Below are positions 1 to 64,000 of a stretch of 64,000 bases of DNA, piece after piece. Numbering within the stretch: the first letter of the stretch is position 1; each line of letters starts with the position of its first letter. The notes below the pieces were generated by a model. It was not told the origin of the DNA. It saw only the letters and a program-made list of their open reading frames with translations, and made no database searches. Both the position numbers and the translations under genes were made by a program. Source of the DNA: an uncultured Armatimonadia bacterium (lineage in GTDB: Bacteria; Armatimonadota; Zipacnadia; CAVVLO01); assembly GCA_963749155.1 (NCBI GenBank), contig CAVVLO010000003.1, positions 615,773 through 679,772 of the forward strand, read 5' to 3'.

Positions 1-644
1 TGTAACCGATGCCCGCCTCCCAACCGAGTTTCACGCCGCGCAGCAGCCACTTCTTGTCAGTCGGGAAGCCGCTTATACCAGTCGGCGATGATTGGGATGA
101 GTGTCTTGTAGCGACCGAGGAGTTCGCTCATCACGGGGCGCGCGAAGAGGTTCTGGCACGGCACGACGCGAATCTGGCTGCCCCAGTTGCGCCAACTGAT
201 TTTCACCGCGTCCTTGGGGTCCCAGCTTGTCCACTCGACATTGTTCACGTTGTCGGGGTTGTAGCCAGGCGCCTCGGGATCCCACCAGTTCCACAGGTCA
301 GGCCGGCGCGTCCACCAATTCTGCCCATCGAGGGTGATCAGCAGGGGCATCTCAGCCTCTTCGCACACGGAAAGCAGCTTGCGCAGAGTCACAGCGAGCT
401 GGTCGGCGGGGGTCTCCATCAACGAGAAGATATATGAGATGCCAAGTTTGAGGTCAGGATTGGGCGGCAAGTCGAGGGTGGCGGCTATCTCCCTTGGCCA
501 TTCAGGGGTCATCGAGTCGGAATTGCTCTGGTCCCAGCCGTGGACGGGATTCAGGTTCATAAAGACGTATTGGGGGAAGCCGTCCGCAAGCGCAAGCGTA
601 GCCCAGAGCAAGAGCAGCAACCCAATGAGACTCACCATCCGCAT
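1..644 (-). CDS. Secreted Trp-rich protein, probable GH-A-like barrel; runs off window edge; apparent frameshift near 60
   Basis: Signal peptide, RBS AAGGAGG. Paralog of 4947..6212 (NWWTxRPxLWNWWDP, NVEWTSWDPKDAVKISWRNWG). After the stop at 57-59 the match continues in another frame (DKKWLLRGVKLGWEAGIG). Confidence 0.8.
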
Positions 645-672
645 CCGAGCCCTCCTTGTAGGCGGGTTCTAG

Positions 673-728
673 ATTCGCGTCGGGCGGGCGGCTTCCTGCG
701 GCAGGAGAGCGTGACTGTCTGGAGGAAT
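673..728. promoter_or_regulatory. Back-to-back sigma-H-like promoters
   Basis: Minus GCAGGA-N17-GAAT (673-699); plus GCAGGA-N18-GAAT (701-728), between divergent genes. Confidence 0.65.
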
Positions 729-736
729 CTAGCTGT

Positions 737-3119
737 ATGAAGTGGATTGCTTTCCTGCTGCTGCTTGGGTCTGCCTATATCGGATTCGGTTGGGTCACCG
801 TCCATCCGGCCGAGAGTGAGGCAGTGTTCCACAATCCTGGGCAGGGCTGGTGGTATATCGACAACGCGCTGCCTGGGCAGCTTGACGCAGGGCGGTCGCT
901 GCCGTATGTCGAGGACGGGACGGCCTGGGGCGAGGTGGACGCGGTCGCGGTGCTTTCGACCTGGGGGCAAATAGAGACCGCCGAAGGGGTCTTCGACTGG
1001 AGTCTTGTCGATGAGTCAGTAGATTTCTGGGCCTCAAAGGGCAAACGCATCCATTTCCGCCTTTCGACCGAGCCTATGCTGATGCCTCATATTGGCTATG
1101 TGACAGGCGTCCCGGAATGGCTCTACGAGGCGGGGCTGCCCTATGAAGAGAAAGACAGCGGAGGCTGGGGTGCGGCCTCGGTGTGCAAATATCCTGACTA
1201 CAACCATCCGCTATACTTTCCAAGTCTGACGAGGTTCTTAAAGGCCTTTGCGGACCGGTATGGGCCTAATCCAGCGGTCGAAGTCGTCGAGTTGTTGGGT
1301 TATGGGACCTGGGGAGAATGGCATAGCGGCCATAATATGCCCACTCTCGAGGTCCGGCGAGAGGTGCTGAGGCGCATCCTGGATGAATGGGAAGCCGCCT
1401 TCCGGCCCTATGGGACGCTACTGGTGCTGTCAAACTCCTATGAATGGCGCAATGACCAGCTTCCGAAGGGCCTGTCGGTGCAAGATTCACCTCCCCCAAC
1501 CTATCAGCAATACCTTGAAGGATCGGCCTTCGATTATGCCTATGCGAAGCCTTCAGTAGCCCTCTGGAGGGCGGGGCTTTCGCGTTATGTCTATGACTTC
1601 TTCGATGGGCGACTTATCCACGACTACAAGAAGCAGAGGCGCGGGATCGTCTACGGCGAGATGGCCGCCTCCCTGGGCGAGTATGAGAAGGGCGTGGACA
1701 ACTTCACCCCGCGTCGGGCGGTAGATGAAGCCCTCTCTTTCGGCTGCAACTGGCTGATGACGCCAGGCTGGGACATCAGCCTGAATACGCTGCGAGATGA
1801 CTACACACTGGACAGTGCGCTTTACTTCTATAACGAGGAGTCGCAGGGGTTGCTTCAGTATGGCCTGCGCTGGCTTGGCGCGCGGCTGGTGGTGAGCGAG
1901 GCGCGTTTCCCCTCTTCGGTGCGCCCAGGAGGCACACTTTCCCTCCTGACGCGTTGGGAGAACCGCGCCTGCGGGAGGCTCGCGAAGCCCTACCGGCTGG
2001 AAGTCAGTCTGTTAGCTGATGCCAAAGTGGTGTGGAAAGGCGTGGATGGGACCCTGGACCTGACCGGACTTGCGGCCGGAAGCCAGTTTTCGCACCTCTC
2101 CACGTTCGTTCTGCCACCCGATATGCCTGAAGGAGAGGCCACGCTGGCCCTGGCTTTGGTGGATGAAGAGGGCAAACCTGCCTTCAGGCTGGCGTTGGAG
2201 GACTCAGATGTCTGACCTGCGCTGTCCAATGGGGACGCTTACCATCGCAAGGAAGGCGCCGGAAGAGGCGCTACCTCTTTTCAGATGGACGAAGGAAGAG
2301 GGCCTAGAGGGCACATCAGCCCTCCGGAAGAGCGCCAGAGGCGACCTGCTCTATAACACCCTTCCCCGCGTGCTGCCTCTGGCTCCGGAAGGTGTCTACC
2401 GCGTGAGCTTCCGCCTGAAGCCGCTGAAGAAGCCGGACGGAGGCTTTCACAAGCCGGGTTGGTACTGGTTCGAAGCGAGGAGCCGCAAGGGTTGGGGCGC
2501 TGCTACGCGCGGGCAGTTGAGGTTCATCGACCTGCCGGAGTTCGGCGAGATTAGGCAGAGCGTCCTCTTCCGCCTTGGGGCGTATGAGGATTATGCCCTC
2601 ACCTGGGGGAGCGATGCGGGAGGGGATTTCGAGCTGAAAGAGGTGCTGGTGGAGCGCGTGGAGGGCGAAATAACCCTCTTTGAGCCCTTTGACGAGCCTC
2701 TGGATGCACTCTCTGCGCGCTATGAGCTGGCGCCCAACACACGGTTGGTGCCTGGCAGGATCGCGGGAGGCTTCTGGTGGGAGTATACCGAGCCTGACCG
2801 AGAGGTTCCTTTACTCGTAACGAAGCCCGAGGTGACACCCTTAAAGCCCAACACGACCTACACGGCGAGTTTTTGGTGGGAGCAGGGCGGCGGGCGGACA
2901 CGTGGCAACTACTACTATGCCTGTGCCGAGAGCGCTTCGGGCGGAGAGGCCAGCCGGCGAGGCTTCACCCGCTGGATGCACTATCCGGATGGGATGCAGC
3001 GGCCCTGCGCCTTCAGCTTCCGGACAGGGCCAGAAGCCGACTGGAGGCTGGTTATTGGCATCCGTAACGGGGGCGAACTGGCCCTCGAAAACCTGCTGCT
3101 AATCAGGGAGAGTGACTAG
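737..3119 (+). CDS. Secreted DUF4832-type/beta-galactosidase-like GH-A protein with C-terminal beta-sandwich domains; apparent frameshift near 2210
   Basis: NPGQGW, WGQIE..GVFDW, YGTWGEWH motifs. ORFs 737..2215 and 2070..3119 join across one frame change. Confidence 0.7.
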
Positions 3120-3145
3120 TTAATTTTTAACAATTAGCAGTTCGT

Positions 3146-3175
3146 TTGCACCAGCTTTGCTTGTTGTGCTATACT
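3146..3175 (+). promoter_or_regulatory. Sigma70-type promoter with extended -10
   Basis: TTGCAC-N18-TATACT with TG one base upstream of the -10. Confidence 0.65.
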
Positions 3176-3179
3176 CAAT

Positions 3180-3432
3180 GCGACCAGGAGGCGGAGGAGC
3201 AGATTGTCCTCCCCCTCGAGACGGCCCTTGTGCTTTGCAACCGTCAACGACTGGTCGCCTGGTTCGCACCGGCGCTTCGCGCACCGCGAGTCAGGTTTGG
3301 GGTTCTTCCCCGTGTTGCGTACCGCAACCGCACTTGGGCCTACAGCCAGTACCGGGGCGCTCCGGATGGCTGCTTGCGCATCCGCGTTAGAATTGAGTAT
3401 GGCGCCCCGAACAAAGGGAGGAAAACCCTAGT
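3180..3432 (+). promoter_or_regulatory. Long structured 5' leader, candidate cis-regulatory RNA
   Basis: Stems 3180-3187/3251-3258, 3258-3267/3286-3295, 3314-3328, 3353-3360/3402-3409. Confidence 0.4.
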
Positions 3433-4890
3433 ATGGGTGCCATTGCAGGAAAGAAATCTCCACGCAACACCAACCTCGTCGTCGAAGCCGTGAAGGCTTT
3501 AGGCTATCGAGCTGGCCAGGGTCTGGAGAGCGTCGAAAGCGCTCCCTGGGTTATGGTGCAGTCCTGGAACGAGTATGAGGCGCCGCGCCACCAACTCGCC
3601 GGAGAATTGCCGGCCGTAATGACTGGCCAGCTACACAACTGGCAGCAGCTTGTCCCTGGCGCGACTTGCCCGCTAGAGGCCATCACTCAAGCTTATCGGG
3701 AGCAGGGACCCAGTTTTCTGTCCAAGCTGGACGGCGAGTTCGCGTTAGCCATCGTAGAAGGCGAGCAGGTCTTCGTCGCGCGTGACAGGCTGGGCGTCGT
3801 GCCCTGCTATGTAGGGGTCGAGGACGGCAAAGTAATAGCCTTCGCCACCGAGGCCAAAGCGTTGATGCAGCTTGATATTGTCCCTGAGGAACTACCGCCG
3901 GGCAGTTACTGGCATCCGGAAGAGGGGCTTGTATCCTATTTCGACCTGAAGAAGCCCAAGGCGCTGCTGGACGACAGTCCAGCCGAACTCGCCACTGGCC
4001 TGCGTTCTGTGCTGGTTGCGGCTATCTCCAAACGCCTTTCCGGCCCTGAGGCTGGCGCCTGGCTGTCTGGGGGCCTCGATTCCAGCGTAATGACGTGCCT
4101 GGCGGCGCGGCAGGTAGCGAAGCTGAAGACTTTCTGTGTAGGCCTCGAAGGCGCCCCTGACCTGGAGAGCGCGCGTCTGGTAGCCGATTTCGTGGGTACC
4201 GAGCATCACGAGCTAATTCCGACAAAGAAACTGTTGCTTGAGGCGTTGCCTCAGGTCATCTTCCATATGGAGAGCTTCGATGCGCTGCTGCTGCGTTCGA
4301 GTCTGACCAATTTCCTCGTGGGGAGATTGGCCTCAGATCATGTGCCGGCCGTCTTCTCGGGTGAGGGCGGCGACGAGTTGTTCGCCGGGTATGACTATCT
4401 GAAGGGTATGCCGCCAAACGAGCTCCCTGATGAGTTGATGGACATCACCAACAGGCTGCACAACACCGCGCTGCAGCGTGTGGACCGGTGCTCGATGGGC
4501 AGCGGGCTTACCGCCTACGTGCCCTTCGTGGACCGCGATGTGGTCGAGTATGCGCTGGCCATCCCCCACAAGTATAAGCTGTATCGGGGCGAGGGCAAGC
4601 CTGTTGAGAAGTGGATCCTGCGCAAGGCTGTCGAAGGGTTGCTGCCCGAGCCGGTGCTGTGGCGCAAGAAGGCCAAGTTCTGGGAAGGCGCCGGCGTCCA
4701 GGACGTGTTGGCCGAGTATGCCGAGGAGACCATCTCGGACGGCGATTTTGCCCGCGAACGCAAGCTGCAGGAGGGCCAGCCTCTGAATACGAAAGAGGAA
4801 CTGATGTATTACAGGCTCTTCAAGGAACAGTTCGGCGAGGAGCTGGCCCAGCAGGTCGGTCGCACCAAGGGCGCCCCAGTGGACGCCTGA
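3433..4890 (+). CDS. Asparagine synthase family ATP-dependent amide ligase lacking the N-terminal catalytic Cys
   Basis: LDGEFA, ARDRLG, LSGGLDSS, SGEGGDELFAGY, LQRVDR, EKWILR; starts MGAIAG rather than MCGIAG. Confidence 0.88.
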   Translation: MGAIAGKKSPRNTNLVVEAVKALGYRAGQGLESVESAPWVMVQSWNEYEAPRHQLAGELPAVMTGQLHNWQQLVPGATCPLEAITQAYREQGPSFLSKLDGEFALAIVEGEQVFVARDRLGVVPCYVGVEDGKVIAFATEAKALMQLDIVPEELPPGSYWHPEEGLVSYFDLKKPKALLDDSPAELATGLRSVLVAAISKRLSGPEAGAWLSGGLDSSVMTCLAARQVAKLKTFCVGLEGAPDLESARLVADFVGTEHHELIPTKKLLLEALPQVIFHMESFDALLLRSSLTNFLVGRLASDHVPAVFSGEGGDELFAGYDYLKGMPPNELPDELMDITNRLHNTALQRVDRCSMGSGLTAYVPFVDRDVVEYALAIPHKYKLYRGEGKPVEKWILRKAVEGLLPEPVLWRKKAKFWEGAGVQDVLAEYAEETISDGDFARERKLQEGQPLNTKEELMYYRLFKEQFGEELAQQVGRTKGAPVDA

Positions 4891-4915
4891 ACGAAATCGC
4901 CCAGATGCAACTCAC

Positions 4916-4948
4916 AAGGCCCCGGCGCAGCTCGCGCCGGGGTCTTTT
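4916..4948 (+). terminator. Intrinsic terminator between convergent genes
   Basis: CCCCGGCGC-agctc-GCGCCGGGG then TCTTTT. Confidence 0.7.
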
Positions 4949-6212
4949 ACCTGGCGGGTGGACGCCAGGTAGCAAAGAACTGCTTCAAGCCCTCCCAGCC
5001 GCCAGCGCCGGGCTGGAACTCCGACTTGTCGAGCGGATAGATGCACAGGAACTGGCAATCGGCGAAGCCCAGGGTGCGCTCGAAGCTGCGACACCAGCTT
5101 TCCGCATCAGGAGCGCCCCAGTACCACTCGCAGGCTGCCCACTTGTCGTTTTGATGACTGGCAAGCTGCTCTCCGAAGTCGCTGAAGCTGGCGGGGTCCA
5201 TCCAGTACATACTGTAGCCGACCGTGTCCGCCCACTGATTGAAGGCCGGCCAGAGGGGCATATGCAGCTCGTAAGGCTGGTGAGTGCCGCCGAGGTGGGT
5301 GGTGATCAGCTCGGTCGGCAGGCCAAGCGAATGAGTCTTGCGGCAGAGCACCTCCACATAGAGCTGGATGAGCCTGGCCAGGTCATCGCGAGTTATCTCA
5401 CCGCTGGTCTTGAGACCAGAGGAAGCAAGCGCCGCATAACCAATCTGGGCTGCGCCTGAGGAGAGGCCTTCCTCATGCCTGGGCCACCAGGCAGGGTCAT
5501 GAGAGGCGTCGTCAGGCCAGCGCTCGAGGTAGCTGTTGCCGCCTGGGTAATAGAAGGCGTTGCCGCCGATGCAGGCTTCGGAGCCGAGTTTTACCCCACG
5601 GAAAAGCCACTTCTGGTCTGCCGGCAGCGATTTGTACCATTCGGCCAGGACGGGCACCAGCAGCTTGAGGCGGGCGAATACCTCGGCCATCACGCGGCGG
5701 GCGAAGAGATTCTGCGCGGGCTTGATGCGAATCTGCATCCCCCAGTTGCGCCAGCTTATCTTGACTGCGTCCTTCGGATCCCAGCTTGTCCACTCGACGT
5801 TTTCGGCATTTGCGGGGTCGTAGCCTGGAAGGGCCGGGTCCCACCAGTTCCAGAGCTCCGGCCGGGTGGTCCACCAGTTCTGCGATTCCAGCGTCAGCAG
5901 GATTGGGATACCAGTCTCTTCGCTCGAGGCGCACACCTGGCGCAGGCTCTCGGCAAGTTTCTCGGGCGACCCTTCCATAATCGAGAAGATAAAGGTCAGC
6001 CCGAGCTTAAGGTCTGGGTTGTCTGGCACCTCAAAACGGGCTCGAGTCGCCTCGAAGAAAGCCGGCGAGAAGTCCTCCGGATGGTCTTGACGCGGCCCGC
6101 CGACGGGATCCACGCCCCAGAAGACGTATTTGGGCCCCGCCGAGACAAGGTTGCCCACCAGTAATAAACCAAGGGCAAGCGAAAAAAATAGTCTGGCTTC
6201 GAGACCGATCAT
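4947..6212 (-). CDS. Secreted Trp-rich protein, probable uncharacterised GH-A-like hydrolase
   Basis: Signal peptide; paralog of 1..644; candidate catalytic Glu in GVKLGSE and WAACEW. Confidence 0.8.
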   Translation of the reverse strand: MIGLEARLFFSLALGLLLVGNLVSAGPKYVFWGVDPVGGPRQDHPEDFSPAFFEATRARFEVPDNPDLKLGLTFIFSIMEGSPEKLAESLRQVCASSEETGIPILLTLESQNWWTTRPELWNWWDPALPGYDPANAENVEWTSWDPKDAVKISWRNWGMQIRIKPAQNLFARRVMAEVFARLKLLVPVLAEWYKSLPADQKWLFRGVKLGSEACIGGNAFYYPGGNSYLERWPDDASHDPAWWPRHEEGLSSGAAQIGYAALASSGLKTSGEITRDDLARLIQLYVEVLCRKTHSLGLPTELITTHLGGTHQPYELHMPLWPAFNQWADTVGYSMYWMDPASFSDFGEQLASHQNDKWAACEWYWGAPDAESWCRSFERTLGFADCQFLCIYPLDKSEFQPGAGGWEGLKQFFATWRPPAR

Positions 6213-6215
6213 CGG

Positions 6216-8111
6216 CTACTCCGTCGTCAGGAAGGTGCGCGTCACGGTGCGAGTGACGCCGTCCAGCGTTGCGGTGATGGTGATGGCCGGCTGGTGCTCA
6301 TAGAGGAAGACGAAGCCGCGGAAGTAGCCGCTGTCGTCCTGGTTGAGGGCTGACTCCCCGTTGATGAGCACCGTTGCGCCGGGGGTAGTGAGGCCTCTCA
6401 CGATGATATTGCGCGGCCAGGCGGCAGGCACTTCGGTGCCCTCCGGTGGGGAGGTCTGGACGTAGAGCAGCGGCCTGGCAGAAAGGGCCTCGATCTCTTC
6501 GGCAAGGGCCCTGCGCGCTGCAAGCAGTGTCTCTGGGTCACGGTTGAAGTCGTGGAAGTTCCAGATGACGCGCTTAGCCAGCTCAAGAGGGCGCTGGCGC
6601 GGATCCATCCACTGGTCAGCGGCGTCGCCATATTCAGCTTTGAGGGCGCGAAGCTTCTGCTCAAGTGTATAAAGATATTCGTAATCCTCGAGGCCGTCCC
6701 GCATCGCACTGAACCTGAGCGAACCGAGGAAGTCTTGCCTGCCTGGATAGACAACCTGCCCATCAGCAAGAGGCAGTTGAGCATTCATCCCCGCTTCGGT
6801 GTAGGGGTCGCCTTCATACCAGTTGAGGCCCCAATGCAGGTAGCCGTCGAGGTCGTAGAGATAGCTAATCCAGTGCAGCACCCGCGCGTGCACGAGGGAC
6901 TGGTCGAGGAAGCGGTTGGGATAGGTGCCCTGCGGGATGCAGCAGGTGTAGAACCACAGCTCTTTGCCCTCGTCCTGGTGGCGTTTGAAGGCCGGATACC
7001 AGAGATGGAGATGATTGAGCTTGGGCACGTAGACGTCCAGATCGCCGAGATACTCGGTCTCGACGGCCTCGAGCGCCCTGACATGAGGCGCAACGGCGTG
7101 GACCTGGTCCACCAGAGCGGCGTAGGTCTCCTCATGGTGGATGAAGGGCTCATCGGTGAGGCTGACGAAGAAACGGCCCTGCCAGCCTCGGCGGACGACG
7201 ACCTCATCAAGGGCTGGCAGGCGGCGCATACCGGATTCGTTGCGGATAACGCGGCTTATCGGGTTGGTAATCTCGGCGCTCTTGTCGCCAACCACGTGCA
7301 GGTGGATGGCCCGTATCCCCTCGCCAAAGGCGACCTCGGCATAGCGTTCCAGCTTGCTGGTGTTGTAGGTGTAACCACTCTCCGAATCGCCTGACTCATC
7401 TATCAATCCCTGGATAGAGGCCAGGATGTCGGTCTGGCGATGGGCGACAAGGAAAGCCGAAGAACGCGCCAGCAGGGCCCAGTAGTCGTCACTGAAGGCT
7501 GCCACATCGGGGAAGCCTCGACTGGGGAAGCTCCACCAGTTGATGACCGACTGGTGGCGGGTTGGAGACAATTCGAAATCCCAGACATGCAGGGCGACTG
7601 GGAGGCTGACCTCGCCCTCAGGGGTGGTCACCGAGAGGGTGCCGTGGTACTCGCCAGGGGCGGCGTCAATGGGAACTGTAACCTCGATCCAGAGCGGCTG
7701 GGCCTGATTAACCGGGGCAGTAATAGTCAGGTCTTCCCAGAAGGGATCAGGCAAGTCGCAGGGCGCCTTGGCAACGAGCTCGCCCTCGGGCAGCCCACTA
7801 CTGTTGCGCGTGACGCTGATATAGCGCACCCATTGCAGCTTTACAGCTTCAGCGGGCAGCGGGCCAGCAGGGCCAACGAGAGGCGAAAGGGCGACCGAGA
7901 CCTCTCCCCCGCCACAGCGCAGTACGGCCTGACTACTTGCGACCTCGTTGCGGGCAGCCTCGAGCAGCACTGGGTCGCTTTGGTCAGGGGGGACAGCATC
8001 GCGCAGTACTTTAATAAGCCCGTTAGAGGCCCACAGGTCGGCAGCCGACGCGCGTCCCCCAAACACGCAAATCAGACACGCCAAGAGCAGCAATCCAGGT
8101 AGCGAATTCAT
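6216..8111 (-). CDS. Secreted DUF4091-domain glycoside hydrolase (GH123-like)
   Basis: [44 protein letters not shown]; start at MNSLPG with RBS GGGAGG. Confidence 0.82.
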
Positions 8112-8141
8112 ATGGGCGCCTCCCCCAGTTAATAAGGCTAG

Positions 8142-8198
8142 CTTCAGCAAGAAAAGCCCTCTTCCTGCCCTTCCACTTGGAGAGGGGAGTGCTATAAT
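8142..8198. promoter_or_regulatory. Divergent promoters
   Basis: Minus GCAGGA-N17-GAAG (8142-8168); plus extended -10 TGcTATAAT (8190-8198) before tkt. Confidence 0.6.
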
Positions 8199-8244
8199 AC
8201 CGAGTTGTTTGCCCCTACCAAGCGCTGAGGTGGAGAGAATCAGG

Positions 8245-10257
8245 ATGAAAAGACCCATCGACGAGACAGATGCCCTCTGTGTGAACACACTGCGGACCCT
8301 CGCTATAGATATGGTGGAAAAGGCCAACTCGGGCCATCCGGGCCTGCCGCTTGGCGCCGCGCCGATGGCTTATGCGCTGTGGAGCCGTCATCTGAAGTTT
8401 GATCCCAAGGCGCCTGACTGGGCTGACAGGGACAGGTTCGTGCTGTCGGCTGGGCATGGCAGCGCGCTGCTTTACAGCCTGCTGCACACCTTTGGGTATG
8501 ACCTCTGCCGATGGAAGAATTGATGCGTTTCCGCCAGTGGGGCAGCCTGACACCAGGGCATCCAGAAGTCGGCCTGACCCCAGGTGTCGAAGCCACCACC
8601 GGCCCGCTTGGGCAAGGTACGGCCAACGCGGTCGGGATGGCGATCGCCGAGAGGGCGCTTGCGAGCTATTTCAACCGGGAAGGCCACGAAATCGTAGACC
8701 ACTTCACCTATGGGCTGGTCTCGGAAGGCGACCTGATGGAGGGTATCGCTTACGAGGCCTGCTCGCTTGCGGGGCACCTGGGCCTCGGCAAGCTCATCTT
8801 CCTGTTCGATTCCAACCAGGTGACTCTGGACGGGCCACTCTCCTGGAGCTTCTCCGAGGACATCGCGAGCCGGTTCGCCGCAATGAACTGGCAGGTACTC
8901 GAGGTCGAGGAGGGCAACGCTGACCTGGTGGCGCTGGATGCCGCCATACTGGAAGCCAAAACCGAGACCGTCAAGCCGTCGCTGATAATTGTAAACACCA
9001 CTATTGGTTATGGGTCGCCAAACAAGTGCGGCAAATCGAGTTCTCACGGTTCTCCACTTGGCGCGGAGGAACTCGCCTGCACTAAAAAGGCGCTGGGCTG
9101 GGAGGCAGAACAGCCTTTCACCATCCCCCTCGAGGCGGCTGGGAGATTTACCGAGGTTGCCGAACATGGCCAGAGCCAGCAGCTCGAGTGGCAGACTCGC
9201 TTCACCACCTATGAACAGGTCTTCCCTGAACTGGCAGTCCAGTTCAAGGCCGCAAGGACTGGCGAAATCGAACTCGACTGGGAAGCCGTCCTGCCCACCT
9301 GGGAGGCCGGCAAGGGCCTTGCGACGCGCAGCGCTTCGGGCGAGGTCATCAACGCTATCGCACCGCAGCTACCGCTGCTGCTGGGCGGGGACGCCGACCT
9401 TTCCGGCTCGACCAACACGACCATCAAGGGCGGGGGCGATTTCGACGGCGCAACCGGTGCTGGACGCAATCTGCATTATGGCATCCGCGAGCACGCGATG
9501 GCGGGGATCGCGAACGGGATGGCCTGCCACGGAGGCATCCGGCCTTTCGTTGCGACTTTCTTCGTCTTTTCGGACTATATGCGGCCCTCGGTCAGGCTGG
9601 CGGCGCTGTCGCACCTGCCGGTCATCTACGTGTGGACGCATGATTCCATCGGCGTAGGTGAAGATGGCCCGACGCATGAGCCTGTCGAGCACCTGGCCGC
9701 TCTGCGCGCGATGCCGAACCTCTCGGTGGTGCGGCCGGCCGATGCGACCGAGGTCGCCCAGGCCTGGCGCTACGCGCTGGAGCGCAAGACTGGGCCGACT
9801 GCCCTCGTGCTGTCGAGGCAGAAGCTGCCGGTGCTTGACCGAGAGAGGTTCGCAAGCGCCGAAGGGCTTCTGAAAGGCGCTTATGTGCTTTCCGAGGCCG
9901 AGGGGCAGCCCCAGGCAATTCTGATAGCGACGGGCTCCGAGGTGGAAGTCGCGCTGGCCGCACAGGCTGCGCTGGCTGAAGAGGGCATCCAGGCACGAGT
10001 GGTCTCGATGCCTTGCTGGGAAGCCTTCGAGACGCAATCGGAGGAATACAGAGAACAGGTGCTTCCGAAGGCCGTGAAGGCAAGAGTGGCTATCGAGGCG
10101 GGGGTGTCGCTCGGCTGGCAGAAATGGGTCGGCTGCGGAGGGCACGCTGGTGACTTTGGACCGGTTTGGCGCGTCGGCTCCGGGCGAGGTCAATATGGAG
10201 CAATTCGGCTTCACTGCCGAGAACGTGGTAAGCAAGGTGAAGGCCTTACTCGGCTGA
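8245..10257 (+). CDS. tkt: Transketolase; apparent frameshifts near 8505 and 10140
   Basis: [59 protein letters not shown]-terminal [12 protein letters not shown] in a shifted frame. Confidence 0.96.
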
Positions 10258-10279
10258 GTTTCCACTAAGAATCAAAGCT

Positions 10280-10314
10280 GGGAGCCAGGGCTTCGCGGTC
10301 CTGGCTCCCTTTTT
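10280..10314 (+). terminator. Intrinsic terminator
   Basis: GGGAGCCAGG/CCTGGCTCCC stem followed by T run. Confidence 0.8.
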
Positions 10315-10317
10315 CTG

Positions 10318-11914
10318 TCAATCGCGCAAAATCACGAGCGCCCAGTCTTCGCCATCCGGGCAGGTGAAGGTCGGCTCGCTGCCTTCGACTTCGGCAGGCT
10401 CGGAAGTCTCGCCGGTGCGGGGATTCACCCAGTGAGAGCGCCAACTACCGAGTGGCAGCTCGACCTGGGCGCTTCCGCCCTTTGGGAAGTAGACCAGCAC
10501 GGCGCGCGCCGGGTCGGCCAGGCAGGCCACGACCGGGGTCGCTGTGCAGCCAGGCATCGCGCGGTCTCATCGTGTTGAAGGGCAGCGCCGAGACCGTCTC
10601 GAACAGCGTCGGGAAGAAGCGGAACCCGTATTCGTCCCACTCTCGGCCCTTGATATACGGGTCGCCAGGATCAACCGGCTCACCGTTCAACAGGCCCATC
10701 CAGCGGTCAGGCCCGGCGCCGTAGGTCCAGTAGACCCCGGCGCAGTAGTTGAGCCAGGCCGCTCGCCGGATGTTATCGCCGGTAGTGCCATTCATCACGT
10801 AGGTCTTGGCCTCGGGATTCTGTTCATAACTTATCTCGTCGTGGATGGCGGGCATCTCGAGCGGCGCCGATTCCTCGGCGACGAGCTGCCGGAGGGTGGC
10901 ATACTCCTTCTCCGGATCGTTGGGCACCTTGTCATGCCACATAGCGGCATCGAAGGCGTCCGCAGTGCGCCTCCGTAATCCCTGGTCAATAATCGAACAG
11001 GTCACCAGCCGGTCATACGGGTCTTCTTCCCTTACCAGTGCGACCATCCGGCGCACATAGTCATCGCTGCCGGTCTCGCGCACCATCGAGGGGTGCGAAA
11101 GCTCGTTCTCAAGCTCCCACCACACGTTGGAGAAACTCGCAAGGCGCGCGATAGAGTACCTCAGATAGGCATCGAACTGCTCCGCAGTGCCCCGCTGCTT
11201 CCTGTTCTTCACGATGACGGGCGGGTTGCTGATGCGCAGGATGAGCGTCGCGCAGATACCAGCCTCACCCATCTCCCTCAGAAGGCCTTCGATGCGGTCA
11301 TAGTAGGCCAGGTCATATCGGTCGAAGTCCACCGTGCCATCCTCGGCGACCTGGAAGGGATACTGGACGTTCTCCTGCCAGTCCCAGAGCAGCACGCGGA
11401 ACTTGTTGATACGCCATCTGGCAGCGTCCTGGATGAAAGCCGAGGTCTGGCTGGCAGTAGGACGCCCGCAGAAGAGATTGTAGATGGTATCGCCCAGGTG
11501 CAGGTAAGGCGTGCCGTCCGCGTAAGCAAGGCGTGTCGGATGCTGCGGGTCGACGATGATACCCCCATGTGATACAGCCGCAGTGCAATTAAAGCTCTCG
11601 CGCTGATTGCCCAGCCCGGCATCGGCAGGCTCGGAGGTCGTCTCGAGCGTCCATCTGCCTTCTTCATCAGGGCTGAAGCGCACCTTCCATTTGCCTTCCC
11701 CTGCAAAAAAGCCTCGCGCCTCGACCATGCGACCACTGGGCGAGGCAAAGGTTGCAGTCAGCCTTACCTCCTGAAAGGGATTGGCATATGACTGACTTGC
11801 CTTAAAAGTGAATTCCAGGGGCTGCCATTTGGGGATGGAAGCTGCCTCCAACTGACTTGAGAAGGCGCTCAATGCGCCCAGGAGAGACAGAGTAAGCAAG
11901 GTCATCTTGATCAT
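10318..11914 (-). CDS. Secreted DUF5060/DUF4038 (apiosidase-like) glycoside hydrolase with C-terminal collagen-binding-like domain; apparent frameshift near 10525
   Basis: YANPF..WKVRFSP..GRW, YADGTPYLHLGDT, WWELENE, DEISYE; C-terminal WVNPRTGE..DWALVI; RBS GAGGAGG. Confidence 0.82.
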
Positions 11915-11939
11915 TCTGGACACCTCCTCAGGGCTTTGC

Positions 11940-12001
11940 TTTCGCAACTTTGGGCAGACTCCTGCCGGCAAGAGGCAGGAAAGACGCCTCGTTGGGCCAA
12001 T
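11940..12001. promoter_or_regulatory. Back-to-back sigma-H-like promoters
   Basis: Minus GCAGGA-N16-GAAA (11940-11965); plus GCAGGA-N17-CAAT (11975-12001). Confidence 0.55.
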
Positions 12002-12093
12002 AGCCCTGACAATCTAGTTTGTATGGCTGATTGGCTTTTTGACACTCCTGATGGAAATTGGCTTCAGCTAACAAAGCGATAAAGGAAAGCAAA

Positions 12094-14574
12094 ATGAGAA
12101 AAAACTCGGCAAGGCAGCAAATCCAGGTTCGTATCAGGCGCCTGACTTCCTATTGGGCGCTGCTGGCATGCTTGCTGGGCCTGAGCTTCTTCTCCCAGCT
12201 TGAAACGCAAGCCAGAGCAACTGATGAGGTGAGTAGTATGTGCGCCAAAGAACCGAACTCCGAGATCGCCGCGACCTGGTGGCCTCCCCTGCGCAATGTG
12301 TGGACCCCAATCGGCTGGAAGAGCCACCCCTTCCGCTTCTGCGCGATCTACAACGGGACCCTCGTGGCAAATCCCCATCCCTTGCCGATGATCCTCGACA
12401 AGCCCATCAAGCAATATCTGGCCAAATACCAGGGTCTGGGCGCGCAACTTACCTTTACGCCTTCACCTGATGGCGCCTTGCCCGAAAGGCCTGACCGCCC
12501 CTACAGGCTCAGCGCCACGCCCGATGGGGGGATCGGCTTGCAGCGCTGGACAGAGGACGCAGCGCCCGTGCTGGAGACCAGATGGCCTTGCAACTTCTTC
12601 TACGGCAACTATGGCATCGTGCTTACCCAGCAAAACTTCGGACACCTGGCGGGCGGGGGTGATGTCGTCACCGGACAGGAACCACTTTATGCCTGGACGC
12701 GCATCGCGGTCAGTCATGTGGATGAGCTGAGCGCGCCGGAGTTCTTCCATATGATGGTCCATATTGGCTCTGCCGAGCAGATTGGTCGCAGTATGTTCCA
12801 CGAAGACAACCTGACGGTCTATCCGAACAAGGCAAGCTATCCGCGGGTGTTAACCAAGGGAGCACCTTTCCAGGACGGCGCCCAATCGGGTTGCCAGATT
12901 CTCGAGGAAGACGGTACGGTAAGGCTGGTGGCCCAGACCGAGACAGGCGCAATCGAGCTCATCGAGCGCACTGCTGGCAGTCGAGATTACTACCTCAACA
13001 TCACACTGCCTGCGGTTGTAGGTTTCCACGCAGACCTCTTGCTGCCAATGATTCCTGGGGAGAGTCAGGCGGTGGAGGCCGAAAGAGCCCTGGGCTTCGA
13101 AGGGGCCCTTGCCGAAAGCAACGCCTATTGGGCAATCAAGCCGAAGACGGCGGCCAGCATTGACACCCCTGAGCCTAAAGTAAACGAGGCTATCGAGCAG
13201 CAGGTCCGGTTCGGGCAGGTGATTAGCGAGACGAACCCCGAGACAGGGGCGCGCTCGTTGCTTACGGGCTCCTGGAACTATGACACGCTCTGGCCGACGC
13301 CCGCCATGATGAACGCCCATATGCTGATGGACGTAATGGGCTACCACTCCTTCGTTGCGGACAACCTGGAACTCTTCAAGCGCTGCCAGGGCGCAACCAA
13401 AGCCCCGGGCGCCAGTTACGAGCTTCATCCGGGCTATTACGGCGCGCCGCGCGACCTCAGTTCAGTCGACTGGCTGACCGACCATGGGGCGATCCTCCAC
13501 GCGGTCTCTGAGCACGCCCTGCTGTCGGGAGACAGAGCCTTCACTCGTCACTGGCTCGATTCGATCATCAAGGCCTGTGACTTCCTCAAGGACAACCGAG
13601 CGGCCACCAACCACACCGGAGTGCAGGGCGTTTTACCGCCGGCGGTGGCCACCGATGCCGAAGTGCCAGGCCAGGCGGTCTGGAATATCGCCTGGAATTA
13701 CAAGGGGCTGACCTCGGCCGTGCGCCTGCTGCGCCAGCTCGGGCATCCCCGGGCCGAGGAGTTTGCCGAGGAGGCCCGCGAGTATAAGTCGGTGTTTGTA
13801 GAGGCTTACCGCAAGCATGTCGAGACGATGCCAGAGTGGACGGACAGGAGTGGGCAGCGCCACCGGGTCATCCCGACGATGCTGTCAGGAACCGAGCTCA
13901 TAAACCATCCCTTCTTCCTTGACTCTGGTCCCCAGGCGCTGGTCTATGCGCGACTGCTGGAAGCGAGCGACCCGCTGATTCAGACCTCGCTGGCCTACTA
14001 CCGAGAGGGGCCCAACACCTGGCTTTATGACCCGCGCGGCAATATGCATCAGCGAGCGGTGCTTACGCATGAGATTTCGAGCTGCGAGCCCTGCTACAGC
14101 TTCAATATCTTCGCTTCATGGGAAGCGGGCGACCGCGCTCACTTCCTGGAGGGGATCTACGGGCTGCTTGCCGCCTCGCTTTCCGACCAGACCTACATCG
14201 GCTGCGAGCATCGTCATGGCATCTCCGGACTGGTCGCGCCTGGCGCGTTGATGGTCTACCTGATGCGGCTGGCCGTGATTGATGACGCGCTGGAGGAAGG
14301 CAAGTTGCACCTGCTGCGCCTGGCGCCGCTGGCCTGGGTGCGCGCGGATTACGAGACCAAATTCGAGAACATGCCAACCGAATATGGCCCTGTCAGCGTG
14401 CACTTCCAACTGATCCAGGACGGGAAAGCGCTGAGGGTGGACTGGCAGGCGGATTTCCGCGTAGAACCGGAGGCGATCATACTGCATGCGCCACCGGTCG
14501 AAGGACTTGAGAAGCTAGTTGTGAAGGGCAAAACCTACAAGGTCAAGCCTGGTGAAGCCCTGCGACTCAAGTGA
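12094..14574 (+). CDS. Secreted six-hairpin (alpha/alpha)6 glycosidase-like protein
   Basis: Hydrophobic N-terminal segment; DHGAILHAVSEHALLSGD..WL..IIKACDFL..GVLPP; C-terminal PTEYGPVS sandwich; start uncertain. Confidence 0.65.
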   Translation: MRKNSARQQIQVRIRRLTSYWALLACLLGLSFFSQLETQARATDEVSSMCAKEPNSEIAATWWPPLRNVWTPIGWKSHPFRFCAIYNGTLVANPHPLPMILDKPIKQYLAKYQGLGAQLTFTPSPDGALPERPDRPYRLSATPDGGIGLQRWTEDAAPVLETRWPCNFFYGNYGIVLTQQNFGHLAGGGDVVTGQEPLYAWTRIAVSHVDELSAPEFFHMMVHIGSAEQIGRSMFHEDNLTVYPNKASYPRVLTKGAPFQDGAQSGCQILEEDGTVRLVAQTETGAIELIERTAGSRDYYLNITLPAVVGFHADLLLPMIPGESQAVEAERALGFEGALAESNAYWAIKPKTAASIDTPEPKVNEAIEQQVRFGQVISETNPETGARSLLTGSWNYDTLWPTPAMMNAHMLMDVMGYHSFVADNLELFKRCQGATKAPGASYELHPGYYGAPRDLSSVDWLTDHGAILHAVSEHALLSGDRAFTRHWLDSIIKACDFLKDNRAATNHTGVQGVLPPAVATDAEVPGQAVWNIAWNYKGLTSAVRLLRQLGHPRAEEFAEEAREYKSVFVEAYRKHVETMPEWTDRSGQRHRVIPTMLSGTELINHPFFLDSGPQALVYARLLEASDPLIQTSLAYYREGPNTWLYDPRGNMHQRAVLTHEISSCEPCYSFNIFASWEAGDRAHFLEGIYGLLAASLSDQTYIGCEHRHGISGLVAPGALMVYLMRLAVIDDALEEGKLHLLRLAPLAWVRADYETKFENMPTEYGPVSVHFQLIQDGKALRVDWQADFRVEPEAIILHAPPVEGLEKLVVKGKTYKVKPGEALRLK

Positions 14575-14607
14575 GGGCGCTGGCTGAGGCGCGAAGGGGG
14601 TTCCTCG

Positions 14608-17335
14608 ATGGTGAAGGCTGCCTGGCTCATGTATTGCGCAATACTGGGCCTTGCTTTGCTGGTCCAGTTCGCCTGGGCAATGACGCCAAGGCCCTTTATC
14701 TATGGGTGTGGCCTCGTGTGGGGCAACTGGCTCGGGCTGCCGCCGGAGGAGGCCAAAGCTTTTGATAGAGTCCAGATGGACGCCATCAAGGCCGCCGGCG
14801 GCACCAACGTGGGCGCGAACTTCGCGTGGATTGACATCGAGCCACGCCCGGGCGAGTTCCACTGGGATTATGTAGATCACCAAGTCGCCGAAGCGGGCAA
14901 GCGCGGGCTGGAGGTCTTCGCCTACACAGGGCTGACGCCTGACTGGGCCTTGCCGCCCGAGGCGCCCCAGGTGCCAGGTATCGGGTATCGCTTTCCACCA
15001 GATGAAAAGTATATCGCCCAGTTTGAGGCCTTCTTCACCCAGCTTGCTAAGCGTTACAGAGGCAAGGTCAAGTATTACGAGTTCTGGAACGAGCCCAATG
15101 GCTGCAGCTGGATCAAGGAGGGCTGCTCCAACGGCGATATGGCAGCGACCTATGCGCCGTGGCTTATCCGCTGGTACCGCGCGATGAAAGCCGGCGACCC
15201 TGACTCTGTGCTGGCCGTAGGCGGGCTGGACTACCACGCGGGCGTGAAGGAAGGCTGGCGCTGGCTGGAGGACCTGTACGCAGCAGGCGCAGGCAACTCT
15301 TTCGATGCGGTGGCCCTCCATCCCTATGGTGAACCACTTCACTGGCAGGCAATTGAGGACACTTACGCGGTGCTTGTGCGCCACGGGCAGGGACACAAGA
15401 AGCTCTGGCTGAACGAGTATGGCTGGAACACCCGCGATGAGGCACTAAAGGCCGCTAACCTCACCGAGGTGCTGACCGAACTTGCAAAGCCAAAATACCA
15501 CTACGTCTTCCAGGCCAACTATCTGGTGCTGACCGACCTGCCGGACGCAAACGATGCGACCGGCCACGACTATGGCCTTTGCTCGCGCGACCGCAAGGCG
15601 CTGACGGTGACGCCGAGGGCAAGCTACGAGGCCTTCTGCGCGCTGCCCAAACACTGGAGCCGCGAGGATCTTGTGCGCTGGGAAGCCGCGCAGCAACCCC
15701 TTCCCCCACCTGAGAAGGCCGAAGTGCCGGACGGCTTTATGCTGACGCTGACGGCGCCCGGCTGCGAGCCTGGCAGCAACTGCGACGATGTCGGCCCGCC
15801 GTGGAAACTGCGCGATGAGGCTTTCGCCCTCACCGGCGCCAATGTCGGCCACTGCGGGCTTTCCTGGGCGGATACTGAGCTGGTTGATCCAGGCGAGGGG
15901 CCTTCGACCTATGACTTCTCGAAGGCGAAGCTGTCCGACCGCGCTAAGGGGAAGCAACACCTGAGTTGCGAGCTCCACTTTTTCGGCAACCCCTGGGCGG
16001 AGCAGTTCCGCTTCAGTGACCGGGAGCGCTACAACAGGCTGCTTGAGCGCTGGGCCGAGGCCGCCTGCCGCTTTGCGCGCGAGGAGTGGGGCGTTACGCT
16101 CTTCTCGACGGGCGGCAATGAGCGCGATCTGGTGGCGCAAGAGACCTACAGCCCCCACTTCCCCGACTGGCACTTCTTCTATATCGAGCCAATCCAGGCT
16201 ATCCACGCGGGGATGAAGGCGGCCGGGGCCGACAACCGGCTCATCATCGGCAACCTTTGTTACTCCGACCGGGAACATATCGGCGCCCTCTATGCAGCGG
16301 GAGCAAAGGGCAACTTCGAGGTGCTGGCCATCCACGCCTACGGGCCACGCGGTTGCTATGTCGATATGGAACAGGTGCTGGAGAGCCATCAGGAACTGGC
16401 TGCCCACGGCGATGGAGATATCTCTATCATATTGGTCGAGGGCTGGAGCTGCTTCCCGCTGCCGGACAGCATCGACAGAGACCCCATCTGGCGCAAGGGT
16501 GGGCGCGCCTATACCCCGCAGGAAGTGGAACACTATCGGCAGACTGTGCTGGATGGCTGGCGCAATCTCACCACCCCGCGCCCGGGCGAATACGACCCCG
16601 CCTGGGTGACGGGCGCGAGCTATTTCGTGCTGAACGACCACTGGGGCGGCCGCGGCTGGGAGCAGCGCGCCACGCCCAAATACGATGAGGCAGGCAAGCT
16701 GACAGGCTTCCTGCTGGATGGCTATTTCATCGGCACCAGCGACCCCGACTACATCAAACCGTTGCTGCGCCCCTGGGGACTGATTGATGTCGAAGGGAAG
16801 CCAAAGGGCGACACCCTCAAGGCCTTCCCGCCCGCGCTGCCAAAAGTAGAGCTGACCGCCATACTGGAGGACAGCCTCAAGCTGGTCGGTTACAATCCGC
16901 GTTTCGCCGACTGGATGGCTCCCTCGGTAAAGCCTGGCAAAGCTTATCGTGTCGCTGTTACACTGACCAATCACGAGGCAGAAGCGCTCTCTCAGGTGGC
17001 CTTCCGCCTGGGGGACAAGCAGGGGACGGACTTCCCCGGTGGGTATAGCTTCGTCTACCAGGACGGCATCCTGACCGTGCTCGAGCAGCCAGGCGCCGAC
17101 CCACTGGTCAGCGCGAAGCTGCTCACTACGCGAGTTCCGCGCACGGTGCAGCCGGGGCAGACCCTCAGGCTGGAATACGAAGATCACCTTCTCGCCCAGG
17201 CTCGCGCAGCCGACCGACCGCGGCTGGCTACAACGGGTGCGGCCCTACGCGGAAGTCTGGTTCGTCCTGGGTGGCCGCCCCTGGCATACCGACGCCTGGC
17301 TACCGCGCGTGACCGCAGTGCCTCCGGCGAAGTGA
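14608..17335 (+). CDS. Secreted protein with two tandem GH-A (GH39/GH5-like) barrels; apparent frameshift near 17180
   Basis: Domain 1 WNEPN, ALHPY, WLNEYGW; domain 2 GNERD, AIHAY, LVEGW; a more plausible C-terminus (ITFSPR..PPAK) in a shifted frame. Confidence 0.78.
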
Positions 17336-17342
17336 GGTAGAA

Positions 17343-18093
17343 ATGGACCAGGACAAGCTTGAACAGCTCGCAGAATTGTTCAGAGAGTGCCCCGAGGCGC
17401 CCGTCCTTACTGGAGCGGGCATCTCGACCGAGAGCGGCATCCCGGATTTTCGTAGTCCAGGCGGGTTGTATTCCCAGATTGACCCGATGGAATACCTCTC
17501 GACCGACGCGTTATACGGCCATCCAAAACGCTTCTGGAAATACTTCGGCGAGGTATTCGCGCCCGTCCTCGAATGTACTCCGAACGCAGGCCATATCGCC
17601 CTGGCAAGGCTCGAGGAAGCCGGCCTGGTTGGCCTTATCGCAACGCAGAACATCGACGGCCTGCATCAGAAAGCCGGCTCGCGCTATGTGCTTGAGCTGC
17701 ACGGTCATCTGCGCACCTGCCGGTGCGAGCACTGTTCGACTTCCCATACGCTGAAGGGAGTGCCTGGCCCAACTGGAGAGACGTCCTGAGCCGCTGTGCA
17801 AAGCCTGCGCAAAGCCCGTCAGGCCCGATGTGGTGCTGTTCGGCGATATGCTGCCCAATGACTTTGGCAAGGCCCTCTACCTGGCCAAGCAGCATCCCTT
17901 CCTGCTGGTGGTCGGTAGTAGCCTGACGGTTTCTCCCGCAAACACACTGGCCTTCGAAGCGCGCCGGCTGGTAATCATCAACCGCGACGAGACACTCGCC
18001 GACGACCGCGCCGAACTGGTGTTCCATGGCTCTGCTGGCGCCCTTCTGACCGCCCTGGCCGATCTGCTGTTAGGAGAGGAGAAACCCGAATGA
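17343..18093 (+). CDS. cobB: NAD-dependent protein deacylase (sirtuin); apparent frameshift near 17757
   Basis: GAGISTESGIPDFRS, TQNIDGLHQKAGS, ELHG, two CxxC, RPDVVLFGD, GSSLTVSPA. Confidence 0.93.
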
Positions 18094-20900
18094 GGCCACT
18101 AGTCTTCACTATACTTTTTCTACTTGCTCTGGAGGTGGCCGTAATGGCTGCAGAGGCCGAGTGGCTAGTTCCCAGAAATCCCGCACCAGGGCTTGTGACC
18201 TTCGAGCGCAGCTTCGACTTGCCAGCTTCGGACCAGGTGCTGCTTCGACTGGCGGCGCTGGACAATTATCGTGCCTTCCTGAATGGCGCACCGCTGGCCG
18301 CCGATGACACGCCGCAGTATTCCGAGACCTTCGATGTGACAAAGCTGGTGAAGGAAGACGGAAACCATCTGCGCATCGAGGCCTTTCGTGATGTAAAACC
18401 CGACAGGAACAGTTGGCTCAACCTCTATGTGGGGCTGGAAACGCCCTTCAGCGGTACGAAGCTCACCTTCACCACGCGTGGCGCCTTATATAACGAATGG
18501 CTGTATCTCGAGGTCGAAGACGACACGGGCAATACGTCCGGTTATTTCGCACAGGAATCCGGTCACGGCGATTTCATCCTTGGAAACTCGGGCGAGGCCA
18601 TTAAGCACGAGGTGGACCTGACCGATGGCAGTGTCATCGAGTTGACCCGCAAAGGGCAGGTGGATTTTGCGCGCATCAAACGCATCACCTTCAGGGTAGA
18701 CCAGAAAGACGCCTGGGCTTATCCCTCCGGCGCTTTTGAGGTAGGCGATATCTGGCTCGAAGGGCCTGATGGCAAGCTGGAAGTTGCGCCCATCAACCGC
18801 TGGCAACTGGTGGAGGGGCATGGGGAAATCGGCGGCAAAACGCTAGGCTATACAGAGGGAGGCTTTGTAAGGGCGACGTGGAGCTTTGGCTCACCTGCGG
18901 CTCTCGCGGCGCGGCTGGTTGCGTTTTCGGAGGGGAAGCCAGTTGCCGAAATCGTGACCGACTCCGACTGGCTCGTAAACGGTCTGGCGCCCGCGACTCG
19001 TCCTGAACCAAAAAACGTAATCAACTGGATTGATATGCGCGCGCCAAAGCAGGACAGTCGCCTCGCGCGCCCCGCCCAGGCGCTTGCGCGTGTGTTGCTC
19101 GATTTCGAAGGCGACCGCCTGGAGGTAGGCAAGCCAGTCACCGGGCAGGTACGCGTTTGGAGCTTTGGAGAGGCCCAGACTGCCCTTTTGCGCGCCCTAA
19201 ACTGGCAGGATGAGGTCGTGGCAGAGCAGCAGGTGCCTCTTGCCCCGGAGGGCGAGTTTGCCTCCGGCCCCTTCCGGCTGGAAGGGCTACCAATTGGCCT
19301 CTACAGGCTGGAGGCAGAGGTTGAGGGAAGCGACCAGCCGCAGCGTTTTACCGCGCTGGGCGTGCTTCCGGAGGGCGAAACCAGGCTTTCTGCCCTCTTC
19401 AACACCCTTTCGCCGTTGCCTGACAGACCAGGTCGCCAGGGCTTGAACAGCACCTATGAAGACCATGCGGCCCTCTTGCTTGCCATCAAGCAACTTGGGG
19501 TGGATTGCGTGGTGATGCATATCCATCCGGAGTTCTTCGCCAGCCCTGAGTTCCCTGACCTGCTGGCTTTCTGCGAGGCGACGGGGCTGCATTTCGCCCT
19601 AAACAATGAGTTCGCCAACTGGGCGCCTGCGCCGCAAACCTGGAAGGAGGGCGAACCAAATCCTCTTTCGGCGGAGGGAGGCTGCCATCGGTGGGACTTG
19701 CCTGCTGAGGCGCTGGAGCAGTGCGCAGCGACGGGCCTCTTCGATGGAGTCGTTTACGATGAAGGCGAGCATATGCAGCTCTGCCGCAACTACTATTCGC
19801 GTCTTGCTGACCCCGTCCACCGCAAGCCCTATCTGGTTGAGACGACCGGGATGACCCTTCAAGAGGCCTACGAGGCCTTCTGGATGGCCGCCGAGGGCGT
19901 GCGTGAATACAATGAGGCGCACGGGGCGCGGATGCTGGTCGAGAGCGTCTTCCCCGTCCTCTGGCACCCCCTTGCGCGCGCGGGCGTAACCCTCTGCCCG
20001 AAGCTACTGAAGGAGGATATCCATCCTGTTGTGCTTGCCCAGGCGCTTGGCGCCGCCCTGGAGTATGACGCGGAGCTCTGGTTCAGCCCGGACTTCTGGT
20101 TCTGGGATCGGCAGCCCGGCCATACGCCAGAAGAGTATGAGAGAGCCCTCCAGATGGCCTGGAAGGCTGGCGTTGATGACGTCTACACCGAGCATCAGAT
20201 GGTACTTGCGCGGCTTTCCAATCCCTTTGGCGATATAACCCCCTGGGGAGAAGTGCTTCAGGAGCATATCAAAGCTCTCCCGGAGCCCTCTACGCGCGGC
20301 TATACCTACAAAGATTTTGAACCTGAAGTGGCAATCGTGCGCTTTCCAGACAGCGATTGGGGCCAGGCAGCCTCGTCCTACTGGAATACCCTCTATGGCG
20401 CGGAGAACCTCCAATCCACGCCAAATACACGCGAGTGGCTCAAGGTATGGAATCTGCTCTCGGGCGGAGCCATAAACGCCCAGTGCGTGAATTACAACTC
20501 GCCTCTTTATAAGGAATGGTATTCCCATTTCCCAAGCCCTTCGGTGGCCATCTACGACCATCTGGTTGGATATGCGCCTCTGAAGAGCGCCAAATGGCTT
20601 TTCGTGTGCGGAGAAGGCCCTCTTTCGGCTGAAACGCTACGCGCCCTTGACCAGAAGGTAACCGAAGGGGCCATCTGTTTCATCCCCCACAGGCTTATAC
20701 CAGAGGTCTTCTTGCAGCATGCCCCCGAGGTACCTGGTCGCGCGCAGGATGGCAAGGGCTGGTGGGTGCTGCTGGATGGCTATGAAGACGAACAATTGGC
20801 GCCCTATCGCGATTTATTGCCTCCGGTGCCGGATGGGATGCAACTGCATTTCAAAGGAGGGGTGGAGGTTGAATTCACTGAAGGTATGGCTCCTCGTTAG
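18090..20900 (+). CDS. Large secreted CAZyme-like protein (rhamnosidase-N-like sandwich plus barrel)
   Basis: Signal peptide; FERSFDL..LAALDNY..FLNG, IVTDSDW; VYDEGEH. Confidence 0.6.
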   Translation: MRPLVFTILFLLALEVAVMAAEAEWLVPRNPAPGLVTFERSFDLPASDQVLLRLAALDNYRAFLNGAPLAADDTPQYSETFDVTKLVKEDGNHLRIEAFRDVKPDRNSWLNLYVGLETPFSGTKLTFTTRGALYNEWLYLEVEDDTGNTSGYFAQESGHGDFILGNSGEAIKHEVDLTDGSVIELTRKGQVDFARIKRITFRVDQKDAWAYPSGAFEVGDIWLEGPDGKLEVAPINRWQLVEGHGEIGGKTLGYTEGGFVRATWSFGSPAALAARLVAFSEGKPVAEIVTDSDWLVNGLAPATRPEPKNVINWIDMRAPKQDSRLARPAQALARVLLDFEGDRLEVGKPVTGQVRVWSFGEAQTALLRALNWQDEVVAEQQVPLAPEGEFASGPFRLEGLPIGLYRLEAEVEGSDQPQRFTALGVLPEGETRLSALFNTLSPLPDRPGRQGLNSTYEDHAALLLAIKQLGVDCVVMHIHPEFFASPEFPDLLAFCEATGLHFALNNEFANWAPAPQTWKEGEPNPLSAEGGCHRWDLPAEALEQCAATGLFDGVVYDEGEHMQLCRNYYSRLADPVHRKPYLVETTGMTLQEAYEAFWMAAEGVREYNEAHGARMLVESVFPVLWHPLARAGVTLCPKLLKEDIHPVVLAQALGAALEYDAELWFSPDFWFWDRQPGHTPEEYERALQMAWKAGVDDVYTEHQMVLARLSNPFGDITPWGEVLQEHIKALPEPSTRGYTYKDFEPEVAIVRFPDSDWGQAASSYWNTLYGAENLQSTPNTREWLKVWNLLSGGAINAQCVNYNSPLYKEWYSHFPSPSVAIYDHLVGYAPLKSAKWLFVCGEGPLSAETLRALDQKVTEGAICFIPHRLIPEVFLQHAPEVPGRAQDGKGWWVLLDGYEDEQLAPYRDLLPPVPDGMQLHFKGGVEVEFTEGMAPR

Positions 20901-22823
20901 CCTGCTGCTTATGCTGATGGCCTCTCTGGCAAGTGCGCAAACGCCGGAATGGCCACCTTATCGAGCCACTATGTGGGTGGCAGAGGTACCGGAAGACGCC
21001 CCGCTCTTCTTTGAGAGGGTAAGAGAGGCAGGCTGTAATGCTTGCAGCCTCTTCGTGGGGATGGATCCGCAGCCTTTTGTGGACGCCGAGATGCCCTTTT
21101 ACGTCGAGAACCTCATCCGGGGCCTGTATATCGACAGCAACTCCCCCGCCTGGAAGGAGCCCTGGGACGCCTACTGGGAGCAGCGCGACCCCGCAGTGCT
21201 TATTCGCAAGCCCTGCTTCACCGATCCTGACTGGTATGCCGAGGAATTGCGAAATCGAGTCGAAGACTTTGTGCCTCGTTATGCGCCCTATGCGCCCTTC
21301 GCCTGGGACTTGCGCGATGAGCCTTCCTCCACCACCTTCGTCAACCCTCTCGACCTATGCTTCTCGCCTACCTGTATGGTGGCCTTCCGCAACTGGCTGA
21401 AGGCTCGGTATGGCGATTTGACAACGCTTAACAGCATCTGGGAGACCAGCTTCTCAGCCTGGGAGGAGGTTTTGCCTTTCACTGCCGATGAAGCCCAGGC
21501 AAGAGATAAGGCCGGTCACCTGAACTTCGCGCCCTGGGCTGACCATCTGGAGTTCCGTGACACCCTCTTTGCAGACACCATCCGGCGTTTTGCGGAAGAG
21601 GTACGCAAAAGAGCTCCGGGAGGCGCTGGTAGGGCTTGAAGGGCTTCAGATGCCTGCGGCCTATGGGGGTTATGATTACACGAAGCTGCTGGCGCCTCTC
21701 GACTGGGCAGAACCTTATGATATCGGCAACGCCAGGGCAATCGTGCGCAGCTTTGCGCCTGAGGCGGTGGTGCTTTCTACCCTCTTCGAGACGGACCCCA
21801 AAGCCGTGGGCGCTACCCTCTGGCCCCTCTTGCTGGAGGGGAACAAGGGCTGCATCGTCTGGTGGAGCAAATCGGCCATCGACACCTCGAAGGAGGGCTA
21901 TCCTCTGACCGAGTCAGGGCAAGCTTACAAGGCCTTCTTCGAGGTCGCCACAGGGCCGCTGGGCGACAGGCTGATTGCCGCCAGGCGCGCCACTGACCCT
22001 ATCGCAGTGCGGTATAGCCAGGCGGATATCCGGGCCTGGTGGCTGATGGATTCTCGTGCCGATGGCGCTACCTGGATGCGTCGTTTCGGCAGTTATGAGA
22101 GGGAGCACAGCACCAGTGCCGATGGCCGCAATATGGCAGTCCGGTTGTTGGAGGATGCAGGATTCTCAGGCTTCCGCTTCGTTGCTGACAGCGCCATCAC
22201 TGAAGGCGAACTGGTTGCAGAGGGCTATCGAGTGCTGATGCTTGTAGCGCCTCAGGCAATGGGAGCCAAAGAGGCTGCTGCGCTCGAGGAGTTTCTTTCC
22301 GAAGGGGGCAGCATCTTTTGCATCGGCGACTTGCCCTCTTTCGACGAAAGGCTAAGAGGCCTTCCGGAGTCGCCTCTTGAAGAGGTTGCAAGCCATCCGC
22401 ATTTCATCAGACTGGACGTGGCCGAGTGGTGGGCTTACCCCCTGCTGCGCCTCACACCGCCCGAAGGCCAGGCGATGCTTCAACGTTTTACCGAGTTGCT
22501 TGCCCAGGCAGGATGTGAACCAGCCGTCTCACTCTCTCTTCCGGAAGGCGATTTACCTCCCGGCGTCGAAGTGCTGGCGGCTCGAAGAAGAGGGCGCCAC
22601 AATCGTTGCCCTTATGCGCAACCGGGAGGCCCAGGTGACCGAGGCGATGAAGCAACTTGGCGGCAACACGGCACTGGAGCTGCCCCTGACCGTGCGCGTC
22701 TCCCTCCCTGAGGGTAGTAGGGTGCGCGAACTGATTACGCAGAAGAGCCTTCCCAGTCAGTGCGAAGTGGAGGTCTCGGCCTTCGAGCCTGTGCTGCTGG
22801 AGGTCACGCCGCCTTTGCCTTAG
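20869..22823 (+). CDS. Secreted GH42-like beta-galactosidase with trimerisation domain; apparent frameshifts near 21620 and 22578
   Basis: WDLRDEPS, FRNWLKARYGDL..LNSIW.TSFSAWEEV, FLSEGG; TTG start with AGGAGG. Confidence 0.75.
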
Positions 22824-22883
22824 GCAGGACTGGCCCCTAGCCAGGCGAACAGGAGGGCAACGTGGCTTGCCCAGGAGGCCCTT

Positions 22884-25800
22884 GTGAGACTAGTGATAAC
22901 GTTGGTTTGCATTCTGTTTACGCTGCCTTGCTTCGCAAATCCCCTTTGCGATTGCTCGCGCCCTGGCCCAGCTTTCGACAAACCCTTTGACTGGCTGGTA
23001 GCCTCTCCCTGGGAAGAAGCCCTGCGGGCCAGGCCGGCTGAGGTAGTGCCGCTCCCCACTCGTGACTGGGCCTCGCTGTGGCCAGAGCAACCTGTCCGTG
23101 AATACGGCCAAACCAATCTGGAGTATGTCCGGATGCCCATCGGTGGCATCGGCACAGGCACGCTTTGGCTTGATGGGCAGGGCAGGCTGGCGGTTTCACA
23201 GATTGCAAATAACCTCGATGAGCGACGACTGGACGGCAGTTTCTTCGCCATCCGCACACAGCAGCAGGGCGAGGAGCCACTTACACGACTGCTCCAGACC
23301 GTTCCCGAATTTGGCCTGACGCCGATGGTGAGTGCCCTCTTTGAGGGAGGCTACCCAATTGGCGGTTTACACTTCCGAGACGATTCTTTTCCCGTCCGGG
23401 TTGACCTCGAGGGCTGGAATCCCTTTCTGCCCACTGATGCCGCGACCAGCTCGCTGCCCTGCGCGGTTTTTAGATTCACTTTGAAGAACACCACCAACCG
23501 CCCAGTACGGGCCCAACTACTGGGGAGCCTGGCTAAGGTTGCCAGCGGAAGTGATACCGGCGGTACAGTTGCTCAGCAAATCCGCGGCAAAGATTACTGC
23601 GGCCTCCTGATGGGGCAACCTGACCGAGCTATCCAGCCTGGCCGGCTGCGCCTCGTGAAGCCCTGCGGGACACCGATGCAGGCTGGCGAGTTGCTGTGGC
23701 TTGATGCAACAGGTTTGAACACCCTCGAGGAGTTGGTAGCCAGTGATCCAGTGACCGTTGCCAGGCTCACCAAATTGCGCGCCAGCGGAGGGACCTTGCT
23801 GCTATCTGGCGTCAGTCACGACCTGACCAGAGACGCTCAGAGCCTGTGGAATCAGGTCACCCAGGCGGGCAAGGTTGAGATTTTTGAGGATTTTGAAAGC
23901 GATGACTTCGGCGACTGGAAGCTCGAAAGTGGGCCCTTCGGAGGCAGACCGAGCCACGGTACCGAGGCTTCACAGCAGACCGTGTCAGGATTCCTCGGTG
24001 GCGGATTGCTCAACACGTATATCACCTATGACGAGCCTCAGGGCGCGCTCACTTCGCCGGAATTCACGCTTACGCGGCCCTACGTTGGCCTGCTGGTCGG
24101 CGGCGGCGCTTACGCAGGCAAGACTTGCGTAAATCTGCTGGTGGACGAGAAAGTCGTCCTCTCGGCCACTGGCAACAACACTGAGCAGCTTCGCCCGGTG
24201 ATCTGGGACGTCTCCGCCTGGCAGGGAAAGCAGGCCCAGATTGAGGCTGTGGACAGAGAATCCGGTGGTTGGGGGCATATCCTGCTCGATGAGATCGTTT
24301 TCGCTGAGCAGGATCCAACTGCCTGGTACAGCCTGCTCGAGCCCGCCAGATCACTTGCTGAAGCACTTGCCCCTGGGCAGCCCGAGGTGGCGCTTGGGAA
24401 AGGCAAGGCTCTGGTGGCTTCTGGCATCGCCTTCGCGCCGGATGAAATCCAGGACTTCTTCCTGACCGCAACTGACGCCGAACCCGGCACTCGCCTGCAA
24501 ACCCTTGCGCCTGATTATGGGACCTTAGTGCTCGCCAGTACGGCCAGTCGCGCAGAAAGCGGCAGTTGGTCTTCCTTGAGCGAGCTTGTGGATTTCGAAC
24601 GCACCGGTCGACTTCCAGGGGCAGCCAGCCAGTCCGTGAACGGCGCTCTGACAAGTTTCGTCCCGCTTGCGCCTGGCGAGACAGCCACTGTCAGCTACTT
24701 TATCGCCTGGCATTTCCCCAATGGAGAGCGTTTCGGCCACGAAGGTAATCTCTACGCCACCCGGTTTACCGATGCGAAGGGGGTTGCGGATTATCTTGGA
24801 CCACGGCTGGAGGCCCTGTGGCAGCGCTCGAAGCTCTGGCAGACAACCGTGCAGCAGTCCAACCTGCCCTCCGAGTGGCTCGATGCCGCCCAGTCAAACA
24901 ACGCGGTGCTGCGCGGGCCGACTTGCTGGTGGAGCGCGGACGGCTACTTCGGTGGCTATGAAGGCTCTTACGGTTGCTGCCCGCTCAACTGCACCCATGT
25001 GTGGAATTACGCCCAGACCCATGCGCGACTGTTCCCCGAAATTGGCCGCAATATGCGCGCAAGCGACCTGCTGGTCTTCCTGCATCCCGATGGGGAGACA
25101 AGCCATCGCCAGCACATCACAAGCAGTGCGTTTATTGACGGTCACTGTGCCACCCTGTGCGCGGTCCTGCGAGAGTATCAGACCAGCACCGATGAGAGCT
25201 TCCTGGCGCGTATCTGGCCGCAGGTGCAGCTCGCTACCGAGTGGCTGATAGGCCGCCTGGATGCTGACCGAGATGGGGTACCGAGTGGCAGGCAACCCAA
25301 CACCTATGACTGCGATGTCAGCGGCGCCAACACTTTCATTGGAAGCCAGTATCTGGCGGCGTTGCTTGCTTCAGCGCGGCTGGCGGAGCTGTCCGGCAGA
25401 GCCGACGTTGGCCGCCGAGTGGCGCGCGCTGGCCAGGCTGGGTGGGCAGAATCAGGACCAGCGCTTGTGGAACGGTGAGTATTACCTCCAACGGCCAGAT
25501 GACCCGCCTGCTAATGATTATGGCCCTGGCTGCCACAGCGACCAGCTTCTTGGCCAGTGGTGGGCTTATCAACTGGGGCTTGGAGAACTCTACCCAACCG
25601 CTCACGGCTGAGCGCGTGCGAGGCCATCTTCAAGCACAACTTCCGCGCCGATTTCGCAGGCTTTCAGCAGCGACCGCGCCGCTACTGCCTCGACACCGAC
25701 AGCGGTCTGTTGATGTGCACCTGGCCAGAGGGCGGCCGGCCCGATCCCTTCATCATCTACGCGGACGAGGTGTGGACGGGGATAGAGTATTCGACCGCCG

Positions 25801-26338
25801 GATTGTTCATCTGGGAAGGCCTCGAAGAGGAAGCGCGGACGCTGGTAGAGGCAGCCCGTGACCGCTATGACGGCGTCCGGCGCGACGGGGTAGACTCTGG
25901 CCCAGGCGGCAACCCTTATTGCGAACTGGAATGCGGCAAGTTCTATGCCCGGGCCCAGAGCAGTTGGGGGTTGATCCTCGCGGCGCAAGGCTTCGAGCTG
26001 GATGGGCCTGGAAGGGCGGATCGGCTTCAAACCTAACTGGCAACCGACCGACCATCGCTCGGTCTGGACGGGGCCGGAAGGTTGGGGGTTGTTCCTCCAG
26101 CGGCGGGCGGAGAATCGCCAATGGGAGCGCCTGGAGCTGCGCGCCGGCAAGCTGTTGGTAAAGGAACTCGTCTTCGAGGCGCCTGTCGAGAGGCAGATAA
26201 AAACTGCTTCAGCAAAGGTCGGCGCCCAGAAGCTCGTTATCTCCTTCTCTCAGTCAGGGCAAGAGGTCATGCTTAAGACTTGCAAAGCCCCTGTCCCTCG
26301 TGGACGGCGATGCGCTGGAGGTATTGATTAGCTGGTAG
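22884..26338 (+). CDS. GH116 family glycosidase with inserted beta-sandwich; about four apparent frameshifts
   Basis: MPIGGIGTG, PFLP.D..SSLP, YEG..GCCPLNCTHVWNYAQ, QPNTYD, DQLLGQW, EVWTGIEY, NPY.E.ECG..YARA.SSW. Confidence 0.88.
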
Positions 26339-26730
26339 GATTAGCTAACGAAGCATGATAACAGCCAGACCTACTTAGTCCAGTCGATATTCTGGGTCCG
26401 GATACAAGTTGCGAGGTTGGCCCGTGTGGTGTTTCCGCTGCGGGGTAGTCAGAGTGACGAGTTCCAACAGCTGTGCCTCTTGCCGGCACAGTGCCTCGAG
26501 GGGCTGACCTTCCAGAATCGAGGCCAAGGTCAGGGCCGGGGCGACCGGCTGCGCATGCGCAATGGCTCCTGCCAATAACCAGCTAGACCGACCTGGACCA
26601 GACTAGAGGACTGCCCTGTCGCGCACGGCCCGGTAAACTCTGCCTGGCCGCGCGTTATTTTAGTAAAGGAAGTCACTTCCTTCTGGCGAAGGTCTTTCTG
26701 GACATCGCTGGTTGCCGAGGAAGTGGCGCA

Positions 26731-27444
26731 ATGATTGAATACAAGCTAATGACCGAGGGAAAGGTGCTGACCTCCTGCCTGCACGGTGGCTCCCTGCCTG
26801 TTGCAGCCATCACTCGGTCCGAGCAGCAGCCCTCCTGGTTGGAGCAGGACCAAAACCTCCCGACCGGGACCATCGCCAGGTTGTTGAACGCCCTATCGAG
26901 AGCCTACGGCGCCTGCGGCCTGATGGCCGTAGAGGGCGATGCGATTGTGGGCAAGGTGAGATTCGCACCGGACACGCTGCCCGGCGAGGTCCCCCAATGC
27001 GTCCAGCAATACCCCGACCGCATGCTCGCCTTCGAGCCAGGCCTGCTGCCGACCTTCGAACAGCTCGAGCCGAAGGCGCTGAGGTTGTGGTGCGTGCAGG
27101 TGGTGGATGACACACGTTTCCGCCGCAAGGGGATCGCCACCGAGCTCGTTCGGCAGACTAGTGCCTGGGCGAGGCAGACAGGTTATGATGAAATCCGGCT
27201 CCAGGCAGTATTGCCTGTGTCCCCACTGCTCGAATGGACAGGCCTTTTGAGCCTTGGCACCTGCCAGCGGCTGGGCTTCGAGATAACCACAAGTCAGGTC
27301 AGCCCCGAGCTGCTTGCAGGAGTTCACAATATGCGCGCCGGCGCCCACGGCGAGCAAGTAAAGGAGCAATGGCGCGGCTTCAGCCACCTCAGCGACGAGG
27401 AAGCCGCGACTCTCTACGCCCTCACGCTGGATTTGAAAAACTGA
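26731..27444 (+). CDS. GNAT family N-acetyltransferase
   Basis: FRRKGIATELV acetyl-CoA motif, LGF; preceded by AAAGGA-N17-GAAG at 26665-26691. Confidence 0.8.
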   Translation: MIEYKLMTEGKVLTSCLHGGSLPVAAITRSEQQPSWLEQDQNLPTGTIARLLNALSRAYGACGLMAVEGDAIVGKVRFAPDTLPGEVPQCVQQYPDRMLAFEPGLLPTFEQLEPKALRLWCVQVVDDTRFRRKGIATELVRQTSAWARQTGYDEIRLQAVLPVSPLLEWTGLLSLGTCQRLGFEITTSQVSPELLAGVHNMRAGAHGEQVKEQWRGFSHLSDEEAATLYALTLDLKN

Positions 27445-29465
27445 CTACGCGGGCAGTATGACCGGCTGGCCGAGGGGAGAACGGATTTCCTTCCCATCGG
27501 CGACCACAGCGAAGCCTTCCGGCCCCGCGCTGATGTCGAGGCTGTGTCCAAGCAGCTTGAGGCCTGTCAGCTTGAGCTCTGGCGAGAAGGCCGGCGGTTG
27601 GGGCGAGACTGTAAGGCTGCCGTCAGGTTCGACCGCAACGCCGAACAGGCCGAAAATCACCGCTTGAGCGGCCGCGACTCCGCCAATTGTGTTCTGCAGC
27701 GGAGTGTCACGCCTGTAATCCAGGTTGTTGGCAACGAATGAGTCGCCCCAGTAAGGCGCTCTGTCACCCCACCACAGGATACGCTGCAGAAGGTCCTCGG
27801 CTGCCTTCGGCTGACCGGCTTTGTAGAGCTTCTCGATTATCTGAGGCGGGAAGGCCGTGTAGCAGCCCCCTCCCCCGTTGTCGATGTCAATCTGGTCATA
27901 GGCCTCATCCAGCTTGGAAAGGCTATGCAGGCCCCAGTCGGAGAGAAACTCCTCTTCGTTGAGGTGGCTAATCAGACCGGCTTCTTCCTCTGCGTCCAGC
28001 GCCCCCCCGCCAATCAGCTTGAAGAGCTGCACCGTGTAGCGGGTGTGCTCTGCCGCCGGCGGGGTCAAGATTGTGAAACCATCCAATTTCTGGATCCCAG
28101 AGCTCTCGCTTCACCAGGGCAGCCAGCTCACTGGCCCTTGCTTCGAATACCTGCGAGTCGCGCCCCCCAAGCCTGCACAACTTCGCCGCCAACTGGCAGG
28201 TTGTGCAGCGCCTGCCGTTGAGATCGGGCAGCACGTTGTCATACCTGTAGGATTTACGCAGCTCCAGATGGTTGTTGCCAGTGCCATAGTCAATCAGACG
28301 GGCTGGCTGGGCCAAATTGTCACCATAAGTTGCGTGATAGATCACGTGATCGAGGACTGACCTGCGGTCGACAAGCTCGTGCAAGAAAGTCGTGTCGCCC
28401 GTGAGCAGCACATAGAAGTAGATCAGATGGACAAGTTTCTCCTGATTCACTGGGTACCAGGGGCCAAAGGCTTCACCGGTGACGGGAGTAAAGGCAAAAT
28501 GGCTGGTCATATCTGAAGCCAGAAACTGCTTGATATGGGCGCGACTGGCCGCTGGATCGAAGAGAGGCAGCAGTTCCCAGGCCTCGCCGAAGTCCCAGAG
28601 ATAACAGCAAAAGCAGCCTCCGTTGATTCCGCCGGTGCTGTAATACGGATTCAGTACAAGCTCCGGGATATGCCACTGGTTGAGGAGGAGATGCACCAGT
28701 GAACGGTTGTACCACTTCACCAGACGCTCGTCCGAGGCCTCAAGGCGCGGCAGGCGGTCGAAGAGGTCGGCAGCAAGGGCCTCCCAGTCGGCACTCGGCG
28801 TTGGTAAGGGTCGTGGCAGGCTCCGCAAGGAGGGCCTGCAGAGGCTTCATGGCTTCAGCTTCAGGCCCGAGGGCGAAGGCCAGGTGGAAGGTGCGGGCCT
28901 GTCCGGCGGCCAGTTCAAGGCGGCCTTCCCAGTGGTCCGCATAACCAAGCCAGCTCATACCGGCCAGGTCGGTGGCGAGCGCAAGGGCGCCGGCAGTGTT
29001 ACGTCTGAGGAGGAGGCTGCCGGTGCTGATTACGTCCGTCGGGTCAGTACAAGTGGGATAGGAGAACTCCCAGAAAGCTTCATAACCGAAGCCTCCGCGC
29101 ACCACGAACTGCACCGGCACCGAGACGGGCTTCGGGCCTGGGTTGCTCACCGTCAGGGCCAGCAAGCCCCCTCGCCCATCTGGCGGCAACACCAGCTTGC
29201 TTTCGATTTCGAGCCCTTCGAGCGAGCCGCGCCTGATCACCTCAAAGGGCAGCCAGGTATACTCCGTTGTCGGCGCCTTCTCGCCGAAAAACCGGACTTC
29301 CAAGAGGAAGTCACTGCTGGCGCACGGCGGGGCGAAAAGCCCTCTGACGGAGCCGACGTCCCGGTAAGGCACGCCAACGGTCATCGCCCAATTGGCGATG
29401 CCGAGATGGGCTTCATCCAGCAGGTTGCGCCTGCCGTCCAGCGCGAACAGGTCGAGGTTGCCCAA
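27445..29465 (-). CDS. Cytoplasmic (alpha/alpha)6 glycoside hydrolase, MGH1/GH63-like; apparent frameshifts near 28800 and 28060
   Basis: YLWDF, DLN, RELWD..GWF, EEFLSDWGLHSLSK.D.AYD; TTG start with GGAGG. Confidence 0.7.
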
Positions 29466-29490
29466 GGCGACTTCCTCCCAGGCTAACGTG

Positions 29491-32400
29491 TCAGAACTCG
29501 AACCGCGTAAAGGCCGTGAGCCTCTCACCCGCTGCCTCGAACTGGTCGGGCGCAGCAGCCAGGATCAGGTTGCGAGCTTGCTCTTCATCGAAGGCAAGCG
29601 CGCCGATCTGGACTTCGAGGCCTTCAAGGCGTTGCCAGGCGCCATATTGCAGTTCGCCAAGTTCGATCCGCTTGCCGGCAAGGCCAGCGAAGGAGAGGCT
29701 GGCCTTTGTTTCGCTCGGAAGGCGGCGTCCACTCATCACCTGGCACCGGCGCAATCAGAAGCTGCTGGCTTGCGGCCAGGTCCTTGCCATCCAGCGCGAT
29801 GACGAAGGCGTGACCTGTTATCGAGAGCAACTGCTGGCCGTCGCGCATCACAGGCCCCTGAGCCTCCACTTGCACTAGATTTCCGGCGGCGTCCTGCACC
29901 AAAAGGCCAGGCCTTAGTGGCGCAAGTGTGAGGTCAAATACCGTTCCCCTTGAGGTCGTAAGGCTGACGGTGCGCGATTCAGCCCTCTGGTTGTACAGGA
30001 CATAAGCCTCGCCTCCTTCCAAAAGTGGAAGCCGGAAGCAACGCACATCGGCCGTGTCAGGCGAAAGCGTGTTGCGCTGGATGCCGGCCGACTTCAGCAC
30101 GGCCAGGTAGAAGGGCCGATACCAGGCCTGCGGGTCGAAGCTTGCCTCGATCGGGTCGGCCGAGAAGATGACCTGCCCCTGACCGAGTTTTACACGCGTG
30201 ACGACAGGCTCGCCAGTGTCAGTGGTTGCAAGTGCCTCAGCCCCGGCCAGACGCCACTGGCTTGCCGGATTGACAGTACCAGTGCCCAGATCGCCGGCTT
30301 CCGCCGTCCAGGTGATGGGTGTGGACGTGGCGTCCTGACGCTGGAAGTGGGGATAGTGCTCGCCCACACGCTCTAATCCCATCAAGGTCTGCATGCGTTC
30401 GGGGCCGGCTAGATTCCGCTGGGCGTCATATGAGAGTTCTCCGGAGCAATAAAGCACCCCACCCGCTTCTACAAAAGCTTGAAGCTGGGCAATAACCTCA
30501 TCCGAAGCGCACCAGGGGGTCGGGTAGAAAAGCGCCTTCACGCCCTGAGGCAGTTGGCCGAGGTCCTGTTCGTCAATCACGCCGATATCCACCTGACAGT
30601 CCGAAAGCAAACTGAAGCAACGTCGCACCGCGTCGATGATGGCGTTTTGCTCTCCCCCGCCCCACTGATGCGCCGTCGGGAAGACGACCAGCACTTCGGG
30701 CTGCTTGTAGACTGGCTCAAGCTGGCCGAAGGCAAAGGCCTGCGCCCGCATCCCCGTCGCCGAGGCGCGCGGGACCAGATCCTGATGCACCTGGCCGAAG
30801 GGGAAAGTGCCTTCCATCGGATCGCGCCAGTGCCAGGTGTCGAGGGCAGTGCCGCCCAGGCCGAAGACGTAATGCCCCAGCGCAAGGAAGCGCCTGGCGT
30901 AGTCGGCATCGGTTTCCGCCCCTCCCCCCGCAGCCAGAAAGGTCGGATGGTTGCGCGCCCCGCATTCACCGACCAGGAAGGGCTTGCCCAGGGCGCGCAG
31001 GTCTATCTCCTTCACCTGATTATGGTAGTCGGGAATCGCCCCGTAGAAGTGCGTGTCGTTGAAGTCCATCTCCTCGGAGGCGTACCGGTTGGCCCAGATG
31101 CGATCGGTAGTGGCAAACCGCTGCATCCAGCCGACCGCGACCAATCGCTCAGGATCGGAAAGCCGCACCCCATCGCGAGTGTTCTCCGCCCAGGCCTTCT
31201 GCAAATCGGCCCAGGCCTGGTGGGTGTCTGGGGTAGGGATATCATCCCATCCGCCATCAAGCGCCTTTGGTTCCACCTGGCCCAGGGTCAGTGAGTCTTC
31301 CTGCCAGGCGGCTCTGAGCGCCGCATCGGTCTGGTACTTCGTAGACAGCCAGGCGTTGACGCCTTCTTTCTGACCAGGCGTGGTAAGGCCAAAGGTTGGC
31401 TCGTTGCGGACATCTACAAGCACCCAGGGGTTATTGCGATAGCGTTCTCCAAGGTGCACGGAGGTCTCGAGCTGGGCGGCAAGCTGGGCCGCATCGGCGG
31501 TGATGTCGTTGTTTACCGCGTGGTAGAAGACGATGCGATGTTGCTCGGCAAGCTGCACCATGGCATCCGACTGGCGCCTGTCTTCCTCGGTCTTGAAGGG
31601 CACAAACAGGCGCGAGATATGCAGGCCCATATCTTGCATCGTGCGATAATCGCGCTCGAACTTCAGCGGGCTGCGCGCCGTCACCGAACCGTTCTGACCC
31701 CAATAGGACTGGCTGCCCAGAAGCAGGCTCGGGCGGTCGCCAAGCCGGAAATAAGCGCCATCCGAGGTGATGAGCTGGGCTTGGAGTTCAGGCCGCAGGC
31801 GGGTAACCACCAGGCCATTCTCCTCCGCGTCAATTGGCTTGCCATCCTCCAGCAGCGTGAAGACGAAATAGTAGAAAGAGGCTTTCTCGCTGCCCGGGGG
31901 CGTCCAGCTTACCTCCACGTTGCGCTCTCCACCCGCAGTAAGGGTCACAGGCGTCTCGTGCGAGAAGCTGACAGCAGGCTTGGAGGCAGCTTCCAGGCCA
32001 TCCCAGTCGGGAAAAACTTCAAGGCGCAAGCTCCCGGAGAAGTCTTCCTGTCCGAAATCCACAAGGCTGGTCTTGAACAGCAGTTCCTCCCCAGGCTTGT
32101 AGGCTGAATAGCCAGCCGTGGTGTCATGCAGATAGCACCGCTTGACAAGCGCCTCGAGGGTTGCCAGGAAAAGAGCGCGCCCCTGGGTAGATTCAGGCCC
32201 GAACAGGTCGCTGTTGGTGGCGCCGAAGAAGGCCCAGCTTGCGCCTTTATAGAAGCCCGACCAGGTGTGCATCAGGCTGCCCAGCGCGCCTCGAGGTCTT
32301 CCAAACCGGTCGCGCGTCTCAAGGAGGGGAATAAGTCGCGCCAGGTTCGGCCCAAAGCCGTGGCCCTGGTTGCTGATGACGCCGACAGCTGCCAGGCCCT

Positions 32401-34126
32401 CGAAGGGGCCGGCGAAGGCTGCCTCCGGCCTGGTGACATACTGCAACCTGGCAGGTACGGCCTCGGTTGCGAATTCGAGCGGATGGGCAGAGTCGAAGAC
32501 GCCAATTTGGTCGGCGTTCACGTACAGGGCGTCCCGCTGGTCGCCCTCGCGAGTGTTGAGACTGGCCTGCCGGCCGCGCAGGTCAGCCAGAGGGTCAGTC
32601 TGGACGGCCAGCGAGTCGAACCAGAAATGCTGGGGCGTATTGGGACTGGCGCATGACGCATCCACTGCCACCGAGCAGCGCGCGACCTGGGCTGGATTGA
32701 TCAAGTCTCCTGGCCCGCCCCGGCCTGGCGCCTGGCTGTCCCAGTAACTCAAGTCTTGCCGGTAGAGGGTATACTGCTGCCACTCGGTCGAAAGGCGCAC
32801 CTTGGTGCGCCAGCGAGAGCCATCTTCCTCGACCCATTCGAAGGCAAGCCACGGGGTCAGGGCATCGCCCTTCGCCCAGAAGCGGGTGACCTGCCAGTCG
32901 ACGGGTAACTGGCCTTCCACCGGGAAATCGAAGGTGGCCCACATCCCCATCGGGCGCGCGGCGAAATCGAGCCCCTGCCCCTGGCCCTCCGGGCCTGGCG
33001 AGAGAGCCGGCTCACCCGGCTTGCCAGCGCCATCATGCCCCAGGCTGTAGCCGGCAGGCAATCCAGCTTCAAAATCCACCACATAGTGCAGAGGCGAGTC
33101 GGGCGCAGGCAGGTTGGAGGTCGGCAGCCACTTGCCCTCCCAGCGCTGCTGGAGGCTGTCGAAGGTGTAGCCGCCCATCGAGAAGAAGGCTCCCCCTTGT
33201 TGCAGGAAGCCTTTGAAGGCTTCTACCGCGGGGGCCGGGAAGGCGTCCCCATACGGCAGCACCAGCACCGCGAAAGGCCAGCCTGAACCTGCCAGATTGG
33301 CGGCAGGCCCTCGCAGCAGGTAGGGATTAGCCAGTTGCTCGCCAGTCAGAAAGTAGGGGGCATAACCGGCCTCGGCAAGCCAGCCGGCAAGCCTCTCAGG
33401 ATCGGTGGGCGTCCCTGAAGTCACAAATTCGTCTCGCAGCACGGCAACAGCTGTCTGTCCCTGCATCGGGGGCTGCTGGGCGGCAAAGAAAGTTGCAGCT
33501 TCTGCCGCGAGCGCTGCGCGTTGCTGACTCATATGCATATCCTCCGGAGCTGGCGCATACTGGCTGGCTGCGCTGGCTTGCTCGAACTGCACATCATCCA
33601 CCCAGGCGACCCCGTGCCCGTAAAGCAGCACGAGCGCGGCCACTTTCGCAGTGCCTTCGGGGACGGTCCCCGTCACCTCGAGGCGCGTCCAATCGGTCGA
33701 GGTGCCAGTTAACTGCGGCTGGGAATCGAAATTGGCGATGCGCTCTCCGTCGGTGCGATAGCAGTTGATGCTGCAGTAAACGCCCACGCCATCGTGGACT
33801 TCTTCGGCCTGGGCATAGGCGCTGAGAGTATAAGCGCGGCCTGGCAGCACGCTGGTTATCTCCTGGCGCACTTGAAACCAGTCGAGGGCGGCCTCATCCG
33901 GGCAAGTGAATCTGAGGCTGTAGTCGCCGGTTCTGGCCCGGTCAGGATCGGGCACAAGACTGGCTCCCCCAGGCATACTGGCCACAGCCCATTTGTGAGG
34001 GAACCCTCCAACATCGGGGCCAAAGTCGAAGCTGGAGTTCACCAGCAGGTTGCTCTGGGCCAAGGCTGCCGAAGCCAGCAGCAAGACTAACGCAAAGAGG
34101 GAAAGGATTTTTTCCACAGAGACCAC
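29491..34126 (-). CDS. About 1540 aa secreted modular glycoside hydrolase (CBM4/9-like, second CBM-like, GH42/GH5-like barrel, trimerisation domain); apparent frameshift near 29712
   Basis: NLLVNSSF..AWVDDVQF; VDVRNEP, DTHFY, KPFLVGECG. Confidence 0.78.
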
Positions 34127-34148
34127 CCCGATTAACTGTTAAGAGTAG

Positions 34149-34213
34149 ATTAGCGCTTCCGGTGGCGTTTCCTGCCAGCCAAGGCGGCAGGGAACCACCG
34201 CGCCGGCGCGAAC
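34149..34213. promoter_or_regulatory. Back-to-back sigma-H-like promoters
   Basis: Minus GCAGGA-N17-TAAT (34149-34175); plus GCAGGG-N17-GAAC (34187-34213). Confidence 0.55.
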
Positions 34214-34224
34214 CGGAGGCTCAA

Positions 34225-35308
34225 ATGACCTATCGTGAACGGGTAATCAACCTGGTGCAAGGCCAGCCGGTGGATGCGCTGCCTTTCAAGCACGCCTTTG
34301 GGCTGATGCCCGGCGTGTTTGACGCCTGGCGAGATGAGGGGCTACCAGCAAGCGTTGCGAGCGAGGCGCAGGTGGCCGAGTGGGCGGGGTTCGAATTCCC
34401 TGGCGCGCCTGTCCGCGTGAACCTGGGGCCACTGCCGGCGAGAGCCAGCGGCGTTGCTGCGTGAGGACGACCGCTGGGTCATCCGGCGCGATGAGTGGGG
34501 CCGGGTGACGCGCCTTTTGAAGGGCTACGCCTCGCTGCCCATCCCGCTGGAGTTTCCAGTCCGCGATGCGCGCGACTGGCAGGCCTGGCAAGCGCGACTC
34601 GTCTTCTCGCCCGACCGGCTGCTGCCTGGACTGGCGGAACAAGCCGCTGCAACGCGCGCCCGGGGCGGTCTTTCCGTCTTCTCGGCGCTTGGTTTCTACT
34701 GGCTGCCACGCCAGCTTATGGGCGATGAGGCGCTGTGCCTCGCGTATTATGACCAACCCGACCTCGTCCATTCGATGTGCAACGCCTGGGCAGACCTGCT
34801 GGCCGAGGCGCTCGAAGCTACCTGTGCGAGAGTCCAGGTAGACCAGCTTCACCTGGGCGAGGATATGGCCTACCGGGGCGGGAGCCTCATCAGTCGCGCG
34901 ACTTTCGATACATTTCTGGCGCCGCACTACCGGAGGTTGGCGAGGTTAGCGGAGAAAGTGGGCATACCCGTCTTTTCGGTGGATTCCGACGGCGACCTGA
35001 ACGAGCTGGCCGGCTGGCTTGTCGACTGCGGAGTCAACCTCGTATTGCCCTGTGAGGTGCAGGCAGGCAATGATGTGCGGGTCCTGAGAGACCGCTACGG
35101 GCCGCATCTTGCGGTCGAGGGCGGCCTTGAGAAGCAGACCCTCACGCGCGGCATCGAGGCCGTTGATGCGCTGCTCGAAGAGCTTGTGCCCGCAATGAAG
35201 GCGCGTGGCGGCTGGGTTGCCAGTCTCGACCATCGCGTGGTCCTGGGCACAAAGCTTCAGGCTTTCGTCCACTATGTGAAGCGGCTCTCTGAGCTGCTGC
35301 GTTATTGA
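34225..35308 (+). CDS. Uroporphyrinogen decarboxylase (URO-D/MtaA-CmuA) fold protein; apparent frameshift near 34440
   Basis: MTYRERV, DEWG, GEDMAY, LISR..F..FL.P.Y, DSDGD, GGLEK, GGW...DH. Confidence 0.85.
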
Positions 35309-35325
35309 CTCTGGGAGGTTCTCCG

Positions 35326-36474
35326 ATGCAAATCGCAGTGGTGTTGATTTGTCTATTTCTAGTCTGCGCGCCAGTGTTGGCCGCGACTGTCAGTATCACC
35401 GACTTTGGCGCGAAGGGAGATGGGACAACCGACTGTTCGCCAGCCTTTGAGCAAGCAATCGCAAGCGGCGCCTCGGTCATCACCGTGCCCGCTGGGACCT
35501 GGCTGGTCGGCCCTGAGGGGTTGAAACTGCCGGACAACACGGCCCTCATCGGCGAAGGCCCGGCCAGCGTGCTGAAGCTGGCCGCTGGCACAGTCCAGTT
35601 GCTGGAACTTGGCTCCGGCTGCCGGCTCGAGCGCCTGGCCTTCGATGGCACGGCCACCTCCGAGGGGAACCTCAACGAGGGCGTCGTCCGCACCGCCTGG
35701 ACGACCGGCGTCACGATACGCGATGTCTCCTTCGACCATTGCGATCGGTCTTGCCTCCTCACTGATAATGCCGCCGAGGTCACAGTGGAAGATTGCACTT
35801 TCCGCGACATCGCCCTGGCTATCCACCTGGTCTTCTCCAAACGTTGCCGCGTCTCGGGCAACCGCGTCGAACGCGCGCGAATCCATGGCATCCAGTTTTG
35901 GGGCAACTGGAAATGGGAGCGCCATGGCTCGGAGGACCTGCTCTTCACCGGCAACTGGGTGAAGGAGGGCGGCGGGGGCGGCATCTGGGGCTGCGGCGCC
36001 GACCGGGTGACGATGACCGGTAATATCGTAGACGGCGTCACGGACGTGGGGCTGGATGTGGAATGGTGCAATGATGTGGCCATCTCGGGCAATGTGGTGA
36101 AGTCGGCAGCCAATGCAGGCATCTCATGTTTCTTCTCGTGCAAGCGCGTGGCCATCACGGGCAACACTATCCTCAACGACCACCCTTATGAGGAGCCTGA
36201 CCCACCCCCTGGCTGGTGGTGCAGAGCGGGTATCTGGCTGACCGCGCCCAACCCGGCGGAATTTGCTGGCGATCTGGGGCATGAAGCTATCAGTATCGTC
36301 GGCAATGTCATCCACTGCGAAGGCGGCATCCGCCGCGCTGTCTGGCTGCCTGAAGCGGGCAAGAATATCCACCTGGAAGCCAATGTGCTCTCGGGGGGAG
36401 GCGTCTGGATTGGCGATAAACAGGTCGAACAACCTTTGCATCATGGGATACAAGCTGCCGGGCAGGGAGACTAG
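35326..36474 (+). CDS. Secreted right-handed parallel beta-helix protein (pectate_lyase_3-type N-terminus)
   Basis: DFGAKGDGTTDC..AF..AI..VPAGTW; repeated ISGN/ITGN rungs. Confidence 0.88.
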   Translation: MQIAVVLICLFLVCAPVLAATVSITDFGAKGDGTTDCSPAFEQAIASGASVITVPAGTWLVGPEGLKLPDNTALIGEGPASVLKLAAGTVQLLELGSGCRLERLAFDGTATSEGNLNEGVVRTAWTTGVTIRDVSFDHCDRSCLLTDNAAEVTVEDCTFRDIALAIHLVFSKRCRVSGNRVERARIHGIQFWGNWKWERHGSEDLLFTGNWVKEGGGGGIWGCGADRVTMTGNIVDGVTDVGLDVEWCNDVAISGNVVKSAANAGISCFFSCKRVAITGNTILNDHPYEEPDPPPGWWCRAGIWLTAPNPAEFAGDLGHEAISIVGNVIHCEGGIRRAVWLPEAGKNIHLEANVLSGGGVWIGDKQVEQPLHHGIQAAGQGD

Positions 36475-36539
36475 CTTTTGCGTGCAACTTTGGGAGTACG
36501 TTTTCGATATCACCGGGGCGTATTACGCCCTGAGAGAGG

Positions 36540-39380
36540 ATGAGCGATATGGCTTTTATCGAAGAACTGGATAAGCAATTTTTGGGGCTGGACGCCGATG
36601 CGGGCTCAGCGCAGAACTGGCTTGCGCGGCTGAAAGCCGAAGCGGAGTTCGCAGGCCGGCTGGCAGAGCACAAGGCAGATAAGACGGCCGAATGGCAGGC
36701 GCTAATCCTGGAGGCGCTCGCTGAGGCGCGCAAGGCCTGGACCAGCGGTGCGACAGTACAGCAGGCAGTCGAAGAGGCCGAGGTCAAACTGGCTCCCATC
36801 GGCGCTGTGGCGAAGGAATACACCATCCACTGCGTTGGCCACGCCCACATCGATATGAACTGGCAGTGGGACTGGCCCGAGACCGTCGCGACCACCAACG
36901 ATACCTTCCTCACTGTCGACAAGCTTATGAACGAAACTCCCAGCTTCACCTTCTCGCAGGACCAGACGTCCATCTACCAGCTTATGAAGGACTATCTGCC
37001 CGAGCTTACCGAGACGGTCAAAAAGCGCGTAGCCGAAGGCCGATGGGAAGTAACTTCCAACCAGTGGGTGGAGGGCGACAAGAACCTCGCCTCGGGCGAG
37101 ATCATCTGCCGCCATCTGCTCTACACCAAGCGCTTCTTCAAGGCCGAATACGGGCTGGACTATGATGCGGTCAAGCTCGACTACGAGCCTGACACTTTCG
37201 GCCATGCCATCACGGTGCCGACGCTCCTGGCCGATGCGGGCGTGCGCTGGTACTACTTCTGTCGAGGCGGACGCGGGCCGCAGCTCTTCTGGTGGCAGGC
37301 CAAAGATGGCTCTCGCGTGCTGGCTTTCGATGACAACAAACAATGGTATATGGGCGTGCTGGACGCCAGCGTCGCGCGCTTCGTGCTGGAGTTCGAGGCC
37401 GAATACGGCCCGAAGGATTATCTCTGGGCCTATGGCGTGGGCAACCATGGCGGTGGGCCGACCCGCAAAGACGTCGCTTCGGCGCTAGAGATGGACTCCT
37501 GGCCCCTCTTCCCAAACGTGAAGTTCTCGACTTACAAGGCTTTCTACACCGCGGCCGAGCAGCAGCTCAAGGACATCCCCGTCGTGGACCAGGAGCTTAA
37601 CTATGTCTTCGAGGGTTGCTACACCTCGGAGAGCAACATCAAATACGCCAACCGCAAGGGCGAGTGCTACCTCGTCGAGGCAGAGGCCTGCGCGGCGCTT
37701 GGCAGCAAGCTGTGCGGCACCCCGTATCCGGCCGCTGGCCTCAGACTCGGGTGGCAGCACACGATGTTCAACCAGTTCCACGACATCCTGCCGGGCTCGG
37801 GTGTGCGCTCGACTTATCGCTACGCGCAGGGGCTCTTCCAGGAGACGATGACCCAGACCTCGATGGCCAAGACCAACGCTCTGCGCGCCATCGCGGCGAA
37901 GGTCGACACGGCAGCTTCTTGCGCCTGCGGCTGCCCAGACTGCGGGGATGCATCCGATATCGGGATGAGCCTGGGCGCCGGCCCCGGCGATGTGCCGCAG
38001 GAGGGCTATGTCTCCCGGCGCGGCGCTGGCGGCAAGGGGTGCGACCCCTTTGTAGTCTTTAACCCCAACCCCTGGCAGCGCACGGAGCTTGCCAATGTGC
38101 GTATCTTCGACCGCAACTGGGCCGAGGGGCAGATAGTCATCAAGGACGACGCGGGCAATACCTTCCCCGCCCAGGTCGTTGGGAAGGGCGGTCACTGGCT
38201 GCATCATTTTATGGACATCGCCTTCCCGGCCAGGGACCTGCCGGCGATGGGCTATCGCAGCTATAGCCTGGCGCGGTCGGTGACTCCGGGCACGGCAACG
38301 GGCGCCTCGGGCGATGGCAAAGGTGTGCTGGAGAACGAGTTCCTGCGCGTGAAGATTGACCAGCCCTCCGGCTCGATTGTCAGCCTGGTAGACAAGGCCA
38401 CAGGATATGAGTTCGTGCCTTGCGGCGGCAAACTGGGCCTGCTGGAGTATACGCTGGAGTCACCTGACGGGATGAGCGCCTGGGTCGTGCATCAGTATCT
38501 GGAACAGGAAAACCTCGACACCGGCTGGCACCTGGCTTGTCCTGCCAGAGGGCCTCACGTGGCCAACGCGGTGCTGACGCGCAAGTATAAGGACAGCACG
38601 CTGACGGTGGTTATCTCACTGGCCGCCGGGATGCGCCGGGTAGACTTTGATTTGCGCGTCGACTGGCTCGAACGGGGCAGCAGGCAGCTCGGCATCCCAG
38701 GGCTGAAGGTCCACTTCCCGGTCAACGTCAACGCTGATTCGGCCACTTTCGAATGCCCCAACGGCTTCGTAGAAAGGCCGAACGATGGCCACGAGGTACC
38801 GAGCCAGAAGTGGATGGACCTCACCGGCACCGGCGAAGGCATCGCCGAACCGGTCGGCGTCACGGTACTGAACGACTGCAAGTATGGGCACTCGGCTAAC
38901 GGCAACGACCTGACGACCACGCTCATCCGCAGCAGCTTCGATCCCGATCCGCTGCCCGAGCTTGGCGACCATCACATCCGCTACGCCGTGATACCGCATG
39001 TCAGCGTGTGGACCGCAGCCGACGCAACGCGGGCGGGTTATGACTTCAACCTGCCGCTCAACGTCATCGGCACCGACACCCACCAGGGCGAACTGCCCGC
39101 CAGCCAGGCCTTCGTCGAGGTGCTGACACCGAACGTGCTGCTCGGGACCTTGAAGCAGGCGGAGGACTCCGAGGCGCTGGTTGTGCGCGTCTACGAGGTC
39201 AATGGCGAGGCCTGCCGGGCGCAGGTGAAGCTCGCTGCCGGACTCGTACCGGCAAACGCGAAGGCTAGCCAGGCTAGTGTGCTCGAAGTGCCCTCTGAAA
39301 TCAACACTGCGCGCTTTGATGGCGAAGTGGTAAGTGTTGACCTGCCGGCCTTCGGCATGGCGACGGTCATCCTGGCCTAG
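36540..39380 (+). CDS. GH38 alpha-mannosidase
   Basis: GHAHIDMNWQW, PDTFGH, GNHGGGP, NQFHDILPGS, NDCKYG, LKQAED. Confidence 0.95.
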   Translation: MSDMAFIEELDKQFLGLDADAGSAQNWLARLKAEAEFAGRLAEHKADKTAEWQALILEALAEARKAWTSGATVQQAVEEAEVKLAPIGAVAKEYTIHCVGHAHIDMNWQWDWPETVATTNDTFLTVDKLMNETPSFTFSQDQTSIYQLMKDYLPELTETVKKRVAEGRWEVTSNQWVEGDKNLASGEIICRHLLYTKRFFKAEYGLDYDAVKLDYEPDTFGHAITVPTLLADAGVRWYYFCRGGRGPQLFWWQAKDGSRVLAFDDNKQWYMGVLDASVARFVLEFEAEYGPKDYLWAYGVGNHGGGPTRKDVASALEMDSWPLFPNVKFSTYKAFYTAAEQQLKDIPVVDQELNYVFEGCYTSESNIKYANRKGECYLVEAEACAALGSKLCGTPYPAAGLRLGWQHTMFNQFHDILPGSGVRSTYRYAQGLFQETMTQTSMAKTNALRAIAAKVDTAASCACGCPDCGDASDIGMSLGAGPGDVPQEGYVSRRGAGGKGCDPFVVFNPNPWQRTELANVRIFDRNWAEGQIVIKDDAGNTFPAQVVGKGGHWLHHFMDIAFPARDLPAMGYRSYSLARSVTPGTATGASGDGKGVLENEFLRVKIDQPSGSIVSLVDKATGYEFVPCGGKLGLLEYTLESPDGMSAWVVHQYLEQENLDTGWHLACPARGPHVANAVLTRKYKDSTLTVVISLAAGMRRVDFDLRVDWLERGSRQLGIPGLKVHFPVNVNADSATFECPNGFVERPNDGHEVPSQKWMDLTGTGEGIAEPVGVTVLNDCKYGHSANGNDLTTTLIRSSFDPDPLPELGDHHIRYAVIPHVSVWTAADATRAGYDFNLPLNVIGTDTHQGELPASQAFVEVLTPNVLLGTLKQAEDSEALVVRVYEVNGEACRAQVKLAAGLVPANAKASQASVLEVPSEINTARFDGEVVSVDLPAFGMATVILA

Positions 39381-39402
39381 CAAGCAAGGGAAGCAAAGCA
39401 AG

Positions 39403-39438
39403 AGGAGCCGCGGGCATCTGCTCGCGGCTCCTTCGTTT
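39403..39438 (+). terminator. Intrinsic terminator
   Basis: AGGAGCCGCG(G)GC/GCTCGCGGCTCCT stem followed by TCGTTT. Confidence 0.7.
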
Positions 39439-39449
39439 GGGTGGTCAGT

Positions 39450-40209
39450 TTAGCGGGCCAGGGGCAGCAGGCCCTCTTCCCAGTGTTCGGTAGGCCAGAG
39501 CGGCTCATGGCCAGCCAGCAGGGCGGCCAGGACTAGGCAGCGCCTTCCGGGCATCGCCGATGGGATAGTAGAAGGCGTCCCAGTGTTCGCTGTCCTCGCC
39601 GTCGTGGTTTACGATTACATGGTCGAAGCGCCAGGCTTCGCCCAGTTCCTGGTAGGCGCTGCCAGCGCGCGTTTCGATGTTCTGAAGGTCCGGCAGCCCG
39701 AGGATCCCCTTCTGCTTCTGAGTCCTGCGCAGGAGCTTCCGGCGCATCACTTCAGTTACGAAAGCCGGCAGAGCGATATGGCGCGAGGGTTCGGCCATCT
39801 CGAGCAGCTCTTCTCGAGCAAGTGGTGAGAGGAAGATGGCCAGATGGGGCAAAGCGGCAAGCTCGGGTGAATCCAAAAGCGCTCTGGCAACGAAAGGGTT
39901 GCCCTCGAAGAAGGCGTCCCCATGAGAGAGAGCGCTCTCGACCTGGGCTAGCTCAAGGGCCTGCAGGTCGCCGCGGACATCCAGCACGAGATAGCCTGAC
40001 TCGCCGCGCAGGGCTTCAATCGCAGCCCGCGGGCGGAAGTGGTAGTCCACACCGTCCCGTTCTCCGGGCCTTGGCTCGCGCGAGTTAAACAGCACGAGCT
40101 TCACCAGATGGCCCGCCAGCTCGGGAAACTGCCTGCCAAGCGCCTTGTGCAGAGGGCTCTTGCCCGCGCACGAGGGCCCCGCCAGTATCACCATGTTGGA
40201 GGTTCTCAT
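39450..40209 (-). CDS. Divergent guanylate-kinase-like P-loop kinase; apparent frameshift near 39540
   Basis: GPSCAGKS, SREPRPGERDGVDYHF, FDHVIVN. Confidence 0.75.
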
Positions 40210-40223
40210 CTCCGCCGCCTCCC

Positions 40224-42769
40224 CTACTTGCGCCTGTACCTCAGCAGCACCGAACCGGGTCGCTCTTTGATGCTGACTGTGAGTGAGGCCAGATCCTTCC
40301 CCAGCAACTCAACGTATGGCGCGAGGTCGTAATTCTCTCCAGTCAAGCTTACCTCATACATGGCGCTCTCGTCGATGCCATAAAGGGCAAGTTCCACCGC
40401 GGGATAGGGGCTTTCGGGCCTTCGGAAGGCCAACACGGCCCCTTCGCCCAGGTCTGGCCGGTCAAGCTGATAGGCATACCAGTCTCGCTGGCTGGTTGTG
40501 AGCGCTAGCAGTGGGAAATAGTCGCCCAGGAACAGCGGCCTGAGTCGTTTGGCCTCTGCGATGGCAGCCCTGGTCTGCTCTTCTGGGAAAGCCAGTTGGC
40601 TCTCCAGATCGCCGTAGAGGCATAAGCCCGCCGTGAGGGCGCTGCGTATGTTGTACGGCGCCGAACGCCACACCGGACCTGTGTTCATCGGCATGTAGAG
40701 AGCCAGGCCTCCTGCCATCACCTGGTCGGCGCGTGCCATCAGCGGCCAATGGTCAGGCCCCTTCAAGCCCTCGCCAATGTCGTTGAAGTCACTGCGCCAG
40801 AGGTAAAAGCCAATCTTGCTGGTCTCGATATCTATCCGGTTACCCCCACCGCAGCAGTTGTCCATCAACTGGGCATGACTTTTGGCCACTGCGTCGTGCC
40901 AATACTGGTACAGGCCCTCTACATGCTTCATCTGGGCGATGCCAATCCGGTCGTCGGGACCTTCCTCAGGCGGCATCCCACTGCCATCTTCGCGATAGAT
41001 GTCCACCTCATACTCATCCAGTGTCCCAACCAGCCAGTCGGTCAGCCACTTCCGCTTGTCAGGATCGCCGATCCGCCACAGTCCAGGCTGTTCTGCGGGA
41101 TGGAGATACAGTGCATCATCATGTTCGGTTGCCCACTTGGTGCCTGGGCTGACGCTGACTGGCAAAAGCCAGAGGACGAATTTCATCCCGCGCGCGTGGG
41201 CGGCGTCGGCGAGTGGCTTCAGCCCGCGGGGGAAGTCCTCCGGTCGCGGGTACCAGTTGCCCAGGTTGGTGTTCCACGGCTGGGGATACCAATAGGCGTC
41301 CATCCAGTACGCCTCGAGGCCAAGCCGCGACTGCCGCTCGATCAGGGCGAGCTCGCCCGCCTCGTTCAGTTGCTCCATCCCTCGCTGGTAGATAGTCGCG
41401 CAGGAGTTATGTGCCATCGGAGGCACCGCGGGCGCCCCGTCCAGTTGCTGACAGTAATGGGCGAAGACCAGCTTGCGGAACTCGTTGTGGCCCCAGAGCG
41501 GGTCAGCGCCCTCCCAGCGTAGCATCACGATGCGCGGCCCGCGCACCCGCTCACCGGGCTGAAGGCGGAAGTGCGTAGAATGCATCCCTGCCTTCAGGCT
41601 GACAGCCCCGCCTGCCTCATGGAGAAACTCGGTCCGCCAGTCGCCCGTCCAGCCGACAGCCAGCAAGCAGCCGCCGGTTTCGGTCGCCAGATTGAAGAAG
41701 GGGAACACCTGGTTGGACGACAACTGACTCTCCAGTACTCTGGACTGACCGCGCGCCAGCGTTTCGTGATGCGGCAGGAAGGAATCCTCGGCCGTCTTGT
41801 CGCCGTTCGACCAGGTGAGTTCGACCTGGCCATCGACCGTGCCAAGGCCTAGCGGCGCCAGCGCGTTCAGAGGAAGGAAGCTCTCTAGCAGAGGTGAAGC
41901 CTGGGTGCCCTGGTTGGAGAGATAAACCACCCAGTCCACGGCACCGAAACCTTCCCACAGCGTGACCTGGGCCTCTACCTCGAAGCCGGTCACGGGATCG
42001 TGCCAGGTGAGAGTGCGCAGAATGGCGTCACCGGCGCGTTCTTCCCGAGAAGAATATTCCCACTTTGGCAGCAGGTCGGCCGATGGGACGCCGTCGTAGA
42101 GGAAGGAGAAGGCGGCCCGGCGCTTTCAGAGGCATCCAGCAGCAGAGGCAGCTCATCCAGATAGAGACGCGCTCCGTCCGCGAGGCGCACTGCTGCATCG
42201 GCCCAGTCCCCCTGGTCCCAGCCAATCCCATCGCCCGCGTCATCTACCTCGAGGAGGAACTCCCTGGCTCCACCAAGCGGCACGCTGATCGGCACGCCGC
42301 CATCCGCCAGGCGCAGCACCTCGGAGTCATAAACTGATTCACCTTCAACCAGCACGTGGAAACGCACCGAGCCGGCGGTTGGGTTGCTCTGCGTGCTGGT
42401 GTTGTCATCGATGCCGATTATGGCCTCGAAGTTCTCGACAGGCTGGGGCAACACAACGCGCAAGGTGGCGAAGCTGTCCATATACAGCCCGTGGTCATAG
42501 GTGCGCCCAGACATTTGAAGAGGCGTATCCCAGACCGTCTTACCGCGTAAGGTAGCATTGCGGTTGGCGACGATGTAGAGGCCCGGAGCGCGCGTCACCG
42601 GGGCGCTGGCCTGCCCGAAGGCGCGCTCTGCCCAGCCCTCGGCAGTGGCGATGGCTGGCGTCTGGTCGGGACGCTGAGGCACTCTGCCAGCGCTGGCAAG
42701 CCCCACTGCCAGGCCTAATAACACAAGTGATAACAGGGCTACTGACGACTCACAGTGCATTTTGGTCAC
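40224..42769 (-). CDS. Secreted NPCBM/NEW2 domain plus GH36-like alpha-galactosidase; apparent frameshift near 42115
   Basis: YDHGL..F.A.IGIDD..GSV.F..GDG...D..DWADA; MDAYW, FPRGLKPLAD.AH..GMKF.LW, NCCGGGNRID, WRSD. Confidence 0.87.
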
Positions 42770-44163
42770 TCTCCCTGGGCCGGCGCGATTGTTTTAGCGG
42801 CAGCCAGATACTCGAGCAGCACCTGGCAGTTGCGAAGGAAGTCCTCAGAGTAAATCCAGCCATCCTCTCTGATCCAGCGTCCCTGTTCGTCCAGACTTGC
42901 CAGCACCGTTTCGGCCTTCGTGGCCAACTCGGCGACCTGCTCGGGCGAATAGGTCCTGGGCGCGGGTGGAGTTGTAAAGTCAAAAGGTCTTTGTTGCTTC
43001 CAGGTGCCCGCGGCCAGTTCTCCCAGGAGTTGGAGATACTGTTGCTCGATAGAATCGACGCCGTAGTCGCCTTCCCAGGAATAACCGGGGCGCACCTCGT
43101 CCGTGTATTCGTTGATTATTTTACGGTCATTGGTGACGTAAAGAGGTTTGTTGGTCCGAGGCTCATAGAAACGCGCCCACAGACCGTTAGACAAGCGCGA
43201 GTTGCGCAGCCAGTCCAGCGCGGGTGGGAAAGGCGCAAGCCATTTCTCATCGGCGGTCTCGTTGAGCAGTGTGATCAGTGTATGCAGATTGCGCACCGTG
43301 GCAGCACTACAGACGGCAGCCGGCTCGAACCAGCGCGCGGGAGCGGGCTTGCCGTCGTCCGTGTATTGCTGAGCCCAGCCTGCCTGGGGCGGATCGAGTT
43401 GAGCAGCCAGGATATAGTCGCCGCACCTCAGCGCGCAGTTGTGCCAAAGCTCGTCGTCATAAGTTGCGGCGGCCTCCAGCATCACCAGCAAGCAATCGTT
43501 CATCGCGTTGTCGTTGAAGGTCGCATAGCGGCTGTAATGGAGGGGCGAAAGCGGGAAACGCTGCGGCCAGGCGCCGTTCCTGAACTGGGCGCCCCACAGG
43601 CACTTAAGGCCCTCCTGAACAGCGGTGTGGATTTTTTCATCCTGCTGATTGAGTGCTCGATCAAGTGCCATCAGCAACCTGAGGGCGCTCTGGGTGGTGT
43701 TGTCATCAAAGGTGGACTGGTTGAGTTGGCCAATGCGGGGCGCTTTGCCCGCTCTGCTGTCGCTCAGCCGATAATGCTTCAAAGCGCCCTCTGGACTGAA
43801 GCCAATCCAGTAGTCCCAGCCACCTGAAGCAAGCTGCCCTGTAGCAAGCGCATAACCTGCCTGCCTGGCCCAGTCGAGATAGCGCTGCTCGCCAGTTACC
43901 TGCCAGGCGGACAGCAGCAACAGGCCCACTGACGGCGTGCCGGGAGGCTGCACCCAAACTTGCGTTTTGGTAGCTTTTTCTTCGCCCCATTGCTCGGAAA
44001 GGTCAGCCTTGTATTTCCAAAGGTACCCGCCCTCGCAGGAAAGCGTATCGTGAAAGCAGGTAGTCGCCCGGAGGAGTCCTTCCAAAGCCTGTTCCGGAGC
44101 CAGTTCAGCCCTCAGGGGCAGGCAATATGCTAATAGCATTAGTATTGAGATTAAGGTTTTCAT
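42766..44163 (-). CDS. Secreted PL10-like pectate lyase
   Basis: TFDDNTT, AQ..NGAWPQ, TFNDNAM, GWAQQY, PA.AR.FEP, WARFYE; RBS GAGGTG. Confidence 0.83.
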   Translation of the reverse strand: MKTLISILMLLAYCLPLRAELAPEQALEGLLRATTCFHDTLSCEGGYLWKYKADLSEQWGEEKATKTQVWVQPPGTPSVGLLLLSAWQVTGEQRYLDWARQAGYALATGQLASGGWDYWIGFSPEGALKHYRLSDSRAGKAPRIGQLNQSTFDDNTTQSALRLLMALDRALNQQDEKIHTAVQEGLKCLWGAQFRNGAWPQRFPLSPLHYSRYATFNDNAMNDCLLVMLEAAATYDDELWHNCALRCGDYILAAQLDPPQAGWAQQYTDDGKPAPARWFEPAAVCSAATVRNLHTLITLLNETADEKWLAPFPPALDWLRNSRLSNGLWARFYEPRTNKPLYVTNDRKIINEYTDEVRPGYSWEGDYGVDSIEQQYLQLLGELAAGTWKQQRPFDFTTPPAPRTYSPEQVAELATKAETVLASLDEQGRWIREDGWIYSEDFLRNCQVLLEYLAAAKTIAPAQGE

Positions 44164-44197
44164 TGAACACCTCATAAAAACAAGCTTCCTGTTTAGT

Positions 44198-44255
44198 TTT
44201 CGTTTCATCAAATCTTTTCCCTGCCCCTCGACAATTGGGAGAGTTGTGCTAAGCT
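44198..44255. promoter_or_regulatory. Divergent promoters
   Basis: Minus GCAGGG-N17-GAAA (44198-44224); plus TCGACA-N16-TAAGCT with extended TG (44228-44255). Confidence 0.45.
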
Positions 44256-44314
44256 TAGATAAGTGTAGCGCCAACAACGACCTCTTTAAGGGGTCGAAAA
44301 GGGGGAACAAAGGC

Positions 44315-46174
44315 ATGAAGAAACTCTCAACTCCGTCAATATTACTGCTCCTTACTTGCTGCTTCCTGCTTCTCGTCAGCCTTGCCTCAGCTCAGTTCCA
44401 GGTAAACCCCAATCTAATGCGCGCCGAAACAAGATGGACAGCAGTACTCCAGGGGGCCAAGCTTAGCTCGCCAAACCTGGCACTTGCAGAAATCTCGAAG
44501 AATAACCTCGCACTCCAATTGCGCGTACCTGGCTTCGAACAGGCCTTGATTACGCGTCAAAACCAAAGCTTTAGATTGCTGTCGATTCCTGGTGAAGGCC
44601 GCAGCACCGAGGTTGGGCTTCCGGATGTACCCCTGGTACGCCGGCTGGTTGCCGTGCCACCTGGCTCCGGGGTGCGTCTCAACATCACAAGAGGCAATGT
44701 CAAGAACTTCGACAACATCAAGGTACTGCCAACTCAGGAACCTCTTGCAGAGCAAGGGCCCTATGAGACTCCCTTCAAGCTGAATGAAGGCTTCTACAAG
44801 CAGGACACCTTGTACCCAGACTTCGAGGCGCGCGTCTCAGAACCGATGATGCTTGGGCATGAGCAGGTAGTGCTGCTTGAGATGGCGCCTCTGCGCTACA
44901 ATCCCAGCAAACAGCTTGTTCAGGTGACCGAGAACCTGAACGTCGAACTCGTCTTCACGAAGCCCGCTACCGCGGTGCTGGCTGCGCCTACTGGCATAAA
45001 GCTCGCGAAAATCAATGCTCGTGCGATTAACCCCAGCCTGGTAGCGATAGGCCGTTTCGTGGACTGGGGCATCCTTCCGATGGACTGGGATTATCTCATC
45101 ATCACGCCCGAGCAATTCGTCGACAATCTCAAGCCCCTTGTTGACTGGAAAAAGTCCAAGGGCCTGACCGTCGTCACCAAGACCGTAGAGAGCATCGGAG
45201 CGAGCGTAAACGCCATACGCAACTACATCCGGGACGCCTATGAAGACCATGGCATCAACTATGTGCTGCTGGTCGGCGACACGGACAAGATCCCGCCCTA
45301 TATGTTCGGTTCGACTCCCAGCGACCACTACTACTCGATGCTCGCCGGCGGAGATATCCTGCCTGACGTGGCGGTAGGCCGCTTCGCTGCCAGTACTGAC
45401 GCGCTGGTGGACAATATGGTCGCCAAGTCGGTCAACTACGAGAAGAGCCCCACTCCCAGCAAGACCTGGTACAAGAAAGCCCTGTTAATTTCGGACAGTG
45501 GCTACTTTGAGGATACATCCAACTGGGTCAATACCAAGCTCACAGGTAAGAGCTTCAACTGCACGAAGCTCTATAACTCGCTTGGCAACGCCAATGTGAC
45601 CAACGTGCGCAACAATGTGAACGGTGGAGTTGGCGTCATCAACTATCGCGGTCACGGCGGTCAGACTGGCTGGGGCACCTCTGGCTTCGGCAACACCAAT
45701 GTCCACGCGCTGACCAATGGCCGGATGACCCCAATCATCATCAGCCCGACCTGTCAGACAGGCTGGTATGACATCGGCGAATGTTATGCCGAGGCCTGGA
45801 CCAGATACGCATCCAACTCGGGAGCCGTGTGCTATTGGGGTTCTTCCCGCAATAGCTATGGCGGTTACAACGACGAGCTTTGCAAGGGCTGCTGGAAGGC
45901 CATATATGACGACAACATCAGGCCGATGGGAGACGTTACGAACAAGGCCAAGCTTTATATGGTTGGCGTCTATGGCACAGCAGGCACCGCCGAACTCGAG
46001 ATGTATCTCTTCAACCTGTTTGGCGATCCCGAACTCAACTTCTGGGCCTCGGCTCCTGCAAGCCTGGTAATGCCGATCCCGCGGGTGATTCTCTGGAAAC
46101 CCAATCTCATCCCGCCCAAGCTGATGCCTGACCTGATCATCAAACCACTGCCTGGCCGAGTAATACTTCACTGA
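44315..46174 (+). CDS. Secreted C25 (gingipain-family) cysteine peptidase with propeptide
   Basis: GLPDVP propeptide; YLIITP, YVLLVGD, SDHYYS, PDVAVGR, NYRGHG (His), PTC (Cys), NLFGDP. Confidence 0.92.
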   Translation: MKKLSTPSILLLLTCCFLLLVSLASAQFQVNPNLMRAETRWTAVLQGAKLSSPNLALAEISKNNLALQLRVPGFEQALITRQNQSFRLLSIPGEGRSTEVGLPDVPLVRRLVAVPPGSGVRLNITRGNVKNFDNIKVLPTQEPLAEQGPYETPFKLNEGFYKQDTLYPDFEARVSEPMMLGHEQVVLLEMAPLRYNPSKQLVQVTENLNVELVFTKPATAVLAAPTGIKLAKINARAINPSLVAIGRFVDWGILPMDWDYLIITPEQFVDNLKPLVDWKKSKGLTVVTKTVESIGASVNAIRNYIRDAYEDHGINYVLLVGDTDKIPPYMFGSTPSDHYYSMLAGGDILPDVAVGRFAASTDALVDNMVAKSVNYEKSPTPSKTWYKKALLISDSGYFEDTSNWVNTKLTGKSFNCTKLYNSLGNANVTNVRNNVNGGVGVINYRGHGGQTGWGTSGFGNTNVHALTNGRMTPIIISPTCQTGWYDIGECYAEAWTRYASNSGAVCYWGSSRNSYGGYNDELCKGCWKAIYDDNIRPMGDVTNKAKLYMVGVYGTAGTAELEMYLFNLFGDPELNFWASAPASLVMPIPRVILWKPNLIPPKLMPDLIIKPLPGRVILH

Positions 46175-46203
46175 CGAAGCCAAGGCTGCAAAACGAAGCA
46201 TCC

Positions 46204-46241
46204 GGAGACGCCCTGGAGAAATCTGGGGCGTCTCTTCTTTT
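46204..46241 (+). terminator. Intrinsic terminator
   Basis: GAGACGCCC/GGGCGTCTC stem then TTCTTTT. Confidence 0.72.
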
Positions 46242-46312
46242 GGGAGCAAGAGGAAAGCTGCCCGATTTGGTGTATTATTAGTAAGTACCGTATCCACTCG
46301 GGGGTGTGAGCT

Positions 46313-46894
46313 ATGCTGATACTGGCAATCCAGACCAGCCCGAATTCAGATGGCCTGACTGCGACTATGGCCAAAGAAGTGATTGCAGGAGTCGAACTGG
46401 CCGGAGCCGATGCTCGCCTTATCGAACTGCGCAGCCTCGACCTGCATAGTTGCCTCGCCTGTGAAAATGGCTGGGGCCGCTGTGCCCGAGAGCAGAAATG
46501 TATTATCGAGGACGACTTCGAGCTTGTGCGCAAGCAGATGGGCCAGGCGGCGGGCATCGTTATAAGCACGCCTGTCTACTTCGGAGAAGTCAGCGAGATA
46601 ACCAAAAACTTCTTCGACCGCCTGCGCAGGTGCGAGCTGGGCCTCAGGGAGAATTCTCCACTGAGAGGCAAACCGGTGATTGGCATATCGGCTGCCGGCG
46701 GCTCCGGCGGCGGAGTAGTCACTGCGCTGGAGCAGCTCGAACGTTATTTCCGCGTACTGGCGATGCAGGTCTTCGACCTCATCACAGTGACACAGCTTTC
46801 GCGCGGTCACAAGTGCCTTATGGCAGAGCAGGCTGGCAAGGCATTGGTCAGGCATATCTGCCCGCCCGAGCCCAAGCTGGATCCAACCGAGTAG
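46313..46894 (+). CDS. Flavodoxin-fold NADPH-dependent FMN reductase / iron-sulfur flavoprotein
   Basis: SPN.DG.T, CLAC..C..C.IEDD, STPVYFG, K.FFDR. Confidence 0.9.
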   Translation: MLILAIQTSPNSDGLTATMAKEVIAGVELAGADARLIELRSLDLHSCLACENGWGRCAREQKCIIEDDFELVRKQMGQAAGIVISTPVYFGEVSEITKNFFDRLRRCELGLRENSPLRGKPVIGISAAGGSGGGVVTALEQLERYFRVLAMQVFDLITVTQLSRGHKCLMAEQAGKALVRHICPPEPKLDPTE

Positions 46895-46918
46895 CTCTGG
46901 AAGCGATATCACTGCAAC

Positions 46919-46953
46919 AAAAAGAGGCGCCCCTAAAGGCGCCTCTTTGCTTT
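46919..46953. terminator. Bidirectional intrinsic terminator
   Basis: AAAGAGGCGCC/GGCGCCTCTTT with A and T tails, between convergent genes. Confidence 0.82.
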
Positions 46954-46971
46954 CTGGAAAGTGGCTGGGGA

Positions 46972-48078
46972 TTACTTATGATCCAGCTCGCACAGTCGCT
47001 GGCGATAGTAAAGGTAATCCTCATACTTCACGTTGTCGGGCACCCCATGGTCGCAGGTCGGATAGTACCCGCCGCGCTCCACCATCGCAGGGATGATGTG
47101 TTGAAGGTGGGCTTCGATGGCTTCCTTCCCCGCCGCAAGCACGCGCTTGTCGATTCCGCCATACATCACCAGGTCGGGATACTGCCTGCCAATTTCAACT
47201 ACATCGCAGCCGCTGGCCACCTCGAAGGGACTCATCACGTCCATCCCCATCTCGTAGTAAAGCGGTATGGCCGGCCTCGCGTCCCCGTCGGTGTCCACCA
47301 TCACAAACAAGCGACGCTGCTGGCGCGCGCGGGCATTGTTCACAAGCTGCTGGTAATACGGCATCAGAAACTCGCGCACCATATCCGGTGACATCAGCAA
47401 GCCGTGGTTGTAACAGATATCCTCGCCGAATCCGAGCTGGTCCAGCTCGATGTAAGCCTGCACGTTGGCAAGGCCGAAATCGGACAGTTCGAGCCAGTTC
47501 TGCATCGCAGCGTGAAGGACTTCGGGCTGGTCATAGACCATATAAAGCAGGTCTTCCGGGCCAATCAGCGAGCGTAGATACATATAAGCGCCCACCACAC
47601 CCTGGGCGACCATCCCGCCGCACTCATCAGCCGCCTTGCGCGCGGCCAGGGCGTTGGCCTCGACCGAGTCGAAACGCCCGGTGGCATAAGGGTCAAGCCG
47701 CTCCGAGACGCTCTCCCAGCTTGCCATATCCCAGACAGGATGCTTCATATACTCCGGCATAAAGCCGTGTCGACGCCCTTTGAACACCTTGAGAACGCGC
47801 CCGGCATAATCCTGAACGAGCTCATAATCTCCGCAGTCCTCGACGACCTTGTCCTCCCAGGCCGGTATGAAGGGCGCCTCGCACCAGCCGAGGTTGCATC
47901 CCGTGCCGAAAAGTCCAGGTGGGTCATACTGGAAGAGGTTGGTCTGCGCCCAGTCGTCGGGCAGGCCTTGATCCTTCCACAGGTCCAGGGCCTCCTGCCA
48001 GATATAGAACTCCGCGCGGTAGAGATGATCTACTGGACGGAAGTTATAAGTCGCGCTCAGTATCTCTCCTCCGGTCAT
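46972..48078 (-). CDS. Second URO-D-fold protein
   Basis: GEDICY, LMSP.MVREFLMPYY, DTDGD, PFEVASG, GGIDK, GGY.P.CDH. Confidence 0.88.
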   Translation of the reverse strand: MTGGEILSATYNFRPVDHLYRAEFYIWQEALDLWKDQGLPDDWAQTNLFQYDPPGLFGTGCNLGWCEAPFIPAWEDKVVEDCGDYELVQDYAGRVLKVFKGRRHGFMPEYMKHPVWDMASWESVSERLDPYATGRFDSVEANALAARKAADECGGMVAQGVVGAYMYLRSLIGPEDLLYMVYDQPEVLHAAMQNWLELSDFGLANVQAYIELDQLGFGEDICYNHGLLMSPDMVREFLMPYYQQLVNNARARQQRRLFVMVDTDGDARPAIPLYYEMGMDVMSPFEVASGCDVVEIGRQYPDLVMYGGIDKRVLAAGKEAIEAHLQHIIPAMVERGGYYPTCDHGVPDNVKYEDYLYYRQRLCELDHK

Positions 48079-48095
48079 CGGTCGCCCTCCCTGGG

Positions 48096-49401
48096 TTAGT
48101 CTTTGAAAAGCGGTATCCAGTCGCCGTGTGCCTCGAGCAGGTCATCTACAAGCGAGTAGATCTCATCCAGCGATAGCACTGCCGCAGTGTGGGGATCCAG
48201 CATCGCCGCGTGGTAGGCAAAATCCTTGTTGTTGTCCAGCGCGGCGCGTACCGTCAGTTCCTGCACGTTGATGTTGGTGCGGTTGAGCGCGGCCAGATGC
48301 GGCGGCAGTGGCCCAACGTGGATTGGCTGGACGCCGTTTTTGTCTATCAGGCAGGGCACCTCGACGCAGCACCCCTCGGGCAGATTATCAATAAGCCCGT
48401 GGTTCAGGACGTTCCCGTTGAGCACGAAAGCCTCCCCTGTGTGGTGCGCCCGGATGATGCTTGAACAATATTCGTGCGAGCGCTGGGGATGCTCAAAGCC
48501 GATGCCCTCCTCGAGTTGCTTCTGCATTGCGGCCCAGCCGGCTTCCTGCGCGACACAGCGACGCGGATACTCGTCCAGCGGGATGTTGTACTGATCTATC
48601 AGATCTTCGCGCCCGCGCTTGATGTGCCACGGGCCATACTCGCTGAAGTGTTCGCTGCTCTCGGTGATGTAATACCCAATGCGCATCATCATATCGAGGC
48701 GCACCCGGTCCCAGTCGGGGTAATATTCACCGCTTTCGACCTTCTCGAAGATGCGCGGATAGAGGTCTTCTCCGTTGTGTTCGAGCTTCAGGTAGAAGGC
48801 CATATGGTTGATACCCGCGCAGACGAAGTTTGACCTCGGCGGGATTCACCCCGATAGCATGACAGAGGTGATGATAACTGCCCTGCACGCTGTGGCAGAG
48901 ACCAATAGTCTCGATGGTGGTGCCTTCGAGGAAGGCCCAGGTGTTCATCGCCATCGGATTTACATAGTTGAGGAACAAGACCTTGGGGCAGAGGTCTTCC
49001 ATTATGCGGCCGTATTCCAGCATCACAGGGATGGTGCGCAGCGCGCGCATAATACCGCCGATGCCAAGCGTGTCGGCGATGGTCTGGCGCAGGCCATACT
49101 TCTTGGGTATTTCGAAGTCGGTAATGGTGGCCGGGTCATACCCGCCGACCTGGATCATATTAACCGCGTAGTCAACTCCATCGAAGGCCTCGCGCGGATC
49201 AGTAGTCGCGATGATATGAGGCTCTTTGCCCCAGGCTTTGGCGATCTGATGCGCCATCTTCTCGCTTGTGGCGACGCGCTCGGGATTGATATCGAACAGC
49301 ACGAAGGTGCTGTCGGCAAGTTCGGGGTACGAATACGAGTCAGAGATAATGTTGCGCGCGAATACAGTGCTGCCCGCGCCAACCAGAGTAATCCTGGGCA
49401 T
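48096..49401 (-). CDS. melA: GH4 NAD-dependent alpha-galactosidase/alpha-glucosidase; apparent frameshift near 48820
   Basis: GAGSTVF, DFEIPKKYG, NYVNPMA, GLCHSVQ, AGINHM, TESSEHFSEY. Confidence 0.9.
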
Positions 49402-49466
49402 TGCCCTCACCTCGGAAGCCAGATTCTAAAACGCGCCAATTCTACACCAAGACGCCTCATAGCAAC

Positions 49467-49492
49467 AGGAGCCGGCGCGAAGGCCGGCTCCT
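49467..49492 (-). terminator. Hairpin after GH172 pair, possible terminator
   Basis: AGGAGCCGGC/GCCGGCTCCT; weak T tail on the minus strand. Confidence 0.5.
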
Positions 49493-49506
49493 TTCGAGGA
49501 ACTTGC

Positions 49507-50577
49507 CTAGCGCGCCCAGCGCAGATGCACAGGCAGCAGCTCGGGGAAGTCCGCGTGCGGCTCCCGCTGATACCAGTAGGCGACCGACGCGATGTCGTCC
49601 CTCAGCGGTTGGAACTTGCCGTTGGGCCACCACCCGAGCGCCTGGATGGTAACCTTAAGCTCTTCCTGAAACCGGATCGGGTCCATTATATGCCAGCGAT
49701 ACAGGTCATAAGCCGGCACCATATTGGGCACATGCCGGACTGCCGGCAGGCCGAGGAAAGGCGTGCTGAACTCGGTCTCGCGCGCCTCAGGCCCGTAGAA
49801 GCCCCAGGCGCCTCCGAAATAGTCCTCTGTCCCCGTTCCGCATATGGTCGGATATTCGTTATCGCCATCCATATAAAATTTAATCTCGCCCTCGCCCCAC
49901 CAGCCGTTGGAACACTGCAGCCAGGAGAGGAAAGTACCCACGTATTGGCCCTGACCTTTGATGCTGTCCACGATGGTGTAGTCGGGATTTTCCATATCGG
50001 TGACGGCGCGGCGCCACTGCGCGTGGAAGCGACCCGCCTCGTCCGGCACGTCGCACTCACAGTAGTTGACCTGGTGGTAGAAACCAAGTGGCCGGTCGCC
50101 CTGGTTCTCCAGTGTGATGTGAGCGCCCTCCTGGAAGGGCATCGGCCAGTAAGTATTGAACCCGCCGGTTGGGTTGCACACGATAGGCAGGCTATTTACC
50201 AGGTGGCGCGTCGTCATCCCCTGGCAGTAGAAATCGGCGATGGGCGTCTCGACGGAGGGCTTCTCCTCGCCGTCCCACCACATCCGCAGCACACAGTTGC
50301 GCATCGCGTACTCTTCGACTGCCATCCACATATGCTGGATGACGCCCGAGCCAGCGATATCAGCAAGCAGCAACTCCTCGCCAGGATTCAATATCCGGTA
50401 AGGGCGCACCTTCCAGCCCTTGCCCAGCATAGAACCCGCCTCGTTCGGCGCCGGCTCCTCCATCGCACCCTTGCCCGGCTCACCGGTCAGGTTCTCAGAG
50501 CTGATGGAACGCGTCTTCGCCTTCGACAGCAGCGGCAGCATCCCAAGGCCATTGATAAAGCCAGTCTGATTGGACAT
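49507..50577 (-). CDS. DUF2961 / GH172 glycoside hydrolase, copy 2
   Basis: TRSIS.EN..GE.GKG, WWGEGE, GTGTEDYFGG, YRWHI.DPIRF, SVAYWYQ. Confidence 0.92.
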   Translation of the reverse strand: MSNQTGFINGLGMLPLLSKAKTRSISSENLTGEPGKGAMEEPAPNEAGSMLGKGWKVRPYRILNPGEELLLADIAGSGVIQHMWMAVEEYAMRNCVLRMWWDGEEKPSVETPIADFYCQGMTTRHLVNSLPIVCNPTGGFNTYWPMPFQEGAHITLENQGDRPLGFYHQVNYCECDVPDEAGRFHAQWRRAVTDMENPDYTIVDSIKGQGQYVGTFLSWLQCSNGWWGEGEIKFYMDGDNEYPTICGTGTEDYFGGAWGFYGPEARETEFSTPFLGLPAVRHVPNMVPAYDLYRWHIMDPIRFQEELKVTIQALGWWPNGKFQPLRDDIASVAYWYQREPHADFPELLPVHLRWAR

Positions 50578-50590
50578 AGCTGATCCTCCT

Positions 50591-51664
<1,074 letters not shown>

Positions 51665-51709
51665 CTCTCTCCTCCGTTCAAGCGTGGACTAACTGCCAAG
51701 CGGAAGGAG

Positions 51710-51736
51710 ATTCGCGCTGGGAGGGAGGCTTCCTGC
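51710..51736 (-). promoter_or_regulatory. Sigma-H-like promoter of GH172 pair
   Basis: GCAGGA-N17-GAAT. Confidence 0.62.
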
Positions 51737-51750
51737 GGGAGACTGGAGAT

Positions 51751-52287
51751 TCAGGCCTTGAACCAGGGGCAATCTTCGTCGATGCACTCGCGGTTGGCGT
51801 CCACCTGGTCGCAGTCCTCGCGGAAGGAGGTCTCAAGGGGGTGTGGCAGCAGCTCGCTGGACAGCTCGCAGGCGACTTCGAGCGCGACGAGGCTGTCTCG
51901 GCGGCAGCAGCGGGCAGCGCGCAGGTCGGCCAGGCGCTTCAGAGCCTCTGCAACGACGGCCTGGCTGCGGCCCCGGGCTTCTCCGCGCATGGGAGTCGAA
52001 TCAAGCAGGGTGGCGTAGACGATGCCCATCGCGACGGCGGCCCCGCAGGCGCCCCAGAAGCCGCAGATGCCCCCTTTTAGCTCGGTGGCCTCGCTTACGG
52101 CTTTCTCGATGGCCTCGACGGACGGTTCTCCCCACTTCGCGCGATAGGCCATCAGGAAGGCGAGCGGCGCCATTACGTGGTGCAGAGGGCCATGCATCGG
52201 CGCGTCAAGCTCCTTGCGCAGGCGCAGGAAGACCTCGACTGGATCGGTGCCGGTATTACGCTCGATTAGCTCTCTGACCTGCTCCAA
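51751..52287 (-). CDS. DUF5714-like Cys-rich putative redox/metal-binding protein
   Basis: MHGP.HH, GGICGFWGACGAA, RCCRR, C..NREC....CP. Confidence 0.75.
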   Translation of the reverse strand: MEQVRELIERNTGTDPVEVFLRLRKELDAPMHGPLHHVMAPLAFLMAYRAKWGEPSVEAIEKAVSEATELKGGICGFWGACGAAVAMGIVYATLLDSTPMRGEARGRSQAVVAEALKRLADLRAARCCRRDSLVALEVACELSSELLPHPLETSFREDCDQVDANRECIDEDCPWFKA

Positions 52288-52397
52288 CTGCCCCTCCGGA
52301 TGGGCCTGTTCGATGTGGAGAGATGATAACCGGCCGAGAGAGAAGGGGCAAGGTGGGGGCTGAGGAACAAATCCGGCCGCATCGCGACCGAACTAGT

Positions 52398-52599
52398 GGG
52401 GGTGTGGGGGTACTACCCCCACGCCTTTCAGATCAGGCGCTTCGCTTAGCTTTACTTTCAAATCGGCGGGCGCAAGCCCGCCCTGACTTTTGCCTAAAGG
52501 GTGCAGGGGTAGAACCCCTGCACCATCGATAAAAAGAACGATGGGGCAAGAGTGCTAGCGATGAGAAGAACGATGGTGCAAGGGTTCTACCCTTGCACC
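52398..52599. repeat. Cluster of REP-like palindromes
   Basis: GGTGCAGGGG-TAGAA-CCCCTGCACC (52500-52524), inverted copy 52575-52599, variant 52398-52422. Confidence 0.75.
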
Positions 52600-52653
52600 T
52601 GACAAAAGGGCCAAACACACCTCCCTACGAGTCTCGAGAAGCTCGCTCCGCCC

Positions 52654-53746
52654 TTACTTCAACTGCTCCGCCGAGAAGACCAGCCTCTCGTCCGTGCCGT
52701 CCGAGCGCACTGTCCAGAGCTTCTTTCCCGTTGCGGGTGAACACGATCAGATCCTGAGGCGTCCAGGCCATCCCTCCGGCAAGCTGCCCCACCTTCCGCG
52801 CGACGGTCTTCCGCTTGCCAGATTGCAAGTTATATACCACCAGGTCGCGACTCTTCCCTCTGCTGCGCACATAGCAGAAAGCACTCCCATCGGGTGCCCA
52901 TTCGGGATGACTCACTTGAGAGGGGTGCTGCTCCAGATTCTGCTGAGGTATCTGGTTGGTAAAATCCACAACCGCAAGACGCACTTTCGAGAGTTGTGTA
53001 TAAACTGCCACAAGGTGGGTCCCGTCTGGCGAAAGGCTGAAGCTCGAGAGCTGTTCGCCCAGATAGAGTGGGGGGAGCATCTCAACAGGAGCCACGGAAG
53101 CGATGCCTACATAGGGTCCTCGACCTATCTCCTGCATTGCCAGGAAGACCAGGCGCTTGCTGTCGGCACTCCACTGCACGTTATCGCCGCTCCGAACCCC
53201 CACTTTCGGTTGTGCCACGAGGACATCCGGCTTGCCCTCCATCGAAGCAACCCTCAGATCTGGTGTAGTGTGGCCTTTCTCGTAACGCTGGTATGCGAGC
53301 CAGCGACCATCGGGACTTGGGACGGGCTCGAGCGGGGAGGTGTGAGACAGGGGTAGCGGGCTGGGCCCCGCCCCAGAAAGAGGCAGCCTGAGAAGGCCGT
53401 AATAGTGCCCAACCACCCCTGCGCAGATGAGTCCGCTGCTATCTGCCAACCAGGCGAGTGCGCTCCCACCCCCGGACGGCGTCAGGGGCTTGGGCAGTAG
53501 ACAACGTGCCTGGCCAGTCTCTAGTGAGATGACCCACAGGCTCGAAACTGGTTGCTGAGTCCCCTGCCATACAGTCTTATACACGGCGACTTGCTGGCCA
53601 TCGGGGGCAACAATCACCGCGGACAGGTAGACCATCGGGCTGCTTTCAGTCGGTTGCGGCGCTTCTTTTCGACCGCACCCCACCAGCGCTCCCACGAGGA
53701 GCACGGCGAGCAGGCAGTAGGCTGTTCCCCTAATTGCGGCGCTCAT
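52654..53746 (-). CDS. TolB/PD40-like beta-propeller lipoprotein; apparent frameshift near 52725
   Basis: Lipobox LVGC; repeated SPDG/WSADS/WAPDG; C-terminal LWTVRSDGTDER in shifted frame. Confidence 0.85.
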
Positions 53747-54783
53747 CTAGCTCTCCTCCGGGGCTGGTTGCGAGAGCGCCTGACCGCAGGTCAGGCCTTC
53801 AGTGCCAAAACCGGCCCAGCTACTCCCGTTCAGCCAGCACCGCCCGCAGGCCGGTCATCGTTGCCAGTCTGTGTCCGTCGCGCCAGTCTGTGATGAAGGC
53901 CAGCATATCCCCATCACTCGAGCCACTCATCCCGTTCAGGTCCGCAAGCGCGTGAACCTTCGTCCTTATTGTCGTCGCGCCGTCCAGTCGTCGCACGCAT
54001 ATCTGCTGCTTCTCATCTATCCAGGCTACAGCTCGGTTACCAAGAAACGTCACACACCTGCCGCGCGCGTCTCTGAGCCAAGTCAGCTCCGGGTTCTGTA
54101 GGGCGATGTAACCGATGCCCAGTTCCTCGTGGGACACAGCAAGGAGGCTGCCATCGTGAGACCAGGCCAACACCAGGGGATACGAAGGCTGCACGGCCGC
54201 CAGCTTCCTGAGGTCGCTTCCACCGACAGGCAGCAGGACAAGGTACTGGGGCTGATCGCGCTTCGCCGGGCCATAGATCCCCGCTAGCCATCGTCCGTCG
54301 GGAGAGGGCAACATCAGGCTCGCAGCCCAGCCGGAGATGACACCCAACGAGGGCAGGCTTGGGCCTGGCTCCCAGTTCTGGTAGACCAAGGTCTGACGGC
54401 CGGACTGGAGGTCCACGCCTACCTTCCGCACGGGCTCTCCTCTCGGCAGCCATGCCCAGAGGGTAGTGCTGCTGCAGCTAGCGGAGACAGGGACCAGCTC
54501 GATCCCGATCGTGCCTGGGACATCGCGTGACTGGCCGGTCCTCGTGTCAAGCACGGCTAGCCCATGACCGAAGAGTTCGTGGAAGTCCTTTGGGAGCTTC
54601 GAGTAGGCTACCAGGCCCTCCCCCATTGCAACTGGGCAGCACACCTCTACCGGGTAGACCTGCACCTTCCAGGTCGCCTTTCGCCCGCACCCCGCCAGCG
54701 CTCCCACGAGGAGCACGGCGAGAAGGCAGTAGGCTGTTCCCCTAATTGCGGCGCTCATCTAGCTCTCCTCCGGGGCTGGTTGC
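53667..54783 (-). repeat. About 105-bp direct repeat (RBS plus lipoprotein signal): 53667-53771 and 54679-54783
   Basis: 3 mismatches by eye. Confidence 0.92.
53820..54758 (-). CDS. TolB-like beta-propeller lipoprotein
   Basis: Lipobox LAGC; PSPDGRWLA, WSHDG. Confidence 0.8.
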   Translation of the reverse strand: MSAAIRGTAYCLLAVLLVGALAGCGRKATWKVQVYPVEVCCPVAMGEGLVAYSKLPKDFHELFGHGLAVLDTRTGQSRDVPGTIGIELVPVSASCSSTTLWAWLPRGEPVRKVGVDLQSGRQTLVYQNWEPGPSLPSLGVISGWAASLMLPSPDGRWLAGIYGPAKRDQPQYLVLLPVGGSDLRKLAAVQPSYPLVLAWSHDGSLLAVSHEELGIGYIALQNPELTWLRDARGRCVTFLGNRAVAWIDEKQQICVRRLDGATTIRTKVHALADLNGMSGSSDGDMLAFITDWRDGHRLATMTGLRAVLAERE

Positions 54784-54794
54784 TTACCAGAACC

Positions 54795-54842
54795 ATTATA
54801 CCCCGTCGCCGCGAGGCAGGTTTATGGTGGATCCTGTCGAAG
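54795..54842. promoter_or_regulatory. Divergent promoters
   Basis: Minus TATAAT (54795-54800); plus GCAGGT-N17-GAAG (54816-54842). Confidence 0.5.
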
Positions 54843-54890
54843 AAACCAGCCAGCAACACCATTCCGGCATCAGAGGGAGTAGTGAGGCGT

Positions 54891-55856
54891 GTGAGCATCC
54901 AGGAGATCACCGCGCAGCAGTTGGACCCAGAAGAATTCGTAGCGACCCAGGTGGCGGCTATCCGGGCCGCAGTGGGCGATGGGCTAGCAATAAATGCGCT
55001 CTCCGGTGGCGTGGATTCGTCCGTTGTGACGATGATTGGGCACCGGGCTCTCGGCGACCGCCTCAAGACCTATTTCATAGATAACGCCCTGATGCGCGAG
55101 GGAGAGCCTCAGCACATCGTGGAGCTGTTCGCAGCACTCGGCGTACGCGTCGAGTTGACAGACGCTCGGGAGAAGTTCCTCAGCGCCCTCAAGGGCGTTA
55201 CCGACCCCGAGGAGAAACGCGAGGCCGTCACCCAGACCTTCTACAAAGACGTCTTCGGCGAATTGGTCAGAGCCAGTGGCGCGCGTCACCTGCTGCAGGG
55301 GACTATCCTGACCGATGTAGACGAGACGGTCGCCGGTATCAAGCGCCAGCACAATGTGTTCGCGCAGCTTGGAATAGATCCCGAAGAAGCCTTCGGCTAT
55401 ACGATCCTCGAGCCCCTCGTCCAGCTTCGTAAAGACGGCGTGCGCAAGGTGGCCGAGGCGGTTGGGCTGCCGGAGTCCGTCTACAACAGGATGCCCTTCC
55501 CCGGTCCGGCTCTTGCCGCTCGTATCGTCGGAGAAGCCACTGCCGATCGGCTGGATTTGGTCCGGAAGGCTACCAGCATCACCGAGGCAGAACTTGCCGG
55601 CGTGAAGGCCTTCCAGTATATGACCATCTTGCACGAGGACCGCGTGACTGGGATGCGCGATGGCCAGCGCGACTTCGGCCTGCAACTGGAGGTCCGCTGC
55701 TGGGACAGCCTCGATGCCCGCACCGCAAGACCAACTCGCCTGCCGTGGGAGACTCTTGAAGGGCTGGCCGCGCGCCTGACCAGCGAGGTGCCCGGCGTGG
55801 TCAGCGTGACCTACAACATCACCACCAAGCCGCCCTCGACGATGGAAGTCGTCTGA
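54891..55856 (+). CDS. Stand-alone GMP synthase ATP-pyrophosphatase (subunit B-like) protein
   Basis: ALSGGVDSS, GVTDPEEKR, LLQGTI..D..E, IKRQHNV, PFPGP.LA.R, YNITTKPPSTME; no glutaminase domain. Confidence 0.88.
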   Translation: MSIQEITAQQLDPEEFVATQVAAIRAAVGDGLAINALSGGVDSSVVTMIGHRALGDRLKTYFIDNALMREGEPQHIVELFAALGVRVELTDAREKFLSALKGVTDPEEKREAVTQTFYKDVFGELVRASGARHLLQGTILTDVDETVAGIKRQHNVFAQLGIDPEEAFGYTILEPLVQLRKDGVRKVAEAVGLPESVYNRMPFPGPALAARIVGEATADRLDLVRKATSITEAELAGVKAFQYMTILHEDRVTGMRDGQRDFGLQLEVRCWDSLDARTARPTRLPWETLEGLAARLTSEVPGVVSVTYNITTKPPSTMEVV

Positions 55857-55871
55857 GGCAGAGCCAGATTA

Positions 55872-55953
55872 CAAGGGGTAGATCTCCCCTGCACTCCAGC
55901 TTTCGGTTGGCGGGCCAGGCCAAACCGGGGGTGCAGGGGGAGATTCCCCCTGC
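55872..55953. repeat. Inverted pair of REP-like palindromes
   Basis: GGGGGTGCAGGGGG-AGATT-CCCCCTGC (55927-55953) and inverted variant 55872-55897. Confidence 0.75.
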
Positions 55954-56001
55954 GGTGGTTCTCCCCCGACAGCTCTTTCCAGGCCCAGGGCTTGTCTGCC
56001 C

Positions 56002-57289
56002 CTAATTCAGCCTGCTGATATCAATGCCGCCGAAGACAAAGTAATCAGGATTCTGATGCACAAAGTCGGCATACAAGAGGTCCAGAAATACTGACTGGAC
56101 ACGCATCCCAGTATGGGTGTCCACCGGTGTTACCGAGCTCTGATTCGGCGCATTTACGGTAAGTATGGCAACAAAACCGGGAGGATTGGTAGCCAGAGTC
56201 AGAGGTAAAACCCGGGAGGTCTGGCTCCAGGTCTCAAAGGCTCGCAGTTGGAAGGAGAAAAGCGTCTTGCGCCATTCGCCAAGGTGGTCTGCAGTGAAAA
56301 GTCCCGCAGAATCAGCCAGCCGGAATCTGAGGACATAGGTGCCAGGACCAGGGGGAAGCTCTAGTACGGCACTCAGCAGCGTAAAGTCACTTTGATCGTA
56401 AGCAGAAACATTCAGCCTGGCCAGTCCCATTGCCTGTTCCTTCACAAATCCTGGCCCCTGCGCCACTATGACCTTCCGCGAATATATGGTGGCGATTGAA
56501 TACTGATGCTCGCCAAGCACATAACTGGGAGGTTCTGACCAGAGGCGCAGTCTGAAGCCGGATTTCCAGTCGATTTCGGCTGCGGATTCGGGCACTTTCG
56601 GAGCCCGCACGTGGACGGCGTCGTCGCTTGGCGGTGGAGGCGTCTGGTCTATCGGACCGGAAAGTGGCACTGTAGCGCCTGTCGGGCCTGGCTTTCAGCA
56701 GGGCCAGAGTAGCCTCAAGATTGATTGGCATCGTCAGCTTTGCCATCAGCTCGGGCACAATCGGTCCAGGCAGCGGCATTGGAGTCGCCCCAGCCAAAAG
56801 AGTGCCCGGTTCGAGCATCTGAACCACCAGCGTGGGCGACTCAGGGCCGGGCAGTTGGATGGGCGTAGCCGGGGCTACGACAGGGGCAATTACCAGGCCG
56901 GGCTGGAACCCTCCCTGAAGCTGCCCTACCGACGTAACCGGTAGTTGGCCAGCTGCGCTTACCTTCAGGGTGTATTTCACGCCCTTCCTGGCCTGGAAGC
57001 TGAGACTGGCTGGGTTGCCCTCCTGCACAAGAGGACCCAACCCCTCACCTGTGAGGCTTAGCCTGAGTCCCACTACAGAGCCCCAGGACGCAGCAAAAGT
57101 GTAGGGATTGTCTTCGGCTGCGGTAAATTCGTAAGTGAAGGCTGGCCCACCCGGCTCCAGGGTGAACTCACGAAGCATCACAAGATTTGCCTGGGCGGTC
57201 TGACCAACAACACTTTGAGGCAGAGACAGCAGGGCAAAGAGGCACAGCAGGAAGACCAAATACACTGAGGTAAGTCCGAGTCGCTTCAT
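56002..57289 (-). CDS. Secreted hypothetical protein, paralog A; apparent frameshift near 56670
   Basis: Signal peptide, beta-sandwich, Pro-rich linker; the two ORF halves align with 57403..58701. Confidence 0.82.
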
Positions 57290-58737
57290 CTGGAACGCCT
57301 CCTGGCGTCACGGAGTGTGGGCGAAACCAAACAGCCAGAGGGCCAGACTTGGCCTCCCTCTGTCAGATCAAGCAGCCTTCCCGCCAGCGCGGGCCAGGAC
57401 GTCTAGTACAGCCTCATGATATCCAGCCCCCCGAACACGATGGGGGACTCGGGCCAAGGGCTGAAGTATCCCCAGACACTTGGATTGCGTCGCAGCACCA
57501 GCATGATAGACTCCGCTCGCATCCCTGGAGTGACCTGCCCTGGGGCCTGAGTGGGCAAGGCCTGAGGGGAGACATTGATTACACCGACAAAGCCCGGAGG
57601 CGTGGTCGAGACCGTGAGAGGCACATAATAATCATCTAGGTCCCCCCAGAGCTCCAGGGCGATGAGCGAAATAGCGGGCTTCTCACCGGTGATCCAGGAG
57701 GGGCTAATTGTTCCCTTACTGTCCAGTAAACGAAACCTGACGACGTAGGTCGCGGGCTCGGGAGGAAGCTCGATCAAGGCGTATAACAGGTCGAGGCAAT
57801 CTTCCGGCGAGTGGTTGATGCTGAGCTGGGCTACGCCTTTGGCCTGCTGATTGGCGAAATCGATCTGGTCTATGAAGACATATGAGGAGTACATATTGCC
57901 AACGTAATAGCTCTTCCCCCCCATCCAGTAGGAAGAGGGTTCCTTCCAGAAGCGCAATTGGATGCCACTCTTCCAGTCGAGGCTGCCAATTGTGCTTATA
58001 GCGCTGACGGCCCCGACCTGCTGGCCGCCATCTCCAAGGCTAACGCCTGCCTGGGGCTGCTCGATGGGGCCTGAGAGCAACACTGTGGATTGCGTCGGAT
58101 CTGCCTTTAACAGCGCGACGGCTGCCTCGAGGTTAGTTGACATCGTTAACCTGGCGATCAGGTCGGGCGACACAGGTGCCGGCAGCGGCATTGGAGTCGC
58201 CCCAGCCAAAAGAGTGCCCGGTTCGAGCATCTGAACCACCAGCGTGGGCGACTCAGGGCCGGGCAGTTGGATGGGCGTAGCCGGGGCTACGACAGGGGCA
58301 ATTACCAGGCCGGGCTGGAACCCTCCCTGAAGCTGCCCTACCGACGTGACAGGCAGTTGGCCAGCCGCGCTTACCTTGAGGGTGTATTTCACACCCTTCC
58401 TGGCCTGGAAGCTGAGACTGGCTGGATTGCCCTCCTGCACAAGAGGACCCAACCCCTCACCTGTGAGGCTTAGCCTGAGTCCCACTACAGAGCCCCAGGA
58501 CGCAGCAAAAGTGTAGGGATTGTCTTCGGCTGCGGTAAATTCGTAAGTGAAGGCTGGCCCGCCTGGCTCCAGGGTGAACTCACGAAGCATCACAAGATTT
58601 GCCTGGGCGGTCTGACCAATAACATTTTGAGGCAGGGACAGCAGGGCAAAGAGGCACAGCAGAAAGACCAAATACACTGAGGTAAGTCCGAGTCGCTTCA
58701 TCTGGAACGCCTCCTGGCGTCACGGAGTGTGGGCGAA
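56769..58737 (-). repeat. 557-bp direct repeat: 56769-57325 and 58181-58737
   Basis: 13 mismatches by eye, 11 synonymous; covers UTR, RBS and first ~174 codons. Confidence 0.95.
57403..58701 (-). CDS. Secreted hypothetical protein, paralog B
   Basis: 432 aa, RBS AGGAGG, signal peptide. Confidence 0.85.
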   Translation of the reverse strand: MKRLGLTSVYLVFLLCLFALLSLPQNVIGQTAQANLVMLREFTLEPGGPAFTYEFTAAEDNPYTFAASWGSVVGLRLSLTGEGLGPLVQEGNPASLSFQARKGVKYTLKVSAAGQLPVTSVGQLQGGFQPGLVIAPVVAPATPIQLPGPESPTLVVQMLEPGTLLAGATPMPLPAPVSPDLIARLTMSTNLEAAVALLKADPTQSTVLLSGPIEQPQAGVSLGDGGQQVGAVSAISTIGSLDWKSGIQLRFWKEPSSYWMGGKSYYVGNMYSSYVFIDQIDFANQQAKGVAQLSINHSPEDCLDLLYALIELPPEPATYVVRFRLLDSKGTISPSWITGEKPAISLIALELWGDLDDYYVPLTVSTTPPGFVGVINVSPQALPTQAPGQVTPGMRAESIMLVLRRNPSVWGYFSPWPESPIVFGGLDIMRLY

Positions 58738-58838
58738 GCTGGACGTCTGGAAAGAGGCGATATCGCCTTCAACTAGGAGAATAACATAAAACTGTCTAAA
58801 CACAAGAGGGGCAGCGAAAAGCGCAGAATCCCAGCCAG

Positions 58839-59369
58839 TTAATCCGTATCACTCCGCAGCCGCACCAGCCAGTCCTCCGTCTCTTTTGGTGACCGCAACA
58901 CGATGACCTGTTTCCCATCCGAACCCTCGGCAAGGCGCTCGAGCAGCTTCGCGCGCGAGCGGCGGGGGAAGTCCCAAACAATCCACTTGAGGAAGCTGAG
59001 GTCGAACCGTTCGGGACAGTCGGGCGCCATATCGGGGCGGGTGCGGCCATAGCTGCCGGTCACGCGCTTCAGCACGCGCCAGAGGCACACCGGCCAGGGG
59101 TAGTCGAGGAAGATGACCGTGTCCGCCGCCTCGAGGCGCAGCGCCAGCGAACTGCCATAGTTGCCATCCATCAGCCAGCGGTCGGCCTGAACGAGCTCCG
59201 ATACGCGGCAGTGCCACTCTTCATCAGGCGTCTTGACCCACCCCGGGTGCCAGAACTCGGCATCGAGATGGACCACAGGCAGGCCAAGCAGGCCTCCAAG
59301 CTGCACTGCGAGGGTGCTCTTGCCCGCTCCGCCCGAACCGATTATGAGGATGCGCTTTCCAAGTGGCAC
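58839..59369 (-). CDS. Adenylate-kinase-like P-loop protein (FlaR/topology modulation family)
   Basis: RILIIGSGGAGKSTLA, HLD..FW..GW, DGNY, ADTVIFLD. Confidence 0.88.
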   Translation of the reverse strand: MPLGKRILIIGSGGAGKSTLAVQLGGLLGLPVVHLDAEFWHPGWVKTPDEEWHCRVSELVQADRWLMDGNYGSSLALRLEAADTVIFLDYPWPVCLWRVLKRVTGSYGRTRPDMAPDCPERFDLSFLKWIVWDFPRRSRAKLLERLAEGSDGKQVIVLRSPKETEDWLVRLRSDTD

Positions 59370-59446
59370 AGAGCTAGCTCCGATGGCAATATAAAAACCA
59401 GTGGGTATCCTACGCCTGGCTTGCAGTCCCCGCAAGCTGCCCCCAG

Positions 59447-59455
59447 TGCTACAAT
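59447..59455 (+). promoter_or_regulatory. Extended -10 six bases before ATG (leaderless)
   Basis: TGcTACAAT-ctcaaa-ATG, no SD sequence. Confidence 0.55.
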
Positions 59456-59461
59456 CTCAAA

Positions 59462-60727
59462 ATGAAACTCACTTGCATTGCTTTGGGCTCGCGTGGAGAT
59501 GTCCAGCCCTATCTGGCGCTCGGAGTCGGCCTGCAGGCAGCCGGTTTCGATTATACGCTGGTGTCGCATACCAGAGTTCGCTCCGCTTGCGCGCGAGCAT
59601 GGCCTTGGAGTTCCACTCGGCAGGGGGCGACCCCAAAGCGCTGATGGAGACTGACCTTGCCCAGACGATGCTGGCAAGTGGCGGCAATCCCTTAAGATTT
59701 ATGAAGCTACTCGCAGAGCTGGCCGAACCTGTCTTCGAGTGCGCTGTCACGGAAGCCATCAGAGCCTGCGAGGAAGCCGACGGGATTATCTACTCCAATA
59801 TCGGCGTGTTCGCCCATCGGCTCGCGCAGCCGCCCCTCCCCTATTGTTCGGTGATGCTGCAGCCTTTCACGCCCACGAGCCAGTTCGCCAGTGCCTTCTT
59901 CCCCAGCCTGCCTGCCAGCGCGCCTATTGGAGAGGGCCTGTATAATCGCCTCACCCATCAGGCTTTCCTTGCCATATTCTGGCATTGCTTCGGCCGCCCC
60001 TTCCTTAAGCTGCAACGCGAGCGCGGACTGCGTTTGCCGACCCGCTCCGAGAGCTGGCAGGCGCGCAAACACCTGATTTGTTATGCCTATAGCCCATCCT
60101 TGATACCCAGGCCGAACGACTGGCCGGCGAATATCCACGTGCCCGGGGTATCTCTACCTCCCAGAGCCGCCTGGCTGGGAGCCTCCCCCGGCCCTGACAG
60201 ATTTCCTGGCCTCAGGCCCAGCGCCCGTCTATGTGGGATTCGGCAGTATGCGTAGCGAGCGCCCCGCCGAGACAGCCGAACTGGTGCTGGAGGCGCTGCG
60301 CCGGACAGGTTTGCGGGGTGTTTTACATCGCGGTTGGGGCGGCGTGGAGCCTGCCGATGTGCCTGACAGCGTGTTGCTGGTGGAATCGGTGCCCCATTAC
60401 TGGTTACTGCCCAGGATGGCCGCTGTCGTGCATCACGGGGGAGCTGGCACTACGGCAGCCGGCCTGCGCGCGGGGGTGCCCTCGGTGCTGGTGCCTCATT
60501 TTGCCGACCAGCCTTTCTGGGGAAGGACGGTCTTCCAGGCGGGAGCCGGCCCTCAACCCATCCAGCGCAAGCGACTCTCAGTCAGGCGGCTCACCGAAGC
60601 CTTGCGCCAGGCGACCACTGATGGAGACCTCAGGCAGCGCGCTGCGGTGCTCGGCGCGCGCATCCGGGCTGAACAGGGCGTCGAGGAGACAGTCAGGCTG
60701 ATCGCCAGGGAGTTCCGCGCGAAGTGA
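59462..60727 (+). CDS. GT1 glycosyltransferase (sterol glucosyltransferase-like); apparent frameshifts near 59570 and 60150
   Basis: GSRGDVQPYLAL, VGFGSM, VPH.WL.P, HHGGAGTT, ADQPFWG. Confidence 0.92.
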
Positions 60728-60775
60728 GCTTGCCCCCGCGAGCCACCCCTCTACTCCTGTGGCGCCTGCCGCGAA

Positions 60776-60810
60776 CCAAAACCGGGGGTGCAGGGGCAGA
60801 TTGCCCCTGC
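60776..60810. repeat. REP-like palindrome at the edge of the RHS array
   Basis: CCAAAACCGGGGGTGCAGGGGC-AGATT-GCCCCTGC. Confidence 0.75.
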
Positions 60811-60819
60811 GATCTTCCG

Positions 60820-60890
60820 GCGTTGTAAGTGGAGGTCGTCACCGCGCTCCCCTGGTCGGTAAGAGTCAGCCTGTTGCCGATGTCGTCATA
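60820..60890 (-). pseudogene. 71-bp RHS core remnant
   Basis: Near-identical to 62847-62917, encodes YDDIGNRLTLTDQGSAVTTSTYN. Confidence 0.9.
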
Positions 60891-61059
60891 CTTCCATCAT
60901 ATCACTTGTCGGCCGGGGCGCTGGGAAAGTAGCTTCAGCCCCAGGGGCTTTCCACCTGCGGGATACACCTGGCTTCATCGGCCCAGCGGGCAAGCGAGAG
61001 CGCCCCGAAGAGGAACCGGAAGTTCTACGCGCCCACCTTGCGACCTGGTGACGCCAGTA

Positions 61060-61536
61060 TCAACTGGTCGGGACCTCGGCCGACATCGTACATCCGTGCG
61101 GCACCAGCTTGCCGCCGACGAATGCCCCCAGAAAGGCAGCCCCCCCGCACCAAAAGACGCTGGCAAGCACTACCGCCATACCGAGAAGTGCATGGGCTGG
61201 GGAGGCGATGTGCCGCCACTGGCCAAAAACCGTTAGCAGCACGGTAGCTTCGCAGGCGATAAGCGCCACTGTCACCAGTCCATGCAGACGCCATCGCCTT
61301 CCGACCAGCAGGACGGTCACCAACCCTCTCAGGAAAAACGCGAGGACCGGGACGCCCAGGCCTACGAGAAAGGGCAAGTCCCCGGGTGATACGCCAAGGG
61401 GAGCCAGGATGTAAGCCGACGCAAGCAGCGTCCCAACGGGGATGCCGACCCCTGCGCAGTATGCTGCTGGTATCCGTAACCACGGCGTTAGCTCGTACCA
61501 GTTTGAACGCTGCTCACTCAGTTGCTCGTGTCCCAT
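61060..61536 (-). CDS. Multi-pass membrane protein, putative immunity protein
   Basis: About four hydrophobic segments; downstream of RHS C-terminus; AAGGA upstream. Confidence 0.65.
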   Translation of the reverse strand: MGHEQLSEQRSNWYELTPWLRIPAAYCAGVGIPVGTLLASAYILAPLGVSPGDLPFLVGLGVPVLAFFLRGLVTVLLVGRRWRLHGLVTVALIACEATVLLTVFGQWRHIASPAHALLGMAVVLASVFWCGGAAFLGAFVGGKLVPHGCTMSAEVPTS

Positions 61537-61734
61537 GCTACCATCCTTACCGCGCGGGGCTGCTCCCTGACCAACCGGGCAGGCAGCAGGTACACGTGAC
61601 TGCGGTTTGTAGACAGCCTCACCAGCCAGATCCTGACTTGCTCGTAGCGCTCTGCTACCTGTCGGCTACCGCAGCCACGCGCGACTGAGCCGCCCCGAGT
61701 CGTGCGGCTGCCGCAGACGCCCGCAGCAGCTCGG

Positions 61735-63019
61735 TTACCCCTGTGGATCCCAGTATGGAAGCGGCGGAGAGGGAAGGTGGAGCATCAGCAGCAGTCCCGG
61801 GGGCTCGATCCAGCCCCTACTACACGCCCTCAAGCATGGGGCGACCGAGGAAGCAAATACGAGCCACGGCATCAGTCTCCCAATCACCCTAAGAACATTA
61901 ACCGCTTCCCCCGCTAGCCGCCTGATGTAGTCCACGAGACTCAGACGCTCAATGAGCGGTTGGGCGGCGTAGGACCCAGTGCAAGACGCAACAATTGACA
62001 AAAGATGTGCGGCGATCTGGTCCCGCAACGCGCCGCACGGCCCCGGCGCAAATCCAGTGAGGACGCAGGACGCAAGGCAAGCAATGTACCCGACTCCGCG
62101 GGCGAAACGATCGAAGGTCTCATCGACAAGGTCCTCCATCCACGCGTTGACATCAAGCTGCCACCCGCTAGGCATCGACATTGCTCACCGGCCCATTGGC
62201 GCAGTACAGGTACCGGTGCAGGCTCATCGGGTCCTGCGGTGAGCCGCCGTAGGGGTCTTCCGAGATGAATCGGCCGAGGCCCGGGCTGTAGTATCTGGCC
62301 TGCATAAAGTAGAGGCTCGGGGTGCTCTCCCACTGGACCCCGTACCCGCCGACGAAGAGGTAAGGGTTGGCGACGTCGCTCTGGCCGACCGTCGCCTGCC
62401 CGAAGGCCTCGTAGCTGTAGCTGTTCTCGACGGCCTGGGAGCTGTCCACCACCTGCTTCACGCTCGCCAGTCCGTCGAGCAGGTAGTCGTAGCTGGCCCC
62501 ATCGCGCCTCTGGCTGAGGAGGTCACTGTAGAGCGAGCCGCCCTCGTGGGTGTAGCGCACCTGGGTCTCATCGTCGCCGTCGCGCTCCAGCACGACCTTC
62601 GCCCCATCGTAGGCGAACCTGGTCGTCGTCCCGCCCTCAACCTTCGTCAGCCGCTGGCCGGCGGAGTTGTAGGTGTAGTTGGTCTCGGAAGAGTCTGGAT
62701 ACTCGATGTCGGTAAGCCTGTCGTCGTAGTCCCAGGTGTAGGAGCGCGTCCCGGCGCTCGTGACCTCGGCGGCGAGATTGCCCGAGGCGTCGTAGGTGAA
62801 GGTCGTCAGCGTCCCGGAGGCATCCGTCCCGATCAACTGCCCACCTGCGTTGTAAGTGGAGGTCGTCACCGCGCTCCCCTGGTCGGTAAGAGTCAGCCGA
62901 TTGCCGATGTCATCGTAAGTGTAGCTGTAGCTGTATTGTACCGCACTTCCCGAATCGCGGAGCACCGTGCCAGGCGCACCACCCGATGCTGGTTCGGGGC
63001 AAGCCCAGGCCGGCGTCAT
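61735..63019 (-). CDS. Orphan RHS/YD-repeat core with C-terminal putative toxin domain; apparent frameshift near 62175
   Basis: YD..GN repeats, YSYEAFG, ARYYSPGLGRFISEDP, YLYCANGPV; removing one G restores VDPSGW; 3' end uncertain. Confidence 0.88.
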
Positions 63020-63067
63020 GTCTCGTCCCTACTGCGCCTATCTCGGAGGAGCACGTCAAGTAGCAGA

Positions 63068-63601
63068 CTAGGTGCTCAGACAGGTCGCCGCCAAGACGAG
63101 GCCGGCAGGTGGTACCGACGGTCCCGCGAGCAGGAGCCCGCAGCCAAATAGCACCCACCTGACCTGTTTTGCCAGATTCACACGCCCCTCCAGTCGATGG
63201 AATGGGAAGAGGAATGCAGCACCGGTACCGGGGATAGGCCCAGCGATCAGTCCGACCGAAGCAGAGAGCAACGCCATGGCGAGCAGGAGCCGGTCCGAAG
63301 ACAAGGTGTGCGCTTCAGCCTCAATGGCTAGTGGGACTAACACAACGGCCATCAGCGGTACTGCCCAGGCGAACAGACTGAACTCCCATCCCTCCGCCGT
63401 CAACGTGTGGGGCCTGCTCCAGTAGAGTCCTTGCTCCCCCCACATCAGAGCCGAGGACACGGTGCAGAAGCCAACAAGCGCAACGCGCCTTGCGGTGGCA
63501 ACGTTGCGTCCGCGTACGATGGCGCTCCCGCGCGCCTCGCTCAGAATCCCATGTATACGTCGCATATGTCTGCGCAGTGCACGGCGCTCCACCCGGTCCA
63601 A
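63068..63601 (-). CDS. Multi-pass membrane protein, putative immunity protein
   Basis: About four hydrophobic segments directly after the upstream RHS tip; true start unclear (probably near 63520-63570). Confidence 0.55.
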   Translation of the reverse strand: MDRVERRALRRHMRRIHGILSEARGSAIVRGRNVATARRVALVGFCTVSSALMWGEQGLYWSRPHTLTAEGWEFSLFAWAVPLMAVVLVPLAIEAEAHTLSSDRLLLAMALLSASVGLIAGPIPGTGAAFLFPFHRLEGRVNLAKQVRWVLFGCGLLLAGPSVPPAGLVLAATCLST

Positions 63602-64000
63602 AACGTCGTTAGTACCGCCAGTGGCGCTGCCACGTATAGTCGAGCACCCAGCACGTTCTTGGAGCTGAAGCCATGGACTATCTTGGCGCTGATGGGCTTC
63701 AGGTTCGCCCCAAGCCGGATCGCTATTGGTCTCAGATCACGGTACCACCACAAGATTGGCACATGTGCCGTCAGTTCAGGGAAGAGACCGGCCAGGTTGA
63801 CCGGCACCTGCCACAGAGCAGCTTCGGTAGTACGGCACTCTGGGGTCCAACCCCATGCGAGACACTTGACTACACACGTCGTGTGGCTCCACCATCCCGA
63901 CCATGTCTCCCTGCGCCAGAACCAGTACCAGCCATGCTCCGGCCCTCCTAGGTCCCAGAAGCGCCAGGACAATAGCCCCTCTGCATCCATCCTGCTCACT
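63541..64000 (-). CDS. C-terminal tip of an RHS protein entering from outside the window
   Basis: Begins VSRMDAEGL, equivalent to the PVSNVDPSG cleavage motif; Cys pattern shared with the downstream tip. Confidence 0.75.
   Translation of the reverse strand, partial: VSRMDAEGLLSWRFWDLGGPEHGWYWFWRRETWSGWWSHTTCVVKCLAWGWTPECRTTEAALWQVPVNLAGLFPELTAHVPILWWYRDLRPIAIRLGANLKPISAKIVHGFSSKNVLGARLYVAAPLAVLTTFWTGWSAVHCADICDVYMGF

Follow-up and report, generated by a model that had tools for sequence, protein, structure and literature searches.

RHS loci rank among the chief sources of new folds in antibacterial toxins. Characterised RHS tips that are non-enzymatic and directed at membranes are few. In enterobacteria, orphan rhs cassettes comprise a truncated core, a variable tip and a small downstream gene, and are situated downstream of a main rhs gene. 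Pore-forming colicins pair a helical toxin domain with an inner-membrane immunity protein of three to four transmembrane (TM) helices and about 110-180 aa. Glycine zippers abound in Tse5 (RhsP1) of Pseudomonas aeruginosa, whose immunity protein is a membrane protein. Two reports describe Tse5 as a C-terminal pore-forming RHS toxin (PMC9637101, PMC10684867).

Here we report an array at positions 60817-64000 of the window (the whole 64,000-nt stretch of DNA analysed). The explanation that we prefer, and to which we give an even chance as a whole, is that this region belongs to an RHS polymorphic-toxin locus, of which it is the distal part, and holds spare cassettes: orphan RHS cassettes with five-Cys, membrane-acting helical tips and 4-TM immunity proteins, their toxicity, target, immunity and bracket chemistry all being predictions. 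In our judgement it encodes a new lineage-restricted family of tips and putative immunity proteins inside an already known kind of system.

All elements are on the minus strand, in the order tip1, 4-TM gene, orphan RHS core with tip2, second 4-TM gene and core remnant, and each one described in the initial annotation was found where it had been placed. The RHS C-terminal tip tip1 (63541..63999; 152 codons and a stop) starts at a PVxxxDxxG junction. Its end is overlapped by the mem1 ORF (63068..63601), which encodes the candidate immunity protein for tip1. This protein has a basic N-terminus and about four TM helices, and P0007, its 174-aa form in public protein data, would start at 63592. The orphan RHS core (62168..63019; 283 aa) is followed by tip2 (61735..62181; an RHS tip of 148 codons and a stop) and by its candidate immunity gene mem2 (61060..61536; 158 aa, about four TM helices). 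At the distal end of the array, an RHS core remnant of 74 nt (60817..60890), 93% identical to the 5' edge of the orphan core (62844-62917), adjoins the 3' end of a convergent gene. Tip1 is cut off from its own core because the contig ends at base 64000. In the preferred explanation the array would comprise tip1 and its immunity gene, with their core beyond the contig break, then an out-of-frame core-tip-immunity cassette, and finally the remnant. A join between the ends of contigs C4 and C3 was considered and rejected: no overlap was detected between any contig ends, and direct abutment would put tip1 out of frame.

The orphan core matches Rhs_assc_core (TIGR03696) at 57.2 bits (cut-off 32.5) and contains YD (RHS) repeats (PF05593, E 8.1e-13; TIGR01643, 43.7 bits). 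It has no N-terminal or secretion part, as befits an orphan rhs cassette, and its protein is about 92-93% identical to the core ends on contigs C1 and C4, which carry full-length RHS genes of 1377 aa and about 1260 aa, respectively. As in the enterobacterial cassettes, the core is truncated at its 5' end and retains just the Rhs-associated core and the final YD repeats; beyond a D-x-x-G junction come a variable tip and then a small gene. Core homology would offer a handle for recombination, and remnants mark the array end. Unlike those cassettes, this array has an out-of-frame junction and belongs to a host without TssC, whose RHS proteins bear Sec-like signals. A DPxG cleavage motif had been expected from the initial annotation; the junction is there but is not a strict DPxG, reading D-[A/P]-x-G here and D-[A/P/V]-x-G genome-wide (PVSNVDA in the orphan core, VSRMDAEG(LL) at the start of tip1).

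Core and tip2, described earlier as one unit, are both present but do not share a single open frame. At the core/tip2 junction (62168..62181, minus strand) the two frames share 14 nt, one base out of register, and the core frame stops at 62168-62170, inside the junction motif. The offset is either a frame break or an assembly error. Tip2 is frame-broken in the window, and its cassette may therefore be dead. Metagenome contigs from four runs cover the core region and none bridges 62168-62181; those with loose ends at 62182/62183, one in X1 and one in X4, diverge from the window at the junction. A small number of exact 151-nt metagenome pieces map to mem1, to the tip2 end and to the overlap of tip1 with mem1.

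The frame break and the 74-nt remnant are the signs of erosion to be expected if the stretch were a graveyard of decayed, silent RHS cassettes with no present function, a reading that we consider unlikely. Consistent with decay, a degraded duplicate of a related module (tip3/mem3, see below) at C1:963.8-964.6 kb is interrupted by an in-frame TGA and has pieces that are out of frame; the frame of the main RHS gene on C4 is likewise broken, and a weak test found no sigma-70-like promoter in 60600-64000. However, each of tip1, mem1, tip2 and mem2 has a frame that is open from end to end, with a coding-like GC1>GC2<GC3 pattern. The tip Cys residues persist at 31% identity, breaks of frame within repeats may stem from misassembly, and an orphan cassette normally serves as a silent store for recombination into the main gene.

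The preferred explanation draws on two further members of the tip family. A third paralog, tip3, lies on contig C1, and one metagenomic relative is represented by P0002/P0003, encoded on contigs of 1173-1666 nt; in P0003 the tip and the RHS core end share one frame, and at C4:128026 a truncated tip1-like copy shares the frame of a core. The genome thus holds three paralogous pairs of tip and immunity candidate, with tip identities of 20-30%. Tip1, which is Trp-rich (15 W), carries CVVKCLAWGWTPEC and CADIC, with bracket Cys C42, C46, C55, C142 and C146; tip2 carries CLASCVLTGFAPGPC and CLRAC, with C35, C39, C49, C116 and C120, and has a sixth, non-conserved Cys at residue 67. The common CxxxC-x8/9-C ... 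CxxxC layout noticed in the initial annotation occurs in tip1, tip2, tip3 and P0002, and both tip3 and P0002/P0003 keep all five Cys. Whereas CxxxC occurs 0.29 times per 1000 aa in 2037 long ORFs of the genome, each tip of about 150 aa has two, and none of 300 shuffled and realigned versions of tip1 reached the observed five aligned Cys columns; the tip layout is therefore more than chance. Cys conservation in homologs had been chosen beforehand as a test of the proposal, and the five bracket Cys proved invariant in all four members of the conservation alignment (tip1, tip2, tip3 and P0002, the sole external relative). The other invariant positions are G43, L60, L103 and P105. No polar residue (His, Asp, Glu, Lys, Arg or Ser) is invariant in the four aligned members, which argues against an enzyme.

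The genes downstream of the tips had been called membrane genes, and by their hydrophobic segments (three to five each in mem1, mem2 and mem3, the last being the ORF downstream of tip3) they do encode multi-pass membrane proteins. Mem3 is homologous to mem1 over nearly its whole length (shuffle Z 7.85, 0/500 shuffles); BLASTP with composition adjustment gives an E of only 0.017, and the shuffle test is the stronger measure. For mem2 the shuffle test detects no similarity to mem1 or mem3, although tip2 resembles tip3. Homologous partners hence follow tip1 and tip3, and an unrelated one follows tip2. Motifs common to mem1 and mem3 fall in predicted loops, the topology being deduced from the basic N-terminus. 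A complex prediction for tip1 and mem1 scored 0.00, a value that counts neither for nor against binding. The tips are predicted to be toxic and to act on membranes, and the membrane protein after each tip probably protects the producer.

The "hydrophobic helical middle" of the initial annotation was an overstatement: the hydrophobic stretch is weak and adjoins the last CxxxC instead of being central. On the Kyte-Doolittle scale (19-aa window, threshold 1.5) no segment of tip1 reaches TM grade, and tip2 has a single borderline one (residues 99-117, score 1.51) just before its last CxxxC. The tips are mildly hydrophobic (GRAVY 0.16-0.41), with 0-1 GxxxG motifs each and no glycine-zipper pattern. 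The AF2 model of tip1 is unusable (mean pLDDT 43.8). That of tip2 is all-helical, with the two CxxxC helices as its best blocks (pLDDT 73 and 77), but it is of low confidence overall (mean pLDDT 57.3), so its helical picture is a hint only. Of the 33 PDB rows that Foldseek returned for this low-confidence model at E<=10, none reached E<=0.001 (best E 3.6).

Like Tse5, the tips would be RHS-carried C-terminal fragments that act on membranes rather than as enzymes, which is the functional model proposed here. They differ from it in sharing no Pfam or NCBIfam family, in their 0-1 GxxxG motifs, modest hydrophobicity and five-Cys bracket, and in delivery, Tse5 being delivered by a T6SS and the present genome having no TssC. 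The colicin likeness lies in a soluble-looking helical toxin domain combined with a small polytopic membrane immunity candidate; there is no sequence match, nor a reliable fold match given the low-confidence model, and delivery differs.

The same observations bear on the possibility that the tips form no pores and instead bind or modify a membrane-embedded target (for instance a lipid-carrier cycle, a transporter or an assembly machine), with protection by a polytopic partner that masks the target or sequesters the toxin. The tips resemble amphipathic helical bundles more than hydrophobic hairpins, as the missing TM-grade segment of tip1 and glycine-zipper pattern suggest, and the immunity candidates are membrane proteins whose common mem1/mem3 motifs would sit in loops. 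This proposal is weakened by the lack of an invariant polar or catalytic residue in the four members and of similarity to any enzyme family, and we regard it as unlikely.

Within the family the relationships are uneven. Tip2 and P0002 are 31% identical overall (shuffle Z 32), tip3 is related to P0002 (Z 6.3, 0/500 shuffles) and to tip2 (Z 4.45, 2/500), and a tip2/P0002 profile finds tip3 with an hhalign E of 4.7e-5. Between tip1 and tip3 the similarity is weak (Z 1.96, 25/500), although their N-termini align (BLASTP E 0.011). That the tips of the window share little sequence, as first noted, was borne out: tip1 and tip2 show no direct similarity (shuffle Z 0.34, hhalign E 0.37), and tip1 against P0002 gives a Z of -0.54. 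Tip1 is tied to tip2 only through tip3 and the mem1/mem3 homology.

Beyond these tips, the genome's DUF6973 (PF22322) tips, which share the RHS carrier, display the same CxxxC-x9-C ... CxxxC layout. In L017 and L018, whose RHS cores are the two closest foreign ones, the tips have 13 Cys and 4-6 CxxxC, without the full layout. The five-Cys bracket layout is not specific to the tip1/tip2/tip3 family. As CxxxC is also found in the DUF6973 and L017/L018 tips, it may be a habit of the lineage and not a functional signature.

Taken further, tip1 and tip2 would be unrelated toxins whose Cys layout is a convergent stabilising habit of this lineage's RHS tips. The lack of direct similarity of tip1 to tip2 or P0002, the unrelated mem2, and the Cys of the DUF6973, L017 and L018 tips all point in this direction. 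Yet tip3 acts as a bridge, being significantly like tip2 and P0002 while its mem3 is significantly like mem1, and both the aligned N-termini of tip1 and tip3 and the five Cys columns that tip1 shuffling never reproduced speak for common descent; we find convergence improbable. We suggest, as part of the evenly balanced preferred explanation, that tip1, tip2, tip3 and the metagenomic relative make up a small family, restricted to the lineage, whose tips are all-helical and non-enzymatic.

The tips might also descend from DUF6973 domains and have diverged with loss of the motif His and Glu, since the best local hhalign match between the family alignment (A4) and that of the genome's DUF6973 tips (A6) falls exactly on CxxxC-x9-C and both groups have a C-terminal CxxxC. 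Layout, carrier and genome are indeed common to the two groups. The profile comparison, however, is not significant (E 0.58, probability 0.1%), even at E<=1 Pfam gives the tips no DUF6973 match, and they lack the H, HE and D..N that are invariant in A6. Partner types differ as well, the DUF6973 tips being followed by single-anchor proteins with a soluble domain. We hold this origin to be very improbable. A search of the literature for DUF6973 by name found nothing.

In the preferred explanation the bracket would tie the helix of the first CxxxC to the last helix, by a pair of disulfides or by a metal with Cys ligands, in the manner of twin-CX3C helical hairpins. In such hairpins (small Tim proteins and plant alpha-hairpinins) two disulfides span an antiparallel hairpin, and reduced small Tims can bind zinc. 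The tips likewise have two CxxxC, each on a predicted helix, but these are 75-96 residues apart as against about 10-15 in the hairpins, and there is a fifth conserved Cys. DsbA, DsbB, VKOR and Thioredoxin_4 were not detectable in the producer genome, which leaves disulfide stapling with no advantage over metal binding. Together with COX1, which was not found in the genome either, their absence weakens the disulfide version of the bracket.

The genome, scored 100% complete, yielded no TssC (a T6SS marker); it does have Omp85, and Sec-like signals stand at the N-termini of its full-length RHS proteins. We propose that the RHS protein would be exported by Sec, with no T6SS involved, and that the tip would be released at the D-x-x-G junction and reach the envelope of a neighbouring cell. 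There, acting from the periplasm, it may perturb the cytoplasmic membrane by forming pores or depolarising it, while in the producer membrane the cognate 4-TM protein encoded directly downstream would neutralise it.

A bolder reading, which we rate as distinctly unlikely, is that a new membrane-toxin fold carries the bracket as a switch operated by redox state or metal, on an RHS carrier that is Sec-exported and T6SS-independent, in an apparently anaerobic diderm without Dsb. Under that same joint reading, the tip would be reduced or metal-bound and inert in the producer and the RHS shell, and would lock into its active, helical form only once released into the target envelope. In that case stapling by CxxxC would be a design principle of the lineage's RHS tips in general, since the DUF6973, L017 and L018 tips carry CxxxC.

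Searches for relatives are consistent with a narrowly distributed family. The initial annotation had raised the possibility that the tips belong to an undescribed toxin family, and no characterised family in Pfam, NCBIfam or PDB sequences matched them: Pfam and NCBIfam gave no family at E<=1, and the best E in a profile search of PDB sequences was 0.54. No further relatives turned up in these resources, in 1.84 billion representative proteins, in 442 genomes or in 80 foreign RHS loci, although tips joined to conserved cores may be masked by clustering at 50% identity. A tip1 search for longer homologous proteins confirmed none of 470 candidates, the A4 protein search retrieved only P0002 and two own proteins among 1301 candidates, and that with the membrane-ORF alignment (A3) only three own proteins among 8000 scored. 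Locus pattern searches matched 481 metagenome and 117 genome contig stretches with alignment A5, and 133 stretches with tip1 alone, none of them confirmed. In the ESM Atlas tip1 had no usable match and the P0003 tip a best score of 0.85, below a meaningful level. Weak foreign matches from the phylum search, G090 (E 0.0026) and G101 (E 0.0074), failed under the A4 profile, with which L007 gave an E of 1.7 and L008 was unlisted.

The family is tiny, with one genome and one metagenomic cluster among the billions of proteins searched, and its three paralogous pairs with five immovable Cys and no candidate catalytic residue amount to a natural experiment. Cys-rich CxxxC tips recur in the RHS toxins of this poorly sampled lineage, which lacks T6SS and Dsb, and their recurrence raises the question of how such toxins are folded and delivered. 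If the tips are inactive or the cassettes dead, they are merely another uncharacterised RHS tip.

Pairing of tip and partner can also be followed among the other RHS tips of the genome. Four short or truncated tips have no clear partner listed, one of them having a 77-aa ORF with one hydrophobic segment. The longest listed downstream ORF has at least one hydrophobic segment for six of the seven other complete-looking tips (C1-970431, C4+130716, C5+527792, C5+532236, C6+55246 and C6-58653); the seventh is tip3, for which the next orphan core is listed as the downstream ORF, its actual partner being mem3. Homologous DUF6973 tips are paired with homologous downstream genes in the genome.

Here we describe RHS tips that, judging by their sequences, belong to a very rare and undescribed family with conserved cysteines, membrane partners and putative toxin activity. 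The layout as we read it confirms the gene order given in the initial annotation. On the minus strand, a first tip (tip1, 63541-63999) is followed by a membrane ORF (mem1, 63068-63601; 174 aa in its public protein form, P0007), an orphan RHS core (62168-63019), a second tip (tip2, 61735-62181), a second membrane ORF (mem2, 61060-61536) and a 74-nt core remnant (60817-60890) repeating the orphan core's 5' edge at 93% identity. The orphan core contains RHS/YD repeats and an Rhs-associated core domain (TIGR03696, score 57.2 bits, cut-off 32.5). Taken as a whole, the locus is of the ordinary RHS type that bears orphan cassettes: it has every defining feature open to testing, with the genes behind the tips as candidate immunity genes.

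Core and tip2 had been taken as a unit, and both are present, but not in one continuous frame: the core frame ends within the junction, and the tip2 frame is offset by one base with a 14-nt overlap. None of the public metagenome contigs aligned over the stretch spans this junction. The main RHS gene on another contig of the genome, C4, is also frame-broken, and either genuine decay or misassembly of repeats could account for these breaks. The assembly is broken at RHS repeats: contig C3, of which the window covers 615773-679772, ends at window base 64000, tip1 is separated from its own core by this break, and contigs C4 and C1 likewise end within RHS cores, with no overlap found between contig ends. 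The tip1 N-terminus, VSRMDAEG, corresponds to the PVxxxD-x-x-G junction that closes eleven other cores in the genome. Abutting C4 to C3 as the upstream partner of tip1 was rejected, as the tip1 frame would be lost. The C4 end carries a full-length RHS gene (L003:9192-12810, plus strand; C4 ~155.2-158.8 kb) with a frame change near L003:11908-12068; this gene meets the contig end inside the junction (...CANGP). Elsewhere in the window, two paralogous genes for secreted proteins lie in tandem (56002-58701, minus): one is intact (57403-58701, 432 aa), and in the other the N-terminal half is nearly identical but the frame then changes, leaving two ORFs (56387-57289 and 56002-670).

The cysteine motifs originally quoted for tip1 and tip2 are both found in the sequence, and their layout (CxxxC-x8/9-C ... 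CxxxC, a bracket of five Cys) recurs elsewhere in the genome, which has further RHS arrays on C1, C4, C5 and C6. An orphan tip on C1 (tip3, L001:5683-6150, minus) reads CMLSC-x9-C ... CDDKC and is followed by a 199-aa membrane ORF (mem3). The module also has a degraded duplicate (C1:963812-964600, plus), in which a TGA falls in frame and fragments of the two genes can be read in different frames; at C4:128026 a shortened N-terminus resembling that of tip1 shares the frame of a core. When the three tips were aligned with a 142-aa relative from a metagenome assembly (P0002), the five bracket Cys, G43, L60, L103 and P105 formed the invariant set, and none of these four sequences contributed an invariant His, Asp, Glu, Lys, Arg or Ser. 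The cysteines are thus conserved in homologs, all five being retained between tip2 and P0002 despite 31% identity, while the sixth Cys of tip2 is not conserved. Across 2037 long ORFs of the genome, Cys makes up 1.3% of residues and CxxxC occurs 0.29 times per 1000 aa, against two per tip in ~150 aa. After shuffling and realignment, five aligned Cys were recovered in 0/300 trials for tip1 and 1/300 for tip3. The layout is real and above chance.

Whether these tips form one family was assessed by comparing local-alignment scores with 500 shuffles. Tip2 and P0002 are clearly related (Z 32, 0/500 shuffles reaching the score), as are tip3 and P0002 (Z 6.3, 0/500); tip2-tip3 gave Z 4.45 (2/500), tip1-tip3 Z 1.96 (25/500) and tip1-tip2 Z 0.34 (184/500). 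Profile comparison by hhalign placed tip2/P0002 at E 4.7e-5 to tip3 and E 0.37 to tip1, and the Trp-rich N-terminus of tip3 is similar to that of tip1 (BLASTP E 0.011). Among the partners, mem1 and mem3 align over nearly the full length of both proteins (Z 7.85, 0/500), with mem1-mem2 at Z 1.27 (66/500) and mem2-mem3 at Z -0.4 (315/500); tip1 and tip3 appear to co-vary with mem1 and mem3, although mem2 is unrelated to either partner and tip2 resembles tip3. Because sequence ties tip3 to tip2 and mem3 to mem1, tip3 is the bridge, and we read all three tips as one probable family, with tip1 a member by this indirect link.

Consistent with the earlier suggestion of a possibly undescribed family, neither the tips nor the membrane ORFs had a match in a Pfam, NCBIfam and PDB sequence profile search. 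Among 1.84 billion representative proteins, a profile search returned two at E<=0.001, tip2 itself and P0002. P0003, a longer member of the P0002 cluster, joins the tip in a single reading frame to an RHS core end nearly identical to that of the window. Further tip relatives were found neither in 401 genomes from the phylum, where two weak matches in foreign genomes failed a second profile, nor in the 41 nearest genomes, none of them closer than class level, nor in a word-seeded search of 5.8 billion protein clusters, JGI metagenome contigs, GTDB genome contigs or 80 RHS loci of other organisms (best foreign E 0.96). No relatives of the three membrane ORFs were found outside their own genome. 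Clustering at 50% identity can mask tips on conserved cores, and tip3 itself was missed by the representative-protein search, so "rare" describes a lower bound on the number of members. Of the GTDB species representatives searched, none is related to the source genome at the level of family or order.

The bracket is not confined to this family. Three other tips of the genome (L001:8979-9599, minus; L001:3154-3711, plus; L002:6717-7169, plus) match DUF6973 (PF22322; E 3.9e-7 to 1.4e-4, best score 30.1 bits, cut-off 27), a name for which a literature search found no paper. They show H-C-x-W-x-C-x9-C ... CxxxC with an invariant H, HE and D..N, and the gene after each encodes a protein that combines one membrane anchor and a soluble domain. 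None of the tests run places the tip family in DUF6973; profile comparison was not significant (E 0.58), with the best local alignment on CxxxC-x9-C. The foreign cores closest to that of the window, from MAG loci L017 and L018 (51-52% identity), carry plus-strand tips (L017:5625-6002 and L018:5523-5924). These are 108-116 aa long and have 13 Cys and 4-6 CxxxC, but not the full bracket layout. The L017 tip is followed by a signal-bearing 397-aa protein. Over 80 foreign loci the junction pattern gave 17 matches in 15 loci, of which two or three fall within repeat regions and do not count as tips. Apart from L017 and L018, the matches (15 in all) have few Cys and no CxxxC, and none shows the full layout; tips from other phyla have almost no Cys. 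Stapling through CxxxC therefore seems to be a trait of the RHS lineage that overlies toxins of different types. The first interpretation, a possibly undescribed membrane-active toxin family, is partly supported: the undescribed family with membrane partners stands and its activity is putative, but tip2 is frame-broken here and the bracket is lineage-wide.

The downstream genes do encode membrane proteins, as had been proposed, with 3-5 hydrophobic segments in each of mem1, mem2 and mem3. Two motifs common to mem1 and mem3, G.Q..YW.R.H and LFPF, lie between hydrophobic segments and, from the very basic N-terminus, probably face the periplasm. The tips are rich in Trp (15 in tip1, 11 in tip3) but only mildly hydrophobic, with 0-1 GxxxG each and a clear TM-grade segment in tip3 only, adjoining the last CxxxC on its N-terminal side. 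AlphaFold2 models are of low confidence (mean pLDDT 43.8 for tip1, 57.3 for tip2); in that of tip2, which is all-helical, the two CxxxC helices are the best-scored blocks, a hint rather than evidence.

In the most likely mechanism, to which we give an even chance, a non-enzymatic helical tip would be freed from a Sec-exported RHS protein at its D-x-x-G junction, its first CxxxC helix tied to the C-terminal helix by the five-Cys bracket through two disulfides or a Cys-ligated metal. The tip would perturb the target's cytoplasmic membrane from outside, and a 4-TM protein from the downstream gene would neutralise it within the membrane of the producing cell. For twin-CX3C proteins, disulfide-linked and metal-ligated states are both known. 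In this genome, scored 100% complete, there was no match to DsbA, DsbB, VKOR or Thioredoxin_4, nor to COX1, and a DsbD/CcdA-type membrane protein was found. The missing Dsb enzymes and COX1 shift the weight between the two chemistries originally offered, disulfide stapling and metal bridging, towards metal binding, or oxidation only after release.

Pore-forming colicins are paired with polytopic immunity proteins, and by analogy may be among the closest systems in proposed function. So may the pore-forming RHS toxin Tse5 of P. aeruginosa (PMC9637101, PMC10684867). The window tips belong to neither group: they have no sequence relation to them, lack glycine zippers, would be delivered differently, and carry a Cys bracket not seen in Tse5 or pore-forming colicins.

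The genome context fits toxins acting in the envelope, not the cytoplasm. Full-length RHS proteins of the genome open with a Sec-like signal, after which DUF6531 matches weakly and RHS repeats match 17 times; Omp85 is present, which indicates an outer membrane, and TssC had no match in the complete-scored genome. For six of seven other complete-looking tips, the longest listed downstream ORF contains one or more hydrophobic segments, these proteins running from single-anchor forms to polytopic ones with 7 segments; the seventh is tip3, for which that scan listed the next orphan core and mem3 was read separately. Four short or truncated tips had no clear partner in the downstream listing. Two orphan RHS tips on C5 (L004:2793-3194 and L004:7237-7641, both plus) have two hydrophobic segments and 8-9 Cys; Pfam gave nothing significant, one tip having weak matches (E 0.013-0.068) and the other no match. 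The first is followed by a lipoprotein-like 393-aa protein and the second by a 2-TM protein of 178 aa.
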